Below, one piece after another: positions 1 to 64,000 of a stretch of DNA of 64,000 nt. The stretch is from an uncultured Verrucomicrobiae bacterium (lineage in GTDB: Bacteria > Verrucomicrobiota > Verrucomicrobiia > Chthoniobacterales > Chthoniobacteraceae). The translations under genes were made by a program, and so were the position numbers. Location: NCBI GenBank assembly GCA_963769025.1, contig CAVYKI010000012.1, positions 224,001-288,000 of the forward strand, in the 5' to 3' direction. The notes beneath the pieces are model-generated. The model did not search any database. It saw only the letters and a program-made list of their open reading frames with translations, and was not told where the DNA came from. Numbering within the stretch: position 1 is the first letter of the stretch; each line of letters starts with the position of its first letter.

Positions 1-1011
1 GGAAGCGCGCGCTGCGGCGAACAACGCCAGCGCGAAACCGAAGGACAACGATGCCCTTCCCTCGGAAGCGCCGCCGGTGCCGGGAGGCGGTAAAGTGATC
101 AGTAATCAGTCAAAAGTAATCAGTGAAGCGCAGCCGACTGATCACTCATCCCCGCGCCGAACCCCGGCGCGGACATTTTCCCCGGCCGCAAGCCCGCGCC
201 TTTCCAGACGGAACTGGGCCGGCAGGTGATCGAGAAGACGCTCGCGCTCATGGACGCCGCGCCTTCGCAGGAGGAGCAAATCTGGTATGCGCTCTGCCTG
301 CGCTGGGCGCACGGGTGGACGCCCGAACAGCGCGTGCGGTATTTCCGCTGGTTCCACGAAAAGGCCGCGCGCTACACGGGCGGGAATTCGTTCGCGAAAT
401 TCGTGGAGGCCATCCGCGCCGATGCCGCGTCGCGCGTGCCGGAGGCGGACCGCGCCGCGCTCGCGGACTGGCTGCGCCCCGTCGCCGCGCCCACTCCCGC
501 CGCCGCGCTGAAGCCACGCGCCTTTGTAAAGGCGTGGACTTTGCCCGAACTCGAAGCCGCGCTCGACAGGCTGAAGGACCGCCAGCCCGACCTCGCGCGC
601 GGCAAGGAACTCTACACGCAGGCGCAATGCGCGCAGTGCCATCTCTTCCGCGACGCGGGCGGCAACGTGGGGCCGGACCTCACCGCCGTCGCGCAGCGCT
701 TCGGCCGGCACGACATCCTCGAATCCATCACCGACCCGAGCAAAGTCGTGAGCGAGCAATACGCGATGGTGACGCTCACCGTGCTCGACGGCAAAGGCGG
801 CACCGCCGAACTGAGCGGGCTCGTGAAGGAGGAGACGAGCGCAACCATCACCATCCTCACCGACCCGCTCGCGGGGAAGACGGCGAACCTCTACAAGAAC
901 GTCGTGGTGAAGACGGAGAAGGCCGCCGTGAGCACGATGCCCCCCGGATTGCTGAACACGCTGACGGCAGAGGAAGTCGCGGACCTGCTGGGGCTCTTCG
1001 GCACCAAGTAG
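1..1011 (+). CDS. C-terminal part of a PVC-type heme-binding c-type cytochrome protein (5' truncated by window; frameshift near 146-152)
   Basis: CAQCH heme motif followed by GGNVGPDLT...ILESITDPS...STMPPGLL, typical of PVC heme-binding domains; frame 2 is open from 2, frame 1 from 142. Confidence 0.8.
94..146. repeat. Short 7-mer-based inverted repeat inside coding sequence
   Basis: AGTGATCAGT (94-103) and ACTGATCACT (137-146), with internal AGTAATCAGT copies. Confidence 0.6.
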
Positions 1012-1105
1012 CCGCCGACGGAAGGAGGCGGGCTGATTTTCCTTCTCGCGTTCCGCAATCCGCGCTCCGCTTTCAAAGTGCCCGCCTCCTTCCGTTGGCG
1101 GCTAC
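1008..1105. repeat. GTAG-type REP doublet (inverted pair)
   Basis: GTAGCCGCCGACGGAAGGAGGCGGGC (1008-1033) and its reverse complement with 1 mismatch (1080-1105), between convergent genes. Confidence 0.85.
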
Positions 1106-1118
1106 GGTTGCGGGCCGC

Positions 1119-1625
1119 TCACTCCTTGAACGTGATCTGCGCGGTGATCTTCTCCCACTCGTCCTCGGTCATCTTGTTCTTCAGCGCGCGGAGCATGAAG
1201 CCGCCGACGGCCTTGCCGTCTTCGTTGAACATCCAGTCGCAGACTTCCGCAGGCGGGAAGGAGACCTTGCCATCGAGCGGGATGCCGGCGCCGACGGCGG
1301 CCGTCTTGTCATCGGCCACGCCGTGGAGGAGCGTGCCGTCGAAGGTCACCTGGTTGATCCAAAGGATCTGCTGCTTGCCCGCCTCGCGGCTGGGGAAGGC
1401 CTTGCGCACGAGGAACTGCTTCTGGTTCGGCGCGGGCTTTTGCACCGCGGCGAGGAATTCGCCGACGGTCGTGCGCGCCTTCTCGATCGCCGCACGGATG
1501 TCCGGGTCATCCGTGTTGCCGTGCATGAGCGCGCGGAGATCCTCACGACGCTTCTCCTTCGCCTTGTCCTTGCAGCCGGAAAGGAGGAACGCGGAGAGAG
1601 CGAGCAGGAGCAGTGTGCGGGACAT
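1119..1625 (-). CDS. YegJ/DUF2314 family lipoprotein
   Basis: Lipobox LLSGC; AIEKARTTV..F...FLVRKAF...ILWI...DWM...GGFMLR pattern. Confidence 0.75.
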   Translation of the reverse strand: MSRTLLLLALSAFLLSGCKDKAKEKRREDLRALMHGNTDDPDIRAAIEKARTTVGEFLAAVQKPAPNQKQFLVRKAFPSREAGKQQILWINQVTFDGTLLHGVADDKTAAVGAGIPLDGKVSFPPAEVCDWMFNEDGKAVGGFMLRALKNKMTEDEWEKITAQITFKE

Positions 1626-1696
1626 CGCGCGGACGTTCGCACGACACGGTGCGCGATGTCGAACACGCACAAGCGCCGGCCCGGGCGGCGTGGTTT

Positions 1697-1811
1697 TGAA
1701 ACGCAGAGACGCGGAGACGCAGAGGGGGAAGATGCAATAGGGGAACGCTGTGCTCGGTGGCTCGCTGCAGTTCGCCATGTTTTCTCTGCGTCTCCGCGTC
1801 TCTGCGTTTCA
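1697..1811. repeat. Perfect 28-bp inverted repeat built from ACGC(A/G)GAG-like units
   Basis: TGAAACGCAGAGACGCGGAGACGCAGAG (1697-1724) and exact reverse complement (1784-1811). Confidence 0.85.
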
Positions 1812-1893
1812 TCCTTCTTTCCATCTTATCGCCGCCTCCGCCCTTGACCCGTGGCGTGACCTTTGAAACAAGCGCGGCTCTTACTTCCCATAC

Positions 1894-3172
1894 ATGAGCA
1901 CCATCACCGCCCTGAGGGCCGTCAAAGGCAACACGAAGTCCAAAGTCGAAGCTGAACTCTCCAAGACCGGCGGCCTGCTGCGCCTCGCGCCCTGCTGGGT
2001 GCCGCGCGTCGTTCCTCCAGCCGGGCAAGCGGCTGAAGCTGCATCCGGACGATCTCTACGCCTACGGCCTGAACCGCGGCGGCATCGACGAGCGCTGGTT
2101 TGCCTCGCACGACGCCCGCGGCGAACGAAAACCGCACGCCGGACGAAGGGCTGAGCTACGTCGTCGTCGGCAAGGCAGCGGTTCACGCTTGCAGCAGGCC
2201 GTGGAGGACTGCGGCGCGACGCTCATCGGCAGAATCGATCTGGAACAAGTACAAGAAGTGGCCGGTCTATTCGAAGTTCTTCGACAACATGGGGCCGATC
2301 CCGCACCACATGCACCAGTCGAAGGAGCAGGCGAAGCTCGTCGGCCAGGAAGGCAAGCCGGAGAGCTATTACTTCCCGCCGCAGCACAACAACGTCGGCA
2401 ACAATTTCCCCTACACGTTCATGGGCTTCGAGCCCGGCACGACGAAGGCGCAGGTGCGGAAGTGCATCGCGAACTGGAACAAGGGCGACAACGGCATCCT
2501 CGATCTCTCGAAGGCCTACCGCCTGAAGGCCGGCACGCGGCTGGCTGATCGATCCGTGCATTCTGCACGCGCCGGGCTCGCTCTGCACGTACGAGCCGCA
2601 GTGGGGCATCGACGTTTTCGGCATGTATCAGAACCTCGTCGAGGGCCGCGAAGTGCCGTGGGCGCTGCTCGTGAAGGACATGCCGAAGGAGCAAGCACAA
2701 GGACATCGACTTCATCGTCGAGCAGCTCGACTGGGACAAGAACGTCGACCCGAACTTCAAGGACAACCACTACCTCGAGCCCGTGCCCGTCGCCGACACG
2801 CGCAAGGAAGGCTACGTCGACCGCTGGATCGTCTACGGCAAGGTCGACGGCGAGCAGCTCTTCACCGCGAAGGAACTGACCGTCGAACCCCGGCGCGAAG
2901 GCGACGATCAAGGACAACGGCGCCTACGGCCTCATCTGCGTGCAGGGCAGCGGCAAGATCAACAGCCAGCCGCTGAATCGCCCGAAGCTGATCCGCTTCC
3001 ACGAGCTGACCGAGGACGAATACTTCGTGCACCGAGGACGGCGCGAAGGCGGGCGTGACCTTCGAGAACACCAGCGAGACCGAGCCGCTGGTCATCCTGC
3101 GCTACTTCGGCCCCGAGGTGAATCCGGACGCGCCGGCAGATGGGCGCGTATCGCAAGAACAAGTTCAACTGA
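1894..3172 (+). CDS. Cupin-fold protein resembling class I mannose-6-phosphate isomerase (multiple frameshifts)
   Basis: Fragments join across frames: LRLAPCWVPR..GGIDERW..SKFFDNMGPIPHHMHQ..GKPESYYFP..LHAPGSLCTYEPQ..LRYFGP. Confidence 0.6.
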
Positions 3173-3214
3173 CACTCTCCCGCAGAAACCAAACACCAAA
3201 CCAACAACATCAAG

Positions 3215-3682
3215 ATGAAATATCTCAAGATAACCGCATTGCTCGGGGCCGCGATCAGCTTCGCCTTCACCTCGTGCAACAAGGCGCCCGACGAAAAAAC
3301 GGCCATCGCGAATTTCAAGAGCGAGATCGAAAGCGTCGGCAAGTGGATCGAGGAACAGAAACCGGCGGCAAACGATCCGTTCGGAGCGGAGGCGTCAAAT
3401 CAGATCATCGCCAGGCTCAAAGCCATCAAGACCGATGGCCTTCCGGAGGACCTCAAGTCCGCGTGGGCCGAGATGAACGCGGTCTTCACGGAGATGGGCG
3501 AGTTCTTCAAGAGCATGCCAAAGATCGATGTTTCAAAACCCGAGGAGATCAACAAGGCGAAGGCAGAACTCGGGCCGAAGATGATGGCCATCCAGGCAAA
3601 GGTGGAACCTGTCGCGAAGAAGCTCGAGGAAGTCGGAAAGAAGCACGGCATCGATATGTCGAAGGTCGCGCCCGGCAAGTAA
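3215..3682 (+). CDS. Hypothetical helical lipoprotein
   Basis: Signal peptide with lipobox FTSC; host-like codon usage; followed by a terminator. Confidence 0.75.
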   Translation: MKYLKITALLGAAISFAFTSCNKAPDEKTAIANFKSEIESVGKWIEEQKPAANDPFGAEASNQIIARLKAIKTDGLPEDLKSAWAEMNAVFTEMGEFFKSMPKIDVSKPEEINKAKAELGPKMMAIQAKVEPVAKKLEEVGKKHGIDMSKVAPGK

Positions 3683-3698
3683 CACCCGCGTTTTTTCA

Positions 3699-3741
3699 CA
3701 AAAGCCGCCGGTCCGTCCCGCACGGGCCGGCGGCTTTTTGC
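3699..3741. terminator. Bidirectional intrinsic terminator
   Basis: CAAAAGCCGCCGG...CCGGCGGCTTTTTG hairpin with A/T tracts between convergent genes. Confidence 0.8.
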
Positions 3742-3862
3742 TGGGGTCAGGCAGCCGCCTGGGTGATGCGGGGGAACGTTCGAGCTGAGAGGCTGGTGCA
3801 ACGTCTGTGCCTTCACCTCGGTCAATCCCCGCCGCGCCGACCGGAGAAGGTCAAGGGGACGG

Positions 3863-4225
3863 TCAGCGGCCGAGGCCGCACTGGAAGACAAACCACGCCG
3901 GATTCAGCGGACCGCAGCGCGGGCGGAGCTTGTCGAGTTCCGCGGCGGAACCGTGGAGCTCGAGCCGCAGGAGATCCGAGTTCTTGAGCATCTCGTCGAG
4001 CAACGCCCCGACGTTATCGAGATGTGCGATGACGCCCTCCGCGCCCACATACGCCTCGCGGCAGAAGACCGTGTCGCCATCGAGGGTGAAGTCGTAGTAG
4101 AGGCAGGCAGTCTCCTGCCGCGTCTTCTCGACAAATGCGGAGAGCAGGCCGCGGACGGTGTCGAGTTTGCCGGCGTGGACTTTGAAATACGGGTGGAGGC
4201 TGACGACGTTGCTGGTCTGGGACAT
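3863..4225 (-). CDS. ABM-domain putative quinol monooxygenase
   Basis: SLHPYFKV..GK...FVEKTRQETACLYYDF...CREAY...AHL pattern. Confidence 0.75.
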   Translation of the reverse strand: MSQTSNVVSLHPYFKVHAGKLDTVRGLLSAFVEKTRQETACLYYDFTLDGDTVFCREAYVGAEGVIAHLDNVGALLDEMLKNSDLLRLELHGSAAELDKLRPRCGPLNPAWFVFQCGLGR

Positions 4226-4460
4226 GGCAGGAGGCGTGTTGGAAATGAAGCGGGCTGAGGGTTCGACCGAGACTCGCAGGATCTCCCGCACGCCGCAAGG
4301 CGAACCCATTTCGCGACTGCTCGCCCCGAACGCGCATGAGCCGGTGCGTCGGCGCTCGCGCCGGTCAACACGTCCACGGGCCATGCCGCGCAGCGTGACC
4401 ATGCAAGCGGCTGCAGCGCACCGCGCCACATTTTTCACCCCAGCCTGCCCGTGAACGCGA

Positions 4461-7442
4461 CTACTTCGCCGGTTCCTTCAGCGTCTGCAGGAACGCCTCG
4501 ATGTCGGCAATCTCCTGCGGCTTCAGGATGAGCCCCATCGGCGGCATGGGCGAGATGCCGAGTTTTTCAAAACCCTTCGCGAGCACCTTGTTCGGCTCCA
4601 GCAGGCTTTCCTTGAGGTAGGCGGCGTTCTGACGCGCGGCGATGCCGTCGAGCGCCGGGCCGACGGTGCTGCCCTGCCGCCGAGCATGTGGCAGTTCTTG
4701 CACGCGGCGACGGGATGGTTCCAGAAGATGTCCTCTCCGCGCTTCGCATCGCCCGCGAGCGACTTTCTCGGAATCGGATCTCGAGCGGCAGCAATTCACA
4801 GAGCTTCACGTCGTCGAAAGTGGCCATCGCCCTTCGCGACGTGCAGGATGTTGATGCTCGCCTTCGGCTTGTCCTTGTTCGTGAAGGTCGCCTCGACTTC
4901 GGTCCAGTCGCTCTCGCGCGCGGTGACTTTGTTCGTCTCCGCGCGGCCGACGTGGTCGTTGAGGCTGACCTTGCCGCGGAAGGCGTGGACCTTCACCCAG
5001 CCGCTGAGCCGGTAGCTCGTGTTCGGCTTCAGCGGCACGTCCTGGTAGAGACTGGTGTCGGCGTCGTCGCGCGTGATGCAGCGCACGCGCGCTTCCGCCG
5101 CCGTGCGCATCGGGCGACCACCTTCCACTCCGCACCCTTGTTGCCCGGCCTTGCTTGCCGTAGTCGCGGCGCTTCCAGCCCTCGGGCAGTCCGTCGGCGC
5201 CGAGTTTTTCGAAGTCGCCGTTCACGAGAAGATTCGGGCCTTCCTTGAACGCGGCGGCCTTGTGTTTCTTCACGAGCATGCGCGCGGCTTCCCGCAGCCA
5301 TTCGTCGCCCTGCACGGCGGGCTCGGCGGCGAGTCGTGCGACGAGGGTTTTGATCTCCGGTGTGGTGGGGAAATCGGCGAGCTTCACAAATGCGGCGAGC
5401 CGCGTGTGCAGGTCGGGATCGCTCACGACGCCGGAGCCGAAGAAGAGCTCGCTGCGCCGCCGCGTCGTCGCCGAGCGCGCGGATGGCGTTGCGGCGGAGG
5501 CGCGGCGTCCTTCGCAAGCAGCGCGGCCTTGTGGGTGTCGTCGTCGAGCAGGCCGAGCCCGTGCAGCGCCCACAGCGCGTGGATCGCGCCGATGGCTCCG
5601 TCGTTCGCGATGACGAGCTTGCTTCAGCGCCGGACGCTGCGTCGGCTCTTCTTGCCGTCCACGATCATCCCCTGCGCGAGCAGCCGCCAGTACTGGGTGT
5701 CGCGAATTCGAGCGCCGCCACGAGATCCGCCGTCGGTGCGCCGGCGAGCGGCTTGGGCATCGCCGCGGGCGTGTCCTTTGCCACGACGCGGTAGATGCGC
5801 CCGCGATTGATGATCGCGCAGCGGATTCTCGTGCGCGCCGCCGACGCCGGTCTTCGCCTCGTAGCCGCCGCGCGCGACGCTCGGCGTGGGATTGTGCTGG
5901 ATGATGAAATTCTGCCAGTCCGCGAACCACACCGCGCCGTCCGGACCGACCTCGGCGAAGACGGGCGACATCCACTCATCGCTGCTCGCCACGAGATTGA
6001 AGCATCCTTCGCGCCGTCTAGCCTGCGCCGTCCGGCTGCACGTCCATGAGGCGATGCAGCTTCATCGTCGGCTCGCAGACCATCGCCTTGCCCTGGAAGC
6101 GCGCGCGGCAGCTTCGCCGAGTAGATGAAACGACCGCTGCCGCGGCCGCCGCAGCGTGTAGCCCGCCGAAGACATCCACCTGCCGGTAGTTCGGCGTGAT
6201 GGCGTGCGCCTGTCCTGCACGACGTTGATTTTCTTCGCGGTCATCACGCGCAGCCCCGCGGGCACGACGCTCGCCGGGATGCCGCCGAAGAAGATCGGCG
6301 CGCCGTTCGCCGTGCCGCCGAACTGATCGCCCGCGTCATTCGCGCTGTGCGCCCACGCGTTGTTCGTGAACTGATGCAGGAACTCGAGCGCCGAGCCGTC
6401 CGGCTTGAAGCGATAGGTGCCCATCGCGAAGTCGAACGGCTTCCCGCCGACCGTGCCCTCGAAGCCCGAGTAGCCGACGCAGCCGTAGAGCCAGTTGTCG
6501 TAGCCGTAGTGCAGGTTGCTCGCCTGCGCGTGCGTGTCGCGGATGCCCCAGCCGTCGATGATGCACCTCGCGCACGTCGGCCTTGTCGTCGCCGTTCGTG
6601 TCCTTGAGGAAAAGGAAGCGCGGCGGCTGCGCGACGATCACGCCGCCGCGGGCGAAGACGATGCCGGTCGGGATGTTCAGCTTGTCGGCGAAGACGGTGA
6701 ACTTGTCCGCCTTGCCGTCGCCATTCGGTGTCCTCGCAAATCTTGATGTTGTCGTGCCCCTCGCCGTCCTCGGCTGACGCCGTGCGGATAGTCGCTCGTC
6801 TCCGCGACCCACAGCCGCCCGCGCTCGTCCCACGCGAATGCGATGGGCTTCGCGATGTCCGGCTCGCTCGCGAAGAGCTCCAGCTCGCAGATCCGCCGGC
6901 ACCTGCGTGCGCTCCATCGTGCCCTTCACGCTGAACGGATGCTGAAAGGTGATCGCCTCCGGGCGCTTCTCGTAGTTCGCGACATTCGGATTCTGCTCGC
7001 GCATTTCCGGTTCGCGCTGCGCGAGAAATTTCTCCCAGTCGGATTTCGCCGCCGGGTCCACCGTCGCAAGGATCGTCGAGCGGATCGCCGCAGGCGCTTC
7101 GTTGTCCTTCACCGTCACCACGCGTTGCTTCGCTTTCAGTGCAGAAAGCGCGGGCGCATCGCCGCCACCCAGCACCATCGCCACATCGTAGAGCGCGGCC
7201 ATCTTTTCACTGAGGCCCGAGGCCGGCGTGAAGTAGTCGAAGTAGATCGCATCGCGCCCGAGTTGCTCCATCGCGACGCGCAGGACGCCGGCCTTGCCCT
7301 GCTCCGCGCCGGCCGGATCAAAGAACAGAACCCGCAACGGCCGCGGCTCCGCGGCGAACGCGCCTGGAATGGAGGCGGTGAACATCGCCGCTGCGGAGAT
7401 TGCGAGGCAGGAAGCGGCGAGCGGACGGCGAATGCAGTTCAT
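4461..7442 (-). CDS. PVC-type membrane-bound dehydrogenase-like heme CxxCH protein with HEAT repeats and CBM-like domain (many frameshifts)
   Basis: Beta-propeller DTNGDDKAD motifs, EVGPDGAVWFADW, HEAT-like segment, NLLVNGDFE..LKPNTSYRLSGWVK, CKNCH followed by VGPALDG..MPP. Confidence 0.8.
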
Positions 7443-7498
7443 GGCGTTGGAGGATGGGAGTGTGCCTATCCATAACCGCAAGCCCGCCCAAACCAATC

Positions 7499-7528
7499 TG
7501 ACATCTTTTGTGGGAAATCGGACACCCG
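7499..7528. promoter_or_regulatory. Candidate AraC-family operator, copy 1
   Basis: 25/30 identical to 10036-10065; GACA(T/C)C half-sites 21 bp apart; about 57 bp upstream of the minus-strand gene start at 7442. Confidence 0.55.
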
Positions 7529-7760
7529 TCTCACCCGCCAGCCCGGATGCCACGACTAGGTCGCAGACACGATGCGAGTCGGGGATCTTCCGCAGGCCGA
7601 TGCCAGGACAGCGTTCCGGTCACACTACGCGCGAGCAACATCCGCTCAGCGGAGCCCTTTCGAGTTTGGACCGCTGCTTCCCGCGTGCCGTGGCGGGCAT
7701 CTGCGGGATACGATGGCGACCTGATACCGCACTTCTCCTCCTAAAAGAGGAAGGATCCGG

Positions 7761-9076
7761 CTAGATGAACTCGTTGATCAGGTTCTCCAGGAACTCCTGG
7801 CGTCCGCTCGTGTTCGCGGCGGCTTCGCCCTTCTCGAGCATGAGCTTTTCGAGCGAGCGCGAAGCTTTCCTTGCCCGCCTCGATGCTCGCGCCGAGGCCG
7901 CTGTCCCACGAGGCGTAGCGCTCCTTCACGAAGTCCGCCGAGCCGGCCATCGGCGCGGATCGCCGCGGCGATCTTCAGGCCGCGGGCGAAGGCGTCCATG
8001 CCGCCGATGTGCGCGTGGAAGAGATCCTCGGGGTCGATGCTCTCGCGGCGCACCTTCGCGTCGAAGTTCACGCCGCCGGTGGTGAAGCCGCCGTATTTCA
8101 GCGCCACGAGCATGCACTGCGTGGTGAGGTAGATGTCGGTCGGGAACTGGTCGGTGTCCCAGCCGAGGAGCAGGTCGCCGGTGTTGGCATCGATCGAGCC
8201 GAGCGCGCCCGCGGCGCCGGCGACTTCCATCTCGTGCTGCATCGAGTGCCCGGCGAGCGTGGCGTGGTTCGTCTCGAGGTTCAGCTTGAGGTGCGGCAGC
8301 AGGTCGTATTCGCGCAGGAAGTTCAGGCACGCCGCGGCGTCGCTGTCGTACTGGTGCTTGGTCGGCTCCTTCGGCTTCGGCTCGATGTAGAACTGGCCCT
8401 TGAAGCCGATCTCCTTCGCGTAATCCACGGCCATGTGCAGGAACTTCGCGAGGTGATCGAGCTCGCGCTTCATGTCCGTGTTCCAGAGCGTCGAGTAGCC
8501 CTCGCGGCCGCCCCAGAAGGTGTAGCCCTCGCCGCCGAGCTCGTGCGTCACTTCGAGCGCCTTCTTCACCTGCGCCGCGGCAAAGGCGAAGACGTCCGCA
8601 TTCGGCGAAGTCGCCGCGCCGTGCATGTAGCGCGGATGCACGAAGAGCTGCGCCGTGCCCCAGAGCAGCTTGATGCCGGTGCGCTGCTGCTGCTCCTTCA
8701 GGAGCGCGACGATGGTGTCGAGATACTCGTTCGACTCGCGCAGCGTCTTCCCGTGCGGCGCCACGTCGCGATCGTGAAAGGCGTAGTACGGCATCCCGAG
8801 CTTCTCCGCGATTTCGAAGAAGACCGGCACGCGCGCCTTCGCGAGATCGAGCCCGCTCAGGCCCGCCTCCCACGGGCGGATCGCCGTCGGCCCGCCGAAC
8901 ATGTCCGCGCCCTGCCCACACATCGTGTGCCAGTAGACGATCGAGAAGCGCAGGTGATCGCGCATCGTCTTGCCCTCGACCATTTCGTCCGGGTTGTAGT
9001 GCTTGAAGGCGAGCGGGTTCTTCGACTTCGGGCCTTCGTAGGCGATGCGGCTGATGTTCGGGAAGTTGGAGCTCAT
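7761..9076 (-). CDS. xylA: Xylose isomerase, class II (frameshifts near 3' end)
   Basis: [54 protein letters not shown]. Confidence 0.96.
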
Positions 9077-9181
9077 TTTGGGGTTTGGAGATGTTTGCGT
9101 TTGGAGGCGGGATTGGCAGACCGGCTGCCGTTGACATCGAAGGTATAACCCGGCATCGAGCAAAGCGTGACGACAAAGCCT

Positions 9182-9982
9182 ATGCCAAATGCGCCACACA
9201 CATCGCCCCATCGCCCGGTGGGCGCGTTCCCGCAAAAGCTGGCTCGCGAACGGGCGGCGTGGCTGGGCAAGGTGCACCCGAATGCCCATTTTCACACGCT
9301 CTTCGACCATCTGCCCGGCGTCTGCTTCTACAGCAAGGATGTGCGCGGGCGCTTCATGCTCGTGAGCCGCGGCTTTCTCCAGCACCATCAAATGCGCCAT
9401 GAGCAGGAGCTTGTCGGGCTGACCGATTTTGATGTCACCCCACACCACATGGCCTCCGGCTACGTCCGTGACGATGCACGCCTTCTCTCCGGGAAGTCCC
9501 GCTGCGTCGAACGCGTCGAGCTTTGGTTCGACAAACAGGGAACGCCGGACTGGTTCTTCGTCAGCAAGGTGCCGCTCAGGGACACGGGCGGTCGCATCTG
9601 CGGAACAGCCGGCGTGGTGCGGCGCGCGGCCGAGCACGAAATGCAACTGCCGATGATCCAAGGCGTCGCCCGCGCCGTCGAAATCATCCGCCGGGACTTC
9701 GCCGGTCCCGTCGTGCTGAGCGAAGTCGCCCGGGCCTGCGGACTGTCGATGCGCCATTTTCAGCGCCGATTTCAGCATGCCTTCGGTTTCAATCCGCAGG
9801 AGTTCCTGATGAAGACACGGGTCGCCGCCGCGATGAAGCTGCTCGAAGAGACCAATCTGTCCGCATCCGAGATCGCGAACCGCTGCGGCTTCGTGGATGG
9901 GAGCAGCTTTGCCGAGCAATTCCGCCTGCGCGTCAGCCAGAGTCCCACGGCTTACCGCCAGACGTTGCGGAACGATGCCTGA
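9182..9982 (+). CDS. PAS-domain AraC family transcriptional regulator
   Basis: N-terminal PAS ([16 protein letters not shown]); C-terminal double HTH ([22 protein letters not shown]). Confidence 0.9.
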
Positions 9983-10035
9983 CAGAGGCGGCGAGGATGT
10001 GACGCCCAATAAGCTCGCGCGGCGCGGCTGCCGAA

Positions 10036-10065
10036 TGGCATCGTTTGTCAGATATCGGACACCCG
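10036..10065. promoter_or_regulatory. Candidate AraC-family operator, copy 2
   Basis: TGGCATCGTTTGTCAGATATCGGACACCCG, ending 1 nt before the ATG of the second AraC gene. Confidence 0.55.
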
Positions 10066-10066
10066 C

Positions 10067-10840
10067 ATGGCCGCCGCCCGCAAACGCAAAAGTCCCTCCT
10101 CGCTCCGCGAAAGCTTCATCCGCTCCGTCGCGGCGGAGAGCAGCTACCACGCGATCTTTGAGCACGTCACCGGGGTCGCGTTTTTCATGAAGGACCGGCA
10201 GTCGCGCCTCGTCGCGGCGAACCGGCTTTTTTACGAGCGCGTTGGCTTCCGCAGCGAAGCCGAACTCATCGGCAAGGACGACCTCGCGCTCTTTCCCGCG
10301 CGGCTCGCGGAGCATTTCCGCCGCGACGACGCGGAGGTCCTGCGCACCGGAAAGCCGAAGCTGAACATCATCGAGCTGTTCTTCAACCGGCAGGGCATCC
10401 CCGATTGGTTCCTCACGCACAAGCTGCCCGTGCGCGACCGGCGCGGACGGGTCGTGGGCGTCATCGGCGTCACGCAGAGCTACGGCTTTGGCAGCAGCGT
10501 GCGCGAGCCGTATCTCGCGATCGACCGCGCCGTGTCGCTCATCCGCGAGCGCTTCCGTGAAAAGCTCACCATCGGCGAACTCGCCGCGGCGGCGCATCTC
10601 TCGCCGCGCCAGTTGCACCGCAAGTTCATCGAGATCTTCGGCAGCAGCCCGCAGTCGTTCATTTTGAAGGTGCGGATCCAGGCTGCGTGCGAACTGCTCC
10701 AGGAAGGCGACCGGCTCATCAGCGAAATTGCGGGCGAGTCGGGCTTCGGCGATCAGAGCTCGTTCACGCAACACTTTCGCAGGCACCTCGGAATGACGCC
10801 CCGCCGCTACCGGCAGCAATACCGGCTTGTGCGGCGCTGA
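10067..10840 (+). CDS. PAS-domain AraC family transcriptional regulator
   Basis: PAS ([11 protein letters not shown]) plus AraC signature [29 protein letters not shown]. Confidence 0.92.
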
Positions 10841-10967
10841 TCCGGCCGGGGCAGATTTCACCAAAGCGGGCGGCGCGCAGGCGGTTTTCCACTCCGCCAG
10901 ACCGTCCTCGACACACCGTTTGCGGGCGGGCTAGCGTTTCAGACTCTCCAAGCAACCAACTCAAGCC

Positions 10968-12317
10968 ATGAATCCCATCATCACCCCGAATCCCCTCACC
11001 CGTCGTTCCTTTCTCCATCGCGGCGCTGCCGGCGTCGCCGGGGCCGCGCTCGTGAAGGGCTTTCCGCACATCGTGAATGCGCAGGCGGCCAAGGCCATCA
11101 AGATCGGCATCGTCGGCACCGGCGGACGCGGCTCGGGCGCGCTCACGGACGCGATGAATGCGGACCCGAATGTCGTCCTCACTGCGATGGGCGACGTGCA
11201 CGCGGACCGGCTGGAGACGAGCTTCAAGAACATCTCCACCGCGCGGCCCGACCAGGTGAAGGTGCCGGACAACCAGAAATTCTCCGGCTGGGACGCGATT
11301 GACCGCGTGCTCGCGACGGACATCGACATCGTGCTGCTCACGACGCCTCCAGGATTTCGCCCGGCGCATCTGCACAAGGCGATCAACGCGGGCAAGCATG
11401 TCTTCTGCGAGAAGCCGCTCGGCGTGGACGCGCCGGCGATCCGCCATGCGATGGAAGCGGTGAAGAAGGCGAAGGAGAAGAACCTCGCGATCCAGACCGG
11501 CTTTTGCTGGCGCTTTAATTATGCCGAGCGCGCGACCTGGAAGAAGATGCACGAGGGATTCATCGGCGACATCCGCAGCTACTACGGCACCTACCTGACG
11601 AGCAGCCCGTGGGCGCCATTCGAGCGCCAGCCCGACTGGCCGGAGGTCGAATACCAGCTCCGCAACTGGCTCTATTACACGTGGCTCAGCGGCGACATCA
11701 TCGTCGAGCAGGCCGTGCATTCCGTGGACAAGATGAGCTGGGCATTCAAGGACGTGCCGCCGCTGAAATGCACCGCGCTCGGCGGACGCCAGCAGCGCGT
11801 CGAGCCGGAGTTCGGCAATGTGTACGACCACTTCGCCGTGATGTACGAGTATCCGAATGGCGGACGCGGTTTCATCTACGCGCGCCAGCAGGGCGGCTGC
11901 TCGAATGAGAACGCGGACTACATCACCGGCGCAAACGGCACCGGGCAGGTGAACGGTTTCAGGCCGCTGCACGTGCTCGATACGGCCGACGGCAAGCGCT
12001 GGACCTACGAGAAGAACGGCGGCGCGGACGGTGCTTCGCCCGGCGAAAAGAACCTCATGTATGTCGAGGAGCACAAGGAGCTCATCGAGAGCATCAAGGC
12101 CGGCAAGCCGGTGAACAATGGCGAGCAGCTCGCGCACAGTTCGCTGCTCGCGATCATGGGCCGCATGAGCGCCTACACGGGCAAGACGATCACGTGGGAG
12201 GAAGCCGTAGAGTCCAAGGAGACCTGGTCGGCGATCGACGTAAACAAACTCGACTGGAACTCGAAGATTCCCGTGCCCGAAGTCGCGATGCCCGGCCGCT
12301 ACAAGCTGCCGGTGTAA
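10968..12317 (+). CDS. Gfo/Idh/MocA family oxidoreductase with Tat signal
   Basis: TRRSFL twin-arginine motif; GIVGTGGRG; GKHVFCEKP; EQAVH. Confidence 0.92.
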   Translation: MNPIITPNPLTRRSFLHRGAAGVAGAALVKGFPHIVNAQAAKAIKIGIVGTGGRGSGALTDAMNADPNVVLTAMGDVHADRLETSFKNISTARPDQVKVPDNQKFSGWDAIDRVLATDIDIVLLTTPPGFRPAHLHKAINAGKHVFCEKPLGVDAPAIRHAMEAVKKAKEKNLAIQTGFCWRFNYAERATWKKMHEGFIGDIRSYYGTYLTSSPWAPFERQPDWPEVEYQLRNWLYYTWLSGDIIVEQAVHSVDKMSWAFKDVPPLKCTALGGRQQRVEPEFGNVYDHFAVMYEYPNGGRGFIYARQQGGCSNENADYITGANGTGQVNGFRPLHVLDTADGKRWTYEKNGGADGASPGEKNLMYVEEHKELIESIKAGKPVNNGEQLAHSSLLAIMGRMSAYTGKTITWEEAVESKETWSAIDVNKLDWNSKIPVPEVAMPGRYKLPV

Positions 12318-12424
12318 GGCGAAACCGCTCACTTTTCGGAATCCGGCGAGCGAAGAGCGAACCCGCGAAGGTACCCGCAACTCGATCGACTGAATCCATC
12401 CGGGCGAACCGAACGTAAGGGTGA

Positions 12425-14835
<2,411 letters not shown>

Positions 14836-14985
14836 TGAAGGCGGCGCAGGCCGGTATTCTCCACGCAGACAACGGGCGAAAGCGCGATCCGCCTGGGAAG
14901 GTCGCAGCGCGTGATTTGCGGAGTTCCGTTTGAATAAGTTGCGCTGGCTTCGGTCGAAACGCGGGTAAGCTCCCGTACATCCGCC

Positions 14986-17027
14986 ATGAAACCACATTTC
15001 GTTCTCACCATTGTTTTCGCGGCGACCTTCGCCGGCTGCGACCAGAAACAGGCCGACGTCCAGGAACTCGAACGCAAGAACGCCGAACTCCAGGCCCGCC
15101 TCGCCGAGCAGGAGCGCAGCGCGAAGGCGAAGGAGGCCGAGGAGCTTCTCGCAAAACAGGCCGCCGCCAATGATGCGGCCGCGCGAAGCCTCGCCGAGGA
15201 ACGCGCGAAGCTCGAAGCGGAGAAGGCGCAACTTTCCGACGCGCAAAGGAAGGCGTCCGCCGAGGAGATCCGGCGGAAGGAGGAGACTCTCAAGGCCAGT
15301 GAGCGCAAACTCGCGGAGGCGCGGGAGGACGCTGCGGCAAAGCAGGCGGCGGCGCTGAAAGCCGCAAAGCCAGGTGGCTTGCGCACCGCGTCGGCTGCGA
15401 CGCGCACGCTGGACTATTTTTTCGACGCCCTCGACCCGCACGGCGACTGGGTGGAGGTCGAAGGCTACGGTTACGTTTTCCAGCCGACCGCGGCGAAGAA
15501 GGCCGGCTGGTGGCCTTACACGGATGGCGTCTGGGTCCGTACGGATCAGGGTTGGGCTTGGAAATCGAATGAGGCGTTTGGGTGGGCGACGTATCACTAT
15601 GGCCGCTGGATCCGGCTCAGCCGCCGCGGCTGGGTGTGGACCCCCGGCAGCGAATGGGCCCCGGCTTGGGTGGCGTGGCGTCGCAGCGACGAATACATCG
15701 GCTGGGCGCCGCTGCCGCCGGAGGCGCACAGTCCGCAGGGTTTCAACGCCGCGGTGGATGAATACTACGACATCGGCGCAGGCAGCTACGTATTCGTGGG
15801 AGAGCGCGATTTTCTCGGTGGCAAAAGCTATCTGAACCGGCTCGTCGCACCTGCGATGAATCTGCGCATTCATCCGCATACGGTGAACATCACAAACCTC
15901 GCCTACCGTCGGGTGAATCAGGAGATGATCCTTTTCAACGAAGGGCCTGATCCGGCGTCGTTCCGCGCAGCGGGTGCGCCGCCGCCACCACCGCCACTCC
16001 GGATCCGGCGTGTGGAACAGCATGACCCGGCCGCCGCGACCGTCGCAGGCGTGCTCTCGCTCGTCGGCCCGATCCTCGATCACATCGCCCCGCAATCGAA
16101 GCCAAAATCGATCAAAGGCCGTGAGCCTCAGAATATCGATCGCGGCTGGGCTGGAATCGAAGCGGAAGCGCAGCGCCGGTTGCGCGAGCGAAATGCCGAG
16201 GAGGCCAGGAGAATCGAGGCGCAGCAACGGGCTGGCGCGCCGCCAATCCCGCCGAGAGGTGCGCCGCCGGTTCATCCGCCGTCCACGCCACCGAGCGCTC
16301 CGCCGCCTCCGCCTCAACCGCCCCAGCCAGGCGCGCGGCCCCCTGCGCCGCGAAACTCACCTCCGAACAACCCGCCCGATGAGCCGCGGAAGGCACCGCC
16401 GGCCACTCCGCCAGTCACTCCGCCAGTCACTCCGCCAGTCACTCCGCCAGTCACTCCGCCAGTCACTCCGCCAGTCACTCCGCCAGTCACTCCGCCAGTC
16501 ACTCCGCCAGTCACTCCGCCAGTCACTCCGCCGGCCACTCCGCCGGCCACTCCGCCAGTCACTCCGCCAGTCACTCCGCCAGTCACTCCGCCAGTCACTC
16601 CGCCAGTCACTCCGCCAGTCACTCCGCCAGTCACTCCGCCAGTCACTCCGCCAGTCACTCCGCCAGTCACTCCGCCGACCCGATCACTCCGCCGATCACT
16701 CCACCCGTTGCACCGCTGATCACTCCGCCCGTTGCAGCCCCCTCTCCCTCACCAGCTGCACCGCCGGTTCCCGCTCCAATTGCTCCGCGAATTGACCCGC
16801 CAGCTCCTCCGCCGATCACGCCGCCCGCGCCTCCTGCTGAGCCTCCACCGATGCGACCTCCTGGAGTCGAAACTCCACCTGCCCGTGGTCCCGGATCGGG
16901 AGCCCCGCCCCTTCCGGGTCGGCCTCCGCAGGATGCCGAGGTCCCGCCCGGAACCCCGCCAATTCCCCCCGCTGCTCCCCCCGCTGCTCCCACCGCTCCT
17001 CCTCCGAAAACACCGGGCGAACCATAA
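14986..17027 (+). CDS. Lipoprotein with coiled coil, DUF6600-like Trp-rich domain and long Pro-rich tail (frameshift near 16680)
   Basis: Lipobox FAGC; L.PHGDW..WWPYTDG.W..GWAW...FGWATYHYGRW..GWVWTPG.EWAPAWVAWR; Pro-rich tail continues in another frame to TAA at 17025-17027. Confidence 0.75.
16405..16680 (+). repeat. 12-bp coding tandem repeat encoding (TPPV)10(TPPA)2(TPPV)10-TPPT
   Basis: ACTCCGCCAGTC x10, ACTCCGCCGGCC x2, ACTCCGCCAGTC x10. Confidence 0.95.
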
Positions 17028-17082
17028 CCGCCCGCTCGCTACTTCCCATCAGGCTCATCGCCCTCGCCGGATTCGGGCCCGG

Positions 17083-19344
17083 CTATCGGCGCGGAGCGGC
17101 AGCCGTGGCATCCAGCGCCTTCCGCGCGGCACGGCGAACGTAGTCGTTTCCGTCGGACAGCAGCGGCTTGAGTTTTTCGGCGAATGGTTGTCCTTTCGCT
17201 CCGAGTCGTCCGATTCGTTCGCACGCCCATGCGCGCGCATCGGCGGACGGAAGCGCGAGCGCTTGCTCGAGCGTCGCGGCATCGCGCACATGCGCAGCCC
17301 GCAGCGCCTCCAGCGCAAAGACCCGATCCTCGCTGTTCGTGAGCATGCTGACGAGGGAGCCGAGCGCGGGAACCACCTTGTCCGGTTCCTTATCACCGAG
17401 TTGCCCGACGATTTCCGCAGCGGTGCGACGGACGGACACCTGCGAATCGTGCAGCGCCTCCATCAATGCAGGCAGCGAATCCTGCACCGCGAGGTGCACC
17501 TTTACCCCTGCACGCAACGCAGCGGATCGAATCTCCGCATCGCCATCCTTCGACGCCGCGGCAATCAATCCCGCCGAATCGGGCGACGCCGAAGCGCCGA
17601 GCGCGCTGAGAATCGCGAGCCGATCCGGCTTTCCGGCCTCCGGGTAAAGCTCCACCAGCTTCGCAGCCGTGGCAGCGTCTGCACCCGTTTTCGCGAGAGC
17701 ATCGAGCGCTGCGCTGCGGTTGGCAGGGTCGTCGAGTTTCGCCACAAGCCGTTTTATCAGCGAGGGATCGCTGCCGCCGACGGCGCCCGCTGCGCGGAGC
17801 GCGGCGGTACGGACGGATGCGTCCGGATCATCGAGCAACGGCGTGAGCGCACCCGAAAGCCCGCGCGCCGACTTTCCCATGGCACCCGCGGCTGTCGCCG
17901 CGGAGAGTCGCACCACCGCCGCGGAATCGCGCATTGCGCCTTCGATCTTTTTCAAAGTACCGCCCATGTCCGTCTCCATCGAGACGAGCGCGCTCAGCGC
18001 CGTCGCGCGGACGAACGGGTCGGAGTCGGCAGTGAGCTTGAGAACCTGCGCGCGGACTTCGCGCGCCTGCTCGCCGAGCGCGTTCAGCGTGCCGAGCGCG
18101 GCGACGCGGACAGGCGCGGCGGGAGAGTCCAGCGCCTTCGTCAGCTCCGGGATTCCCGCGCCGCCGATTCCGGCGAGCAGTTGAATCACCCAATGCTCGC
18201 GGTTCAGCGACGCGGCCGGGACCTTTTCGAGCTGCTTCAAAAGCTCCGGCACCGCAGGCCCGCCGATCTCCATGAGCGCGGAACGATATCCCTCACCCTT
18301 TTGTGCAAACGCCACCAGCTTTGGCAGCGCCGAACGCGCCGCGGGACCGAGGCGGCCGAGCGCGAGCGCCGCGCGTTCGGAAACGCCGGCCTGCGAGTCC
18401 ATCAGCAGCGCAGTGAGCGCCGGGACGACGACCTTCTCCGCGGGGCGGATCGTGAGCAGTCCGTTGAGCGCGGCCGACTGAAGTTCCGCGTCGCCGTCGC
18501 GCAAGGCTTTCACAAGCGGCGGCACGACCTGCTCCTGCGGGAGGCCGACGCGCGGCAGCGCCGTGAGCATCGCGGCGCGCACGGAGCCGTCCTTCTCGGA
18601 CTGCAACTGCGCGAGCAACGCCGGCCCTGCATCGGCAGCCGCGGCACCGATCGCCGCAAGCGCGCGCACGGAGCCGGAGCGGAGGCGCGGGTCCGGCCAG
18701 GCGATCAATTTTGAAAGCGGAGCGATGGCGTCCTTCCCGATGAGCGCGAGCGTCTCGATGACTTCGGTGCGGAGTTCCTCGTCGGCGTGGCCGAGGTTTT
18801 CGATCAAGGCAGGGATTGCATCGCCGGAGCGCGCACCCATTCCGCCGAGCGCCTTCGTGGCACCGAGCCGCATGCCGGTGTCGTTCGACTTCAGCGCGTC
18901 GATGAGCACGGGACGCGCGGCATCGCCGATGCACGCGAGCGCATGCGCCGAACGCATGAGCATCTGCGCCTTGTCCCGCGGGCGGATGTCCCGGTTCCGG
19001 CTGGAGTCGAACGTGAGCATGAGCCGAGGGATCGCCTCCGCGGCAGCAGGGCCGATGGCGGCGATGGCGCTGCACGCGTTGCCCCAGACCTGCTTGTCGG
19101 GATCGTCGAGCGCCTTGATGAGTTCCGGCAGCGCCGGCTTCGCAGCGGCGCCAAGTTTTTCAAGCAGATGACCTGCCTCGCGCCGCGTGTCGCGATCGGT
19201 GGCGCTCAGCTGCTCCGCAAGTTTTGCCGCGTCCGGCGGCGCTTCCGCCGCGGCGGAAAAGTTCACGCAGACCAGCAATGCGAAGCCCGCGGCGATGCCG
19301 CGAGAAAGCCAGCGCCCGGATGCCATGCAACTGCGCAACTGCAT
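17083..19344 (-). CDS. Exported HEAT-repeat protein
   Basis: Repeated LxxxLxDxDxxVRxxAxxALGxxG units after a signal-like N-terminus. Confidence 0.88.
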   Translation of the reverse strand: MQLRSCMASGRWLSRGIAAGFALLVCVNFSAAAEAPPDAAKLAEQLSATDRDTRREAGHLLEKLGAAAKPALPELIKALDDPDKQVWGNACSAIAAIGPAAAEAIPRLMLTFDSSRNRDIRPRDKAQMLMRSAHALACIGDAARPVLIDALKSNDTGMRLGATKALGGMGARSGDAIPALIENLGHADEELRTEVIETLALIGKDAIAPLSKLIAWPDPRLRSGSVRALAAIGAAAADAGPALLAQLQSEKDGSVRAAMLTALPRVGLPQEQVVPPLVKALRDGDAELQSAALNGLLTIRPAEKVVVPALTALLMDSQAGVSERAALALGRLGPAARSALPKLVAFAQKGEGYRSALMEIGGPAVPELLKQLEKVPAASLNREHWVIQLLAGIGGAGIPELTKALDSPAAPVRVAALGTLNALGEQAREVRAQVLKLTADSDPFVRATALSALVSMETDMGGTLKKIEGAMRDSAAVVRLSAATAAGAMGKSARGLSGALTPLLDDPDASVRTAALRAAGAVGGSDPSLIKRLVAKLDDPANRSAALDALAKTGADAATAAKLVELYPEAGKPDRLAILSALGASASPDSAGLIAAASKDGDAEIRSAALRAGVKVHLAVQDSLPALMEALHDSQVSVRRTAAEIVGQLGDKEPDKVVPALGSLVSMLTNSEDRVFALEALRAAHVRDAATLEQALALPSADARAWACERIGRLGAKGQPFAEKLKPLLSDGNDYVRRAARKALDATAAAPRR

Positions 19345-19350
19345 CGCGCG

Positions 19351-20721
19351 TCAGCCTTCCAGCCCGCGCAAAATCCCCGTGCTGTCGCCGTGCCGCGTCA
19401 CGGCGGCACCGGCCTTGTTCAGCATCGTCAGGAGCAGATTGCACATCGGTGTTTCCGAAGTGTAGCGGAGGTGGCGGCCCGTCATGATCTTCCCGCCCGC
19501 ACGGCCCGCGATGGCGAGCGGCAGGTTTTCGTGCTCGTGACGGTTGCCGTCGGCGAGCGCCGCACCGTAGAGGATCATCGAGTTGTCGAGCACGGTGCCG
19601 TCGCCCTCGGGCATGCTCTTGAGCCTGCCGAGGAGATATGCGAACTGCCGGATGTGGAAGCGGTTGATCTCGCGGATCTGGCGGAGGTTTTCGGCGTTGC
19701 CCTGGTGATGCGAAAGCTCGTGGTGCCCGCGCGTGATGCTCAGGTTGCGGTAGCTGCGGTTGCTGCCTTCATTGGCCAGCATGCAGGTCGCCACACGCGT
19801 GCTGTCGGTCTGGAAGGCGAGCGCGATCATGTCCATCATCAGGCGTGCGTGGTCCTCGTAGCTCTCAGGGATCACCTCGGGAACCTCGTACGCCTCGATG
19901 ATTCCCGAGTTCTGGATCGAGGCCACGCTGCGCTGCGCGGCTTCCACGCGCTCTTCGATTTCGCGCACGGCGGTGAGATACTCGTCGAGCTTCTGCCGAT
20001 CGCTGCCGCCGACTTTCGCGCTCAGCGTGCGCGCGTCTTCGAGGACAAAATCAAGGATGCTCTTGCGCTGCCGCTCGCGGCGTCCCGCGCCTTCCTTGGC
20101 GAGCTTCGGGTTCGACGATGCAAAGAGCCGCTCGAACACGAGCCGCGGATTCACCTCCGCGCCGCTCGGCGTCGTCTCGCTGCGCCATGAAATGTTGTTC
20201 GAATACGCGCATGCGTAGCCGCTGTCGCACTTGCCGCCCTGCCGTGCCGGCTCGATGCCCAACTCGATGCTGGGGAAGCGCGTCCGCCGCCCGATGGCGT
20301 CGGCAAGCACCTGATCGGCCGAGACGCCGACGCGGATGCGCGAGCTTTCGCTTTTCAGCGGCTGCGCGCCCGTGAGCCACGAGGCCGCCGCGCGCGCATG
20401 GTCGCCGGCGCCGTCGCCGTTCGCGCGGCCCTTGTCCTGGGTGAGTCCGGTGAGGACAAGCACGTCGTTCTTATGCGCCTGGAGCGGTTCGAGGGCGTAG
20501 GGCAGTTGGAAATCCGCGCCGGTCTTCGCCGGGGTCCAGTCCACCATGTTCACGCCGTTTGGCACGTAGAGAAATGCCGTGCGAATCGGCGCGCGGCCCG
20601 CGGTCGCTGCGGAGGCCTTGGCCAGCGCCGCACGCGGCACCATGGCCTCGAGGAAAGGCAGGGCCATGGTGATTCCGAGCCCGTGGAGGAAAGTTCTGCG
20701 GCTAAGTGGCTGTGCTGTCAT
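19351..20721 (-). CDS. DUF1552 domain protein with Tat signal
   Basis: LSRRTFL.G.G..MALPFLE, YVPNGV, GDH, SADQ, CDSGY.CAY, AFQTDSTRV, HHELSHH. Confidence 0.9.
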   Translation of the reverse strand: MTAQPLSRRTFLHGLGITMALPFLEAMVPRAALAKASAATAGRAPIRTAFLYVPNGVNMVDWTPAKTGADFQLPYALEPLQAHKNDVLVLTGLTQDKGRANGDGAGDHARAAASWLTGAQPLKSESSRIRVGVSADQVLADAIGRRTRFPSIELGIEPARQGGKCDSGYACAYSNNISWRSETTPSGAEVNPRLVFERLFASSNPKLAKEGAGRRERQRKSILDFVLEDARTLSAKVGGSDRQKLDEYLTAVREIEERVEAAQRSVASIQNSGIIEAYEVPEVIPESYEDHARLMMDMIALAFQTDSTRVATCMLANEGSNRSYRNLSITRGHHELSHHQGNAENLRQIREINRFHIRQFAYLLGRLKSMPEGDGTVLDNSMILYGAALADGNRHEHENLPLAIAGRAGGKIMTGRHLRYTSETPMCNLLLTMLNKAGAAVTRHGDSTGILRGLEG

Positions 20722-20731
20722 GTCGGGATAA

Positions 20732-21889
20732 TCAGTCTGGGATATCTGAAACATTAGAGTCCGGCTTGGGCGGCTTTGCAGGCGTTTTTTGAGGCGCAAG
20801 CGGCGGCAGTTCCCCGGGCAACTTGAGCGGCAAAACGGGCTGCGTGGCGCCGTCCGGTTTTTCAACAGGAGCAGGATCCGGATTCAGCGGCTTCACCAAG
20901 CGAGGGATCGGCGCGTCCGGCACGAGCACCGCAACGTCACTCGGAGGAGAACCGAGCTTCAGACCGCCCTCGGGCGTTCGCATTGGTGGGGAGTCCAGCG
21001 TGATCGACCGCACCGGGGCCTCGACGACCACCGCCGGCAACGGTTCATGGGCAGACTTCGGCGCGGATTCGGGCTTCACGCCATCCGGGTTTCCGGCGCG
21101 ACCGGGAGCCAGTGAAAGATGTACCGCATTCTCGGTGCCCGCCCCATTTTCGGGACGCGGAGGTCTTCCCGCGGGATCCCGGCTTTCCAGCGCATGCGGG
21201 GCGGAATCGCGCGCCTCGATGAGTCGGAGTTGCATTCCGGGGATGGCCGCCCTCGGGGTGCCCTTTAGGGCTGCGGACTCCTCCAGCCCCCGGAAGCGCG
21301 TTTCCGCCTCCTCCCATTTTCCGAGCCTGCGCTCGACCTCGCCGCAGAGCAGCGCGAGGTCGCCGAATTGCCGGTCGTCCGCGCCCATTCCGTCGAGCGC
21401 CTTCACAAAATGCTCGCGGGACTTTTCCAACAGTCGCTTGGAGAGGGCCTCGCGATCCTCGACCTGCCAGGAGGCGCGCAGGTAGCTCAGCGCGATGTGG
21501 CGGTGCGGCGCCTCGAGGAGCTGCTGCACCTGCGCGAGCGTAAAGTAGGAGGGGTTCTTCGCGGCGAGCATCTGAAAGTCCCCGCCGGTCACGAAAGATC
21601 GAAGGCGCTTGAAGGCCTTCGCCTTCGCGGGGTCGTTCGCCTGCGCGTTGAGCCGGTCGCTGAAAAGCGGGAAGCGGCACTTCGGGCACTGCGGCAGCGT
21701 CGGCGGGTCCACGACATCGCCGAGCTGGCGCAGGTCGAGTCGCAGGCCCAGTGAATGCCCGGAGGTCTCGATGCGCTGTTCCCAGCGCGTACCGCAAATC
21801 GGGCAGAGAAACGCCTGATCCAGCGAGTTCACCGCGCCTGCGACGCACGCGAGGAGCAACGCCGGGAAAAGGGTGAAGAGGAACTTCAT
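20732..21889 (-). CDS. DUF2225-like zinc-ribbon/TPR protein with Pro-rich tail
   Basis: CPICG...CPKC pair, YLRASW, L.GEVERRLGKW. Confidence 0.6.
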   Translation of the reverse strand: MKFLFTLFPALLLACVAGAVNSLDQAFLCPICGTRWEQRIETSGHSLGLRLDLRQLGDVVDPPTLPQCPKCRFPLFSDRLNAQANDPAKAKAFKRLRSFVTGGDFQMLAAKNPSYFTLAQVQQLLEAPHRHIALSYLRASWQVEDREALSKRLLEKSREHFVKALDGMGADDRQFGDLALLCGEVERRLGKWEEAETRFRGLEESAALKGTPRAAIPGMQLRLIEARDSAPHALESRDPAGRPPRPENGAGTENAVHLSLAPGRAGNPDGVKPESAPKSAHEPLPAVVVEAPVRSITLDSPPMRTPEGGLKLGSPPSDVAVLVPDAPIPRLVKPLNPDPAPVEKPDGATQPVLPLKLPGELPPLAPQKTPAKPPKPDSNVSDIPD

Positions 21890-21944
21890 CCGTCCAACAT
21901 GCCGCGCTTTCACGGCCGCGTAAAGGGGCGGCGAGCGATGCGGC

Positions 21945-23141
21945 CTACGGCTGCGGCTTGTCCGGGCTGTTCGGTTCGGACGGCTTGTCCGTGTCGGCAG
22001 GTTTGGTCGGATCGCTTGGCTTATCCGGCTCGATCGGCCTCTCCGTATCGGCAGGCTTTTTGGGATCGCTCGGCTTGTCCGTGTCGGCGAGCTTCGCGGG
22101 TTCGGTCAGCGCCGGCGGAGTCGGCTTGTCTGCGTCAGGAAGTTTTGCGGGCGCGGCAGGCGTCTCGATTACGGCAGGCTCAACGTGGCCGGTGTGCGCG
22201 TCGCCTTCGGGCTGGTCGCCGTTGTACTCGCCGGGTTCGTGGTGGTCGCCTCGGTAATTGCCGTGCTCGTCGTGGTACTCGTCGTGGTAGGCGTGATGCT
22301 CATCCTCCACCGGGGGCACGTAAGGCGGCTCCTCCTTCGGAACGATCGCCGTCTCCTCTTTTCCACGCCGTTTTTCCAACAGCCAGACGAGCCAGATGCA
22401 CGCCTCGAAGAGCACCATGATCGGCAGCGCAAATACGAAGAGCATGAAGAGGTCGGGAGTCGGCGAAATAATCCCGGCGAGCACGAGTGCGATGGCGTAG
22501 CCGTACATGCGCATCCCTTTCAGCCAGGCGTAGCTGATCAGCCCGATGCCGCTGAGGGTCAACATGACGACGGGCAGTTCGCACACGAGCCCGATGGCGA
22601 TGCTCAGGTGCGTGACGAAGCCATAGTATTCCTTCATCGTCCAACTTGGCTTGACGCCGAAACCCGCGGCATCCGAATGCAGCCAGCGCAGCGTCACGGG
22701 GAGGACGAAATGATAGCAGAGCAGGACGCCACCGATGAAAAGTGCAAAGCCGGTGGCGACCGCAGGAAGCACGTAGCGCTTCTCCTTCCGCGTGAGCGCA
22801 GGGAGGAGGAACTCCGCGAGGAAATAGAACAGGATCGGAAACGCGACGACGATGCCCGTGTAGAAGGCGAGCGTGAAGGACATCGTCACCGACTCGATCG
22901 GGCTGATGCTGATGAGCGTGCTCTCGCTCCCATGGCCGAGCGCCATCGTCAGCGGATACGCGAGCGCGGCGGCGATCTGCTTGCGGAATCCGAATGCGAA
23001 CCCCATCGCCACCGTGAGCACGACGATCATCTTCACCAGCGTCCACCGCAGGTCCTCGAGGTGATCGAGGAACGGCTTGACGATGTCGCCGTCGCCGGTC
23101 TGCTCGTCGCGCTTCTTAAAAAGTTTCTTTAGCAACCACAT
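21945..23141 (-). CDS. tatC: Twin-arginine translocase subunit TatC with extended C-terminus
   Basis: FLDHLEDLR, F..PAL..KE, ELPV, ISPTPD, LFE. Confidence 0.92.
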   Translation of the reverse strand: MWLLKKLFKKRDEQTGDGDIVKPFLDHLEDLRWTLVKMIVVLTVAMGFAFGFRKQIAAALAYPLTMALGHGSESTLISISPIESVTMSFTLAFYTGIVVAFPILFYFLAEFLLPALTRKEKRYVLPAVATGFALFIGGVLLCYHFVLPVTLRWLHSDAAGFGVKPSWTMKEYYGFVTHLSIAIGLVCELPVVMLTLSGIGLISYAWLKGMRMYGYAIALVLAGIISPTPDLFMLFVFALPIMVLFEACIWLVWLLEKRRGKEETAIVPKEEPPYVPPVEDEHHAYHDEYHDEHGNYRGDHHEPGEYNGDQPEGDAHTGHVEPAVIETPAAPAKLPDADKPTPPALTEPAKLADTDKPSDPKKPADTERPIEPDKPSDPTKPADTDKPSEPNSPDKPQP

Positions 23142-23344
23142 GGGCGGCGGAAGATGGGGAGTCGGACGGCGGGTGGGAAGCGGAATTCCACATGGAAGTG
23201 AACCGCGGCCGAGGCTGCGTCTTCGCAGAAATCACGCACGGGTGCGCTGCTTGGGAAGAAGCGGCAGCGATCCCCAAGCCGGCTCAAGGAGCAGCCAAGC
23301 GTTCACGCCGACCCGGGAGTCGGCACCACGATCCAAACAGGCTG

Positions 23345-24250
23345 CTAGAAACTGAGCTTGAGACCCACCTGTCCGTAGATCGCGCCGCTCTTGGTCTGAT
23401 AGTTGTCGCCGACCTTGTGGTAGTCGAAATCGCGGTAGGCCATGTAGCCGACTTCGAGGTCGAGCGTGCGCTTTGCGCCGAACTTCCACGACGCGCCGGC
23501 CCCGGCGCGGACTTCCGTGTAGTCCACGAGTGCGTTGCGGTAATTCCGCCCGCCGGGCCCGTTGGCGAAATTGCTGTTCACGCGGAAGGTGGAAGCGATG
23601 ATTTGCCCGCCCGCATGGAGCGTGAGGTCCTCGGTGGCCTGGAACTCGATCCGCGGGTTCGGCGGGACGACGTTCAGCACCCAGCGATCGGCCATTTTCC
23701 AGCGGAAACCCACGCCACCCATGACAGGATTGCTGGCGTTCGGGTTGATGGACAGCCCCGCAATCCACTGGAAGTCCTTGCTGACGAGATACGACGCTCC
23801 GAGGATGACGGGAACGTTGAAGTTGCCGGAATCAAAGCCTTGGTCGTCTCCGTAGAAGCCGGGCTGCGCCTCGATCCGGATGAGGACATCGGAAATCTTC
23901 AGATCGACTCCCGCCACGAGATTCAGCGACTGGAGGGCGCCGGGAATGAAGCCGGGCCCGGTGAAGCCGAAGTCGTGGCGATCATAACCCACGCCGAAGC
24001 GGAGGATGGGCCGATCAGGCACGGCGTAGGAGAGGACGTACAGCGAATGGTTGCTCTGGCCGGCGATGTCTGCATCGCGCCGGGGGCTGACGTTGCTGCG
24101 CGCTCCGGCGCTGGCGCTGTAGCTGCGCTCGACTTCGTGGCTGAACTCACCCGCAGGGGGCTCGATGGGGGCCTCGCGGACGATCTCGCCCGCAGGCAGC
24201 GAAGCAGCCATTCCGAAGCACAACGAAGTAAGGATGAAGGATGGTTTCAT
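23345..24250 (-). CDS. Outer-membrane beta-barrel protein (DUF6268-like)
   Basis: Signal peptide, alternating beta strands, C-terminal Phe (YGQVGLKLSF). Confidence 0.75.
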   Translation of the reverse strand: MKPSFILTSLCFGMAASLPAGEIVREAPIEPPAGEFSHEVERSYSASAGARSNVSPRRDADIAGQSNHSLYVLSYAVPDRPILRFGVGYDRHDFGFTGPGFIPGALQSLNLVAGVDLKISDVLIRIEAQPGFYGDDQGFDSGNFNVPVILGASYLVSKDFQWIAGLSINPNASNPVMGGVGFRWKMADRWVLNVVPPNPRIEFQATEDLTLHAGGQIIASTFRVNSNFANGPGGRNYRNALVDYTEVRAGAGASWKFGAKRTLDLEVGYMAYRDFDYHKVGDNYQTKSGAIYGQVGLKLSF

Positions 24251-24298
24251 GGTATTGGGAGACGAGTGGGAGAGGGTCGGGAGATTGAGTGGGGGAAA

Positions 24299-25315
24299 TC
24301 AGCGCTGCGAGGAAATATCCCTCACCATTGCGGCGATGTTTTTCTGGATTTCCTTCCGCATCGCGACCGAGGCGCCGGAACGTTCGATTCCGCGCAGTTC
24401 GCCGAGCTGGCTGGAGGACAGCAGGTCCGAGCGCCACACGAGCGTCACCGCCTTGCCATCCACCTGCATGGGCCACATCTGCGAGATGGTGAGCATGACA
24501 AAATATCCGTCGCTCGAATAAAACTGCACCGTGCCGCTCTGGGCCGACTCGCCGGCAGAGCGCGAATACGTCGCCCCGAGCGCCACCGCCGCGCGTCCCT
24601 CGACGTCGAACATGTCGTAGTAAAGCGAGGGACTCCCGCCCCCGCCCGTCATCATCCCCGTGAGCGCGGAGAATTGCTTGCGAAGCGCCGGACGCTCCCG
24701 GAGCAATGCCGCGGCCTCGTCCGCAGGCCGGATCGCGCCGCTGCGAGTGGCATAGGCAGGCTGGGCTGCGAGTCCGCCCTGCGCGAATGCGCTCGCGCGG
24801 CCGTGCAGGAGGTTGACCCAAAATGCGCTGATGCTTGGCGACATCGCGCCTCTCGCACCGCCCTCGATCTTTGCGGCGCCTTTCGCCTCCGCGGCGCTCA
24901 TCTGCAGTTCAGGCCGCTCGGGATTCAGCTTTTCCGTCGCGGCGATGAACTTGCTCACGGACGAATTCTGCGGCGCAGACGCGATGCGCTGGAAATCCTG
25001 CGGCGAGGGCCGCCGCGGCAGATCCACATGCTGGTAAATTTTCAGCTCGGAATGCCGCATGCCGTTCCACCGCTGCTGCAGTTCGCTGGCCTTCGCCACC
25101 GGAAGCGGGACGATAAAGAGCGACTCGACCTCAAGCCCGCGCGCAAATCTCATCGTCGGACCGCTCGCGGAGACGACGTCGCCCTTTGCGAGCTTCTTCA
25201 GATCGACCTCCTTGAAATTGGAGAACGAGGTGATCTCCGAGACCGGGTCCGCCATCAGGTGGGGAATCGCCGCCGCCGCGAACATGAGAAACGAGAAAGG
25301 AATCGAAGTGCGCAT
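24299..25315 (-). CDS. Exported hypothetical protein
   Basis: 338-aa ORF with signal-like N-terminus, 48 bp upstream of the beta-barrel gene. Confidence 0.7.
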   Translation of the reverse strand: MRTSIPFSFLMFAAAAIPHLMADPVSEITSFSNFKEVDLKKLAKGDVVSASGPTMRFARGLEVESLFIVPLPVAKASELQQRWNGMRHSELKIYQHVDLPRRPSPQDFQRIASAPQNSSVSKFIAATEKLNPERPELQMSAAEAKGAAKIEGGARGAMSPSISAFWVNLLHGRASAFAQGGLAAQPAYATRSGAIRPADEAAALLRERPALRKQFSALTGMMTGGGGSPSLYYDMFDVEGRAAVALGATYSRSAGESAQSGTVQFYSSDGYFVMLTISQMWPMQVDGKAVTLVWRSDLLSSSQLGELRGIERSGASVAMRKEIQKNIAAMVRDISSQR

Positions 25316-25457
25316 AATCGTAACCTCTGGTTGGAGCGAGTTGGTATGAAAGGAGGGCGATGGTTGTCAACCCCGTCCATCGTCGCGCGGCCGGCATCCG
25401 GCTGTAGTCACCGAGCGGTATTGCGATCCGTTGGCATTCTGTTCATGCTGCCAGCGC

Positions 25458-26408
25458 ATGTCGGACCCGATCATCGTCCTCAAAAACCTCCGCAAGGCCT
25501 ATGGCGCCACGATCGCGGCGAACGATCTGACCATTGCCATCCCGCGCGGCGAAATTTTCGGCTTCCTCGGCGCGAATGGCGCGGGAAAGACGACGACCAT
25601 GCGGATGCTCTGCGGCCTCACGCGGCCGACCTCCGGGCACGGGTTCATCGACGGGCTCGATGTCTGGACGGACCGCTACCGCATCCGGTCAAAGTTCGGC
25701 TACGTCGCGCAAAAGTTCAGCCTCTACCCGGACCTCACCGTCACGGAAAACCTCGCGTTTTTCGGCGGCGCCTTCCGTGTGCCACGGGAGACGCTCGGCC
25801 CGCGCATCGAGACCCTGCTCGCGCAGATGGACCTCGTCGCCAAGCGCGACGCGATGGCCGGCAGCCTCTCCGGCGGCATGAAGCAGCTCCTCGCGCTCGC
25901 ATGCGCACTCGTCCACTCGCCACCGCTGCTTTTCCTCGATGAACCGACCTCCGGCCTCGACCCGGTGCACCGCCAGCAGCTGTGGAATCTGCTCTACGAG
26001 CTCGGCACGCACGGAACGACCATCTTCGTCACCACGCACTACATGGATGAAGCCGAGCGCTGCACCGAAGTCGGCTTCGTGCGCGAGGGCCGGCTGCTCG
26101 TGAGGGACACGCCGCGCCGGCTGAAGGCGTCCTTCAAGTCCAAGCTCCTCGAACTCGAAGTCGATCCCGTGATGCCCGCCCTGAGCGCGCTCCGCAGCGC
26201 ACCCGGCGTGCTCGACGCGACGCTCCGCAGCGGCCACGCGCGCATCTACGCCGCCGAACCCGAACGGCTGCTGCGCGAATGGCAGCGGGCCTGGCCATTT
26301 CCCGAATTCACGTGGAAAAGCCACGCCTGGGTCGAGCCCGACATGGAGGACGTCTTCAAAGCCTGGTCACAAGGATTCACCGAACTTCTCGACAGGAGCG
26401 ACCCATGA
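25458..26408 (+). CDS. ABC-2 type transporter ATP-binding protein
   Basis: GANGAGKT, LSGG, FLDEPTSGLD, TTHYMDEAE. Confidence 0.93.
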   Translation: MSDPIIVLKNLRKAYGATIAANDLTIAIPRGEIFGFLGANGAGKTTTMRMLCGLTRPTSGHGFIDGLDVWTDRYRIRSKFGYVAQKFSLYPDLTVTENLAFFGGAFRVPRETLGPRIETLLAQMDLVAKRDAMAGSLSGGMKQLLALACALVHSPPLLFLDEPTSGLDPVHRQQLWNLLYELGTHGTTIFVTTHYMDEAERCTEVGFVREGRLLVRDTPRRLKASFKSKLLELEVDPVMPALSALRSAPGVLDATLRSGHARIYAAEPERLLREWQRAWPFPEFTWKSHAWVEPDMEDVFKAWSQGFTELLDRSDP

Positions 26409-27593
26409 ACATTCGCACGATTTGGAATCCCATCGCCAGCGTCGCACTGAAGGAGCTCCTCCACCTCTGGCGCGACAAGCGCATCCTCGCGCTCATCATC
26501 ATCCTGCCGCCGTTCTTCACCCTGCTCTTCGGCCATGCGTTCGAGAGCACCGCGCTCACCGGCGTCCCGGCCGTGCTCATCGATCGCGACAAGACCGCAC
26601 AAAGCGAAAAGCTGCGTGAACTCCTCGCGGAAAGCGAAATCTTCGAGTGGAAGACAACCGCCGACACCGGAAGCGACCCGGACCTTCTCCGGGAAAAAAT
26701 CAGCGCCGCTATCATCATTCCGGAAAAGTGGAGCGAGGGCATCCGCATGGGTGATCCGCAGCCCATCCAGCTCGTGCTCGACGGAACCGACGCGACGACC
26801 GCCGAGGAACTGCAGGGCCGCGCGCAGGAAGTCCTCGGGAAATACCAGCTCGCCGCGCGCGATGAGATGATCGAGCAGCTCCCCGACGAAGTCATCGAGA
26901 TGGGCAAAAAGCTGCCCGTCGAAACCCGCAAGCAATTCGTCTCCGCCATGACGCCGTGGACGATGGAAGGCAAGATTCTCTACAACCCCGGGCTGCGGTT
27001 CATCGACTTCGTCACGCCGGGAATCATCGGCCTCATCCTGCAATTGCTCACCGTCACGCTCATGGCCTGCACGATCGCTCGCGAACGCGAGACCGGGACG
27101 CTCGCCCAGCTCATCGTCACGCCGCTGCGCCGCGTGGAGATCGTCATCGGCAAAGTCGTCCCCTACCTCGGCATCTCGCTGTTCCTCATCGGCGTCACCA
27201 TCGCCGTCGCGTACTTTCACTTCGGCGTGCATTTCCGCCAGCCGGTCATGCTCGGCATCATCTGCTTCCTGTTCCTGCTCTGCTCGCTCGGCTCCGGGCT
27301 GCTCATCTCCGCGTTCTGCCAGACGCAGACGCAGGCGATTCAGTTCGCCGTATTCTACCTGCTCCCGGTGTTCCCGCTTTCCGGCGCATTCGCGCCCATC
27401 GAGCGCCTGCCCGCCGGCGTGCGCGTCGTGTCGGACATTTTTCCGCTCACGCATTTCTGTGAAGCCTTCCGTATGGCGAGCCTGCGCAACGCGGAGTTCT
27501 CCTACTTCGCCGGCGATCTCGCTTTTCCTCGCCGTCGGCGCAATCCTCACGTGCGGCGGCGCCGCGTGGATCCTCAGCCGGACGGATGCGTAA
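26405..27593 (+). CDS. ABC-2 type transporter permease (frameshift near 27525)
   Basis: ALKELLHLWRD, YNP..RFIDFVTPG, IARERETGTL.QL.VTP, LSG...PI..LP. Confidence 0.9.
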
Positions 27594-27602
27594 GGCGGAA
27601 GT

Positions 27603-27659
27603 GGGCGGCCTCGGCGAGACCGCCCTACCGTGGTAGGGCGTGCTCGCCGAGCGCGCCCC
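27603..27659. repeat. GTAG-type REP doublet, second family
   Basis: GGGCGGCCTCGGCGAGACCGCCCTACC followed by GGTAGGGCGTGCTCGCCGAGCGCGCCC, between convergent genes. Confidence 0.7.
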
Positions 27660-27664
27660 ATTTC

Positions 27665-28270
27665 TCACTCAGCAAACCGCACCACTCTCATCGCCACCAT
27701 CCGCGCGACGGCGACGAGCGTGTTTGCGTCGCAGATTTCCCCCGAAGCGATCATCGCGCGGATTTCCTGCGCGGAAAATGCGCGGCAGTCGGTGATGGAT
27801 TCCGCGGCGTCCGGCTTCGCGCCACCCGCCGCCGGGACCACCGGCCGCACGAGCAGCAAATGGCTGTGCTCATCCGTGAAACCCGAGCTCGGGAAAAAAT
27901 GCCCGAGTGAAATCACCTCCCCGCCCGGCGCGAGCGCATGTCCCGCCTCCTCCTCCAGCTCACGCAGACCCGTCGTGCGGATCGCATCGGGATCGGCGGT
28001 GTCATCGATCTGCCCGGCCGGAAATTCCCAGATGGTCGCGCGAATCGGCACGCGCTCCTGCCGGATGAGCAGGAATTTCCCTTCCTCCGTCATCGGCGCG
28101 ACAACCACCGCTCCCTTGCGATGCACGACCGTCCACGGGAATGGCTCGGGCCGGGTCGGCGACGTGACCACCGCCTTGTGAACCTCAAGGTACGGGTTCG
28201 CGAATTGCATCTCGCTCGATACGACGCTCCAGCCGGCGCAGTCCTGGATGAAGCGGTGAAAACGATCCAT
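27665..28270 (-). CDS. NUDIX hydrolase (ADP-ribose pyrophosphatase-like)
   Basis: WEFPAG...GLRELEEEAG Nudix box. Confidence 0.9.
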   Translation of the reverse strand: MDRFHRFIQDCAGWSVVSSEMQFANPYLEVHKAVVTSPTRPEPFPWTVVHRKGAVVVAPMTEEGKFLLIRQERVPIRATIWEFPAGQIDDTADPDAIRTTGLRELEEEAGHALAPGGEVISLGHFFPSSGFTDEHSHLLLVRPVVPAAGGAKPDAAESITDCRAFSAQEIRAMIASGEICDANTLVAVARMVAMRVVRFAE

Positions 28271-28276
28271 GGCCGG

Positions 28277-29642
28277 TTAGCGGAGCACCTTCTTCCAGCG
28301 AGCGAGTTGCGCGGCGACATTGCGCGGCGACGGCGCTCCGATGCCCTTCCGCGCCGCCATCGCGGTCGCGAGTTTGAAGCAGCGGAAGACACCTTTTTCA
28401 AATGCCGGTGACAGCACGCGCCAGTCGGCAAGCGTGAGCTGCGGCAGGTCGCAGCCGCGCTGCGTGCAGAGCGCCACAGCCTTGCCGACGATCTCGTGCG
28501 CGCTGCGAAACGGCACGCCGCGGTTCACGAGATAATCGGCGACATCCGTCGCGAGCAGCATCGGGTCGGCGACGGCGGCGGCGCATGCGGCGGCGTTCAC
28601 CTTCGTGCCGCGCAGCATCCCGGCGAAGACGGCGAGCGCGGCCTTCACCGTGTCCACGCTGTCGAAGACCGGCTCCTTGTCCTCCTGCATGTCGCGGTTG
28701 TAGGTCATCGGCAGGCCCTTCAGCGTCGTGAGCAGCGAGACGAGATTGCCGATGACGCGCCCGGTTTTGCCGCGCGTGAGCTCGGCGACATCGGGGTTCT
28801 TCTTCTGCGGCATGAGCGACGACCCGGTGGTGTAGGCGTCGCTGATGGTGACGAACTTGAACTCGCTCGACGCCCAGAGGATCACATCCTCGCTGAGCCG
28901 CGAGAGGTGCGTGGCAACAAGCGCGAGCGCGGCGAGCAGTTCCACGGCAAAATCGCGGTCGCTCACCGCATCCATCGAGTTCTGCGTCACCTCGGGGAAG
29001 CCGAGCAGCTTCGCAACAAGCTTCGCGATCGAGCACGATGGTCGAGCCCGCGATGGCGCCGCTGCCGAGCGGCAGCACGTTCATCCGCTTGCGGCAATCC
29101 GCGACCCGTCCGAGATCGCGCTCCAGCATCTCCACGTAGGCGAGCAGGTGATGCGCAAAATACACCGGCTGCGCCCGCTGAAGATGCGTGTAGCCGGGGA
29201 TGATGACGTCGCTGTTCCGCCCGGCGAGATCCACGAGCGCCCGCTGCAAGTCGCGCAACAGCTCGCCGATCGCATCGCACTCGTCCCGGAGATACAGCCG
29301 GATATCCAGCGCGACCTGATCGTTCCGCGAGCGCGCCGTGTGCAGCTTCGCGCCGGCGTCGCCGATGCGCTTCGTCAGCTCGGCCTCGATGTTCATGTGG
29401 ATGTCCTCCAGCTCCGTCTTGAAACGGAACTTTCCCGCCGCGATCTCCGCGCCGATTTTCCGCAAGCCCTCGACGATCTGCGCGCGCTCCTTTTTGGAAA
29501 TCAGCCCCGCCTTTTCCAGCGCCGCGCTGTGCGCGATGGAGCCCTCGATGTCATGCCGCCACAGCCGCCAGTCGAAGCTGATGCTCTCGCTGAACGACTG
29601 GAGCAGTGCGGCGGTTTGTTCTTTGAATCGGCCTTTCCACAT
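28277..29642 (-). CDS. argH: Argininosuccinate lyase (frameshift near 29010-29030)
   Basis: MWKGRF, EDIH, HTARSRNDQ, PGYTHLQ.AQP, TGSSLMPQKKNPD. Confidence 0.95.
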
Positions 29643-29713
29643 AGGGCGCGGAGCATTCCGCACGCGCCGCGCCGGTGCAAGAACGGGCTGTTCGACCTCC
29701 GCGACAGGATGTC

Positions 29714-30151
29714 CTATTTCGACCCGCCGTTTGGACCCTCGTCCTCAACACCGATCTTCGCACCCGTCGCGTCTCGGATGTAATCGAGCTCGAATTTCGC
29801 GCCGACAGCCCTCGCTTTGTCCTTCACCGTCACCAGCACTTCGCCCTCCGTGACTGCACCGGGCGCAAAGCCGCCCATCTCTCCGCGGATCACGAAGTGC
29901 TTCCGGGAGCCGAGATCCGCACCCGCAGCGTCGAGAACGGTGATGAGAACCTTCGCGCGGACAATTTGAACCGCTGCCTTGCTTGTCACCCGGTATGCGA
30001 CGTTGACGTGATCTCCGCTGCGGGGAGTGACGGACGTCATCTCAACACGGAGCATGCTGTTCAGCTTCTCCTCGGCAGGAGTCACGGCCTTGTTGCATCC
30101 CATGAGCGACAACAGGAGCAGTCCCGCGGCGAATGCGATGCGCGGCTTCAT
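29714..30151 (-). CDS. Hypothetical lipoprotein
   Basis: Lipobox LMGC; beta-rich mature part. Confidence 0.65.
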   Translation of the reverse strand: MKPRIAFAAGLLLLSLMGCNKAVTPAEEKLNSMLRVEMTSVTPRSGDHVNVAYRVTSKAAVQIVRAKVLITVLDAAGADLGSRKHFVIRGEMGGFAPGAVTEGEVLVTVKDKARAVGAKFELDYIRDATGAKIGVEDEGPNGGSK

Positions 30152-30232
30152 TTCAACTGGAGCAGACCCGTCCCGATCGGCCGATGAAGTGTCATGGGCA
30201 AGTGCGACGACTCAAACACTCCGAGCTTCGCG

Positions 30233-31507
30233 CTACTTCCGCGTGTGGACGAAAACGCCGCGCTTGTTCCCGACGACGACGTCGAGCTTGCCGTCGCCAT
30301 TCACGTCCGTGCCCATCACCTGCGTGCCGACGCCGCTGTTGTCGTCGATGATGTGCGCGACGTATTTTGCCTTGCCGCCTTCGCGCTTCAGCTCGAACCA
30401 GTACACCACGTGTGGCGCGTTCGGCTCCGGGTCGCCGGAATTGCCGTGCGCCCAGCAGCGTTTGCCGGTCACGATGTCCTTCAGCCCGTCGCCATTCATG
30501 TCCACGAGATCGATCGCATGCGGCTGGGAAAAGATGATGCCGGTCTCGCCCTCGCCGGGCTTGGTGCCGGTGATCATGTGCTTCGTCCAGCCCTGCACGC
30601 CGCCGTCGTTCGTCTGCTCGAACCACGCGAGGCCATACTGATGCGCGGCGAGGCTGGTGATGATGTCGGCCTTGCCGTCGCCATTCACGTCGTAAGCGTA
30701 CATCTGCGCGCCGCCGCCGCCAAATTGCGCCTCGTGGAAAGTCCACGGCGTCGTGCCGTCCCACTTCGCAGGCTGTTCCCACCAGCCTTTGGATTCGAGA
30801 ATGTCGATGCGCCCGTCGCCGTTCACATCGCCGTAGCCGATGCCGTGGGTGAATTTCGCATACGGTCCCTTTGGCGAGACGGCGTGAAATTTCCACGGCT
30901 CCGCGGGCTTGCTCCAGTCCGCCTCCGCGTAGCCGATGAAGCCGCCGCTCATGCACAGCAGCTCCGGCTTTCCGTCGCCGGTGATGTCCACAAACATCGG
31001 CGACTCGTTGTCCGTCACGGCGAGGATCGTGTGCCGCTGCCAGAGCTCTTCCGTGCCCTTCGGATTCTCCCACCAGAATGTCTCCTGCCCCGGGAACCCG
31101 ATGACCACGTAGTCCGCCCAGCCATCGCCGTTGATGTCGTGCGCGTAGCTGATGAAGTTGTTCGAGTAGGTGTTCTTCGTTCCGAGAAATCCCTCGAAGC
31201 CGGGCACCGTCTCATCCGCACCCGTCAGGCCGTCTTGCGGATGAACGATCTTCTCCATCTGGTAAATGGTGTGCCGCTTTGTGAAGTCCGGCCCCTCGTA
31301 CCAAAACGGCCCGCTGAGGATGTCCATCTTGCCGTCCTTGTTCACATCCGCCACGCACGCGCCCTCGGCCCAGAAATGCTCGGTGAGCTGCTTCTTCGTC
31401 CACTCACCCGTGAGCGGCGGCGGCGGAGTGGAGATTCCCGGCGACGCCGGTTGATCGGCAGCCACGGCAAAAGTCGAAAGGGCGAGGAGGGCGAGCGGGG
31501 TTTTCAT
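30233..31507 (-). CDS. FG-GAP/VCBS repeat beta-propeller exported protein
   Basis: Seven DxNxDG-type repeats; signal peptide MKTPLALL. Confidence 0.9.
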   Translation of the reverse strand: MKTPLALLALSTFAVAADQPASPGISTPPPPLTGEWTKKQLTEHFWAEGACVADVNKDGKMDILSGPFWYEGPDFTKRHTIYQMEKIVHPQDGLTGADETVPGFEGFLGTKNTYSNNFISYAHDINGDGWADYVVIGFPGQETFWWENPKGTEELWQRHTILAVTDNESPMFVDITGDGKPELLCMSGGFIGYAEADWSKPAEPWKFHAVSPKGPYAKFTHGIGYGDVNGDGRIDILESKGWWEQPAKWDGTTPWTFHEAQFGGGGAQMYAYDVNGDGKADIITSLAAHQYGLAWFEQTNDGGVQGWTKHMITGTKPGEGETGIIFSQPHAIDLVDMNGDGLKDIVTGKRCWAHGNSGDPEPNAPHVVYWFELKREGGKAKYVAHIIDDNSGVGTQVMGTDVNGDGKLDVVVGNKRGVFVHTRK

Positions 31508-31562
31508 GTGGGGTAATTGAGCGCGCGGAGCGTGCGCGCTTAGGCGCGGAGTGCAAGCCTTC

Positions 31563-31713
31563 GTAGCCGAAGACGGGGAAGTCGGGCACGCGTCGCCATG
31601 CTGCGTGCGATGCGTGATCAGCTCTCGGCGATCGGAGTTGCGAGCAGCGCAGCGGGCTGTAATCGGATCGCTGATCGCAGCATCCAGCCCGCCTCCTTGC
31701 GTCGGCGGCAAAC
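31563..31713. repeat. Degenerate GTAG REP doublet
   Basis: GTAGCCGAAGACGGGGAAGTCGGGC ... GCCCGCCTCCTTGCGTCGGCGGC resembles the 1008-1105 pair. Confidence 0.55.
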
Positions 31714-31715
31714 TC

Positions 31716-32264
31716 CTACTTCGCGCTCTCAAACAGCTTCGTCAGGTCGGCGTAGCCGGCGTCCTTGAGCTTGTCCTTCGGGATGAATTTCAGCGCGGCG
31801 CTGTTGATGCAGTAGCGCTGGCCGGTCGGCTTCGGGCCGTCGTCGAAGAGATGGCCGAGGTGCGCGTTGCTCGTCTTTGCGCGGACCTCCGTGCGCACCA
31901 TGCCGTGCGAGGTGTCGCGCTTTTCCACGATCTCCGTCTTGTCGATCGGCTGGAAAAAGCTCGGCCAGCCGCTGCCGGATTCAAACTTGTGCGTGCTCGC
32001 GAAGAGCGGCTTGCCGCTGATGACGTCCACATAGACGCCCAGTTCGTGGTTGTTCCAATACTTGTTCTCAAATGGCCGCTCCGTGCCGCCCATGATGCAG
32101 ACGTAGTAGGCTTCCTTGTCGAGTTTCTTGGCCAATTCTTCCTTGCTGAGTTTGCTGAGGTCTTCGATTTTTTGGTCGTTCACAGGTTTGGCTTTTTCTT
32201 CGGCGTTGCAGCCGCACACGGTGAAAGTGAGCGCGGCGAGAAGGGAGAGGGAGAATGTCTTCAT
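31716..32264 (-). CDS. msrB: Peptide-methionine (R)-S-oxide reductase with export/lipoprotein signal
   Basis: GTERPF, KFESGSGWPSF, RTEV, HLGHLFDDGP, RYCINS. Confidence 0.95.
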   Translation of the reverse strand: MKTFSLSLLAALTFTVCGCNAEEKAKPVNDQKIEDLSKLSKEELAKKLDKEAYYVCIMGGTERPFENKYWNNHELGVYVDVISGKPLFASTHKFESGSGWPSFFQPIDKTEIVEKRDTSHGMVRTEVRAKTSNAHLGHLFDDGPKPTGQRYCINSAALKFIPKDKLKDAGYADLTKLFESAK

Positions 32265-32319
32265 GGTCGGAAGAATCATCGCCCATTTTTTCCCCGCGTC
32301 AATTCATGCGCCGAATGCT

Positions 32320-32628
32320 TCAGTTCAAACGCCGGGCCCGGCTCAGCGGATCGCTTTCCTCCAGCCGGATGCGCGCACGCACACGCCGCAGTCCGTAATG
32401 CGCACCCATCCCGGCGACGATGAAGAGCGGCAGCGCGAAGAACTGCCCGCGGAACACCAGTTGGGAAAGGAGGATCGCGCCGAGAAGGGAAAAAAGCCAC
32501 AGGCCGAAGCTCGCACGCCCGACCCAAGCGCGTTCACGCGGACCATGCGAGCGGCGCATTTCCCACCACGTGGCCATCGCCCACGGGATTGCCCCGAGGA
32601 TGAAAATGATGATGAGGATTCGTGCCAT
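32320..32628 (-). CDS. Small membrane hypothetical protein
   Basis: 102-aa ORF with three hydrophobic segments. Confidence 0.55.
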   Translation of the reverse strand: MARILIIIFILGAIPWAMATWWEMRRSHGPRERAWVGRASFGLWLFSLLGAILLSQLVFRGQFFALPLFIVAGMGAHYGLRRVRARIRLEESDPLSRARRLN

Positions 32629-32779
32629 CGGAGGGAGCGTAGCCCCGAACCGCGCGCGCGCCAAGTGCGCACACGCACATCCACTCGCGACAACTTCCCG
32701 TTTGATCTCCGCGCGCGTTCCCCGCATACAAACCGCCCGCAAAACGCCGCGACACGGCGCCGCGAACCACCTCAGAACC

Positions 32780-34000
32780 ATGTCCCATTCCGAAATCCCC
32801 GGCGGAGTCACAGCCCCGCAAGGCTTCCAAGCCGGCAGCATTTACTGCGGCATCAAGGCGGCCAACAAGAGCGCCCCGGACATCGCGCTCATCGTCTCGA
32901 ACTCCAAGACCGCCGCCGCAGGGACATTCACGACGAACAAGGTGAAGGCCGCGCCAGTCCGCGTCTCGCGCCTGCACGTGCGCACGCCGGACGTCCGGGC
33001 CATCGTGGCGAATGCCGGCAACGCGAACGCATGCACGGGCGTGCCGGGACTTCAAAACGCAAAGCGGATGTGCGCGACCACGGCCAAGGCGCTCGGCCTG
33101 CGCGACCAGCAGGTGCTCGTGTGCTCGACGGGCCGGATTGGCGTCCAGCTTCCCATCGAGAAAATGGAGGCCACGCTCGCCGACTCGGCGCAATGCCTGA
33201 GCCTCAACGGCAGCTCCGCGGCCGCGCGGGCCATCATGACCAGCGACACCTTTCCGAAGGAGTTCTCGGTGGAATTTTCCGCCCATGGAAAACACATCCG
33301 CATCGGCGGAATCGCGAAGGGCGCGGGGATGATCGACCCGAACATGGCGACGATGCTGTGCTTCATCACCACCGACGCGGCCATTGACCGGAGGATCCTC
33401 CAAAAGGCGCTCAGCGTGTCGGTCGAGCAGTCGTTCAACCGCATCACCATCGACGGCGACATGAGCACGAACGACACCGTCCTCGCGCTCGCGAACGGCG
33501 CGGCGGGGAACAAGCCGCTCAAGTACGGCACGAAGGAATTCAAGGCATTCCAGGCCGCGCTCGACGACGTGACGCGCGAGCTCGCGTGGATGATCGTGAA
33601 GGACGGCGAGGGCGTGACAAAATTTGTCGAGGTGCACGTGCACGGCGCCGCCTCACTCGCGGATGCGCGGCGCGCAGCGGAGGCCATCGCAAACAGCACG
33701 CTCGTGAAATGCGCCTGGTTTGGCGAAGACCCGAACTGGGGCCGCATCATGGACGCGCTCGGCTACTGCGGCGCAAAGCTGCGGGAGGAATTCGTGGACA
33801 TTTACTACGACGGCATCCTCGCCGTAAAAGGCGGCATGCTCGCAAAGACGCCGTTTGAAAAGCTGCGCGAAGTCGTGAAGCAGAAGCGCTTCTGCGTCTG
33901 CGTGGATCTGAACCTCGGACGCGGCGAGCACGTCGTCTATACCACGGACTTCACCGCGGAATACGTGAAGCTGAACATGGGCGACGGCACGGGCGGCTAG
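32780..34000 (+). CDS. argJ: Ornithine acetyltransferase / N-acetylglutamate synthase
   Basis: NAGNANACTG, STG.IG, KGAGMI.PNMATML, DGD.STND, DGEG.TK, DPNWGR. Confidence 0.96.
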   Translation: MSHSEIPGGVTAPQGFQAGSIYCGIKAANKSAPDIALIVSNSKTAAAGTFTTNKVKAAPVRVSRLHVRTPDVRAIVANAGNANACTGVPGLQNAKRMCATTAKALGLRDQQVLVCSTGRIGVQLPIEKMEATLADSAQCLSLNGSSAAARAIMTSDTFPKEFSVEFSAHGKHIRIGGIAKGAGMIDPNMATMLCFITTDAAIDRRILQKALSVSVEQSFNRITIDGDMSTNDTVLALANGAAGNKPLKYGTKEFKAFQAALDDVTRELAWMIVKDGEGVTKFVEVHVHGAASLADARRAAEAIANSTLVKCAWFGEDPNWGRIMDALGYCGAKLREEFVDIYYDGILAVKGGMLAKTPFEKLREVVKQKRFCVCVDLNLGRGEHVVYTTDFTAEYVKLNMGDGTGG

Positions 34001-34027
34001 CCGGGGCGCAAATTTTTCCTGCACGGC

Positions 34028-34900
34028 ATGTCCATCTCCGTCCATTCCCGCTCCGAGGCGCTCATCGAGGCGCTGCCGTACATCCAGAAATTCCGCGGCA
34101 AGCTTTTCGTCATCAAGTACGGCGGAAGCGCGATGGAGGACGACGCGGTCATCGACCGGTTGCTCCGCGACATCGTCCTGCTCGAGGCGGTCGGCATCAA
34201 TCCCGTCGTGATCCACGGCGGCGGAAAGGCGATTTCACAGCGCATGCGCGACGCGGGACAGAAGCCGCGGTTCGTCAACGGCCTGCGCGTCACGGATGCC
34301 GAGTCGATCGCCATCGTCGAGAGCGTGCTGGATGGCATCATCAACCCCGACATCGCCGCGCGCATCGTGAAGTTCGGCGGACGCGCCGAAGGCATCCACG
34401 GAAAGACAGTCCTCGTCGGAAAAAAATTGCCGCTGCAAAGCGAAGGCTCGGAGAAGGTGGACCTCGGTTTTGTCGGCGAGGTCACGGACGTGCGCACAGC
34501 GCCGATCGAAGATGTCGTGCATCGTGAAGTCGTCCCGGTGATCAGCCCGCTCGCGCGCGACGACGCGGGCGTGGTTTACAACATCAACGCCGACATCGCC
34601 GCGGCTGGCGTCGCAGGCCGGCTGAAGGCGGCAAAAATGATCTACGTGAGCGACGTGCCAGGCCTCATGCGCGATCCGAACGTGCGCGAGTCACTCATTC
34701 CGAGCGTCACGCTCGCACAGATCGAAAAGCTCATCGCCGACGGCGTGATCACCGGCGGCATGATCCCGAAGGTCGAAAGCGCCGCGCGCGCACTCCGGCA
34801 GGGCGTGGAGAAGGTCCATTTCATCGACGGACGCACGCCTCATGCACTGCTGGTCGAGGTGTTCAGCAACAAGGGTGTCGGCACCGAGATCACGGCGTGA
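34028..34900 (+). CDS. argB: Acetylglutamate kinase
   Basis: VIKYGG, HGGG, GLRVTD, NINAD, GGMIPK. Confidence 0.96.
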   Translation: MSISVHSRSEALIEALPYIQKFRGKLFVIKYGGSAMEDDAVIDRLLRDIVLLEAVGINPVVIHGGGKAISQRMRDAGQKPRFVNGLRVTDAESIAIVESVLDGIINPDIAARIVKFGGRAEGIHGKTVLVGKKLPLQSEGSEKVDLGFVGEVTDVRTAPIEDVVHREVVPVISPLARDDAGVVYNINADIAAAGVAGRLKAAKMIYVSDVPGLMRDPNVRESLIPSVTLAQIEKLIADGVITGGMIPKVESAARALRQGVEKVHFIDGRTPHALLVEVFSNKGVGTEITA

Positions 34901-34934
34901 GGTGTCGGCCCGCGCCGCGCTGTTGCGTGCGCGG

Positions 34935-36068
34935 CTACGCGTGGAACTCGGCGATCTTCGCGATGACGTAGTCGATCTGCTCGCCCGCGAGCTCGGGGTA
35001 AATCGGCAGCGCGAGTGTTTGGCGTGCCGCGCGCTCGCTCTCCGGGAAATCGCCCTCGCGATAGCCGAGATCGCGGAAGCATTCCTGCATGTGGAGCGGC
35101 AGCGGGTAGTAAATCTCGGAGCCGATTCCCGAATCGGTGAGGTGCTTCTTCAGCGCGTCGCGCTTCGTCGAGCGGATGATGAACTGGTTGTAGATGTGGT
35201 GATTTTCCGTCCGGGTTCCGCTCCACGGTTCGACGGGCAGTCCGAGCACCTCGTCGAGGCCGCGCGCGATGAACCCTTCGCGGTACCGCGCCGCATTTTT
35301 CCGGCGGCCCTCGCCCCACGTGTCGAGGTGCGGAAGCTTCACGGAGAGCACTGCGCTTTGGATCGCATCGATGCGGAAGTTGCCGCCGATCCACTTGTGA
35401 AAATAGCGCGGCTCCATCCCGTGATTCCTCAGCGCGCGGATTTTCGCCGCGAGCGCACCGTCAGCACACGTGACCATGCCCGCGTCGCCGAATGCGCCGA
35501 GATTCTTCGTCGGATAGAACGAAAACCATCCCGCGTCACCGATGGCTCCCGCGCCGCCGAGCGGATGCCGCGCACCAAGCGCCTGCGCGGCGTCCTCGAG
35601 CACCGGAACGCCGTACTTTTTTCCGAGCGCGAGAATCGCCGCCATGTCTGCGCAGCAGCCGAACAGATGCACGGGGATGATGGCCTTTGCCCCGGGATTC
35701 TTCCGCAAGGCTTCTTCGAGCGCGGCTGGCGAGATGTTGAAAGTCGCGGGGTCGATATCCGCGAACACAGGCCTCGCGCCGAGGCGGCTGACGCAGCCTG
35801 CCGTCGCAAAAAACGTGTACGGCGTGGTGATGACGACATCGCCCGGCCCGATGCCGAGCGCCATGAGCAGCACGAGCTGCGCGTCCGTCCCGGACGATAC
35901 CCCGATGCAGTGCTTTGCGCCGCAATACGCGGCGACCGCCTGTTCGAAGGCCTCCGTCTTCGGCCCGAGCACGAGCGCCTGGCTGTCGCACACGGCTTCG
36001 ATTTCGGCCATGATGCTGGCCTTGAGCGGAGCGTACTGGGCGCGGAGATCGAGGAGCGGAACCTGCAT
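34935..36068 (-). CDS. DegT/DnrJ/EryC1/StrS aminotransferase
   Basis: SSGTDA, EDAAQA, SFYPTKNLGAFGDAG, LALPIYPEL. Confidence 0.93.
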   Translation of the reverse strand: MQVPLLDLRAQYAPLKASIMAEIEAVCDSQALVLGPKTEAFEQAVAAYCGAKHCIGVSSGTDAQLVLLMALGIGPGDVVITTPYTFFATAGCVSRLGARPVFADIDPATFNISPAALEEALRKNPGAKAIIPVHLFGCCADMAAILALGKKYGVPVLEDAAQALGARHPLGGAGAIGDAGWFSFYPTKNLGAFGDAGMVTCADGALAAKIRALRNHGMEPRYFHKWIGGNFRIDAIQSAVLSVKLPHLDTWGEGRRKNAARYREGFIARGLDEVLGLPVEPWSGTRTENHHIYNQFIIRSTKRDALKKHLTDSGIGSEIYYPLPLHMQECFRDLGYREGDFPESERAARQTLALPIYPELAGEQIDYVIAKIAEFHA

Positions 36069-36123
36069 GGGAGCAGAATGGGAAACGGAGCGCGTGCGTC
36101 GAGCGCGGTTTTCGCGGAACGCG

Positions 36124-36441
36124 CTACGAAAGCGCGATGCTGCGTCCCGGCTCCATCTCGAAGTCCGCGATGAATTGCTCGGTCACATTCGGCGAGATCA
36201 CGTCGGCGAGGAACTTGATGTAGATGGAATCCTGCTGGACCAGTTTGAGCCGCTCGAGGTTGTCCACATCGATGGCGTAGAAGAAGTGCCAGGCCGACTG
36301 CGCATCCACATTTTTCCCGGAACGGACGCCAGCGACCTCGGGGATTTTCACCAGACTCATGCGGGCGGTGATCATCATCTGGTCGAGCTTCGCCTCATCC
36401 ACATGGGGAAGTACCTGAAATAACGCGACGTGGTGGATCAT
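36124..36441 (-). CDS. Dabb (stress-responsive A/B barrel) family protein
   Basis: MIHHVALF...L.KIPEV...G.N...ADF pattern. Confidence 0.7.
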   Translation of the reverse strand: MIHHVALFQVLPHVDEAKLDQMMITARMSLVKIPEVAGVRSGKNVDAQSAWHFFYAIDVDNLERLKLVQQDSIYIKFLADVISPNVTEQFIADFEMEPGRSIALS

Positions 36442-36507
36442 AAAAGAAACGACCCGGCGTTACCTCTGGAAGCGCCGGGTCGCAAGCTTGGTGTGATGAT
36501 TTCGGCG

Positions 36508-36882
36508 TTACCCCTTTTTCCAATCCAGCACGCCTTTGCGGATGGCGTAGACGTAGCCGACCGTCACGAGCGAGAGGAAGCCGGCCATGCTCCAGAAAAT
36601 GGTGGTCCCATGCGATTTCAGCATCGGCGCGAAATTCACCGCCCAAGGGTAGAGGAATACCACCTCGATGTCGAAGAGGATGAAGAGCATCGCGATGAGG
36701 TAGAACTTCACCGAGAACCGCGGCTGCGCCTCGCCCTGCGGCAGCATGCCGCACTCGTAGGCCGAGTCCTTTATCGCCGTGCGTTTCGCGGACTTGCCGA
36801 GAAGAACGCTGATCAAAAGCGCGCTGATGCCGAATCCAAGAACAATCCCGACTTGGAGCAGGATGGGTAGAAAGTCCTTCAC
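36508..36882 (-). CDS. nuoA: NADH-quinone oxidoreductase subunit A
   Basis: K.SAYECG, RFSVKFYLIAMLFILFDIEVVFLYPWA, KGVLDW. Confidence 0.95.
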   Translation of the reverse strand: MKDFLPILLQVGIVLGFGISALLISVLLGKSAKRTAIKDSAYECGMLPQGEAQPRFSVKFYLIAMLFILFDIEVVFLYPWAVNFAPMLKSHGTTIFWSMAGFLSLVTVGYVYAIRKGVLDWKKG

Positions 36883-36888
36883 CGTGGC

Positions 36889-37203
36889 TTAGATGGCGGG
36901 CGTGACGTTCGTCTCAAGCTTTGCGAGTTCCTTCGGGAGCCCCTTGTAGCTTTTCTTTCCATCCTTGCCGACAGTGATTTTCACCATTCCGCGGCCGACA
37001 AGGCTCTGGAGCTTCTCATACGCGCGAAGGCGGAGCATCTCTTCACCACCGCTGGCGGCATTCCGGGCCTTTAGATTTTCGTGAACCACATCGAAAAGAT
37101 CCTTGAACTCATATGCGGTTTTCCGGGAGAGCACGGCCGCGAGTTCCTCTGTCACCAAGTCGGGGAGACGACGGCTGAATGCTGGCTTTTTAGTGATGGA
37201 CAT
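36889..37203 (-). CDS. Small basic hypothetical protein
   Basis: 104-aa Lys/Arg-rich ORF ending 6 bp before nuoA. Confidence 0.75.
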   Translation of the reverse strand: MSITKKPAFSRRLPDLVTEELAAVLSRKTAYEFKDLFDVVHENLKARNAASGGEEMLRLRAYEKLQSLVGRGMVKITVGKDGKKSYKGLPKELAKLETNVTPAI

Positions 37204-37320
37204 AGGGTCGACACCCTAGCACATCTCCGCCTGCGAACGAGCGAAATTTTCGGCCGGCGCTGTGCTTGTATGCAAACCACTTGTCGGTAGTGCGTTACAT
37301 GGATAAATGCAGGCGCCGAT

Positions 37321-39087
37321 CTATTTATCAGCCGGGGCTCCTGCCCGTGCGGCAGGCGGCACCGGGGCGACCGACCTTCTCGCATACAGGGGCATTACGA
37401 GCGCACCCCCGATGGCAGGCATGTATGCTTGGATAAAGCTCAGCGATCCCGTGCAATCCATCTGCATCCCACCCTCGGTCTCCCCCCAGGCGATCATCAG
37501 CGGCAGCAAATGCCGGCTGACGGTCTCTGCCTTCGGCAGTTTCGATGCATCGAAATATTTCGCGGCCTCCGGATCGCCGAGCAATGCGTAGGCCGCCATC
37601 GGCTTCAGCTTTTCATAGAGCCGCTCGAAGAGTGTCTTCAGGTCGACGTACAGCACGGCCATCGCCGGCGACACGACCGTCTTCTGCGCAGTCTGGTAAT
37701 CCGGCCGCGACCCGACTTTTCCGCCATCGGCCTTCGCTTTCAAGAGCGACGCTTTCACGGTCGCGCCGTTCAGTCCGAACATGAAATGCTTGTCCGTCAT
37801 CGCAAATGTCGGCTGAAAAAAGCCGAGTTCCGCCGGAAAACTCCAGATCGTCGCCCCGTCCTCCTCTGTTTGCGCCGGTTTTTTCGAGTCGCTGAGTTCG
37901 CCGATCATCAAGTCCGCCAGTGCGCGCGCCTTCACCTTGTCGCGAATTTCGAGCGAGGCGAAAAACGTCGGCAAACTCAGGCCACCGCCCTCCCAATCTG
38001 AAAGCATGCTGAACTCCTGGCCAAATGCCGCGTAGATGTCCGCGATCTTCAGCCCCTTCTTCGCAAGCACCTTGGCGAGTTCCGCACCGAACGGTGATTT
38101 CTCGATGAGCTCTGCAGACTTCCCCATATCCCCGCCCGCCACCGCGATCTGGCTCGCAAAATACGCATACGTCGACGGCGAGGTGAATGCGGCCGAGCGG
38201 TTCGCCAACGGATCGAATTGGTAGCCCTTCGCGGCCCGGACGTAGATGCGATCCCGCATCAGGAGCCCGTCCATTTTTCCCGAGTAGAGGATCGATTCCA
38301 CCTCGTTCGGATTGCTCGGGACAATCTCCCCCGGATTCGTGAGCGCCACGAGCCCCTCGATTTTCTTCGCAATGGCAGCCCAGCGCACAAACACCGTCAT
38401 GTCCGGTGCCGCGGCGGAATGCGCGATGGTGCTTTTCCACAGCGCGTCGGAGGAGAGCGACGCCGGTGCACCCGGTTTGTTGATGTAGCGGCTCAGCGTC
38501 TTCTGCAGAAGATCGGTGTCGGTCGAAAACAGGAACCAGTTATCCCGGTAAGCCATCGAGAACGTGATGTCCTTGTCCTTCAGAGTCTCGATTTCCGTTC
38601 CCTCGTAGGTCGTCAGGTCGCCCGCCTTCGCCGCTGGAAATGCATCCATCACCTTCGTGCGAAAGCTCGAGACCACGGCCTGCACGTCGCTCTTCTTACC
38701 GCGGTAGGGAAAACCCCCGACCACCTTCGGCACCGGCCCATCGAACGACGTCGCCGCGAGGAACAACCCAGCCGGGTCCGCGCGCTCGATCTGATCGAAC
38801 ATCCCGCTGACCTGCTTCCACTCCGTGTTCTGCGCGGCGAATTCGCGCCACCTTGACGTGAATGCCTTCCATTCCGGCTCCTCGCTGATCTTGTGAATCG
38901 ACGTCTCCTTCCACCGCGCCTTCGACCGCGCGACGTCCGGGAACTCGATGAACACGATCGTATCCGCAGGCGCCAACTCCGCCGCGCGGCCGGATGTCGC
39001 ATCCGCCGACCCCTGCTTCTTCAGGAAAAATATCGCCGCCGCTGCGACCAGGGCGGCCACGACGACGATGGGGAGTGCCTTCTTCAT
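37321..39087 (-). CDS. Membrane-anchored periplasmic hypothetical protein (DUF3352-like)
   Basis: N-terminal TM segment, AELAPADT, two internally similar halves. Confidence 0.7.
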   Translation of the reverse strand: MKKALPIVVVAALVAAAAIFFLKKQGSADATSGRAAELAPADTIVFIEFPDVARSKARWKETSIHKISEEPEWKAFTSRWREFAAQNTEWKQVSGMFDQIERADPAGLFLAATSFDGPVPKVVGGFPYRGKKSDVQAVVSSFRTKVMDAFPAAKAGDLTTYEGTEIETLKDKDITFSMAYRDNWFLFSTDTDLLQKTLSRYINKPGAPASLSSDALWKSTIAHSAAAPDMTVFVRWAAIAKKIEGLVALTNPGEIVPSNPNEVESILYSGKMDGLLMRDRIYVRAAKGYQFDPLANRSAAFTSPSTYAYFASQIAVAGGDMGKSAELIEKSPFGAELAKVLAKKGLKIADIYAAFGQEFSMLSDWEGGGLSLPTFFASLEIRDKVKARALADLMIGELSDSKKPAQTEEDGATIWSFPAELGFFQPTFAMTDKHFMFGLNGATVKASLLKAKADGGKVGSRPDYQTAQKTVVSPAMAVLYVDLKTLFERLYEKLKPMAAYALLGDPEAAKYFDASKLPKAETVSRHLLPLMIAWGETEGGMQMDCTGSLSFIQAYMPAIGGALVMPLYARRSVAPVPPAARAGAPADK

Positions 39088-39128
39088 GCAGCCTTCAACA
39101 CCCGCGCGGGACCGTCTTAAAGAAAAAT

Positions 39129-39701
39129 CTACGGTTCCTCGATCCGGCCCTTCGCCCTCAATCCCCGCTCACCCAATTCGAACACCTCCAGGCTCACTTT
39201 CGCCGCCGGGCTTCTCCATGCGTCGAGGATCATCGGCGCGTATTCGGAAAAATCCACCGCAACGCCCGGAAACACAAAAACCGTCTGCCGGTTGGGAATC
39301 ACCACCATCACCGTCGGCCCGAAAACGTCCTCGAACTGCTTCAGGAATTCCGGCGCAAACACCGTCCCGGAAACCGGGAACTTGTCCGAGCGCAACACCG
39401 CGTACTCCACCACTTTTTTCCGGTCCCGCACGAACTCCACCTTCACATGCCGCAGCCAGTCCGACGCGAACCTCGCCGTCACCCGCCGCACGGTCTCCTC
39501 GTTCAGGCCGCCGGCATGCCAGGCCGCGACAGTCGCAAACTCGACGCCCGACTCGCCCATCCTCGCCGGTGCCAGCACCGTGCTCTTCGCGCCGCTCACG
39601 GGAAACGAAACCTCGTGCGCCATGAAGCGCGGTTCCAGCAGGAAAAACCAATCGCTCGCCGCCCCCTCGCACGCGAGCAGCAGCACCGAAAACAGGGCCA
39701 T
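39129..39701 (-). CDS. Exported hypothetical protein (start uncertain)
   Basis: Globular-looking ORF portion divergent from ruvA; ends SLEVFEL...G.I. Confidence 0.6.
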   Translation of the reverse strand: MALFSVLLLACEGAASDWFFLLEPRFMAHEVSFPVSGAKSTVLAPARMGESGVEFATVAAWHAGGLNEETVRRVTARFASDWLRHVKVEFVRDRKKVVEYAVLRSDKFPVSGTVFAPEFLKQFEDVFGPTVMVVIPNRQTVFVFPGVAVDFSEYAPMILDAWRSPAAKVSLEVFELGERGLRAKGRIEEP

Positions 39702-39752
39702 CACCACGCGAATCGCTTCCCGATTTCGCGACGGCCTGCTACCGCTCCGCGC

Positions 39753-40355
39753 ATGATCACGCACCTCTCCGGCACGCTCGTTGACGCGCTCCCCACGCAT
39801 ATCGTCATGGATGTCGGCGGGATTGGTTATCACGTGCTCATTCCTCTTTCGAGCTACGACAGGCTCCCCGCCACCGGCACGCAACTCAAAATCCTCACCC
39901 ACCTCGCCATCCGCGAAGACGCGCACGTCCTCTACGGCTTCATGTCCGCCGCCGAACGCGACCTTTTCCGGCTCCTCATCCAGCACGTCAGCGGCATCGG
40001 GCCAAAGACCGCGCTCGACGTGCTCAGCGGCACCACGGTTTCCAATTTCAAGGCGTGCGTGGTCGCCGGCGACATCGCCGCGCTCTCGAAGACCAAAGGC
40101 ATCGGGAAGAAAACCGCCGAGCGGATCATCGTCGAATTGAAGGACAAGGTCGGCATCGCCGCCGCGTGGGAAGCCGCGAGCGCCGGACACGCGCCATCCC
40201 CCGAGGAAAGCAAATGGAACGACGCCGTCCTCGCGCTCATCGCCCTCGGCTACAAACAGGTGGACGCCCACAAAGCAGTGAAACAAGCCGCCTCGAAATC
40301 CACGTCCGCCACCGTCGAGGAACTGATCACGGCCGGCCTCAAGCTCCTCCTGTAG
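39753..40355 (+). CDS. ruvA: Holliday junction branch migration protein RuvA
   Basis: MITHLSG, DVGGIGY, REDA..LYGF, VSGIGPK, GIGKKTAERIIVELKDK, ALIALGY. Confidence 0.96.
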   Translation: MITHLSGTLVDALPTHIVMDVGGIGYHVLIPLSSYDRLPATGTQLKILTHLAIREDAHVLYGFMSAAERDLFRLLIQHVSGIGPKTALDVLSGTTVSNFKACVVAGDIAALSKTKGIGKKTAERIIVELKDKVGIAAAWEAASAGHAPSPEESKWNDAVLALIALGYKQVDAHKAVKQAASKSTSATVEELITAGLKLLL

Positions 40356-40552
40356 CCGCCGACGGAAGGAGGCGGGCACTCTGAAACGGATGCCGGATGC
40401 CGCATATCCAACCGCAGGCGGGCGGGGCGGAAAATGTGGGACCGACGATTCGTCGGTCCGGCGCATGCGATGAAGAGCCGCGTCTAAAAAAACACGCCAG
40501 TGCCCTTGCGGTGCTCACACCGCAAGGCCCGACGAATCGTCGGCTCCACATT
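40352..40552. repeat. Composite REP cluster: GTAG REP plus GTGG-type inverted doublet
   Basis: GTAGCCGCCGACGGAAGGAGGCGGGC at 40352; AATGTGGGACCGACGATTCGTCGGTCC (40433-40459) and inverted copy (40526-40552). Confidence 0.8.
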
Positions 40553-41930
40553 CGCCCACGACCTCCACTAGCCCCCGCCAAAGCGCCTCCACCGCCAGCG
40601 CGATCTGCTCCTCGCTCACGCAGTACGGCGGCATCAACACCAGCACATCGCCGACACAACGCGTGATCAGCCCGTGCGCCCGCGCCGCCTCGCTCACGCG
40701 GTAACCCACGCGCCGCTCGACCGGAAACCGCCGCCGCGTCGCAAAATCCTCCACGATCTCGATCGCGCAAATCATCCCTTCGCACCGCACATCGCCCACA
40801 TTCGGATGCTCCCAAAACCGCTGCGCCATCCGCTCCATCACCGCCGCGCGCGCACACACATGCTCCATCGAGTGCTCGCCCTCCAGCAGCCGCAGGCTCG
40901 CCAGCGCCGCCGCGCATCCGAGGTGATTCCCGCTGTAGCTGTGCCCGTGGAAAAACGTGCGGAACTCCGAATACTCGCCGTCGAACGCCGCGAAAATCTC
41001 CCCGCTCGCGACCGTCGCCGCCAGCGGCAGATACCCGCCCGTGATCCCCTTCCCCAGCGCCAGCACATCCGGCGTCACGCCCTCATGGTGGCACGCAAAC
41101 ATCGCGCCCGTCCGGCCAAATCCCGTCATCACTTCATCGAGCATCAGCCACACGCCGCGCTCCCGACACAGCGCCGCGACGCGCGCGAGATAGCCGTGCG
41201 GATGCATCGTCATCCCCGCCGCGCCCTGCACGCGCGGCTCCATCACGAACGCACTCGCACTCTCGCCCGCCGCGTCCAGCGCGTTCGCCGCCTCGCCCGC
41301 GCATTCCCATTCGCACTTGCGTGAAAGCCGCGCATCCGTCCCGCGCTCCGGCGCCGCGCGATTGAACGGACACCGGTAGCACGCCGGCGACATCACCTCG
41401 CGGCTCTCGAACATCAGGGCGCGATACGTCCCGTGAAAAAGCGCGCTGTGCCCGAGACTCATCGCGCCCACGGTGTCGCCGTGATACCCCGCACCGAGCG
41501 AGAGAAACACGCGCCGCTGCTCCTCGCCGCGCTGCCGCCGCGCTTGGTGGATCATCTTCAGCCCCGCCTCCACCGCCGTGGATCCGTCGTCGGAAAAAAA
41601 CACGCGCCACCCCTCCGGCTCATCGCTGCCCGTGAACGCCCGCAACAGCTCGAACGCAAAACGCGGCGCGACCTCATTCGTCAGCCCGAGAAACGAAGTG
41701 TGCGCCACGCGCCCGAGCTGTTCGCGGATCGCCGCATCCATTTCCGCGCGCCGATGCCCGTGCAGGTTCGTCCAGATCGAGGAATTCCCGTCGAGATACT
41801 CCCGCCCCTGCGCATCGCGCAGCACCGCGCCCTCCGCCTCCACGATCACAAGCGACTCCCCGGCATTCCACTCGCGCATCTGCGTGAACGGATGCCACAC
41901 ATGCCTGCGGTCGAGTTCAGCGGGGTCCAT
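40515..41930 (-). CDS. bioA: Adenosylmethionine-8-amino-7-oxononanoate aminotransferase
   Basis: HVWHPFTQM, SDDGSTAVE, YHGDTVGAMS, DEVMTGFGRTG, KGITGGYLP, HGHSYSGN. Confidence 0.93.
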   Translation of the reverse strand: MDPAELDRRHVWHPFTQMREWNAGESLVIVEAEGAVLRDAQGREYLDGNSSIWTNLHGHRRAEMDAAIREQLGRVAHTSFLGLTNEVAPRFAFELLRAFTGSDEPEGWRVFFSDDGSTAVEAGLKMIHQARRQRGEEQRRVFLSLGAGYHGDTVGAMSLGHSALFHGTYRALMFESREVMSPACYRCPFNRAAPERGTDARLSRKCEWECAGEAANALDAAGESASAFVMEPRVQGAAGMTMHPHGYLARVAALCRERGVWLMLDEVMTGFGRTGAMFACHHEGVTPDVLALGKGITGGYLPLAATVASGEIFAAFDGEYSEFRTFFHGHSYSGNHLGCAAALASLRLLEGEHSMEHVCARAAVMERMAQRFWEHPNVGDVRCEGMICAIEIVEDFATRRRFPVERRVGYRVSEAARAHGLITRCVGDVLVLMPPYCVSEEQIALAVEALWRGLVEVVGECGADDSSGLAV

Positions 41931-42062
41931 CGTCGCCGCGATGAACACCCGCCGCGCGCCGCGACGCAAGCCTTGCAGGAAAGCAAAACCGTGTCGGGAA
42001 AATATTCGCGCCCTCGACGCGCGTGCTTGTGCCGATGCCACGCTTGCGATACGCGGGAACCG

Positions 42063-42713
42063 ATGGCTGAGCCAAGGTCCAACTCCGAAGCGGCGGATCG
42101 GCGTCCGCTCAAGTCACGGTCCTACCGCTGGGTGCAGAGTTTCGCTGCAGCGCTGGTGCGCGCGAAAATCACACCGAACGGCATCTCCATCTTCGGCGTG
42201 CTGCTCGCCATCCTCGCCTTCGCGATCCTCTGGATGATCACGCGCGGCTGGATCGCCGCATGGCTCGGCCTGCTCATCGCCGCCGCCTGCGTGCAAGGCC
42301 GACTCATGTGCAACATGATGGACGGCCTCGTCGCGGTGGAAGGCGGACAAAAATCCAAGGGCGGCGATCTCTTCAACGAAATCCCGGATCGCATCGAGGA
42401 CAGCCTGTTCCTCGCCGGAGCGGGACTGGCGTGCGGACACCTCGCGCTCGGCTGCGTCGCCGCACTGCTCGCCGTCTTCACCGCGTACGTCCGCGCATTT
42501 GCCGCGTCGCTCGGGCAGGGACAGGATTTCAGCGGCCCGCTCGCAAAGCCCCAGCGCATGTTTTTCCTCACCGTCGGACTGCTCGCCGCCGCGACGGGAT
42601 TGCTCTGCAATTTTACCGGCAACATCCTCGCATGGATGCTCGCCTTCATCGCAGCCGGCACCGCGCTCACGGCCGCGCGGCGCATCGTGCGGGCCTACCG
42701 TCGCTCGTCATGA
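42063..42713 (+). CDS. CDP-alcohol phosphatidyltransferase family protein (YnbA-like)
   Basis: NMMDGLVA.EGG....G..FNEIPDR.ED motif; GPLAKPQR. Confidence 0.88.
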   Translation: MAEPRSNSEAADRRPLKSRSYRWVQSFAAALVRAKITPNGISIFGVLLAILAFAILWMITRGWIAAWLGLLIAAACVQGRLMCNMMDGLVAVEGGQKSKGGDLFNEIPDRIEDSLFLAGAGLACGHLALGCVAALLAVFTAYVRAFAASLGQGQDFSGPLAKPQRMFFLTVGLLAAATGLLCNFTGNILAWMLAFIAAGTALTAARRIVRAYRRSS

Positions 42714-43309
42714 CGGCCTCCTGCATTGCGTGGTGTGCCCGAGTCCTCACCGGCGTGCGCGCGCGCTGGCAGGGCTGCGCGCCCGTCGCCGGGCAGCGCG
42801 TGTATTTTGCAAACCACACGAGCAACCTCGACTTCGTCCTGCTCTGGTCCGCGCTCCCCGGCGAACTGCGCCGCAAGACGCGCCCGGTCGCCGCGCGCGA
42901 CTATTGGAAAGGCGGCGTGCGCGAATGGCTCGCGGGAAGTGTCTTCCGCGCCGTGCTCATCGAGCGGAACATCGTCACGCGCGAAAGCAATCCGCTCACG
43001 CCGATGCTCGACGCGCTGACGGGCGGCGAGTCGCTGATCATTTTCCCCGAAGGCACGCGCAATCCCGACGGCGAGGTGAATCCATTCAAGCCCGGCCTCT
43101 TTCACATCGCGAAGGCGAAGCCCGAAGTCGCGCTCGTCCCCGTCTTCATCGAAAATCTGAACCGCGTCCTGCCCAAGGGTGAAATCCTCCCCGTGCCGAT
43201 GCTCTGCTCCGTCACCTTCGGCGAACCGCTGCGCCTCTCGGAAGGCGAACCCAAGCCGCAATTTCTCACCCGCGCCCGCGACGCCATGCTGAAGCTCCGC
43301 CCGTCATGA
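42710..43309 (+). CDS. Lysophospholipid acyltransferase (PlsC-like)
   Basis: ANHTSNLD (HX4D), FPEGTR. Confidence 0.92.
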   Translation: MTASCIAWCARVLTGVRARWQGCAPVAGQRVYFANHTSNLDFVLLWSALPGELRRKTRPVAARDYWKGGVREWLAGSVFRAVLIERNIVTRESNPLTPMLDALTGGESLIIFPEGTRNPDGEVNPFKPGLFHIAKAKPEVALVPVFIENLNRVLPKGEILPVPMLCSVTFGEPLRLSEGEPKPQFLTRARDAMLKLRPS

Positions 43310-44247
43310 ACCCGGATCGGGAAACCCTCTGGCTCATCGGCGGCGTGCTCGGGCTGCTCACCATCTCGAGCATCATCGGCGCAGTGCTCTCCATGCGCGT
43401 GAAGAGCGAGAGCGGACGCCGCGTCGTGGACAATCTCAACGCCCGCACGCGCGCATGGTGGCTCATGTGCGCGGTGCTCGGCGGCGCATTCGCGCTGGGG
43501 CGCACCGCGCTCGTCGTCATGTTTGCGATCATGTCGTTTCTCGCGCTGCGGGAATTCATCACGCTCACGCCCACGCGCCGCGCGGACCATCGCTCACTCT
43601 TCTGGTCGTTCTTCATCATCCTGCCGCTGCACTACTGGACGCTCGGCACCGCGTGGTACGGGCTCTTCGTGATCCTCATCCCGGTCTATGCGTTCCTTTT
43701 CATCCCCATGCGAAACGCACTCGCAGGCGACACCGAGCACTTCCTGGAGCGCACCGCGAAGACGCAGTGGGGCCTCATGCTCTGCGTCTATTGCGTGAGC
43801 TACGTCCCCGCGCTGCTCATGCTCGATGTCGCCGGCACGCGGTCTGGAAATGTGCGCCTCATCTTTTTCCTCGTCTGCATCGCCCAGCTTTCCGACGTGC
43901 TGCAATACGTGTGGGGAAAATTGTGCGGCAAGCATCCCGTCGCGCCCAAGCTCAGCCCGAACAAAACCATCGAGGGCCTCATCGGCGGCGGACTCTCCGC
44001 AGTCGGCGTCGGCGCGGCGCTGTGGTGGAGCACGCCGTTCACGCCGCTCCAGGCCGCGGGACTCGCCGCGGTGATCGTCGCGATGGGATTTTTCGGCGGC
44101 CTCGTGATGAGCGCGATCAAGCGCGACCGCGGCGTCAAGGACTACGGCGAACTCATCCCCGGCCACGGCGGCGTGCTGGATCGGATCGATTCGCTCTGCT
44201 TCGCCGCCCCGATGTTCTTCCACATCGTGCGCTGGCTGTGGACGTGA
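43306..44247 (+). CDS. Phosphatidate cytidylyltransferase (YnbB-like)
   Basis: LSPNKTIEG, SAIKRDRGVKD.G.LIPGHGGVLDRIDS. Confidence 0.93.
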   Translation: MNPDRETLWLIGGVLGLLTISSIIGAVLSMRVKSESGRRVVDNLNARTRAWWLMCAVLGGAFALGRTALVVMFAIMSFLALREFITLTPTRRADHRSLFWSFFIILPLHYWTLGTAWYGLFVILIPVYAFLFIPMRNALAGDTEHFLERTAKTQWGLMLCVYCVSYVPALLMLDVAGTRSGNVRLIFFLVCIAQLSDVLQYVWGKLCGKHPVAPKLSPNKTIEGLIGGGLSAVGVGAALWWSTPFTPLQAAGLAAVIVAMGFFGGLVMSAIKRDRGVKDYGELIPGHGGVLDRIDSLCFAAPMFFHIVRWLWT

Positions 44248-44275
44248 CCAAACCTCAACCCACGGAATAGCAACC

Positions 44276-46036
44276 ATGACCCCTGCCGCTCCTGCTCAAA
44301 ATCCCGCCTCCACCGGCACGCGCGCGACCTTCACCGCAGCCGACGGCGAGACGCTGCAATACAAACTCTGGGCACCGCCGGGAAAATTCTCCCGCGCCCT
44401 CGTGCTCCTGCATCGCGGCCACGAACACGCCGACCGATGGGACACCGTGGTGCCGCACCTCACGCTGCCGGACACCGCAATCTTCGCATGGGAAGCACGC
44501 GGCCACGGCCAATCGCCCGGACGCCGCGGCCACGCCCCGGGGTTCATGGCCTACGTGCGCGACCTGGAAACTTTCGCGGATCACATCACCACGACCCACG
44601 GCGTGCCGCGGGAAAAAATGTCCGTCGTCGCGCACAGCGTCGGTGCGGTGGTCGCGGCAGTGTGGGCGCACGACTACGCGCCGGCGCTCGCGGCGCTCGT
44701 GCTTGCGACGCCCGCCTTCGAGGTAAAGCTCTACGTCCCCGGCGCACTCGCCGCCACACGGCTTCTTCTCAAGGTGAAGCCGGATGCCACCATCAAGAGC
44801 TACGTGAACGGAACCTGGCTCACGCGCGACGGCGCGGAACAGCGCGCCTACGACGCGGACAAATCCATTTCCAAGGACATCTCCGCGCGCATCCTCGTCG
44901 AGCTTTTCGACTCCGCCCAGCGCGTGATCGCCGACGCCGCAGTGATGACGCAGCCGCTGCTCCTCTTCTCCGCTGGAGACGACAGCGTGGTGAAGAACAC
45001 CGCGCACGAGAATTTTTTCCTCCGCAGCGGCGCGACGGTGAAGGAGCACATCGCGCTTCCATACGCGCGCCACGCGGTCTTCCACGATCTCTGCCGTGAG
45101 GAGGTGTGCGCCAGCATCCGCAAGTTCATCCAGGCGCAGCCCGACGGCAAACCCGCCTCGTCGCACGGCGACGAGCGCGGCCCGACGAAATACGAATACG
45201 ACACGCTGCGCCAGCCGCTCCCCGCGCTCTCGCTGAAAGGCCTGTTCTTTGCCGTGCAGCGCCTCTCCATGCAGACGATGGGGCAGCTCAGCGAAGGCAT
45301 CAGCATCGGCCTGCGCACCGGATTCGATTCCGGCGAATCGCTCGACTACGTCTATCGCAACGAACCGCGCGGATTCCCCGTGATCGGGCCGCTGATTGAT
45401 CGCGGCTACCTCAACGCCATCGGCTGGCGCGGCATCCGCCAGCGCCGCGAACTCCTGCGCGCCGCGCTCCAGCTTGCCGCTGCGTCCGTGCGCAAGGACG
45501 GACTCCCGCTGCAAGTCGCCGACATCGCCGGCGGCGCGGGACGCTACCTTCTCGATCTGCTCGGCTCACCCGAGGGCGAAGGTTTTTCCGCATTGTGCCG
45601 CGACCGCAGCGAGACCGCGCTCGCATGCGGCCGTGCATCCGCCGATGCGCTCGGCCTCGATGCGCGCATCACGCATGAAAAAGGCGACGCCTTCGATCCC
45701 GCATCCATCGCCACCATTGCGCCGCAGCCCGGCATCGCCGTCGTCTCGGGACTCTACGAACTTTTCCCCGCCAACGATCCGCTCCGCCGCTCGCTCGGCG
45801 CACTGCACGCGCTGCTGCCGCAGAAGGGCTGGCTGCTCTACACCTGCCAGCCGTGGCATCCGCAGGTCGAAATGATCGCGCGCGTGCTCACGAATCGCGA
45901 CGGCCAGCCGTGGATCATGCGCCGCCGCGCGCAGGGCGAAATGGATGCACTCGTGCGCGAAGCCGGCTTCACGAAGGCCGCGCAGTGGACGGACGACTTC
46001 GGCATCTTCACCGTCGCCGCCGCGCGCAAGCTGTGA
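44276..46036 (+). CDS. Bifunctional alpha/beta hydrolase - SAM methyltransferase (YnbC-like)
   Basis: HRGHEH, AHSVG nucleophile elbow, GFDSG.SLDYVY, DIAGGAGRY, VSGLYELF, QPWHPQ. Confidence 0.92.
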   Translation: MTPAAPAQNPASTGTRATFTAADGETLQYKLWAPPGKFSRALVLLHRGHEHADRWDTVVPHLTLPDTAIFAWEARGHGQSPGRRGHAPGFMAYVRDLETFADHITTTHGVPREKMSVVAHSVGAVVAAVWAHDYAPALAALVLATPAFEVKLYVPGALAATRLLLKVKPDATIKSYVNGTWLTRDGAEQRAYDADKSISKDISARILVELFDSAQRVIADAAVMTQPLLLFSAGDDSVVKNTAHENFFLRSGATVKEHIALPYARHAVFHDLCREEVCASIRKFIQAQPDGKPASSHGDERGPTKYEYDTLRQPLPALSLKGLFFAVQRLSMQTMGQLSEGISIGLRTGFDSGESLDYVYRNEPRGFPVIGPLIDRGYLNAIGWRGIRQRRELLRAALQLAAASVRKDGLPLQVADIAGGAGRYLLDLLGSPEGEGFSALCRDRSETALACGRASADALGLDARITHEKGDAFDPASIATIAPQPGIAVVSGLYELFPANDPLRRSLGALHALLPQKGWLLYTCQPWHPQVEMIARVLTNRDGQPWIMRRRAQGEMDALVREAGFTKAAQWTDDFGIFTVAAARKL

Positions 46037-46885
46037 GCGCCACGCGCGAAGCTGCCCTCACCGATCGCGGATTGCGCTGGCGCGGCCTCGCGTGGCTCGC
46101 GCTCTGCGGCCCGTGGTTCTTCATCGCCTACGGCTTTTGCAATTGGTTCACCGCGCAGCGCGCGCATGTCGGCACATGGTACTGGGAGTGGGAAAAGCAC
46201 GTCCCGTTCGTGCCCGAACTCATCGTGCCGTACTGGTCGCTCGACCTGCTTTTCATCGGCGCATTCGCTGCTCGCGCTGCCCGGCGGTGGATGGCTGTGG
46301 TTAGGCTGGCCCGCAATCGCGCTCGCACTCACGGCACTTGCGTACGCCACCGCAAATCCGCGTTGGCTGCAAAAATGTTCCGGCGCCCCGACACCCGCCG
46401 CCGAGTGGATCCTGCTGCCTGTCATCCTCATCTCACGCCTGTGGCAGATGCGCTGGCTGCGCCGCCAGCCCGCATGGCATGAATTCGCACCCGGCGTCTT
46501 TTTCGGCCGTCTGCTCAGCGACTCCGAAGCGCACGCTTTCCTCTCCACCCATCCGCACCTCGCCGTGATCGATCTCACCTCGGAGAGCAAGGAAGCCACA
46601 CCCTTCCGCGAGCACGCGCGCTACTTCCAAATCCCTGTCCTCGATCTCACAGAACCGGACGCGGAGACATGCCGGCAGGCGTGCGACATCATCCGTGAGC
46701 ACGCGCCGCGCGGCCCCGTCTTCATCCATTGCCTCCTCGGCCTCGGACGCAGCGCGCACATCGCCGCCGCATGGCTCCTCGCCAGCGGGCGTTGCGCCGA
46801 CGCGGAAGCCGCAGCAAAAGCCATCCGCGCGCTCGAACCACTCGCCGCGCTGGATGCCGACGCGCTGCGACGGCTCGGCGAATAA
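46033..46885 (+). pseudogene. YnbD-like PAP2 / dual-specificity phosphatase with internal deletion and frameshift near 46267
   Basis: N-terminus WE..VPF....IVPYWSLDL joins out of frame to the C-terminal half carrying HCLLGLGRS; the PAP2 catalytic segment is absent. Confidence 0.7.
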
Positions 46886-46956
46886 AAAACAGCCGCCAGA
46901 ATCTGCGCGGGAAAAAACTTCTCGCCACGCACGGAGACGAATGAATCCCATGCGGC

Positions 46957-48345
46957 GTGCTCCCCGTCTCCCCCGCCATCATTCCCCCGCTCGATTCCGG
47001 CTTCGTCCCGGCCGTGCTCTGGAACCGCGAATTCCGCCGCCTGTGCGCCGCCGCATCCGAGCCGCTCGCACTCGCACTGGAACGACCGGATGGCACGGTG
47101 TCGCGCTTCGACACGCGCATCCTCCCGCACACCGGCGCGAACTGCGCGCTGAATTTCCGTTACGTCGAGCGTCTGGTGAAAATGCTGCTCTGGTCGCGCG
47201 GCGGATTCCGGCTGTTCGTCGGCGGAAATGCCGCCGTCGCGGACATGCTGCGCGCGACGTATTCGCCGGATGGCGAAAGGCACTTCGACTGCGATTTCGT
47301 CGGCACGAAAGTTTACGGGCGGCCTTTTGAGATCGTCACTTCGGAACTCGCGGAAGTGCCCGCGGAAAGGGCGGGCGCAATCCCGCTCGGGCGGCATCTC
47401 GACGGCTGCCGGATCGGCTTCGATCTCGGCGGCTCGGATCGGAAGTGCGCCGCAGTGATCGATGGCAAGGTCGTCTTTTCCGAGGAGATCGCGTGGGACC
47501 CATATTTCCAGAGCGACCCGCAGTATCACTACGATGGACTGAACGACACGCTGAAGCGCGCAGCCGCGCATCTGCCCCGCGTGGACGCCATCGGCGGCAG
47601 CGCGGCGGGCCTGTATGTCGCAAACGAAGTGCGCGCGGGTTCGCTTTTCCGCGGCGTGCCGCAGGAAGCTTTCGAGAAACGGATCCGGCGGATTTTTTTC
47701 GATCTCCAGCGGGAGTGGGGCGGCGTGCCGTTCGAGGTCGCGAACGACGGCGAAGTCACGGCGCTCGCAGCATCCATGAGCTTCGGAGAAAATCGCGTGC
47801 TCGGCGTGAGCATGGGCACGAGCGTCGCCGCCGGATACGTGACTGCGGACGGCGGCATGACGCCGTGGATGAACGAACTCGCATTCGCGCCCGTGGACTA
47901 CCGCGAGGATGCGCCGCTGGACGAATGGAGCGGCGACCGCGGCTGTGCAGTGCAGTACTTCTGCCAGCAGGGCGTCGCGCGGCTCGCACCGCTTGCCGGG
48001 CTCACGTTTCCGGCGGAGATGAAATTTGCGGAGCAGCTCGTCGAGGTGCAGCACTTGATGCGCGCAGGCGACGAACGCGCGCGGCGGATCTACGAGACCA
48101 TCGGCATTTGCTTCGGCTACGCCATCGCGCACTATGCGGAGTTTTACGACATCGGCACGCTGCTGATCCTCGGCCGCGTGACGAGCGGCGAAGGCGGCGA
48201 CCTGCTGCTCGCCAAAGCGGGCGAAGTGCTGCGCGTGGAATTCCCGGAACTCGCGGAGCGCATCAAGCTCCGCACGCCCGATGAAAAGGACAAGCGCCAC
48301 GGCCAGGCGGTCGCCGCGGCAAGCTTGCCCGCGCTGCGCAAATAG
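46957..48345 (+). CDS. ROK family sugar kinase-like protein with N-terminal extension
   Basis: IGFDLGGSDRK, IGGSAAG, VANDG, MGTS.AAG, NELAF, ILGRV. Confidence 0.85.
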   Translation: MLPVSPAIIPPLDSGFVPAVLWNREFRRLCAAASEPLALALERPDGTVSRFDTRILPHTGANCALNFRYVERLVKMLLWSRGGFRLFVGGNAAVADMLRATYSPDGERHFDCDFVGTKVYGRPFEIVTSELAEVPAERAGAIPLGRHLDGCRIGFDLGGSDRKCAAVIDGKVVFSEEIAWDPYFQSDPQYHYDGLNDTLKRAAAHLPRVDAIGGSAAGLYVANEVRAGSLFRGVPQEAFEKRIRRIFFDLQREWGGVPFEVANDGEVTALAASMSFGENRVLGVSMGTSVAAGYVTADGGMTPWMNELAFAPVDYREDAPLDEWSGDRGCAVQYFCQQGVARLAPLAGLTFPAEMKFAEQLVEVQHLMRAGDERARRIYETIGICFGYAIAHYAEFYDIGTLLILGRVTSGEGGDLLLAKAGEVLRVEFPELAERIKLRTPDEKDKRHGQAVAAASLPALRK

Positions 48346-48363
48346 CGGACGAACACGGTCCCC

Positions 48364-49218
48364 ATGAAGCTCCACCTCCCCACCGCGGACATCTTCATCC
48401 CCGACGGCCGACCCACTGCCGATGCACTCGCGCGCATCACGCATCTCGGGATCGGCGCACATCAGGATGACCTCGAATTCATGGCGTTCCACGGAATCCT
48501 GCAGTGCTTCCACGGCGACACGGAATGGTTCGGCGGCGTGACGTGCACGGATGGAAGCGGCAGCGCGCGCACCGGGCGGTATGCGGACTACACCGACCAG
48601 CAGATGATGGCGGTTCGCAAGGAGGAGCAGCGCCAGGCGGCGATCGTCGGACGCTTCGGCGCGATGGTACAGCTCGACTACCCGAGCGGCATCGCAAAGG
48701 ACGCGTCGGACTCCCGGCTGCGCGAAGACCTGCGCACGATCCTCGCGGCCACGAAGCCGCGCGTCGTGTATACGCACAACCCTGCGGACAAGCACGAGAC
48801 GCACATCGCCGTCGTCGTGCCGGTGATCCACGCGATCCGCGATCTGCCGCGCGACCAGCGCCCGCAGGCCGTGCATGGCTGCGAGGTGTGGCGCGATCTC
48901 GACTGGCTGGGCGACGCTGAGAAAGTCGTCCACGACGTGAGCGGGAACGACAGCCTCGCAGCCGCGCTCAACGGAATTTTCGACAGCCAGATCGCCGGCG
49001 GCAAACGCTACGACCTCGCGGTGATGGGCCGCCGCCGAGCGAACGCCACATTTTTCCAAAGCCACGGCGTGGACCGCAGCGACGGGCTCGCCTTCGCGAT
49101 GGACCTCACGCCACTCGCGCATGACGACTCGCTGGACATCGTGGATTACGTGACCGGGGCGATTGACCGGTTCCGCGCGGATGTCTCCGCAAAACTCCGC
49201 AAACGAATCGGCAAGTAA
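48364..49218 (+). CDS. PIG-L/LmbE family N-deacetylase
   Basis: GAHQDDLE, TDG, R.EEQ..AA, THNPADKHETH. Confidence 0.87.
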   Translation: MKLHLPTADIFIPDGRPTADALARITHLGIGAHQDDLEFMAFHGILQCFHGDTEWFGGVTCTDGSGSARTGRYADYTDQQMMAVRKEEQRQAAIVGRFGAMVQLDYPSGIAKDASDSRLREDLRTILAATKPRVVYTHNPADKHETHIAVVVPVIHAIRDLPRDQRPQAVHGCEVWRDLDWLGDAEKVVHDVSGNDSLAAALNGIFDSQIAGGKRYDLAVMGRRRANATFFQSHGVDRSDGLAFAMDLTPLAHDDSLDIVDYVTGAIDRFRADVSAKLRKRIGK

Positions 49219-49254
49219 CCTCACACCACGGAACGCCGACCATCGCACTCGCAC

Positions 49255-50046
49255 ATGGAAATCATCATCCAACCCACTCCCGAAGCCGCCAGCATCATCG
49301 CGGCGCGCATCATCGCGAAGCTAGTCCGGACAAAGCCGGATTGCGTGCTCGGACTCGCGACGGGCAGCACGCCGCTCGCCACCTACCGCGAACTGGCACG
49401 GATGCATCGCGAGGACGGGCTCGACTTCTCGAAAGTGACCACCTTCAACCTCGACGAATACGTCGGACTGCCGCCGGACCACTCGCACAGCTATCACGCG
49501 TTCATGGATGAGCATTTTTTCCGGCACGTGAATGTGCCGCGTGCAAACATCCACATCCCGGACGGCATGGCGCGCGACGTGCCCGAGGAGTGCGCAAGCT
49601 ACGAGGCGGCGATCGTCGCGGCTGGCGGGATCGATCTGCAATTGCTCGGCATCGGCACGGACGGACACATCGGCTTCAATGAGCCGTCGTCATCGCTCGC
49701 ATCGCGCACACGCATCAAGACGCTCACTGAGCGGACGCGCGCGGACAATGCGCGGTTCTTTGACGGGGATCTCGCACGGGTGCCGTTTCACTGCATCACG
49801 ATGGGCGTCGGGACGATCATGGCTTCCCGCGAAGTGCTCATGCTGGCGTTCGGCGCAAACAAGGCCGCGGCGGTGGCTGCAGCCGTGGAGGGATCCATCA
49901 CCGCCATGAACCCGGCGAGCGTGCTGCAGATGCATCCGGTCGCGAAGTGCATCGTGGACGAGCCCGCTGCGGAAAAGCTCGCACGACGCGATTACTACCG
50001 CTGGGTTTTCAGCCACAAGCCCGAGTGGCAGCGAATCAGCGGTTAG
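49255..50046 (+). CDS. nagB: Glucosamine-6-phosphate deaminase
   Basis: LGLATGSTP, FNLDEYVGL, LGIGTDGHIGFNEP, TMGVGTI. Confidence 0.96.
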   Translation: MEIIIQPTPEAASIIAARIIAKLVRTKPDCVLGLATGSTPLATYRELARMHREDGLDFSKVTTFNLDEYVGLPPDHSHSYHAFMDEHFFRHVNVPRANIHIPDGMARDVPEECASYEAAIVAAGGIDLQLLGIGTDGHIGFNEPSSSLASRTRIKTLTERTRADNARFFDGDLARVPFHCITMGVGTIMASREVLMLAFGANKAAAVAAAVEGSITAMNPASVLQMHPVAKCIVDEPAAEKLARRDYYRWVFSHKPEWQRISG

Positions 50047-51820
50047 GCGGCGCGGCAGGCGGATTGGGCGGGGCTGGCGACGGTGGCGCGACCTCGTTGG
50101 GGAATGGGATCGACTTCGCTTTCCCTATGAGGCGGTAACCTTCCGACACGCGCACTTCGATTGAGTGCGTCCGCCCATCGCGGAGCCATTCGGGCAGTTC
50201 GGCGCGGAAGGCAATCGCCCCGTCCCCGTAGCCACGATCGCGGAGGTCGGCGCGTGGAAGTATGCACTGGGCGCGCGCGACCCACGCACCGTCGGCGTAC
50301 ACATCCACGATCGCCGGCACGCCGGCCTTGTCCTTTTGCCACACATAGCCGGAGATGCTGCGGTGGTCCGCTTCCTCGATCATCGCGTCGTACGCCGGCG
50401 GCGGCGGGGGCGTGAGACGCCCGCTGAAGAGCAGCATGCCGAGCGCGATGGCGTGGAAGGTGATGCCGATGTTCAGCGCGCGCCACCAAGGGCCGTCGCC
50501 CCACACCTTCGCCTGCTTGTTCCAGCGCGCGAAAATGTCGTAAGCGCACAGGAGCACGGCGTGGTAGATGCCGTAAACGATGTAGTAGAGGGTGAGGCCG
50601 TGCCAGACACCCATGAGGCCGAAGGTGAGGAAAAGGCCGAGGTAGCTAGCCGTGTATTTTCCCTTGAACCACTTGCCCTTCATCGCGGCGAGCTGGAACC
50701 GCATGTGGATGTGATCGCGGAACCAGAACGAGAGGCTGATGTGCCAGCGCGTCCAGAAATCGCGGATGTTCCGCGCGAGGAACGGGAGGGAGAAATTTTC
50801 CGGCGACTTGATTCCCATCAGCCGCGAGATGCCGACAGCGAAGGCGCTGTAACCCGCGAAATCGAAGAACAGGTAGAAGGTATAGACATACATGTAGCCC
50901 GCATAGCCCCAGAAGCCGGCGACTTTCAGCAACGGCACGCGCAGGTGGGCGTCGATTTCCGCCGCGATGATGAACTTGTAGAGGAACCCGCGCATCACGC
51001 GCTGGATCGCGAAGTCCAGGTCGTCGAGGAACTCAGCGCGCGTCCGGGTCTTCACCCAATCCTGGCCGAAGCGGCGGTACCGATCGATCGGGCCGGACGA
51101 AACGGTCGGAAGAAAAAACAGGAAGGCGAAGAGCTGCCCGGCAGAGAGCGATTTTACGACGCCGTCGCGGATGGAAAATATCACATCCAACGCGCGGAAG
51201 GTGACGTAGCTGATGCCGATGTAGCCAAAGACGTTCTCATGCGAGACGAAAGGAAGGAGCCTGTTCACCGTGAGCGGCAGCAGTGTGAGCAGGAGGGCCA
51301 CGACGAATGTCCGATTGGATTTCCAGCGGAGAAACAGGAACGGCACGCAGACCTGCCACGCCGCGCAGAGCAGAAAAAGATAGAGCGGCGAAAACTCGGT
51401 ACCGGTCGCCGTGGCATTCCACGGGCGGATCAGCGTCGCATCGCCAACCGCCGGCAGGTGCATACCCCCGAGGCGGAGAACGATGTTGTCGTGCTGCGCG
51501 AAGATGAGCGCGAGCATCGGAAGAGCGATGATGAAGCACCACCGGGCGCTCGAGTTTGCGAATGTGGCCACCAGGAGCAAAAAGAGCGGGAACGGCCAGG
51601 TCGCCCTCAACTCGTGCAAAAACTGAGTGAACGGTCCCAAGTCATTGATCGGGAACATCACCGCACTTGCCACGTTGATGACAAACGGAACACCGAGGAC
51701 GGCACATGCCATTATGGCGATGCGCCACAGGCGGGTCGGCGCGATGCCGATCACGACGATCGGCAGGACCACGTAGAGCAGCAGCAGGCCGAAGAACGTC
51801 CAGTTGGCAAATGGCGTCAT
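50036..51820 (-). CDS. dltB: DltB-type MBOAT acyltransferase with N-terminal insertion and extra C-terminal domain
   Basis: GISYVTFR, PTVSSGPIDRYRRF, YLFFDFAGYS, FWTRWHISLSFWFRD, MGVWHG catalytic His; operon context. Confidence 0.9.
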   Translation of the reverse strand: MTPFANWTFFGLLLLYVVLPIVVIGIAPTRLWRIAIMACAVLGVPFVINVASAVMFPINDLGPFTQFLHELRATWPFPLFLLLVATFANSSARWCFIIALPMLALIFAQHDNIVLRLGGMHLPAVGDATLIRPWNATATGTEFSPLYLFLLCAAWQVCVPFLFLRWKSNRTFVVALLLTLLPLTVNRLLPFVSHENVFGYIGISYVTFRALDVIFSIRDGVVKSLSAGQLFAFLFFLPTVSSGPIDRYRRFGQDWVKTRTRAEFLDDLDFAIQRVMRGFLYKFIIAAEIDAHLRVPLLKVAGFWGYAGYMYVYTFYLFFDFAGYSAFAVGISRLMGIKSPENFSLPFLARNIRDFWTRWHISLSFWFRDHIHMRFQLAAMKGKWFKGKYTASYLGLFLTFGLMGVWHGLTLYYIVYGIYHAVLLCAYDIFARWNKQAKVWGDGPWWRALNIGITFHAIALGMLLFSGRLTPPPPPAYDAMIEEADHRSISGYVWQKDKAGVPAIVDVYADGAWVARAQCILPRADLRDRGYGDGAIAFRAELPEWLRDGRTHSIEVRVSEGYRLIGKAKSIPFPNEVAPPSPAPPNPPAAPPNR

Positions 51821-51839
51821 CGGAAATTCACCACCACGG

Positions 51840-53303
51840 CTACAGCATCTCCGCCAACTTCTTCCGGTCGGCCTTCCCGTTGTTGTTCATCGGGAAGCTG
51901 TCGAGGAAATGGAATTTCCGCGGCACCATGTAAGCCGGCAGCCGTTCCCCGAGCTGCGTCTTCAATTTTGCCGCCTGCTCGAAATCCGTACCCTGCTTCG
52001 CCCCGCTGAGGACGATGAACGCGGCAAGCGAATCAATCTTCCCGCCTTTCTGAACAGGGAGAACGACCGCGTCCGCGATGTCCGGCAGCGCGCGAAGGTT
52101 GGCCTCGAGATCACCAAGCTCGATGCGATGCCCGAAGAGCTTGATCTGGCTGTCCATGCGGCCTTCGCAAAATAGCATGCCGTCGCGGTCGCGGCCCCAG
52201 TCGCCGGTGCGATAGGCGCGCGTGTCGTCGATTGGGTAGAATGCCTTTGCCGTGAGGTCGTCCCGCTTGAGGTAGCCGGGGCTGACATTCGGGCCCGCGA
52301 TTACAATTTCGCCGCGCTCGCCGGGAGGCACGGCCTTGCCATCCTCGCCGCGGATGATGACGCGTGTGCCCGGCATGACGTAACCGATGGGCAACGGGTT
52401 CCATTGCGCGATGGTCTCGCGCGTGATGCCCACCTTCGTCATCGCGACGGTCGCCTCGGTCGGGCCGTAGGTGTTCCAGACCGGAACGCCCGGGAACCGT
52501 TCAAGCAGTTGCGACGCGGTCTCCGGTGCGAGCGTCTCGCCGCAAAAGTGGAACGCGCGCAGGTGCGGCATCATCGTCGAGTTGAAGCCCTTTTCGATCA
52601 TGCACATCTGCGCAAACGAGGGGGTGGTCATCCACTGCGTCGCTCCGCTGTTCCGCAGTGCCTCGAAAAGCGCGCGCAGGTTCGAGACGTGATCCTTGGT
52701 GAGGCTGAAGATCGTGTTGCCCGAGCTGAGCGCCAGGTAGATGTCGTGGACGGAGAGATCGAACGTGAACGGCGCGTGGTTCAGGAAAATCTCGCCACAT
52801 TCGCGGAAACCGCCGTCGCCGTGCATCCACGAGAGATAGTGGTTCAGGTTGCCGCGCGTGATCACCACGCCCTTCGGCTCGCCGGTGCTGCCGCTCGTGA
52901 AGAGGATGTAGAAAGGGTCGGTGTTTTCGAGGGGCTTGCGCCGGTAGTCCACCGCGCCCGCCGCCGAAATGATTTCGGCGACCTTCGCAGGCGTGAGGAC
53001 GACCTCGGCGCCGGCGATTTCGACCACGCGCTCCATGCGTTGCGCAGGAGTGGAATAATCGATCGGAACGTACGGCCGCCCGGATCTCACCGCGGCGAAG
53101 AAGCTCATGAGCATCTCCGGCTCCTTGTGCCCGTGCACTGCCACGGGGCTGCGCTTGTCGCCGAGCTGCGCGTCGAGCCATGCCGCGACCGCATTGCTTC
53201 CGGCGAGCAGTTCACCAAAGGTCATCCGCCGATCGTTGCTGACGTGTGCGAGACGATCGGGGGCCGTGCGCCCGTATTGTTCGATTTTGTCGAGAAGGTG
53301 CAT
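51840..53303 (-). CDS. dltA: D-alanine--D-alanyl carrier protein ligase
   Basis: YILFTSGSTGEPKGV, APFTFDLSV, FCGE, NTYGPTEAT, YRTGD, NGKADRK. Confidence 0.93.
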   Translation of the reverse strand: MHLLDKIEQYGRTAPDRLAHVSNDRRMTFGELLAGSNAVAAWLDAQLGDKRSPVAVHGHKEPEMLMSFFAAVRSGRPYVPIDYSTPAQRMERVVEIAGAEVVLTPAKVAEIISAAGAVDYRRKPLENTDPFYILFTSGSTGEPKGVVITRGNLNHYLSWMHGDGGFRECGEIFLNHAPFTFDLSVHDIYLALSSGNTIFSLTKDHVSNLRALFEALRNSGATQWMTTPSFAQMCMIEKGFNSTMMPHLRAFHFCGETLAPETASQLLERFPGVPVWNTYGPTEATVAMTKVGITRETIAQWNPLPIGYVMPGTRVIIRGEDGKAVPPGERGEIVIAGPNVSPGYLKRDDLTAKAFYPIDDTRAYRTGDWGRDRDGMLFCEGRMDSQIKLFGHRIELGDLEANLRALPDIADAVVLPVQKGGKIDSLAAFIVLSGAKQGTDFEQAAKLKTQLGERLPAYMVPRKFHFLDSFPMNNNGKADRKKLAEML

Positions 53304-53305
53304 GG

Positions 53306-53458
53306 CTAGAACTCCGCGTAAACAAACTCGGGTGTTTCGAAATTTCCGCGTCCATACATCGCCACCAGCACGGCGATGATCGCGAGGTAGTAGAGGGCCA
53401 ACAACGCAGGCCGTGCGCGGGGATGGGCCTCGAGCCAATGCTTTGCGGTCGAGATCAC
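53306..53458 (-). CDS. dltX: DltX-like single-TM peptide (50 aa)
   Basis: GTG start overlaps the dltC stop; LYYLAIIAVLVAMYG TM; C-terminal FVYAEF matches the DltX F-(I/V)-Y-x-x-F motif. Confidence 0.85.
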   Translation of the reverse strand: MISTAKHWLEAHPRARPALLALYYLAIIAVLVAMYGRGNFETPEFVYAEF

Positions 53459-53703
53459 GCTGCGAGGCGTTTTTGCACGTCGGCCACCATCTTCGCCGGG
53501 GTGGCCCATGCGTCACGGTCGAACTCCGCCGGGGAGATTTCCACGCCGATCTCCGTCTGGAGCGCGACGATGAGCTCCACCGTCTTCATCGAGTCGAGGA
53601 TCTGCAGATCGTAGAGCGCAAGGTCGGGGTTTGTCCGGACTTCCTCGGTGTCGGCGACGCGCGCGAGGACATCGATCACTTGTTCGTTGGTCGCTGTGGC
53701 CAT
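53455..53703 (-). CDS. dltC: D-alanyl carrier protein
   Basis: ILDSM phosphopantetheine Ser; EFDRDAWATP is characteristic of DltC. Confidence 0.93.
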   Translation of the reverse strand: MATATNEQVIDVLARVADTEEVRTNPDLALYDLQILDSMKTVELIVALQTEIGVEISPAEFDRDAWATPAKMVADVQKRLAA

Positions 53704-53736
53704 GGGTATTTGAGGGAATGGCGGGTCACTTTCCCG

Positions 53737-54930
53737 CTAGTGCGATTTCTTCTGTGGCTGGTGGTAGAAATCGTCAAGAACCTTGTTAAAAAGCATCCAC
53801 GCGCGCTCGCCTGGATGGTCGAGTTCGTCCGCAAAAAAGGTCGGGTCATCCTCATACTGGCTGAAGTACACGAGCTGCATTCCGTATTTGGACGCGAGCT
53901 CGTTCAGCCGCTCGCCATATGCCTTTCGCGCGGAAGCGGAGACCCCGGTCGTCTCGAGCGCCGGCCCGTGCAGCGGCATCGAGAGCAGCAGCGCGTCAGC
54001 CCGCATTTCCTTCAAAGTGCGCAACAGCAGCTCGAAATCCTCCCATTCGTCCGCCGCCTTCAGCGTTTTCAGGAAGGCCGCGTCGCGCGAGCCTTTCGGG
54101 AGCTTCGCCATGCGCGGCGCGATGGGTGGGCGCGTCGTCTTTACCTTCACGCTCGTCTTCCGAAGGATCTCCTTCCAATTCAATCCCGGGATGAGGTGCG
54201 GCTTCGGATCCTTCTCCTCGCTGTTCGCTGCGATGCGCAGCCCAGCCTCGATGTGATCCTGCGCGCGGCCCACGTAGTTCGTGAGTTTTCCGAGCGGCCA
54301 GAGCGCTGCGTACAGCGCGCGATCGAGCGTCGTGTCCCCCGCCAGTCGCCGCAGCCCGAACTCCAGCGTCCAGTTTCCCTCGATCGTCTCAGGGTACTCC
54401 ATCATCCGCCGCGCCGCGTCGCGCTTCAGCCCGGGGCCGAGATGCGTGCTGAATGCAAGCTCCCGCGCCTGGAGCACGCTGAAATTCCCCTCGTAGTAAC
54501 CCTGGTTCAGTTTCTCGGTGAAGAAGTAGGTTGGCGAAATCGTGAATGCGACTTTGCGGTCCGCGATATAGTGCCCGACCGATGCGATTTTCTGCATGAT
54601 CGCCAGCGAACTCGTGCCAGGCTTGCCGACCTCGAAGACGCGGAAGCCGGTCGGGAACGGCTCGAAGAAATCCACCGCCTTGGTCGGCACGCGCGGGTCG
54701 CTTCCCAGCTCCGAGCTCCCGTATAGCACGAGCAGATCGGGCTGCGCGAAGGCAGTTTTTTGAAGCGCGACCCCCTGCAGTTTCAGGTCACTGCGTTCGT
54801 TCGTCAGGTTGAGGATAAAGCTCTGCTCGGCCCGCGCGCACAAAAGCACGGCTGCGAGCGCGGAAACCGCGGCGACCCCACCTGCGATGGTGAATGCCTG
54901 AAGATGATGGTGCGTCGTGGGGGCAGTCAC
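53737..54930 (-). CDS. dltD: DltD D-alanyl transfer protein (SGNH-like; start uncertain)
   Basis: N-terminal TM, LYGSSEL, G..GT.SL, ISP.YF, EWEDF.LLL, D..HPG. Confidence 0.88.
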   Translation of the reverse strand: MTAPTTHHHLQAFTIAGGVAAVSALAAVLLCARAEQSFILNLTNERSDLKLQGVALQKTAFAQPDLLVLYGSSELGSDPRVPTKAVDFFEPFPTGFRVFEVGKPGTSSLAIMQKIASVGHYIADRKVAFTISPTYFFTEKLNQGYYEGNFSVLQARELAFSTHLGPGLKRDAARRMMEYPETIEGNWTLEFGLRRLAGDTTLDRALYAALWPLGKLTNYVGRAQDHIEAGLRIAANSEEKDPKPHLIPGLNWKEILRKTSVKVKTTRPPIAPRMAKLPKGSRDAAFLKTLKAADEWEDFELLLRTLKEMRADALLLSMPLHGPALETTGVSASARKAYGERLNELASKYGMQLVYFSQYEDDPTFFADELDHPGERAWMLFNKVLDDFYHQPQKKSH

Positions 54931-55068
54931 GGAGGGAAAATGGAATGGGGCATTAAACTCAACGATGCCGGGTGGAGTCAATCATGCCCCGAAACTCGCA
55001 CGGATGCTTCATGCCGGACCCGCCTTGCGCTGCGAGGCAATACGGTGATACCACCCGCTCCATCCGCC

Positions 55069-56187
55069 GTGCGCATCCTGATCGCTCCCGACAAATTCAA
55101 AGGTTCGCTCTCCGCTCCCGCAGCGGCGCAGGCGATCGCCCACGGCGTGCGGGCTGTGTGGCCTCATGCACACCTCGATTTTGCACCCATCGCCGACGGC
55201 GGCGAGGGTTTTGCCGAATCGCTCGCGGTCGCGCTGGGTGCCAAGTGGGTGACCGCCGCCAGCCAGGACGCCATAGGCCGGCCGATCGAAGCGCGCTACG
55301 CGTGGGTGCCGGAAGAATGCCTCGCAGTCATGGAAATGAGCGAAGCCAGCGGGTTGCACCGGCTAGGGAAAAGCGAACGCGATCCGCGGCGTGCCGACAC
55401 ATTCGGAACCGGGGTGCTGCTCGCGCATGCCGTCGCACGCGGCGCCCGGCGGATTCTCATCGGTCTCGGCGGAAGTGCAACGACGGATGGCGGAGCGGGG
55501 ATGGCGCGCGCGCTCGGTTACCGGTTCCTCGATCACGACGGGCGCGAGTTCCCCGCGCTCCCCGGCACGCTGGCCATGCTCTCCCGCATCGAACGTCCGC
55601 CGGGTCTCCGCTTGCCGGAAATCGTCGCCGCGTGCGATGTGCAAAATCCCCTTCTCGGCGAGCGAGGCACGGCCCGTGTCTATGCACCGCAAAAAGGGGC
55701 GGATCCCGGCACGGTCGAATTTCTCGAAAAATCCCTGTCGCGGCTCGGCGAGATCGCCACCGCATGCCTGGGTTGCGACCATCGTGCCGTCCCCGGAGCC
55801 GGAGCCGCCGGCGGCCTGGGATATGGCTTGCTCACCTTTTGCGGCGCCTCGATCCGCCCCGGATTCGACATGATTGCGGAGACACTGCGCCTCGAAGGGC
55901 GCATCGCCGCGGCGGATCTGGTGATCACCGGCGAAGGACGGATTGACGATCAGACACTCGACGGCAAAGGGCCTGCCGGAGTCGCCGCGCTTGCCCGCAA
56001 AGCCGGAAAGCCCGTGATCGGATTCGCTGGCTCCGTCACAGCCGCGGCGGAAAGCGCAGGGGTTTTCGATGCCATCATCCCCATCGCCGAAGGACCGCTC
56101 ACGATCGACGACGCGATGCGCCAAGCTGCCGTCCTTCTTGAACGCGCTACCTGTCGCGCCATGAGTCTGCTCCGCCTCAGGGTGTGA
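55069..56187 (+). CDS. Glycerate kinase
   Basis: ILIAPDKFKGSL, ADGGEG, GLGGSATTDGGAG, GAAGG, TGEG.ID.QT..GK. Confidence 0.93.
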   Translation: MRILIAPDKFKGSLSAPAAAQAIAHGVRAVWPHAHLDFAPIADGGEGFAESLAVALGAKWVTAASQDAIGRPIEARYAWVPEECLAVMEMSEASGLHRLGKSERDPRRADTFGTGVLLAHAVARGARRILIGLGGSATTDGGAGMARALGYRFLDHDGREFPALPGTLAMLSRIERPPGLRLPEIVAACDVQNPLLGERGTARVYAPQKGADPGTVEFLEKSLSRLGEIATACLGCDHRAVPGAGAAGGLGYGLLTFCGASIRPGFDMIAETLRLEGRIAAADLVITGEGRIDDQTLDGKGPAGVAALARKAGKPVIGFAGSVTAAAESAGVFDAIIPIAEGPLTIDDAMRQAAVLLERATCRAMSLLRLRV

Positions 56188-56293
56188 GCGAGAGCAGCAT
56201 TCCGCTCCGCATGGGTCAGCAGCGACGCCGCGCGGAAATTGCCGTCAGCAACTGCGTGGGATGCCGCGGCTCCGGGCCGCCCGCCTGCAGCTA

Positions 56294-56662
56294 CTACTTA
56301 TCCGACGCAGGAGGCGCGTCGGCAATCTTGATCTGGTAACCGTCGATGATCTTCTTCGCGTCTTCGTCGCCACCCTTGGCGAGATCATTCACGTCCTTCA
56401 TCAGATCCGTGAAGGTCTTCTGCGTTTCCTCCGAAGTCTTCACGAGCGGCTTCCGCTCATCGATGGCCTTCGCGAGCTTTTCGCGATTATCCTTCAGCAC
56501 GGCGATCTGCTTGTCCGCGTTGCTGCTCTGCCACTTCATCGTCTCGGTGGCTGTGCCAACACCCTTGATCTGGCTGAAGAAGAGAACGGAAAGCGCCAGT
56601 GCCACAAGGGCGACTGGAACGTGAATGCTGACGAAGGGGTTCTTGGGTTCCTGGTTTTCCAT
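56294..56662 (-). CDS. Hypothetical protein, TM anchor plus coiled coil
   Basis: One hydrophobic helix then heptad-like charged helix. Confidence 0.75.
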   Translation of the reverse strand: MENQEPKNPFVSIHVPVALVALALSVLFFSQIKGVGTATETMKWQSSNADKQIAVLKDNREKLAKAIDERKPLVKTSEETQKTFTDLMKDVNDLAKGGDEDAKKIIDGYQIKIADAPPASDK

Positions 56663-56691
56663 GGCTTTGGTAAATTGAGGGGTTGAGATGA

Positions 56692-57153
56692 TTACGGACG
56701 GAGCGCGGGTGCTTCGGGGTCAGCCGGCTTGGGCGCTGGCTTCGGTGCCGGGGCGGGGCTGGTGGAACCCTGTTTTGTGCGGAGTTCATCGAGCTGCCTG
56801 TCCATTTCCTTCAGCTGCTCGGCGTTCGGGATGAAGCCTTCGAGTTTCTGCTTCTTCATTGCGTCCCTCAGCTTCTCGTTCTTGTTCTTCGCGACGAAGT
56901 ATCCCATGTCTCGGAGGATTTGCGGCCCGAGCTTCTGCGCGACCTGCGCCCCGGTGTTGATGATTTCGGCCTGGCGCTGATACTCTTGGTTTTGCAGCGT
57001 CACGACTTGCGTGAGGTCCTGGATTTCGGACTGCTTCTTCAGGAGTTCCGCCTGCAGGCTGTTATTCGTCTGGGCTGCGCCGAAGCTGACGATACTTAGG
57101 ATGACTGCCACGAGCGCCAGCAGTGAGGAGAGGAGAAATGGAGCGGTTTTCAT
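56692..57153 (-). CDS. Hypothetical protein, TM/signal plus coiled coil and Pro-rich tail
   Basis: Hydrophobic N-terminus, Gln-rich heptads, PAPAPKPAPKP. Confidence 0.75.
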   Translation of the reverse strand: MKTAPFLLSSLLALVAVILSIVSFGAAQTNNSLQAELLKKQSEIQDLTQVVTLQNQEYQRQAEIINTGAQVAQKLGPQILRDMGYFVAKNKNEKLRDAMKKQKLEGFIPNAEQLKEMDRQLDELRTKQGSTSPAPAPKPAPKPADPEAPALRP

Positions 57154-57237
57154 TAAGGGGCGGGACTTGTTCTGCAAGAAGCTCCATCCGTCAAGGAGGA
57201 ACCCGATGTTTTTATCGCGCGGCGTCTTTCCGTCGGC

Positions 57238-57690
57238 TTACCGGCCTTTCTTCGCGCTCTTCGACATTCGCGGCGTTTGGATCAGATTTCCATTCGCATC
57301 ATACGTGTCTATGTTCACCACGATCGCTTTGCCGTTTCGTACGCTGTAGTTGTAGTTTTTGGTGCCGATGAGATTGTCCTTCGCATCGTAGATGACCTCC
57401 TGGATGACGCGGTCTTCCCCATCCAGCTTATAGGCGCTTTTCTGATAAATGACGCCCTTGGCGTTGTAGAAAATGCCGGACACCGCCTGCAGGCGATCAT
57501 CGAGTTGGTAGACTATTTTGTGCGTCATCCTTCTGCTCGAATCGTAAAAAGTCTCGGTGGATTGCCTCTTTGAAGGATCCGTCAGGCGCGAACTCCCCGA
57601 GCGATCGGGATATTCGCGATTCGTCACCCGGATCGGGGGGACTGCAGATGCGATAGCCGAAAGCGTTAGGAGAATGAGCAGCGGTTTCAT
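57238..57690 (-). CDS. Exported hypothetical protein with YD-like beta-hairpin repeats
   Basis: Signal peptide; repeats FYDSSRR, FYNAKG, IYDAKDN, TYDANGN. Confidence 0.7.
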   Translation of the reverse strand: MKPLLILLTLSAIASAVPPIRVTNREYPDRSGSSRLTDPSKRQSTETFYDSSRRMTHKIVYQLDDRLQAVSGIFYNAKGVIYQKSAYKLDGEDRVIQEVIYDAKDNLIGTKNYNYSVRNGKAIVVNIDTYDANGNLIQTPRMSKSAKKGR

Positions 57691-57705
57691 CGGGGGGCGC
57701 GCCGG

Positions 57706-59986
57706 CTAGTTTTCCGGGACAAGCTGGATGACATCAATCGCGACATTCCCATCCGCAGGCCCATCGCCAACGATCACGACCGCCGGCTTGCCCGGTTCAA
57801 AGCGGAACTTTCCGAGGCTGACAAAACCTTTCTCCATCGGAGCGGCGACCCGCTCGTTTACCATCAGCTTCTTCGCGCCGTCGGCAGACTCGATCGTCAC
57901 GGGCGCCTTGGTCGCACGATTCTCGTGCGGGCTGTAGCTGAGGCGCACCTCGTAGGAGCCCGCCTTCTCAATCTTGAACTCATAGCGCGCCGCCCCGGTT
58001 TCCTTTGCCCCGCGGTAGCGGTAGCCATCTCCATAATAACCCGGCAGCCCGTGCCCCTCGGCCCATTTGCCGGTCAGCTTAGCCTGGCTGTCGTCGAGCA
58101 CCAGACCCGGCAGCGACTTCACCGGAATTCCCGGTGCGGCATCGTGCTTGTCACCCGGAGGGGGCGCGAGCGGCTGATAGTTTGCGGGGAGCGCAGGCGT
58201 GTCGTTCACCGTCGCCCGGCGAGCTGCGCCCGGCAGGCGCATCAGTTCCTGCAGTTCGGTGAAATAGCGTTCATAGATGTCGCGCGGCATCACGTCGCGC
58301 TTCACGCAGAGGCTCGCGGCCTTGCCGACGACTTCGCCGATCATGCCGCCGGTCTTCATCACGCGGACGGTGCCGAGCGCCTCGTGAGTCACGCTCACGT
58401 TTCGGCCGGCCATGAAGAGGTTCTCCACATTCCGCGAGTAGAAGCAGCGGTAAGGCACCGGGTAGCCGTGCTTCCGGTCCACGCCCTTTCCAAAGACCGC
58501 CTTCGAGATGAACGGGTCGTCCTTTGCCACGCCCTTGGCGTACTGCTCCTTGGGATAATGAAGATCGATGTCCCACGTCGTAGGCACGGTCGCATCGGGA
58601 AATTCCTTCTTGCTCACGATGTCATCCTCCGTGAGCAGGACATCACCCATCAGCTGCCGGCTCTCACGCGGCCCGCCGATGTAGGCGACCCACTCGAGCT
58701 TCGCATTCGCATGCTCGGCCTTTGCCGCCACGGTTCTTCATCGCGTTGAACGCACCGTATAGCGCGCGGAAATTCCAGTCGCGCATGTCCTCCAGCCCGA
58801 GGATGGGATGCTTGTTGAATCCGCTCTCCCAAAACCACTGCGCGTGAAAGCGCTGCGGATACGGGAAGTCCTCCATCTCCAGCGGCAGCGCCCACGGGGT
58901 TTCGGGAAATGCGGACGGCTGACCCGTGTCCTTCCACCGCCACATGTTCGACATGCCGAGGTGCTCGGTTTCGCGAATCGTGTGATCCGCCCCTGCGAGC
59001 ACGCCGATCGTCGCATGCCCCGTCGCGTCGCAGAAAAGCCGCCCGGCGAAACGGCGCTTCATGCCGGAGCGCACGTCGAGCGACACCACCGCGGCGATCC
59101 GCTGCTTGTCCTTCATCTCCACGGCGATGACGCGGTTGTTGAAAAACAGCGTGATGTTTTTCTCCGCACGCACGACCGCCTCCTTCTTGGCGTCGCCAAA
59201 TTCCTCATACGTCCCCGGCGACAGCTTCGCGGTGTCCTGGAATTCCTCCACGATCTCGCCGAGGTTCGGATACATCCCGCGCCGCGTGCCGCCCATCGCC
59301 CACACGCGGACTTCGCTCGATCCATTGCCGCCGAGCACCGCGCGATCCTGAACCAGCGCGACCTTGCATCCCATGCGCGCCGCGGAAATCGCCGCCGCCG
59401 TGCCGCCGTAACCGCCGCCGATCACCACGAGATCGAACGTGCCAGCCTCCTCCGGCTTTTCCGGCAGGCCCAGCATGTCGTGCCGCCAGCGATCGTTGGG
59501 GTCATTCGAGTTCGGCGGAGTGAAAGCGGCGTCCTTCGTGAAGAAAATCGCGTCGCACCGCCCGGCAAATCCCGTGAGATCATGCAGCGCGAGCAAAACC
59601 TCCGGCTTTGTGACCTCGACCGTTCCCCCGTTCTGCCAGGCCCACACCTTGCCCTTCGTCCCAAACGTCTCCGCGAGCGGCTTCCCATCCACCATCACCT
59701 GGAATTTTCCCGGCGTGCCGGGCGCATTCCAGCGCGCCACCCAGTCCATCGTGCGTACCCACACGTGATATTTGCCAGTGGCGGGAAATTTCACCGTCGT
59801 GGTCGCATCCTTCACCGGCTCGCCCATGCCGTGCGCAAGCAGGTACGGCGATCCCATGCTGTCGATGAACTGTGTGTCGAGCGACCAGCCTCCGAGGTCG
59901 TGGAAGCTCTCTGCTTCTACAAAAGCCTGGTCGGCTGCGAGGGCGGTGCCGGCGAGAGCGGCGGCTGCGAGGAGGATTCGGATCAT
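57706..59986 (-). CDS. Exported FAD-dependent oxidoreductase with C-terminal CBM/xanthan-lyase-like domain (frameshift near 58730)
   Basis: DLVVIGGGYGG, LGGNGSSE, DATG, RESR.L.G, PYRCFYS.N..NL.MAGR, RVM.T. Confidence 0.88.
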
Positions 59987-60087
59987 GGGAATTTGGGGTC
60001 TTCCGGATCGGTAATGGCAACGCGACGGCGACACAAGCGCGGGTTACGGGCGCAATCGCGGTCCGCGAACCGCATCAGGCGGCGCGG

Positions 60088-60483
60088 CTATTTTCCGCCT
60101 TCGACAGCCTTCTTTGCCGACGCCCATCCGCTGAAGCCCGCCTTCAGATGATAGATCGTCCCGAATTTTTTGAGCGCCGCGATCTTTGGAAGCGCCTGAG
60201 CGCTGCGGCCGCCGGCGGCGCAATGCACAATCACCGGTCCCGACTCCGCAAGCGCTGCGACGCGCTTCTCGAAATCATCCTCGAAAAAATCGACGTTCTT
60301 CGCGCCGGGAATGTGCCCTTTTGCAAATTCCTCGGGCGTCCTCACGTCGAGGACCAGCGGCTTTGAAGCGCCCTTCAAAAGCGCCTCGGCTTCGTCCGGC
60401 GTCACATCCTTGGTCGCGCCCTCAGGCGCGGCGGGCGCGATGGAGAAAAGGGCGCAGAAAAAAATGGCGAGGAACGTTTTCAT
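60088..60483 (-). CDS. Exported rhodanese-like domain protein
   Basis: LDVRTPEEFAKGHIPGA, HCAAGGRS, L.AGF.GW. Confidence 0.92.
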   Translation of the reverse strand: MKTFLAIFFCALFSIAPAAPEGATKDVTPDEAEALLKGASKPLVLDVRTPEEFAKGHIPGAKNVDFFEDDFEKRVAALAESGPVIVHCAAGGRSAQALPKIAALKKFGTIYHLKAGFSGWASAKKAVEGGK

Positions 60484-60606
60484 GCGCCCACTAGACCGTA
60501 TCGTCCCGCCGGAGGCAACCTGCCATGCGTCGAGGAAGAAAATGCCGGAATGGCGGAAAATTCGCTCGCGCATCGCGCCATCCTGCCGTTTTAACGCACC
60601 TCACAA

Positions 60607-61161
60607 ATGGTCCTCGAAATCGTCAAATACGGAAACCCTGTCCTCCGCGCCAAAGGCCTGGAGGTCGGCGAAAACGACGAGCGTGCGAAAAAGCTCGCTG
60701 ACGACATGATTGAGACCATGCGGGCCGCGAATGGCGTCGGCCTCGCAGCGCAGCAGGTGGGCGTCCCCATCCAGCTCACGGTCATCGACGTGAGCGGCGT
60801 CGAGGATCGCCCGAGCGAAATGATCGTGGACGGCAAGAGCGTGGGCATCGCCGACTTCATGCCGCTGATCCTCGTGAATCCCGTCCTCGAACTCGGCAAG
60901 GAGACCGAGGAGGGCGTCGAAGGCTGCCTCAGTTTTCCCGATCTGAGCGGCGACATCGTCCGCGCCTCGTCCGTGAAGGTGAAGGCGAAGAAGCTCGACG
61001 GCTCGCCCATCGAATTCGAGGCGCGCGGGCTCCTCTCACGCGCCGTCCAGCACGAGGTGGATCACCTCAACGGCATCCTGTTCATCGACCGAATGAATTC
61101 GGCCGTGCGGACCTGCCTCGCAGGAAAGCTCAAGCGGCTCCAGAAGCAGTCACGCGCGTAG
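60607..61161 (+). CDS. def: Peptide deformylase
   Basis: GVGLAAQQ, EGCLS, QHEVDHLNG. Confidence 0.97.
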   Translation: MVLEIVKYGNPVLRAKGLEVGENDERAKKLADDMIETMRAANGVGLAAQQVGVPIQLTVIDVSGVEDRPSEMIVDGKSVGIADFMPLILVNPVLELGKETEEGVEGCLSFPDLSGDIVRASSVKVKAKKLDGSPIEFEARGLLSRAVQHEVDHLNGILFIDRMNSAVRTCLAGKLKRLQKQSRA

Positions 61162-61170
61162 GCCGGTCGC

Positions 61171-62295
61171 TCACTCCGCGTCCGCCTCCGGTTCGCGGCG
61201 CGAGTGGATCCACACGCTGTTCACGAGGCCGAAGCTGAACATCAGCATCAGCGCAAATGTGCCGCCGTAACTGATGAGTGGCAGCGGCAGACCGGTGATC
61301 GGCATGAGCGCGATCGTCATGCCGATGTTCTGGTACACGTGGAAAAAGATCTGCGCGGTGATCCCTCCCACGATGAGCACGCCGAACAGGTCGGTCGCCC
61401 GCGCCGCCGTGAGCATGCACGAAATGATCAGCACCCCGAACGCCGCAATGACCCCGAGCCCGCCCAGAAAGCCCCACTGCTCGCCGATGGTCGAAAAGAT
61501 GTAGTCCGTGTGCGCCTCGGCAGACGGGATGAGGCCGAGTTCCAGCTGCGTGTCGGGCGCCTTGAATCCCTTGCCCTTGAGACCCGCGGACCCGATCGCG
61601 ATGAGCGACTGGTTCACGCCGTAGCTCGTGCCGCGCGGGTCCACATCCGGATCCATGAACGTCACGACACGGTCCCGCTGATAGGGCTTCAGCTTAAAAT
61701 TCATCACCAGCGGCAGAATCGTCAACCCGGCGAGTACCACCAAGGCCAGCCAGCGCAGCGGCATCCCGCATAGCCAGAGCATCGTGAGGACCACGGGAAC
61801 CCATACGATGGTCATGCCCATGTCCGGCTGATTGAGGATCAACGCCATCACCGGCGCGACAATGATTCCCGAGCAGGCAATGCGGATCGCCGGATGCCAG
61901 CGACGCGCGTAGCTGAGAAAAAGGGCGAGCGAGAGGATGCCGCCGGCCACCGCGATTTGCGAAGGCTGGAAAACCCCGATCACCGGCAGGCGCAGCCAGC
62001 ACTGGGCATTGTTCACCTTGACCCCCATGCCCGTGTAGGTGAGCGCCACGAGCACGATGCTCACGAGATACATCGGCACCGCCAGCCATTTCACCCAGCG
62101 GTAATCGGTGAGCGTCACCACGAAGAAGATGACCAGCCCGATACCGACCCATTTTGCCTGCTGCTGCCAGTAGCGATCCGCCGGGCGCATGTAGGACGCA
62201 CCGTGGATGAAAAGAATGCCCGCCAGCGCAATGATCAGGACCGCCCCGAAGAGCAGCCAGTTCATCCCGAGCAATTTTCTGAGCAGTGGAGTCAT
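61171..62295 (-). CDS. rodA: SEDS family peptidoglycan polymerase, RodA-like
   Basis: FQPS, QPDMG, YQRDR, QSLIAIGS, HTDYIF, PITGLPLPLISYGG. Confidence 0.85.
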   Translation of the reverse strand: MTPLLRKLLGMNWLLFGAVLIIALAGILFIHGASYMRPADRYWQQQAKWVGIGLVIFFVVTLTDYRWVKWLAVPMYLVSIVLVALTYTGMGVKVNNAQCWLRLPVIGVFQPSQIAVAGGILSLALFLSYARRWHPAIRIACSGIIVAPVMALILNQPDMGMTIVWVPVVLTMLWLCGMPLRWLALVVLAGLTILPLVMNFKLKPYQRDRVVTFMDPDVDPRGTSYGVNQSLIAIGSAGLKGKGFKAPDTQLELGLIPSAEAHTDYIFSTIGEQWGFLGGLGVIAAFGVLIISCMLTAARATDLFGVLIVGGITAQIFFHVYQNIGMTIALMPITGLPLPLISYGGTFALMLMFSFGLVNSVWIHSRREPEADAE

Positions 62296-62310
62296 TGGGG
62301 AAAGGTGGGA

Positions 62311-62385
62311 GTTGAAAGTTGAGGGTTGAGAGCAAAAGGCAACGCGAACCCGGGACCTCTCAACTCTCGACCCTCAACTCTCAAC
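62311..62385. repeat. 7-mer (GTTGAGA/TCTCAAC) inverted repeat element
   Basis: GTTGAAA-GTTGAGG-GTTGAGA versus TCTCAAC-TCTCGAC-CCTCAAC-TCTCAAC. Confidence 0.75.
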
Positions 62386-63169
62386 CAAATTGCGGCACCG
62401 CCGCCAGCAGCGTCTTCGTGTATTCATGCTGCGGGTTCTCGTAGATCTGCTCCGCCGGCGCGCTCTCCACGATCTTCCCGTGATACATCACCAGCACGTG
62501 GTCGCTGATGTGCTCCACCACCGCGAGATCGTGCGCGATGAAAAGATACGTGAGCCCCAACTCGTCCTGCAGATCCTGAAGCAGATTCACGATCTGCGCC
62601 TGCACGCTCACATCCAGCGCGCTCACCGGCTCGTCGCACACGATGAACTCCGGCTTCACCGCCAGCGCCCGCGCGATGCCGATGCGCTGCCGCTGCCCGC
62701 CGCTGAACTCGTGCGGATACCGCTCCATCATTTCCGGCTGCAAGCCGACCTGCCGCAGCAGCTCGGCCACCCGTGCGCGGCGATCCTCGCGCGACATTGC
62801 CGGGAAATGAATCTCCAGCGCCTCGCCGACGATTTGGAAAATCGAAAGCCGCGGATTCAGCGAACCGAACGGGTCCTGGAAAATCATCTGCATCCGCCGG
62901 CGATACGGGCGGAACTCATCCTCGCGCAGCTGCAGCACGTCGCGCCCCTCGAACAGCACCTCGCCCGCCGTCGGCGGCACGAGCTTCAGCAGCGCGCGGC
63001 CGATCGTCGTCTTGCCGCTGCCGCTCTCGCCGACGAGCCCCACCGTCGTGCCCCTCTCGATTTGAAACGACACTTCATCCACCGCCTTCACGTCATCCGT
63101 ATGCCGGCGAAAAACACCGGTGCGGATGGGAAACCAGACCTTGAGGTTGCGGACTTCGAGCAATGGCAC
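62381..63169 (-). CDS. Peptide/nickel ABC transporter ATP-binding protein (OppF/DppF-like)
   Basis: [42 protein letters not shown]. Confidence 0.92.
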
Positions 63170-63235
63170 GCCGCGTGTGTCCGCCGGAGCGCCGCCGGTG
63201 TCAAGAAGCTCGCATGTCATCACGCCATCTTCCCA

Positions 63236-64000
63236 TCACGCCGGCCGGTCGCGCATCGTCCCCGCAAACTCGATCGCATAACCGGCAATCGCAATCATCA
63301 ACCCGATGCCCGCGTGCCGGACGCCCTGCATGAGCAGATAGAACAACGCAAAGGCTCCCGCGCCCAGCGCGCAAAACGCCAGTGTGCGTTGCGTCTGTCG
63401 CGCCAACGTGGAAGCAACGGATGGGAGCGCCGCCGCCCCCACGGCCAGCACGAGCGCGATCCAGCCCAGGCCGTTCGGCATTTCACCGCCATTTCTGTGG
63501 ATGGAGGGCGTCCTGAAATCAAAACCCTGACCGCCGCCCGGCAGCGACCCGCGCATGTCCGGGAACATGTTGCCGAATTGTTCCGCGGCCTGATTCACCC
63601 CGCGTTTCACCTCATCCGCAGCATTGAAGGAAAACCACGGCAGAAAAAAGCCGAGGACCACCAGTGCTGAACCGGCACAGACGAGCTTCCGCGCCGGACT
63701 CATCGCCGCACCCTGCGCATTCGCTTGCTGCGTCACGCCCAGCGAGGCCAGCAGCGTCGCGCTGTCCGCCGCGGTGATTTTCCCCTCCTCCACCATTTTC
63801 AAAATCCGCTCGCGTTCGGGCGACACATCCGCCTGCTTCGGCGCCTCCGCCGCGGCTACCGGAGCGGCCGGTGAGAAATTCAGCAGCGGATACGCAAGGA
63901 GTGAACCCACCGTCACCAGGAGGATGACGGGAAAAGACCAGCCGTAGCCGAGCCACGCGAAAAGCGGAATCAACGCGGCAACGATGAGATTGCCACCCCG
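63236..64000 (-). CDS. Membrane protein with SHOCT-like motif (5' end outside window)
   Basis: ERERILKMVEEGKITA...LL; multiple TM segments. Confidence 0.7.
   Translation of the reverse strand, partial: RGGNLIVAALIPLFAWLGYGWSFPVILLVTVGSLLAYPLLNFSPAAPVAAAEAPKQADVSPERERILKMVEEGKITAADSATLLASLGVTQQANAQGAAMSPARKLVCAGSALVVLGFFLPWFSFNAADEVKRGVNQAAEQFGNMFPDMRGSLPGGGQGFDFRTPSIHRNGGEMPNGLGWIALVLAVGAAALPSVASTLARQTQRTLAFCALGAGAFALFYLLMQGVRHAGIGLMIAIAGYAIEFAGTMRDRPA

Follow-up and report, generated by a model that had tools for sequence, protein, structure and literature searches.

What would a complete D-alanylation (Dlt) system act on in a bacterium that has an outer membrane? Textbooks present Dlt as a trait of Gram-positive bacteria, and it is a target for antibiotic adjuvants; it has been known in a few Gram-negative pathogens for more than 10 years, and the acceptor there is not settled. 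We investigated this question at a dlt locus in the window, i.e., the whole analysed stretch of 64,000 nucleotides from an uncultured Verrucomicrobiae bacterium. Judged from sequence, the locus probably encodes a functional Dlt pathway in the envelope of a diderm that D-alanylates a nonclassical acceptor, a reading to which we give a probability of about 0.78.

The five genes are tightly packed on the minus strand at window positions 50036 to 54930, in the order dltD-dltC-dltX-dltA-dltB, and none of the co-oriented open reading frames contains an internal stop. An earlier note on this DNA had described a complete, intact five-gene locus, rearranged with respect to the order X-A-B-C-D and with its catalytic motifs in place. 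This description was borne out: all five genes matched curated Dlt models in a profile search (DltD via PF04914), the order was D-C-X-A-B, and the FCGE, DSM, WHG and GSSE motifs were all found, as was the C-terminal His. Gaps of 33, 2 and 19 nt separate dltD from dltC, dltX from dltA and dltA from dltB, respectively, and the GTG start of dltX overlaps the TGA stop of dltC (GTGA). This overlap and the 2- to 33-nt spacers suggest that the dlt genes are translationally coupled.

The carrier protein DltC (53455 to 53703, minus strand; 82 aa) scored well above the cut-offs of NF003464 (87.6 bits; cut-off, 68) and TIGR01688 (82.7 bits; cut-off, 52.35) and also matched PF00550. The phosphopantetheine Ser is present in its DSM motif, and the protein is 88 to 96% identical across 11 close loci. 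DltX (53306 to 53458, minus strand) is a single-helix microprotein of about 50 aa that scored 26.0 bits against PF12459 (cut-off, 25). Its C terminus, FVYAEF, matches the FXYXXF motif, for which the accessible text of PMC12148441 describes an acyl-shuttle role, and a C-terminal F-[VI]-Y-x-x-F was observed in 31/31 related loci. The 67-aa dltX of the earlier note had to be corrected, as it was the longest open reading frame (from 53509), which overlaps dltC. Since the alignment with relatives (L027 and L022) begins only at residue 19-20, the GTG at 53458 is probably the true start and yields 50 aa. The predicted membrane-anchored, SGNH-like D-alanyl transferase DltD (53737 to 54930, minus strand) has 397 aa when read from the GTG at 54930, compared to 395 aa in relatives; the longest open reading frame begins at a TTG at 54981. 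DltD matched PF04914 with 143.8 bits (1.1e-41; cut-off, 22.7) and scored 135.8 bits against the TIGR04092 equivalog, under its cut-off of 150. It also matches the solved DltD structures 6o93/6pfx: the GSSE Ser89, invariant in 25/25 aligned sequences, aligned with that of solved DltD, and the His of LDHPGERAW aligned to the His of 6o93. A hydrophobic N-terminal segment is present.

DltB (50036 to 51820, minus strand) is unusually built. The whole protein of 594 aa scored 395 bits against TIGR04091 (cut-off, 375), with model positions 55-380 falling on residues 146-469, and its MBOAT acyltransferase core spans residues 1-466 (50423 to 51820, minus strand). His407 of the WHG motif was invariant in 26/26 aligned sequences, and an AlphaFold model (pLDDT 81.5) matched solved DltB (8jem/6bug) with an E value of 3e-21 and a target TM-score of 0.73. 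A helical insertion follows the first helix (about residues 27-145); it was restricted to the closest relatives in the 26-sequence alignment and, on that comparison, is lineage-specific. Moreover, residues 467-594 (50036 to 50422, minus strand) form a C-terminal extension, for which a Pfam search returned no match, comprising a Pro-rich linker, a beta-sandwich of about 100 residues (about 477-572) and a Pro-rich tail. Modelled alone, the beta-sandwich reached a pLDDT of 91.7 and resembled known structures only in a generic, Ig/FnIII-like way (Foldseek E >= 3e-3, VIA Z <= 7.6). It occurs in 13/26 aligned DltB proteins, and a Cys pair brackets it in 6/13 homologues compared. We also observed the same type of domain in seven long proteins with 3 to 15 matched stretches each, five of which carry T9SS sorting domains and 7 to 15 stretches each. 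The extension is probably periplasmic, because the domain is repeated in these T9SS-sorted secreted proteins and because of the topology of solved DltB, in which, according to the available part of PMC11035591, ten transmembrane helices come after an extracellular N-terminal helix, taken together with the need of other MBOATs for two more helices so that their Tyr motif lies outside (accessible text of PMC12148441). We infer that the beta-sandwich contributes to holding the acceptor or a partner. Through the fused domain, DltB represents a new architecture for an MBOAT whose structure is well studied, and the domain may mark how the choice of acceptor changes.

The amino acid would enter the relay through DltA (51840 to 53303, minus strand; ATG at 53303), a predicted D-alanine--carrier protein ligase of 487 aa. 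Among solved structures, it scored highest against DltA of B. cereus (455 bits), followed by that of B. subtilis (441 bits), so that the clustering with generic NRPS adenylation domains named in the earlier note as a ground for refutation did not appear. DltA presumably activates D-alanine, and a supply of this substrate in the host is plausible given the alanine-racemase family matches found in its assembly. The best-surviving alternative, which we nevertheless consider unlikely, is that the same relay operates with a DltA that loads glycine, L-alanine or D-serine, resulting in envelope aminoacylation rather than D-alanylation. In line with this, DltA scored 509.6 bits against the TIGR01734 equivalog, under the cut-off of 559.85; its next solved match after Bacillus DltA, an adenylation domain of linear gramicidin synthase (368 bits), outscored the DltA proteins of Streptococcus (332 bits) and Staphylococcus (304 bits); and at two pocket positions, His stands in place of Met201 and Met in place of Val303 of B. 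cereus DltA. However, DltA passed the cut-off of the NF003417 subfamily (527.5 bits; cut-off, 476) and retains the equivalents of B. cereus Asp197, Leu198, Cys269 and Val301. The Cys of its FCGE motif is the residue that aligned to Cys269, which we take to be the enantiomer-selecting residue. Furthermore, a His at the Met201 position was found in only 6/22 Chthoniobacterales DltA proteins, the other 16 having Met, and the Bacillus-type motif FDLSVMD or FDVS-MD is present in 16/22; by this comparison, the pocket changes are specific to the genus group of the host.

The next question was which envelope the pathway would serve. A Verrucomicrobia-like, diderm host had been proposed, and both parts held up. 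All 11 close loci belong to MAGs labelled as Chthoniobacterales, Chthoniobacteraceae, Spartobacteria or Prosthecobacter, and the host assembly encodes LpxC (310.9 bits) and BamA (532.2 bits) as well as OEP-family matches, one of them on the same 601-kb contig as the dlt locus; a monoderm envelope does not fit these genes. The assembly is 83% complete, and missing genes are therefore reported as not found rather than as absent. With this reading, the claim that the window lacks ltaS and tag genes extends to the whole assembly, in which no LtaS- or TagF-type synthase, as strict teichoic acid D-alanylation would call for, was found either. PF04464 (TagF type) gave no match in the assembly, while the control genomes of B. 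subtilis and L. lactis both matched. For PF00884, the sulfatase family, there were 52 matches, of which 31 were inspected and the other 21 were all partial. The multi-helix N-terminal part of LtaS, OpgB or EptA was found in 0/31 inspected ORFs, which all have at most one hydrophobic segment ahead of the sulfatase domain. The acceptor is thus inferred not to be a classical teichoic acid. The host might still make a teichoic acid-like glycerol- or ribitol-phosphate polymer with enzymes that escaped the search or have no relation to LtaS/TagF, and Dlt would then act as it does in Gram-positive bacteria. The incompleteness of the assembly, the limitation of the synthase search to two families and the 21 partial sulfatase-family matches outside the inspected set leave some room for such a polymer, but the PF04464 and sulfatase results make it very unlikely, as does a literature search that found no paper linking dlt to Verrucomicrobiota. 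To our knowledge, teichoic acids have not been reported in this phylum.

The distribution of the genes argues for an established trait. A true DltB (E <= 1e-80) was found in 90/401 sampled genomes of the order Chthoniobacterales, covering 22/93 genera and 7/16 families, and in 0/400 other genomes sampled across the phylum; within the genus of the host, 20/24 other genomes had a DltB above the cut-off. The D-C-X-A-B arrangement recurs in 9/11 close loci. Across the order the X-A-B core is retained, with C and D permuted or dispersed, and in two genomes (G007 and G017) the dlt genes lie at three separate loci, yet all are intact. The recurrence of the arrangement and the frequency of DltB in genus and order suggest long-term purifying selection. 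No conserved neighbour gene pointing to the acceptor was found across the order. In two loci of family f7 (L030 and L044), dltA is spread over two or three frames. These split genes and the restriction of dlt to one order within the phylum sample, which fits acquisition by transfer at some time, would favour a locus that is either a Firmicute fragment introduced by contamination or chimeric assembly or a recently transferred, decaying and non-functional cassette, but this explanation is highly improbable and, as far as sequence can tell, refuted: the locus lies inside a 601-kb contig, its GC content (0.62-0.63) is unremarkable within the 0.58-0.69 of the window, four other independent MAGs share the synteny of the flanking genes, which gave no sign of a monoderm origin, the five genes are intact and 57 to 96% identical in relatives, the nearest DltB proteins all belong to the same lineage, and DltB is spread over many genera and families.

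In the preferred reading, a functional Dlt pathway with a nonclassical acceptor, DltA would adenylate D-alanine in the cytoplasm and load it onto the phosphopantetheine arm of DltC. DltB would then move it through the inner membrane to the Tyr of the DltX FVYAEF motif, Ser89 of DltD would accept it, and DltD would esterify a hydroxyl of the acceptor on the periplasmic side. As in Gram-positive, Dickeya and Bordetella systems, the likely effect would be a lowered negative charge of the surface. By analogy with Proteobacteria and on account of one genome (G007), in which dltD-C-X has a Wzy_C-family gene and a GT4 gene at a distance of 3 to 7 kb, LPS or another lipid-linked envelope glycan is our tentative candidate for the acceptor, at slightly under even odds; an envelope protein or an undescribed polymer are the alternatives. 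A further candidate of the earlier note, an E. coli-type periplasmic glucan, lost support, as MdoG was not found in the 83%-complete assembly. It is possible, if rather doubtful, that an undescribed Chthoniobacterales envelope molecule is D-alanylated in the periplasm with the DltB beta-sandwich recognising or positioning it; such a molecule might be part of the LPS, some other lipid-linked glycan or an anionic polymer that is not related to the products of LtaS/TagF. If so, the beta-sandwich would replace the lipoteichoic acid recognition role of Gram-positive bacteria in the D-C-X-A-B lineages, D-alanylation would be a long-standing surface-charge trait throughout this order of diderms, and cultured members could reveal the acceptor of a Gram-negative Dlt system.

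The locus most resembles the Dlt system of Bacillota, which D-alanylates lipoteichoic and wall teichoic acids: none of the five components is missing, each matches a curated model or a solved structure, the catalytic and relay residues are the same, including the Tyr of DltX, and the X-A-B core order is shared. In contrast to Bacillota, the host is a diderm without recognisable LtaS/TagF genes, dltC and dltD lie upstream rather than downstream, DltB has 594 instead of about 390-415 aa owing to its insertion and beta-sandwich, and DltD and DltA fall under the equivalog cut-offs. AlmE-AlmF-AlmG of Vibrio cholerae also pairs a DltA-like ligase with a DltC-like carrier and places glycine on lipid A, with transfer by a lipid A acyltransferase at the cytoplasmic face and no DltB, DltX or DltD; the window, by comparison, carries a full extracytoplasmic relay. 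We know of no report of a fused DltB domain in the proteobacterial dlt/dra systems. That a few Proteobacteria have dlt loci, as the earlier note had stated, agrees with the accessible text of PMC5541007 (Dickeya and Pectobacterium) and PMC4448142 (Bordetella dra). These sources, as far as available, describe raised cationic-peptide resistance and an acceptor that is not firmly identified, being "probably LPS" in Dickeya and Pectobacterium (PMC5541007) and an outer membrane component that is susceptible to protease in Bordetella pertussis (Taneja 2013, cited in PMC4448142). Compared by description only, these systems share with ours a Dlt-type pathway and an outer membrane without teichoic acid; they belong to another phylum and to few pathogens, whereas here the trait is order-wide and diversified. 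PatA/PatB, which O-acetylates peptidoglycan, and AlgI/AlgJ-type systems likewise combine an MBOAT with an SGNH-fold partner and, according to the available part of PMC12148441, form an acyl-Tyr intermediate on FXYXXF for a periplasmic polymer of Gram-negative bacteria. However, they are fed by acyl-CoA (acetyl-CoA) without adenylating enzyme or carrier protein, in place of DltA and DltC, and hold the Tyr motif on two extra MBOAT helices instead of a separate DltX; the C terminus of our DltB lacks FXYXXF. Six further, weaker MBOAT matches in the host genome are of this acyl-CoA-fed kind.

A bona fide five-part Dlt system is thus a conserved trait within an order of abundant soil and freshwater Verrucomicrobiota without recognisable teichoic acid genes. 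Its dlt-positive and dlt-negative sister genera, with at least one sequenced isolate (going by its NCBI name), offer a natural set in which envelope chemistry and comparative genomics could reveal a diderm acceptor. In Chthoniobacteraceae MAGs, these genes already carry the name DltB at NCBI, and the second half of the pipeline label "lipoteichoic acid biosynthesis protein DltB" is probably mistaken for this host.

The window carries a genuine Dlt system. On its minus strand, at positions 50036-54981, we found five co-oriented open reading frames with 0 internal stops, and all five were matched by curated Dlt models in a profile search. DltC (NF003464, 87.6 bits, cut-off 68; TIGR01688, 82.7 bits, cut-off 52.35), DltX (PF12459, 26.0 bits, cut-off 25) and DltB (TIGR04091, 395 bits, cut-off 375) scored above the cut-offs of their models. 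DltA exceeded that of NF003417 (527.5 bits, cut-off 476) and did not reach that of the equivalog TIGR01734 (509.6 bits, cut-off 559.85); DltD exceeded that of PF04914 (143.8 bits, cut-off 22.7) and did not reach that of the equivalog TIGR04092 (135.8 bits, cut-off 150). The five intact, co-oriented genes described in the earlier note were thus borne out by the open frames and the model matches, and the motifs it had named were all located: FCGE in DltA, the serine of DSM in DltC, WHG in DltB, and GSSE and the C-terminal histidine in DltD. The dltD gene probably starts at GTG 54930, where that note had placed the end of the operon. The start of dltX is probably GTG 53458, which overlaps the dltC stop codon (GTGA) in a reading of the junction and would give a product of 50 residues; its C-terminus reads FVYAEF. 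dltA starts at ATG 53303, 2 bases downstream of the dltX stop, and dltB 19 bases downstream of the dltA stop. A scan of positions 49800-55400 returned 0 promoter-like sites and 7 terminator-like sites, compared with 4.8 expected. Among sequencing runs, three DNA runs from a single study contained 5-6% of the sequence words, and no RNA run was listed.

Among solved structures, the DltA proteins of B. cereus and B. subtilis were the most similar to DltA, at 455 and 441 bits, followed by an adenylation domain from linear gramicidin synthase at 368 bits; matches to Streptococcus and Staphylococcus DltA scored 332 and 304 bits. A generic NRPS-like enzyme, a possibility raised earlier, is not what these values indicate, since both Bacillus proteins outscore the gramicidin synthase. 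The cysteine of the FCGE motif aligned with Cys269 of B. cereus DltA, and the residues aligned with Asp197, Leu198, Cys269 and Val301 (B. cereus numbering) are all kept, with differences at Met201 (His) and Val303 (Met). An FCGE-type cysteine was located in 19 of the 22 full-length DltA sequences of the order; the His variant occurs in six of the 22, only in the group of the window. The substrate of DltA is likely to be D-alanine.

The residues required downstream are conserved as well. All 31 loci compared encode a DltX ending in F-[VI]-Y-x-x-F, which matches FXYXXF, the acyl-shuttle motif reported in PMC12148441. The GSSE serine of DltD, Ser89, was invariant in 25/25 aligned sequences, its C-terminal histidine aligned with the one in a solved DltD (6o93), and the WHG histidine of DltB, His407, was invariant in 26/26. 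By homology, D-alanine would be adenylated by DltA and loaded by it onto DltC; DltB would then hand it to the DltX tyrosine, from which it would pass to Ser89 of DltD and on to the acceptor. In three related loci of the C-D-X-A-B type (L029, L041 and L046), DltD has GSCE in place of GSSE and lacks the aligned catalytic histidine, with DDLN or ADPN instead; these proteins may use other catalytic residues or be inactive.

The host is a diderm, as the earlier note had supposed, since its assembly encodes LpxC (310.9 bits), BamA (532.2 bits) and outer-membrane proteins of the OEP family (15 matches, including one on the contig of the window). The window lies inside a 601-kb contig of this assembly, which comprises 5.34 Mb in 13 contigs and is 83% complete. 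A chimeric join or contamination is untenable, because the GC content of the dlt stretch (0.62-0.63) falls within that of the window (0.58-0.69) and ORF clustering showed that the flanking genes have syntenic homologues at three or four further, independent MAG loci. These flanks include genes for a PIG-L deacetylase, a glucosamine-6-phosphate deaminase-family protein and a glycerate kinase. A search with DltD had led to 11 close loci, all in MAGs labelled Chthoniobacterales, Chthoniobacteraceae or Spartobacteria or, in one case, Prosthecobacter.

We then counted true DltB proteins, defined by a TIGR04091 match at E <= 1e-80, a threshold that separates them from AlgI-like paralogues (<200 bits). 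In an even draw over the phylum (401 genomes, 185 genera), only the genome of the window was positive, with 0/400 among the others. In a draw over the order, true DltB was found in 90/401 genomes, 22/93 genera and 7/16 families: f1 (47/71), f6 (19/30), f14 (9/71), f7 (7/43), f16 (3/17), f5 (2/8) and f8 (2/71), while the remaining nine families together gave 0/89. Of the 24 other genomes of the genus, 20 had a DltB above the cut-off of the model. Dlt is therefore a trait of Chthoniobacterales within the phylum sample; it is old enough for diversification within the order, and many genera have lost it. One f16 genome (G522) carries two complete C-D-X-A-B loci on separate contigs (L033 and L046). 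NCBI already names proteins of the order DltB, in Chthoniobacteraceae MAGs and 'Verrucomicrobiota bacterium sgz303538', and also a Spirochaetota MAG protein with 41% identity. The sgz303538 protein (P0225) is 66% identical across the matched core, residues 146-470. A full-text search with few subscription journals in its scope listed no paper on Dlt in Verrucomicrobiota.

A permuted gene order is one new feature of the system. The order D-C-X-A-B was observed in 9/11 close loci; in another the contig end cuts the operon after dltX, and in the last (L013) the sequence beyond dltX is unrelated and encodes a giant repeat protein. No clear gene was seen there in the first 1 kb or so downstream of dltX (L013:5409-11968); next come giant proteins with repeats rich in Gly, Thr and Asn (1263 aa, and 549 aa to an open end), an arrangement that reflects either a rearrangement or a misassembly. 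Among 19 loci sampled over the whole order, eight had D-C-X-A-B, one of them with a duplicated dltD, eight had C-D-X-A-B, two had C-X-A-B with dltD on the opposite strand and one had dltB alone; X-A-B was contiguous in 18/19. Compared with the X-A-B-C-D of Firmicutes, the C-D-X-A-B of the order is a circular permutation, and the D-C-X-A-B of the window is the same arrangement with C and D swapped. The tandem dltD copies (D-D-C-X-A-B; L032:3663-6193) are 35% and 37% identical to DltD of the window. In two genomes of the window's genus (G007 and G017), the genes are dispersed over three separate loci, dltD-C-X, dltA and dltB, all intact and with 53-73% identity. The retention of every part despite this dispersal argues for a functional system. 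In two loci of family f7 (L030:9138-10599 and L044:6511-7973), dltA is spread over two or three frames and dltD is inverted; the system may be decaying in this family, or the assemblies may contain errors.

A further new feature is DltB itself, which has a helical insertion as well as a fused domain that is unannotated and probably periplasmic. The protein has 594 residues, compared with about 385-415 in canonical DltB. Its AlphaFold model (pLDDT 81.5) matched the solved DltB structures 8jem and 6bug (E 3e-21, target TM-score 0.73). In an alignment of 26 sequences, some 70 residues inserted behind the first helix were confined to the window and the four sequences most closely related to it, and a second addition, a loop of about 25 residues, was common also to two more sequences. 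The insertion is helical in the model; as parity has to be preserved, we infer two additional membrane helices. After the last helix, the C-terminal extension (residues 467-594) consists of a beta-sandwich of about 100 residues between a Pro-rich linker and a Pro-rich tail.

Folded alone, the beta-sandwich reached a pLDDT of 91.7. It had no Pfam match and no Foldseek match in the PDB at E <= 0.001, and the best Z in VIA-align, run over 48,161 chains, was 7.6, with all neighbors being generic Ig/FnIII-like accessory domains; thus, no specific fold family could be named. The domain was found in 13/26 aligned DltB: in 12/14 from D-C-X-A-B loci, in one from a split system and in 0/10 from C-D-X-A-B or C-X-A-B loci. 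When 1.84 billion representatives were searched exhaustively, the best 150 matches included seven long proteins (P0002, P0006, P0009, P0043, P0045, P0060 and P0113; 1030-1993 residues) that were hit solely via the beta-sandwich, in 3-15 stretches each. A T9SS C-terminal sorting domain is present in five of them, one of which is named by NCBI as a Dyadobacter protein. The domain looks like a family of surface repeats that is unannotated and not covered by Pfam. P0004 (827 aa), a DltB homologue with 47% identity, has the same beta-sandwich followed by a C-terminal Lcl_C domain (PF07603) and is a further fusion of DltB to extracytoplasmic modules. In solved DltB, ten transmembrane helices follow an N-terminal helix that is extracellular (PMC11035591), and other MBOATs need two further helices to place the Tyr motif outside (PMC12148441). 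Based on this topology and on the secreted relatives of the beta-sandwich, the domain is probably periplasmic. A cysteine pair brackets it in 6/13 homologues, as would be expected if a disulfide formed in an oxidising compartment; the window's copy has no such cysteines. Complex prediction of the periplasmic part of DltD with the C-terminal domain of DltB scored 0.01, against a mark of 0.32.

To which acceptor D-alanine might be transferred was addressed in the whole assembly, whose 83% completeness means that the teichoic-acid and MdoG negatives are to be read as 'not found' rather than 'absent'. TagF-type PF04464 had no match there, while the B. subtilis and L. lactis controls were positive. 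PF00884, the sulfatase family to which LtaS, OpgB and EptA belong, gave 52 matches at E <= 1e-10; open frames were extracted for the 31 fuller ones, the other 21 being partial or fragmentary. In each of the 31, at most one hydrophobic segment precedes the domain, fewer than an LtaS-type membrane part would require, and they look like secreted sulfatases rather than membrane-embedded LtaS-type enzymes. The lack of ltaS and tag genes, noted earlier for the window, thus extends to this assembly, and a Dlt host of a diderm order in which teichoic-acid genes were not found is also new. On the genomic evidence, a classical teichoic acid can be discounted as the acceptor. The periplasmic glucan among the candidates of the earlier note lost support in its E. 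coli-type form, as MdoG was not found.

The assembly also holds alanine-racemase-family genes and four Wzy_C-family genes (O-antigen ligase/polymerase-like) over the cut-off. Clustering the ORFs of 25 loci, the window included, revealed no conserved neighbors, since non-dlt genes recurred only in close relatives and the large clusters were antisense ORFs within dlt genes. In G007, the separated dltD-C-X lies 3-7 kb from genes for a Wzy_C-family protein (827 aa) and a GT4 (WecA/MraY-like) glycosyltransferase (L047:802-4656), a single, non-independent hint that points to a lipid-linked glycan. Proteobacterial precedents suggest LPS or an outer-membrane component as the acceptor (PMC5541007 and PMC4448142). 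On account of this hint and these precedents, we rank LPS or another lipid-linked glycan first among possible acceptors, at less than even odds. Apart from the acceptor, the 52 PF00884 matches would indicate a large capacity for the use of sulfated glycans, and these genes are partly clustered in the assembly, for instance at 560-570 kb of contig C6 and 308-322 kb of contig C9.

Follow-up and report, generated by a model that had tools for sequence, protein, structure and literature searches.

To our knowledge, a good understanding of D-alanylation is limited to Gram-positive bacteria and their teichoic acids, and little has been established about the dlt targets of diderm and other non-Firmicute environmental bacteria. 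The membrane transferase of these systems, DltB, forms a tetramer and enters a complex with DltX and DltD (PMC11035591, PMC12148441). Its architecture is described as an extracellular N-terminal helix followed by TMH1 to TMH10, with the turn between TMH9 and TMH10 on the intracellular side, and roles are assigned there to His336 (catalytic) and His289 of the Streptococcus thermophilus protein (PMC11035591). The FXYXXF acyl-shuttle motif was defined in PMC12148441, according to which other MBOATs append two transmembrane (TM) helices to the end of DltB and thus place FXYXXF at the periplasmic face. In Bordetella pertussis, the dra locus is described as acting on an outer-membrane component and not on teichoic acid (PMC4448142).

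The dlt locus and its DltB

We analyzed a window of 64,000 nucleotides (the whole stretch of DNA under study), in which a dlt operon of the order dltD-C-X-A-B lies entirely on the minus strand, listed here with a neighboring glycerate kinase gene:

54760-56187 (+): glycerate kinase gene, divergent
53737..54981 (-): dltD, SGNH-like transferase of at most 414 aa, with an uncertain start
53455..53703 (-): dltC, carrier protein with PP-binding domain, 82 aa; NF003464 at 87.6 bits (cut-off 68)
53306..53509 (-): open reading frame (ORF) of the dltX microprotein, with one TM helix and an uncertain start
51840..53306 (-): dltA, D-alanine--carrier protein ligase, 488 aa counted from MHLLDK
50036..51820 (-): dltB, 594 aa, stop codon at 50036-50038 (ORF list and translation)

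All four partners of DltB (DltA, DltC, DltD and DltX) are present, and the gene order is the same in 11 related loci. DltB scored 395 bits against the NCBIfam DltB equivalog TIGR04091 (cut-off 375), the match covering residues 146-469 and profile positions 55-380 of 380; Pfam MBOAT matched at 1.4e-17. DltA was recognized by NF003417 (528 bits, cut-off 476) and by Pfam AMP-binding (6e-72). Residues 29-67 of DltX matched Pfam PF12459 at E 6.6e-6, the score of 26 bits lying just above the cut-off of 25; its C-terminal FVYAEF fits the acyl-shuttle motif, the protein is kept in 13 related loci, invariably ending in FVY[AQ][EG]F, and its stop codon overlaps the dltA start by one base. The DltD of the window matched Pfam DltD (1.1e-41, residues 65-407) and reached 135.8 bits with TIGR04092, under the cut-off of 150; the Pfam scan detected no C-terminal extension on it. 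Two apparently conserved ORFs at 55363-56124 (-) and 54972-55946 (+) were rejected as wrong frames over the glycerate kinase gene.

The source genome, 83% complete, contains LpxC and yielded no TagB/F-type transferase (PF04464). As judged from sequence, this DltB is an intact MBOAT D-alanyl transferase, and the dltD-dltC-dltX-dltA-dltB operon that encodes it in this diderm member of the Chthoniobacterales is complete.

DltB can be divided into five parts:

51410..51820 (-): N-terminal region (residues 1-137), which exceeds the canonical length and has four TM helices predicted by hydropathy
50414..51409 (-): MBOAT/DltB core, residues 138-469, from the phmmer alignment to 6bug_C and 8jem_A
50396..50413 (-): linker T470-PPPPP475, directly after L469 (translation)
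50090..50395 (-): C-terminal beta-sandwich module, residues 476-577 (102 residues; AlphaFold2, AF2)
50039..50089 (-): Pro-rich tail, residues 578-594 (APPSPAPPNPPAAPPNR; translation)

The S. thermophilus DltB chains (6bug, 8jem) aligned with residues 138-469 at E ~1e-79 (phmmer), and H407 and H360, both invariant among 29 relatives, align with the catalytic His336 and with His289. The longer N-terminus, a feature absent from the initial annotation, has ~90 residues more than canonical, including two extra predicted TM helices at ~27-86; this stretch is missing in ~518-aa relatives (a 60-column gap in 10 of 29 aligned sequences), and positions 1-54 of TIGR04091 are left unmatched by the N-terminus.

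At the other end, an extra soluble domain past the last MBOAT helix had been proposed, and both the TIGR04091 match and the alignments to solved DltB structures indeed end at residue 469. The last TM helix lies at ~444-465 in the AF2 secondary structure, with no further TM segment after residue 469 by hydropathy, and no FXYXXF motif was found in residues 470-594. The interval 50036-50415 given for this domain corresponds to the stop codon plus residues 469-594, and its description as a PPPPP linker, about 105 beta-rich residues and a Pro tail agrees with the translation and with the AF2 model, in which the module has 102 residues and is all-beta apart from one short helix.

Since the TMH9/10 turn is described as intracellular, the C-terminus of DltB would lie outside. 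The loop preceding the last helix is basic (R432, K435, K438, R447) and the sequence following the helix is acidic. We infer that the added parts are very likely periplasmic, on the same face as the funnel, the acyl-shuttle tyrosine of DltX and the active site of DltD. In the whole-protein AF2 model (mean pLDDT 53.7, pTM 0.34) the membrane part is poor, so that the position of the domain relative to the funnel is unreadable.

A conserved module from a large family

Folded alone by AlphaFold2 with 50 aligned sequences, residues 476-577 gave a model with pLDDT 95.4 and pTM 0.86, in which seven strands and one short helix form a beta-sandwich; within the whole-protein model the same residues had a pLDDT of 80-90. 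In a structure search with VIA-align, 459 PDB representatives matched at Z>=5, the best at Z 8.1 with an rmsd of 2.7 A across 87 residues, and the top matches were FnIII, Ig and filamin domains. By the program's own account Z 7-8 is a level common for unrelated beta-sandwiches, and the matches are thus generic. Foldseek against the PDB returned no match at E<=1e-3, just generic Ig-type rows, and a PDB sequence search gave chance hnRNP rows alone (E>=0.36). Taken as a prediction, an Ig/FnIII-like beta-sandwich is nevertheless supported, and the earlier guess of an Ig-like fold holds up at this level.

The tail following the module differs in length and sequence among relatives, is almost missing in the ~518-aa forms and ends in residues of low pLDDT in the whole-protein model. 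In the linker, P474 and P475 are invariant across 29 sequences, and P471-473 nearly so.

The fusion itself was found in 27 of 28 DltB matches of the same GTDB family, reaching query residue 565 or beyond; the 28th ends at a contig end. Likewise, 13 of 15 related genome loci covering the dltB 3' end carry it, and 28 other DltB clusters have the module part at 54-78% identity. Throughout the DltB clade (29 sequences) the module aligned without indels. The two nearest DltBs outside the family function without the module, as do the DltBs of 15 of the 20 metagenomic dlt loci in which the end of dltB is complete. A sample of 401 genomes over the phylum contained MBOAT paralogues of 30-36% identity alone and is uninformative on the fusion.

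These data bear on whether the segment might be an artefact or a decaying remnant, i.e., a neighboring gene joined by misassembly or frameshift, or a domain without function. The sole weak point here is that the module has changed faster in evolution than the core has (59-70% identity compared with 75-82% in near relatives, and 42-51% compared with 58-67% in farther ones). Against this, in 13 related loci and in 27 genomes the segment is in frame and free of stops, the isolated model is very confident and the clade alignment lacks indels. In addition, nagB, convergent and downstream, overlaps the end of dltB and leaves no space for a separate gene. The artefact reading is contradicted by the conservation data, and we consider it highly improbable; conservation of the fusion in related DltBs, which the initial annotation had proposed checking, is borne out, and the sequencing error that it had named as a possible cause does not fit an in-frame fusion in 27 of 28 same-family matches. 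Altogether, we consider it very likely that the domain is real and folded, that it is conserved and that its location is periplasmic.

The module had no match at E<=1 in Pfam or NCBIfam. Among 1.84 billion proteins we nevertheless recovered 1205 cluster representatives at E<=1e-3; with these homologues and a pLDDT of 95.4, the segment is neither disordered nor an orphan. Conserved across the whole family are G491, W494, V505, R523, D525, L526, G532, G534, F538, P543, D548, G549 and H552. The nearest named clusters in the ESM Atlas were those of Big_7 (feature score 0.84, a lead at most), and an hhalign comparison of the family profile with one Big_7 (PF17957) segment of protein P0114 gave a probability of 0.13. 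The module is a candidate new domain family, without a Pfam model.

Modules of this kind had been said to be often appended to glycosyltransferases and surface-glycan enzymes. A scan of 119 family members agrees with this: partners included nine GT2/GT1 domains, four methyltransferases and one sulfotransferase, besides SASA, GDSL, DltD, alginate lyase and GH42 domains. In the family at large the module occurs in T9SS-secreted proteins, glycosyltransferases, methyltransferases, SGNH esterases and lyases, so that most partners are either secreted or act on glycans. The module also occurs on apparently cytoplasmic enzymes (GT2, methyltransferase, radical SAM), so that no single compartment or ligand characterizes the family.

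On Dlt proteins the module recurs beyond the Chthoniobacterales operon. Among the matches listed for a metagenomic two-copy DltB, 98 of 120 DltB relatives carry it at the C-terminus (one copy in 54, two in 42, three in 2), and 24 of the 120 also end in PF07603 Lcl_C, distal to the modules; Lcl_C is described as binding sulphated glycosaminoglycans (PMC11162425). One to three copies were likewise present at the extracytoplasmic C-terminus in 15 of the 81 DltD-family clusters with a length of 424 aa or more. Three further DltD-module fusions turned up in the module family scan, and a metagenome scan for such fusions yielded one locus, which is incomplete. A midpoint-rooted FastTree tree of the ~100-residue domain (built from 18 of the 38 copies on DltB, each of the 27 on DltD and 140 of the 459 found elsewhere) indicates that the module was added to DltB independently at least two or three times. 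A joint Dlt-specific subfamily was unsupported, the DltD-attached modules intermixing with others in this tree.

What the module may do

We infer, with a probability of roughly 0.4, that the module acts in the periplasm as an arm engaging the acceptor of D-alanine, or else the glycan layer of the envelope bearing it. Such an arm would hold the acceptor close to the site of transfer from DltX to DltD and would take the place that lipoteichoic acid, anchored in the membrane and within direct reach, has in Gram-positive systems. The earlier suggestion that the module could recognize a non-teichoic acceptor finds indirect support in its periplasmic side, in its recurrence on DltD and in the Lcl_C domain added by 24 of 120 related DltBs; for glycan binding the evidence is contextual, coming from the glycan-enzyme partners and this Lcl_C cap. 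Relatives may lengthen the arm by further copies of the module, some with a glycan-binding Lcl_C head. DltB-attached modules are mildly acidic (net charge -2, median pI 5.6); net charge as a sign of polyanion binding is hence unsupported, and non-specific binding of an anionic polymer is not favored. A predicted complex of DltD residues 55-414 with the module scored 0.00 and, run without controls, weighs neither for nor against binding.

The variable copy number (one to three) and the tandem arrays, which reach 15 copies on proteins that have a T9SS sorting tail, are typical of spacers and speak against a specific binding role. The generic fold matches, the occurrence of the family on apparently cytoplasmic enzymes and the DltBs that function without the module also count against the arm. 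The main rival, a possible if doubtful reading, is accordingly a passive stalk without a ligand of its own, which would add periplasmic length or rigidity and either project the Pro-rich tail (the Lcl_C head in relatives) or set the distance between the Dlt proteins and peptidoglycan. Besides the copy numbers on DltB and DltD and the long arrays, such a stalk would fit the distinct binding domain located distal to the modules in 24 of 120 DltB relatives, and the fold matches to filamin and to FnIII/Ig linker modules of glycoside hydrolases. In the DltB studied here, however, nothing folded follows the module, leaving just a 17-residue tail to project. Moreover, many charged and aromatic positions are invariant in the DltB clade (D506, Y508, D510, W513, R527 and K567), beyond what a pure spacer would need.

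We consider it unlikely that the module instead serves in protein docking, holding DltD, DltX or neighboring DltB protomers and so stabilizing the DltB-DltX-DltD complex, in which DltD would otherwise be tethered in the periplasm by its membrane anchor alone. One module type does occur on both DltB and DltD, and three pairs of fused DltB and fused DltD share a longest-contig size (96421, 50804 and 6671), which hints that both may be encoded in one operon, where like modules could pair; the tetramer and the complex described in PMC11035591 and PMC12148441 would also offer docking partners. Yet the DltD of the source genome is without a module, and neither a single-sequence search nor a family HMM run over 40148 six-frame ORFs found a second copy in that genome, so that homotypic pairing would be possible between DltB protomers only.

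Returning to the acceptor-engaging arm, a broader version of it, which we put forward tentatively and regard as rather uncertain, is that the module, its extra copies and the Lcl_C head together form an arm that selects the acceptor in a D-alanylation system widespread among diderms and other bacteria outside the Firmicutes, capturing a specific anionic envelope glycan and feeding it to DltX and DltD. The captured glycan could be the LPS core or O-chain, a capsule or another periplasmic polymer. If this is true, one could predict the acceptor from the kind of domain attached, and the domain on its own could serve as bait for identifying it. At their extracytoplasmic ends, many DltB and DltD proteins from outside the Gram-positive bacteria bear an unnamed beta-sandwich in one to three copies, and some of these DltBs have a further domain, known to bind glycans, as a cap. 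The module may therefore help to find what such bacteria alanylate: residues 476-577 offer a soluble bait for an acceptor search, and module architecture a comparative marker for sorting dlt systems.

Comparison with known systems

With the canonical Gram-positive DltB (S. thermophilus, 6BUG/8JEM) the DltB of the window shares the MBOAT core at ~138-469 and both key histidines, and with the canonical system the partners DltA, DltC, DltD and a DltX with an FXYXXF end. It differs at both termini: the N-terminus is longer by two extra helices, and while canonical DltB stops a few residues past its last helix, this protein adds 125 residues (PPPPP, beta-sandwich and Pro tail). The host also differs from canonical Gram-positive hosts, being diderm with LpxC, and TagB/F was not found.

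MBOATs of the PatA/AlgI/WssH type, as described in PMC12148441, resemble this DltB in having a C-terminal extension that delivers something to the periplasmic face. Their extension consists of two TM helices with FXYXXF, whereas that of the present DltB is a soluble Ig-like domain without the motif; unlike in those MBOATs, the acyl shuttle of the window resides on a separate DltX (FVYAEF). OatA-type AT3-SGNH fusions, in the description given by the same paper, likewise join a membrane acyltransferase to an extracytoplasmic C-terminal domain. However, the domain appended in OatA is a catalytic SGNH transferase, while the module of this DltB is a beta-sandwich without catalytic function, and DltD, as the SGNH partner, is a protein of its own.

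The FnIII/Ig modules of glycoside hydrolases (C-terminal domain of the GH3 enzyme DesR, 4I3G; CbhA, 3PE9) have a similar seven-strand sandwich of ~90-100 residues and are attached to carbohydrate-active enzymes, although identity to them is just 10-15% at Z 7-8. The dra (dlt-like) locus of B. pertussis is comparable as a Gram-negative dlt-type D-alanylation system.

The architecture was undescribed in the DltB/dlt literature covered (Ig-like, Verrucomicrobia, Chloroflexi, Gram-negative), a scope outside which Schultz et al. 2023, a key mechanistic paper, falls. We regard the DltB of the window as a variant of a known D-alanylation system, set apart by its C-terminal module.

The DltB protein and its operon

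The D-alanylation (dlt) operon runs in the order dltD, dltC, a small ORF (dltX), dltA, dltB, and this gene order is preserved among relatives. The features are as follows (window coordinates):

54760-56187, plus strand, glycerate kinase gene, upstream of and divergent from dltD
53737-54981, minus strand, dltD, operon member, first in order
53455-53703, minus strand, dltC, operon member
53306-53509, minus strand, small ORF dltX (Pfam DltX, 26 bits with the cut-off at 25, E = 6.6e-6)
51840-53306, minus strand, dltA, operon member, upstream of dltB
50036-51820, minus strand, dltB, ORF encoding 594 residues
51563-51742, minus strand, N-terminal insertion of DltB (residues ~27-86), 60 residues with two predicted TM helices
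DltB residues 470-475, minus strand, linker T-PPPPP, directly after L469
50090-50395, minus strand, C-terminal domain of DltB (residues 476-577), 102 residues
DltB after residue 577, minus strand, Pro-rich tail of 17 residues, read from the sequence

The glycerate kinase gene has a GC3 of 0.70, against 0.79-0.83 in its neighbours, and is overlapped by several long spurious ORFs on both strands. Downstream of dltB lie a convergent nagB, a PIG-L deacetylase gene and a further ORF (46957-48345), which we take to be of the ROK type and which had no Pfam match at E ≤ 1e-4. Beyond these, a protein in which an alpha/beta hydrolase (Hydrolase_4) is fused to Methyltransf_20 (44276-46036, plus) precedes a membrane-associated protein resembling dual-specificity phosphatases (46166-46885, plus). 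On the other side, the C-terminal part of FAD_oxidored is joined to Golvesin_C (57706-58731, minus) in an ORF that may be split or longer upstream.

The dltX product ends in FVYAEF, a match to FXYXXF, which PMC12148441 describes as an acyl-shuttle motif. Its stop shares one base with the dltA start, and DltX is kept in 13 related loci, including both in which DltB lacks the domain. The dltX start is uncertain: in one relative, codon 9 of the long ORF is a stop.

DltB scores 395 bits against TIGR04091, the NCBIfam DltB equivalog (cut-off 375), in a match limited to residues 146-469 that runs to the final profile position; the Pfam MBOAT match covers residues 218-435. Residues 138-469 align with both solved Streptococcus thermophilus DltB chains (6bug and 8jem, E ~1e-79), with H360 and H407 opposite His289 and His336, described as key residues of that protein (PMC11035591). 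The N-terminus exceeds the profile by ~90 residues, and the 60-residue insertion within it occurs in DltBs of ~600 aa and is missing from 10 of 29 aligned relatives (~518 aa). The last 137 residues gave zero Pfam or NCBIfam matches at E ≤ 1, and a PDB sequence search with the domain returned chance rows only. The ORF, the profile ends and the translation bear out the initial annotation, which had placed an extra soluble segment after the last helix, at 50036..50415. The host genome also encodes two MBOAT paralogues ~32% identical to DltB (G000:C3:866453-867238 and G000:C9:433032-433559); the former lies within a 630-aa open frame, and an extension may exist there too.

Conservation and fold of the C-terminal domain

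A region-restricted search returned 28 other clusters (one named Chthoniobacteraceae), all with MBOAT plus the domain, at 54-78% identity in the domain; aligned with DltB they showed zero indels across it. Sixteen related genome loci had MAG labels of Chthoniobacterales, Spartobacteria, Chthoniobacteraceae, Verrucomicrobiae, Verrucomicrobiaceae and one Prosthecobacter sp.; the domain profile matched 13 of the 15 containing the dltB 3' end, and the two without it encode Verrucomicrobiae DltBs of 49-52% identity. In a genome collection, DltB was found at E ≤ 1e-60 in 25 of 29 same-genus genomes and in three of seven from other genera of the family, and its match extended to at least query residue 565 in 27 of these 28 same-family genomes, the last being interrupted by a contig end. 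In the only other matching family of the order (2/2 genomes, 49% identity), the match ended at residue 474 or 488. These counts refute a fusion by sequencing error, which had been considered at the outset: the fusion is conserved and no artefact, and to an artefact or remnant taken together we assign a very low probability. The domain has diverged faster than the MBOAT core, being 59-70% identical in near relatives (core, 75-82%) and 42-51% in farther ones (core, 58-67%).

A whole-protein AlphaFold2 model built from 29 sequences was poor in the membrane part (mean pLDDT 53.7), with residues 480-570 all-beta at pLDDT 80-90. A model of the domain alone, built from a 50-sequence alignment, scored pLDDT 95.4 and pTM 0.86 and comprises seven strands plus a single short helix. 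Foldseek found nothing in the PDB at E ≤ 1e-3. VIA-align against 48161 representatives gave as its best match an FnIII-like domain at the C-terminus of DesR, a GH3 glucosidase (Z 8.1, rmsd 2.7 Å over 87 residues), followed by many FnIII, Ig and filamin domains at Z 6.5-8; since values of 6.5-8.1 are, by the tool's own note, common among unrelated sandwiches, the fold class is clear and a specific relative is not identified. The Ig-like character proposed initially thus holds at the level of an FnIII/Ig beta-sandwich. In the ESM Atlas, unnamed clusters scored 0.94-0.96 and the nearest named family, Big_7, 0.84; hhalign of the module family against a single Big_7 segment gave a probability of 0.13. 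We conclude that this is a real domain, one that folds and is conserved.

The module family and its recurrence on DltB and DltD

With the 102 residues as query, phmmer matched 1205 proteins at E ≤ 1e-3 among 1.84 billion representatives (269 at E ≤ 1e-10, 20 at E ≤ 1e-30), with up to 15 matched stretches per protein; tandem copies were confirmed by profile. The module family is large and has no Pfam model. A Pfam scan covered 119 of the best 150 matches, the 31 omitted being mostly longer than 1300 aa.

Pfam families found in the scanned module-family proteins
He_PIG: 14/119
T9SS sorting tail (Por_Secre_tail): 13/119
GT2/GT1: 9/119
DltD: 5/119
Methyltransferase: 4/119
MBOAT: 1/119
Sulfotransferase: 1/119
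Radical SAM: 1/119
SASA: 1/119
GDSL: 1/119

Other partners were M23, M10, M12B or S8 peptidases, alginate lyase, GH42, ricin lectin and beta-propellers, and at least 25 of the first 53 proteins scanned, with more among the other 66, had no Pfam family at all. Given these varied partners the family is promiscuous; it is rich in secreted and glycan-handling proteins, yet not restricted to the cell exterior. The GT2/GT1 and other glycan-handling partners agree with the expectation that such modules are appended to glycosyltransferases and surface-glycan enzymes.

With P0076, a DltD bearing three modules, as query, 15 of the 81 DltD-family clusters listed (≥424 aa) carried one to three C-terminal copies, and three additional module-bearing DltDs turned up in the Pfam scan of the family. 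Among metagenomic dlt loci, collected mainly by a DltD pattern, DltB carried the module in five (one copy in L019/L020, L069 and L077, two in L034), and a complete DltB without it was present in 15. The L034 DltB retrieved 3986 proteins at E ≤ 1e-30; the best 120 had one copy in 54 cases, two in 42, three in 2 and none in 22, a list skewed to fused forms because the query itself contains modules. Source names among these 120 included Chloroflexia, Herpetosiphon, Candidatus Binatia and Chthoniobacterales. The module has been fused repeatedly to both membrane proteins of the Dlt pathway, DltB and DltD. Of the 18 DltB-attached modules sampled for the domain tree, 15 formed one clade (support 0.895), the two L034 copies fell among DltD-attached modules and the L020 copy elsewhere; this placement would imply that fusion to DltB took place independently two or three times at the least, an estimate that a short-domain tree makes only indicative.

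In 24 of the same best 120, a PF07603 Lcl_C domain lay distal to the modules (confirmed on three proteins); Lcl_C is described as a binder of sulphated glycosaminoglycans, via a positively charged surface (PMC11162425). Such a distal head, the varying copy number and the tandem arrays in other proteins all favour a passive stalk, a reading we rate as less likely than not. Simple polyanion binding by the module itself is disfavoured by its mildly acidic character. These 24 DltB relatives, of ~820-847 aa and within P0264-P0300, combine DltB, two modules and Lcl_C (PF07603) at the extracytoplasmic end.

Three pairs of module-bearing DltD and DltB (P0183/P0312, P0186/P0289, P0188/P0287) have equally long longest contigs (96421, 50804 and 6671); the members probably share a contig, and both proteins may carry the module within one operon. 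Two or three consecutive DltD paralogues, often in non-Firmicute metagenomic dlt operons, were observed in L030, L039, L041, L049, L052, L058 and L069 (three in L030 and L039), and could mean several acceptors per system.

Membrane placement and possible function

DltB is described as starting with a helix that lies at the extracellular surface and continuing through TMH1-10, of which TMH9/10 protrude intracellularly (PMC11035591); an outside N-terminus and ten crossings place the C-terminus outside. The periplasmic FXYXXF of other bacterial MBOATs is placed on two extra TM helices lacking in DltB (PMC12148441), so that DltB's own end must be periplasmic. Here, four basic residues lie in the loop that leads into the last helix, and acidic sequence follows that helix; the N-terminal insertion, comprising two helices, leaves parity unaltered. 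We infer that the domain is periplasmic, on the face where DltX passes D-alanine to DltD.

The host genome encodes LpxC (311 bits), indicating a lipid A-making diderm, and at 83% completeness yielded no PF04464 TagB/F-type transferase; together these make canonical wall teichoic acid an unlikely D-alanine acceptor, as judged from gene content. Further copies of the module were not found in this genome. From its context, the domain may be an arm that, close to the site of transfer from DltX to DltD, engages either the acceptor or the glycan layer of the envelope, a reading to which we give a probability of roughly 0.4. That it docks a protein is an improbable alternative, less so than an artefact and more so than a passive stalk.

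No description of an extracytoplasmic Ig-like DltB extension, or of its recurrence on DltD, turned up in full-text searches, the main mechanistic paper lying outside their coverage. The dlt system itself, with DltB and its operon, is known, as are dlt-like loci of Gram-negative bacteria (review PMC4448142).
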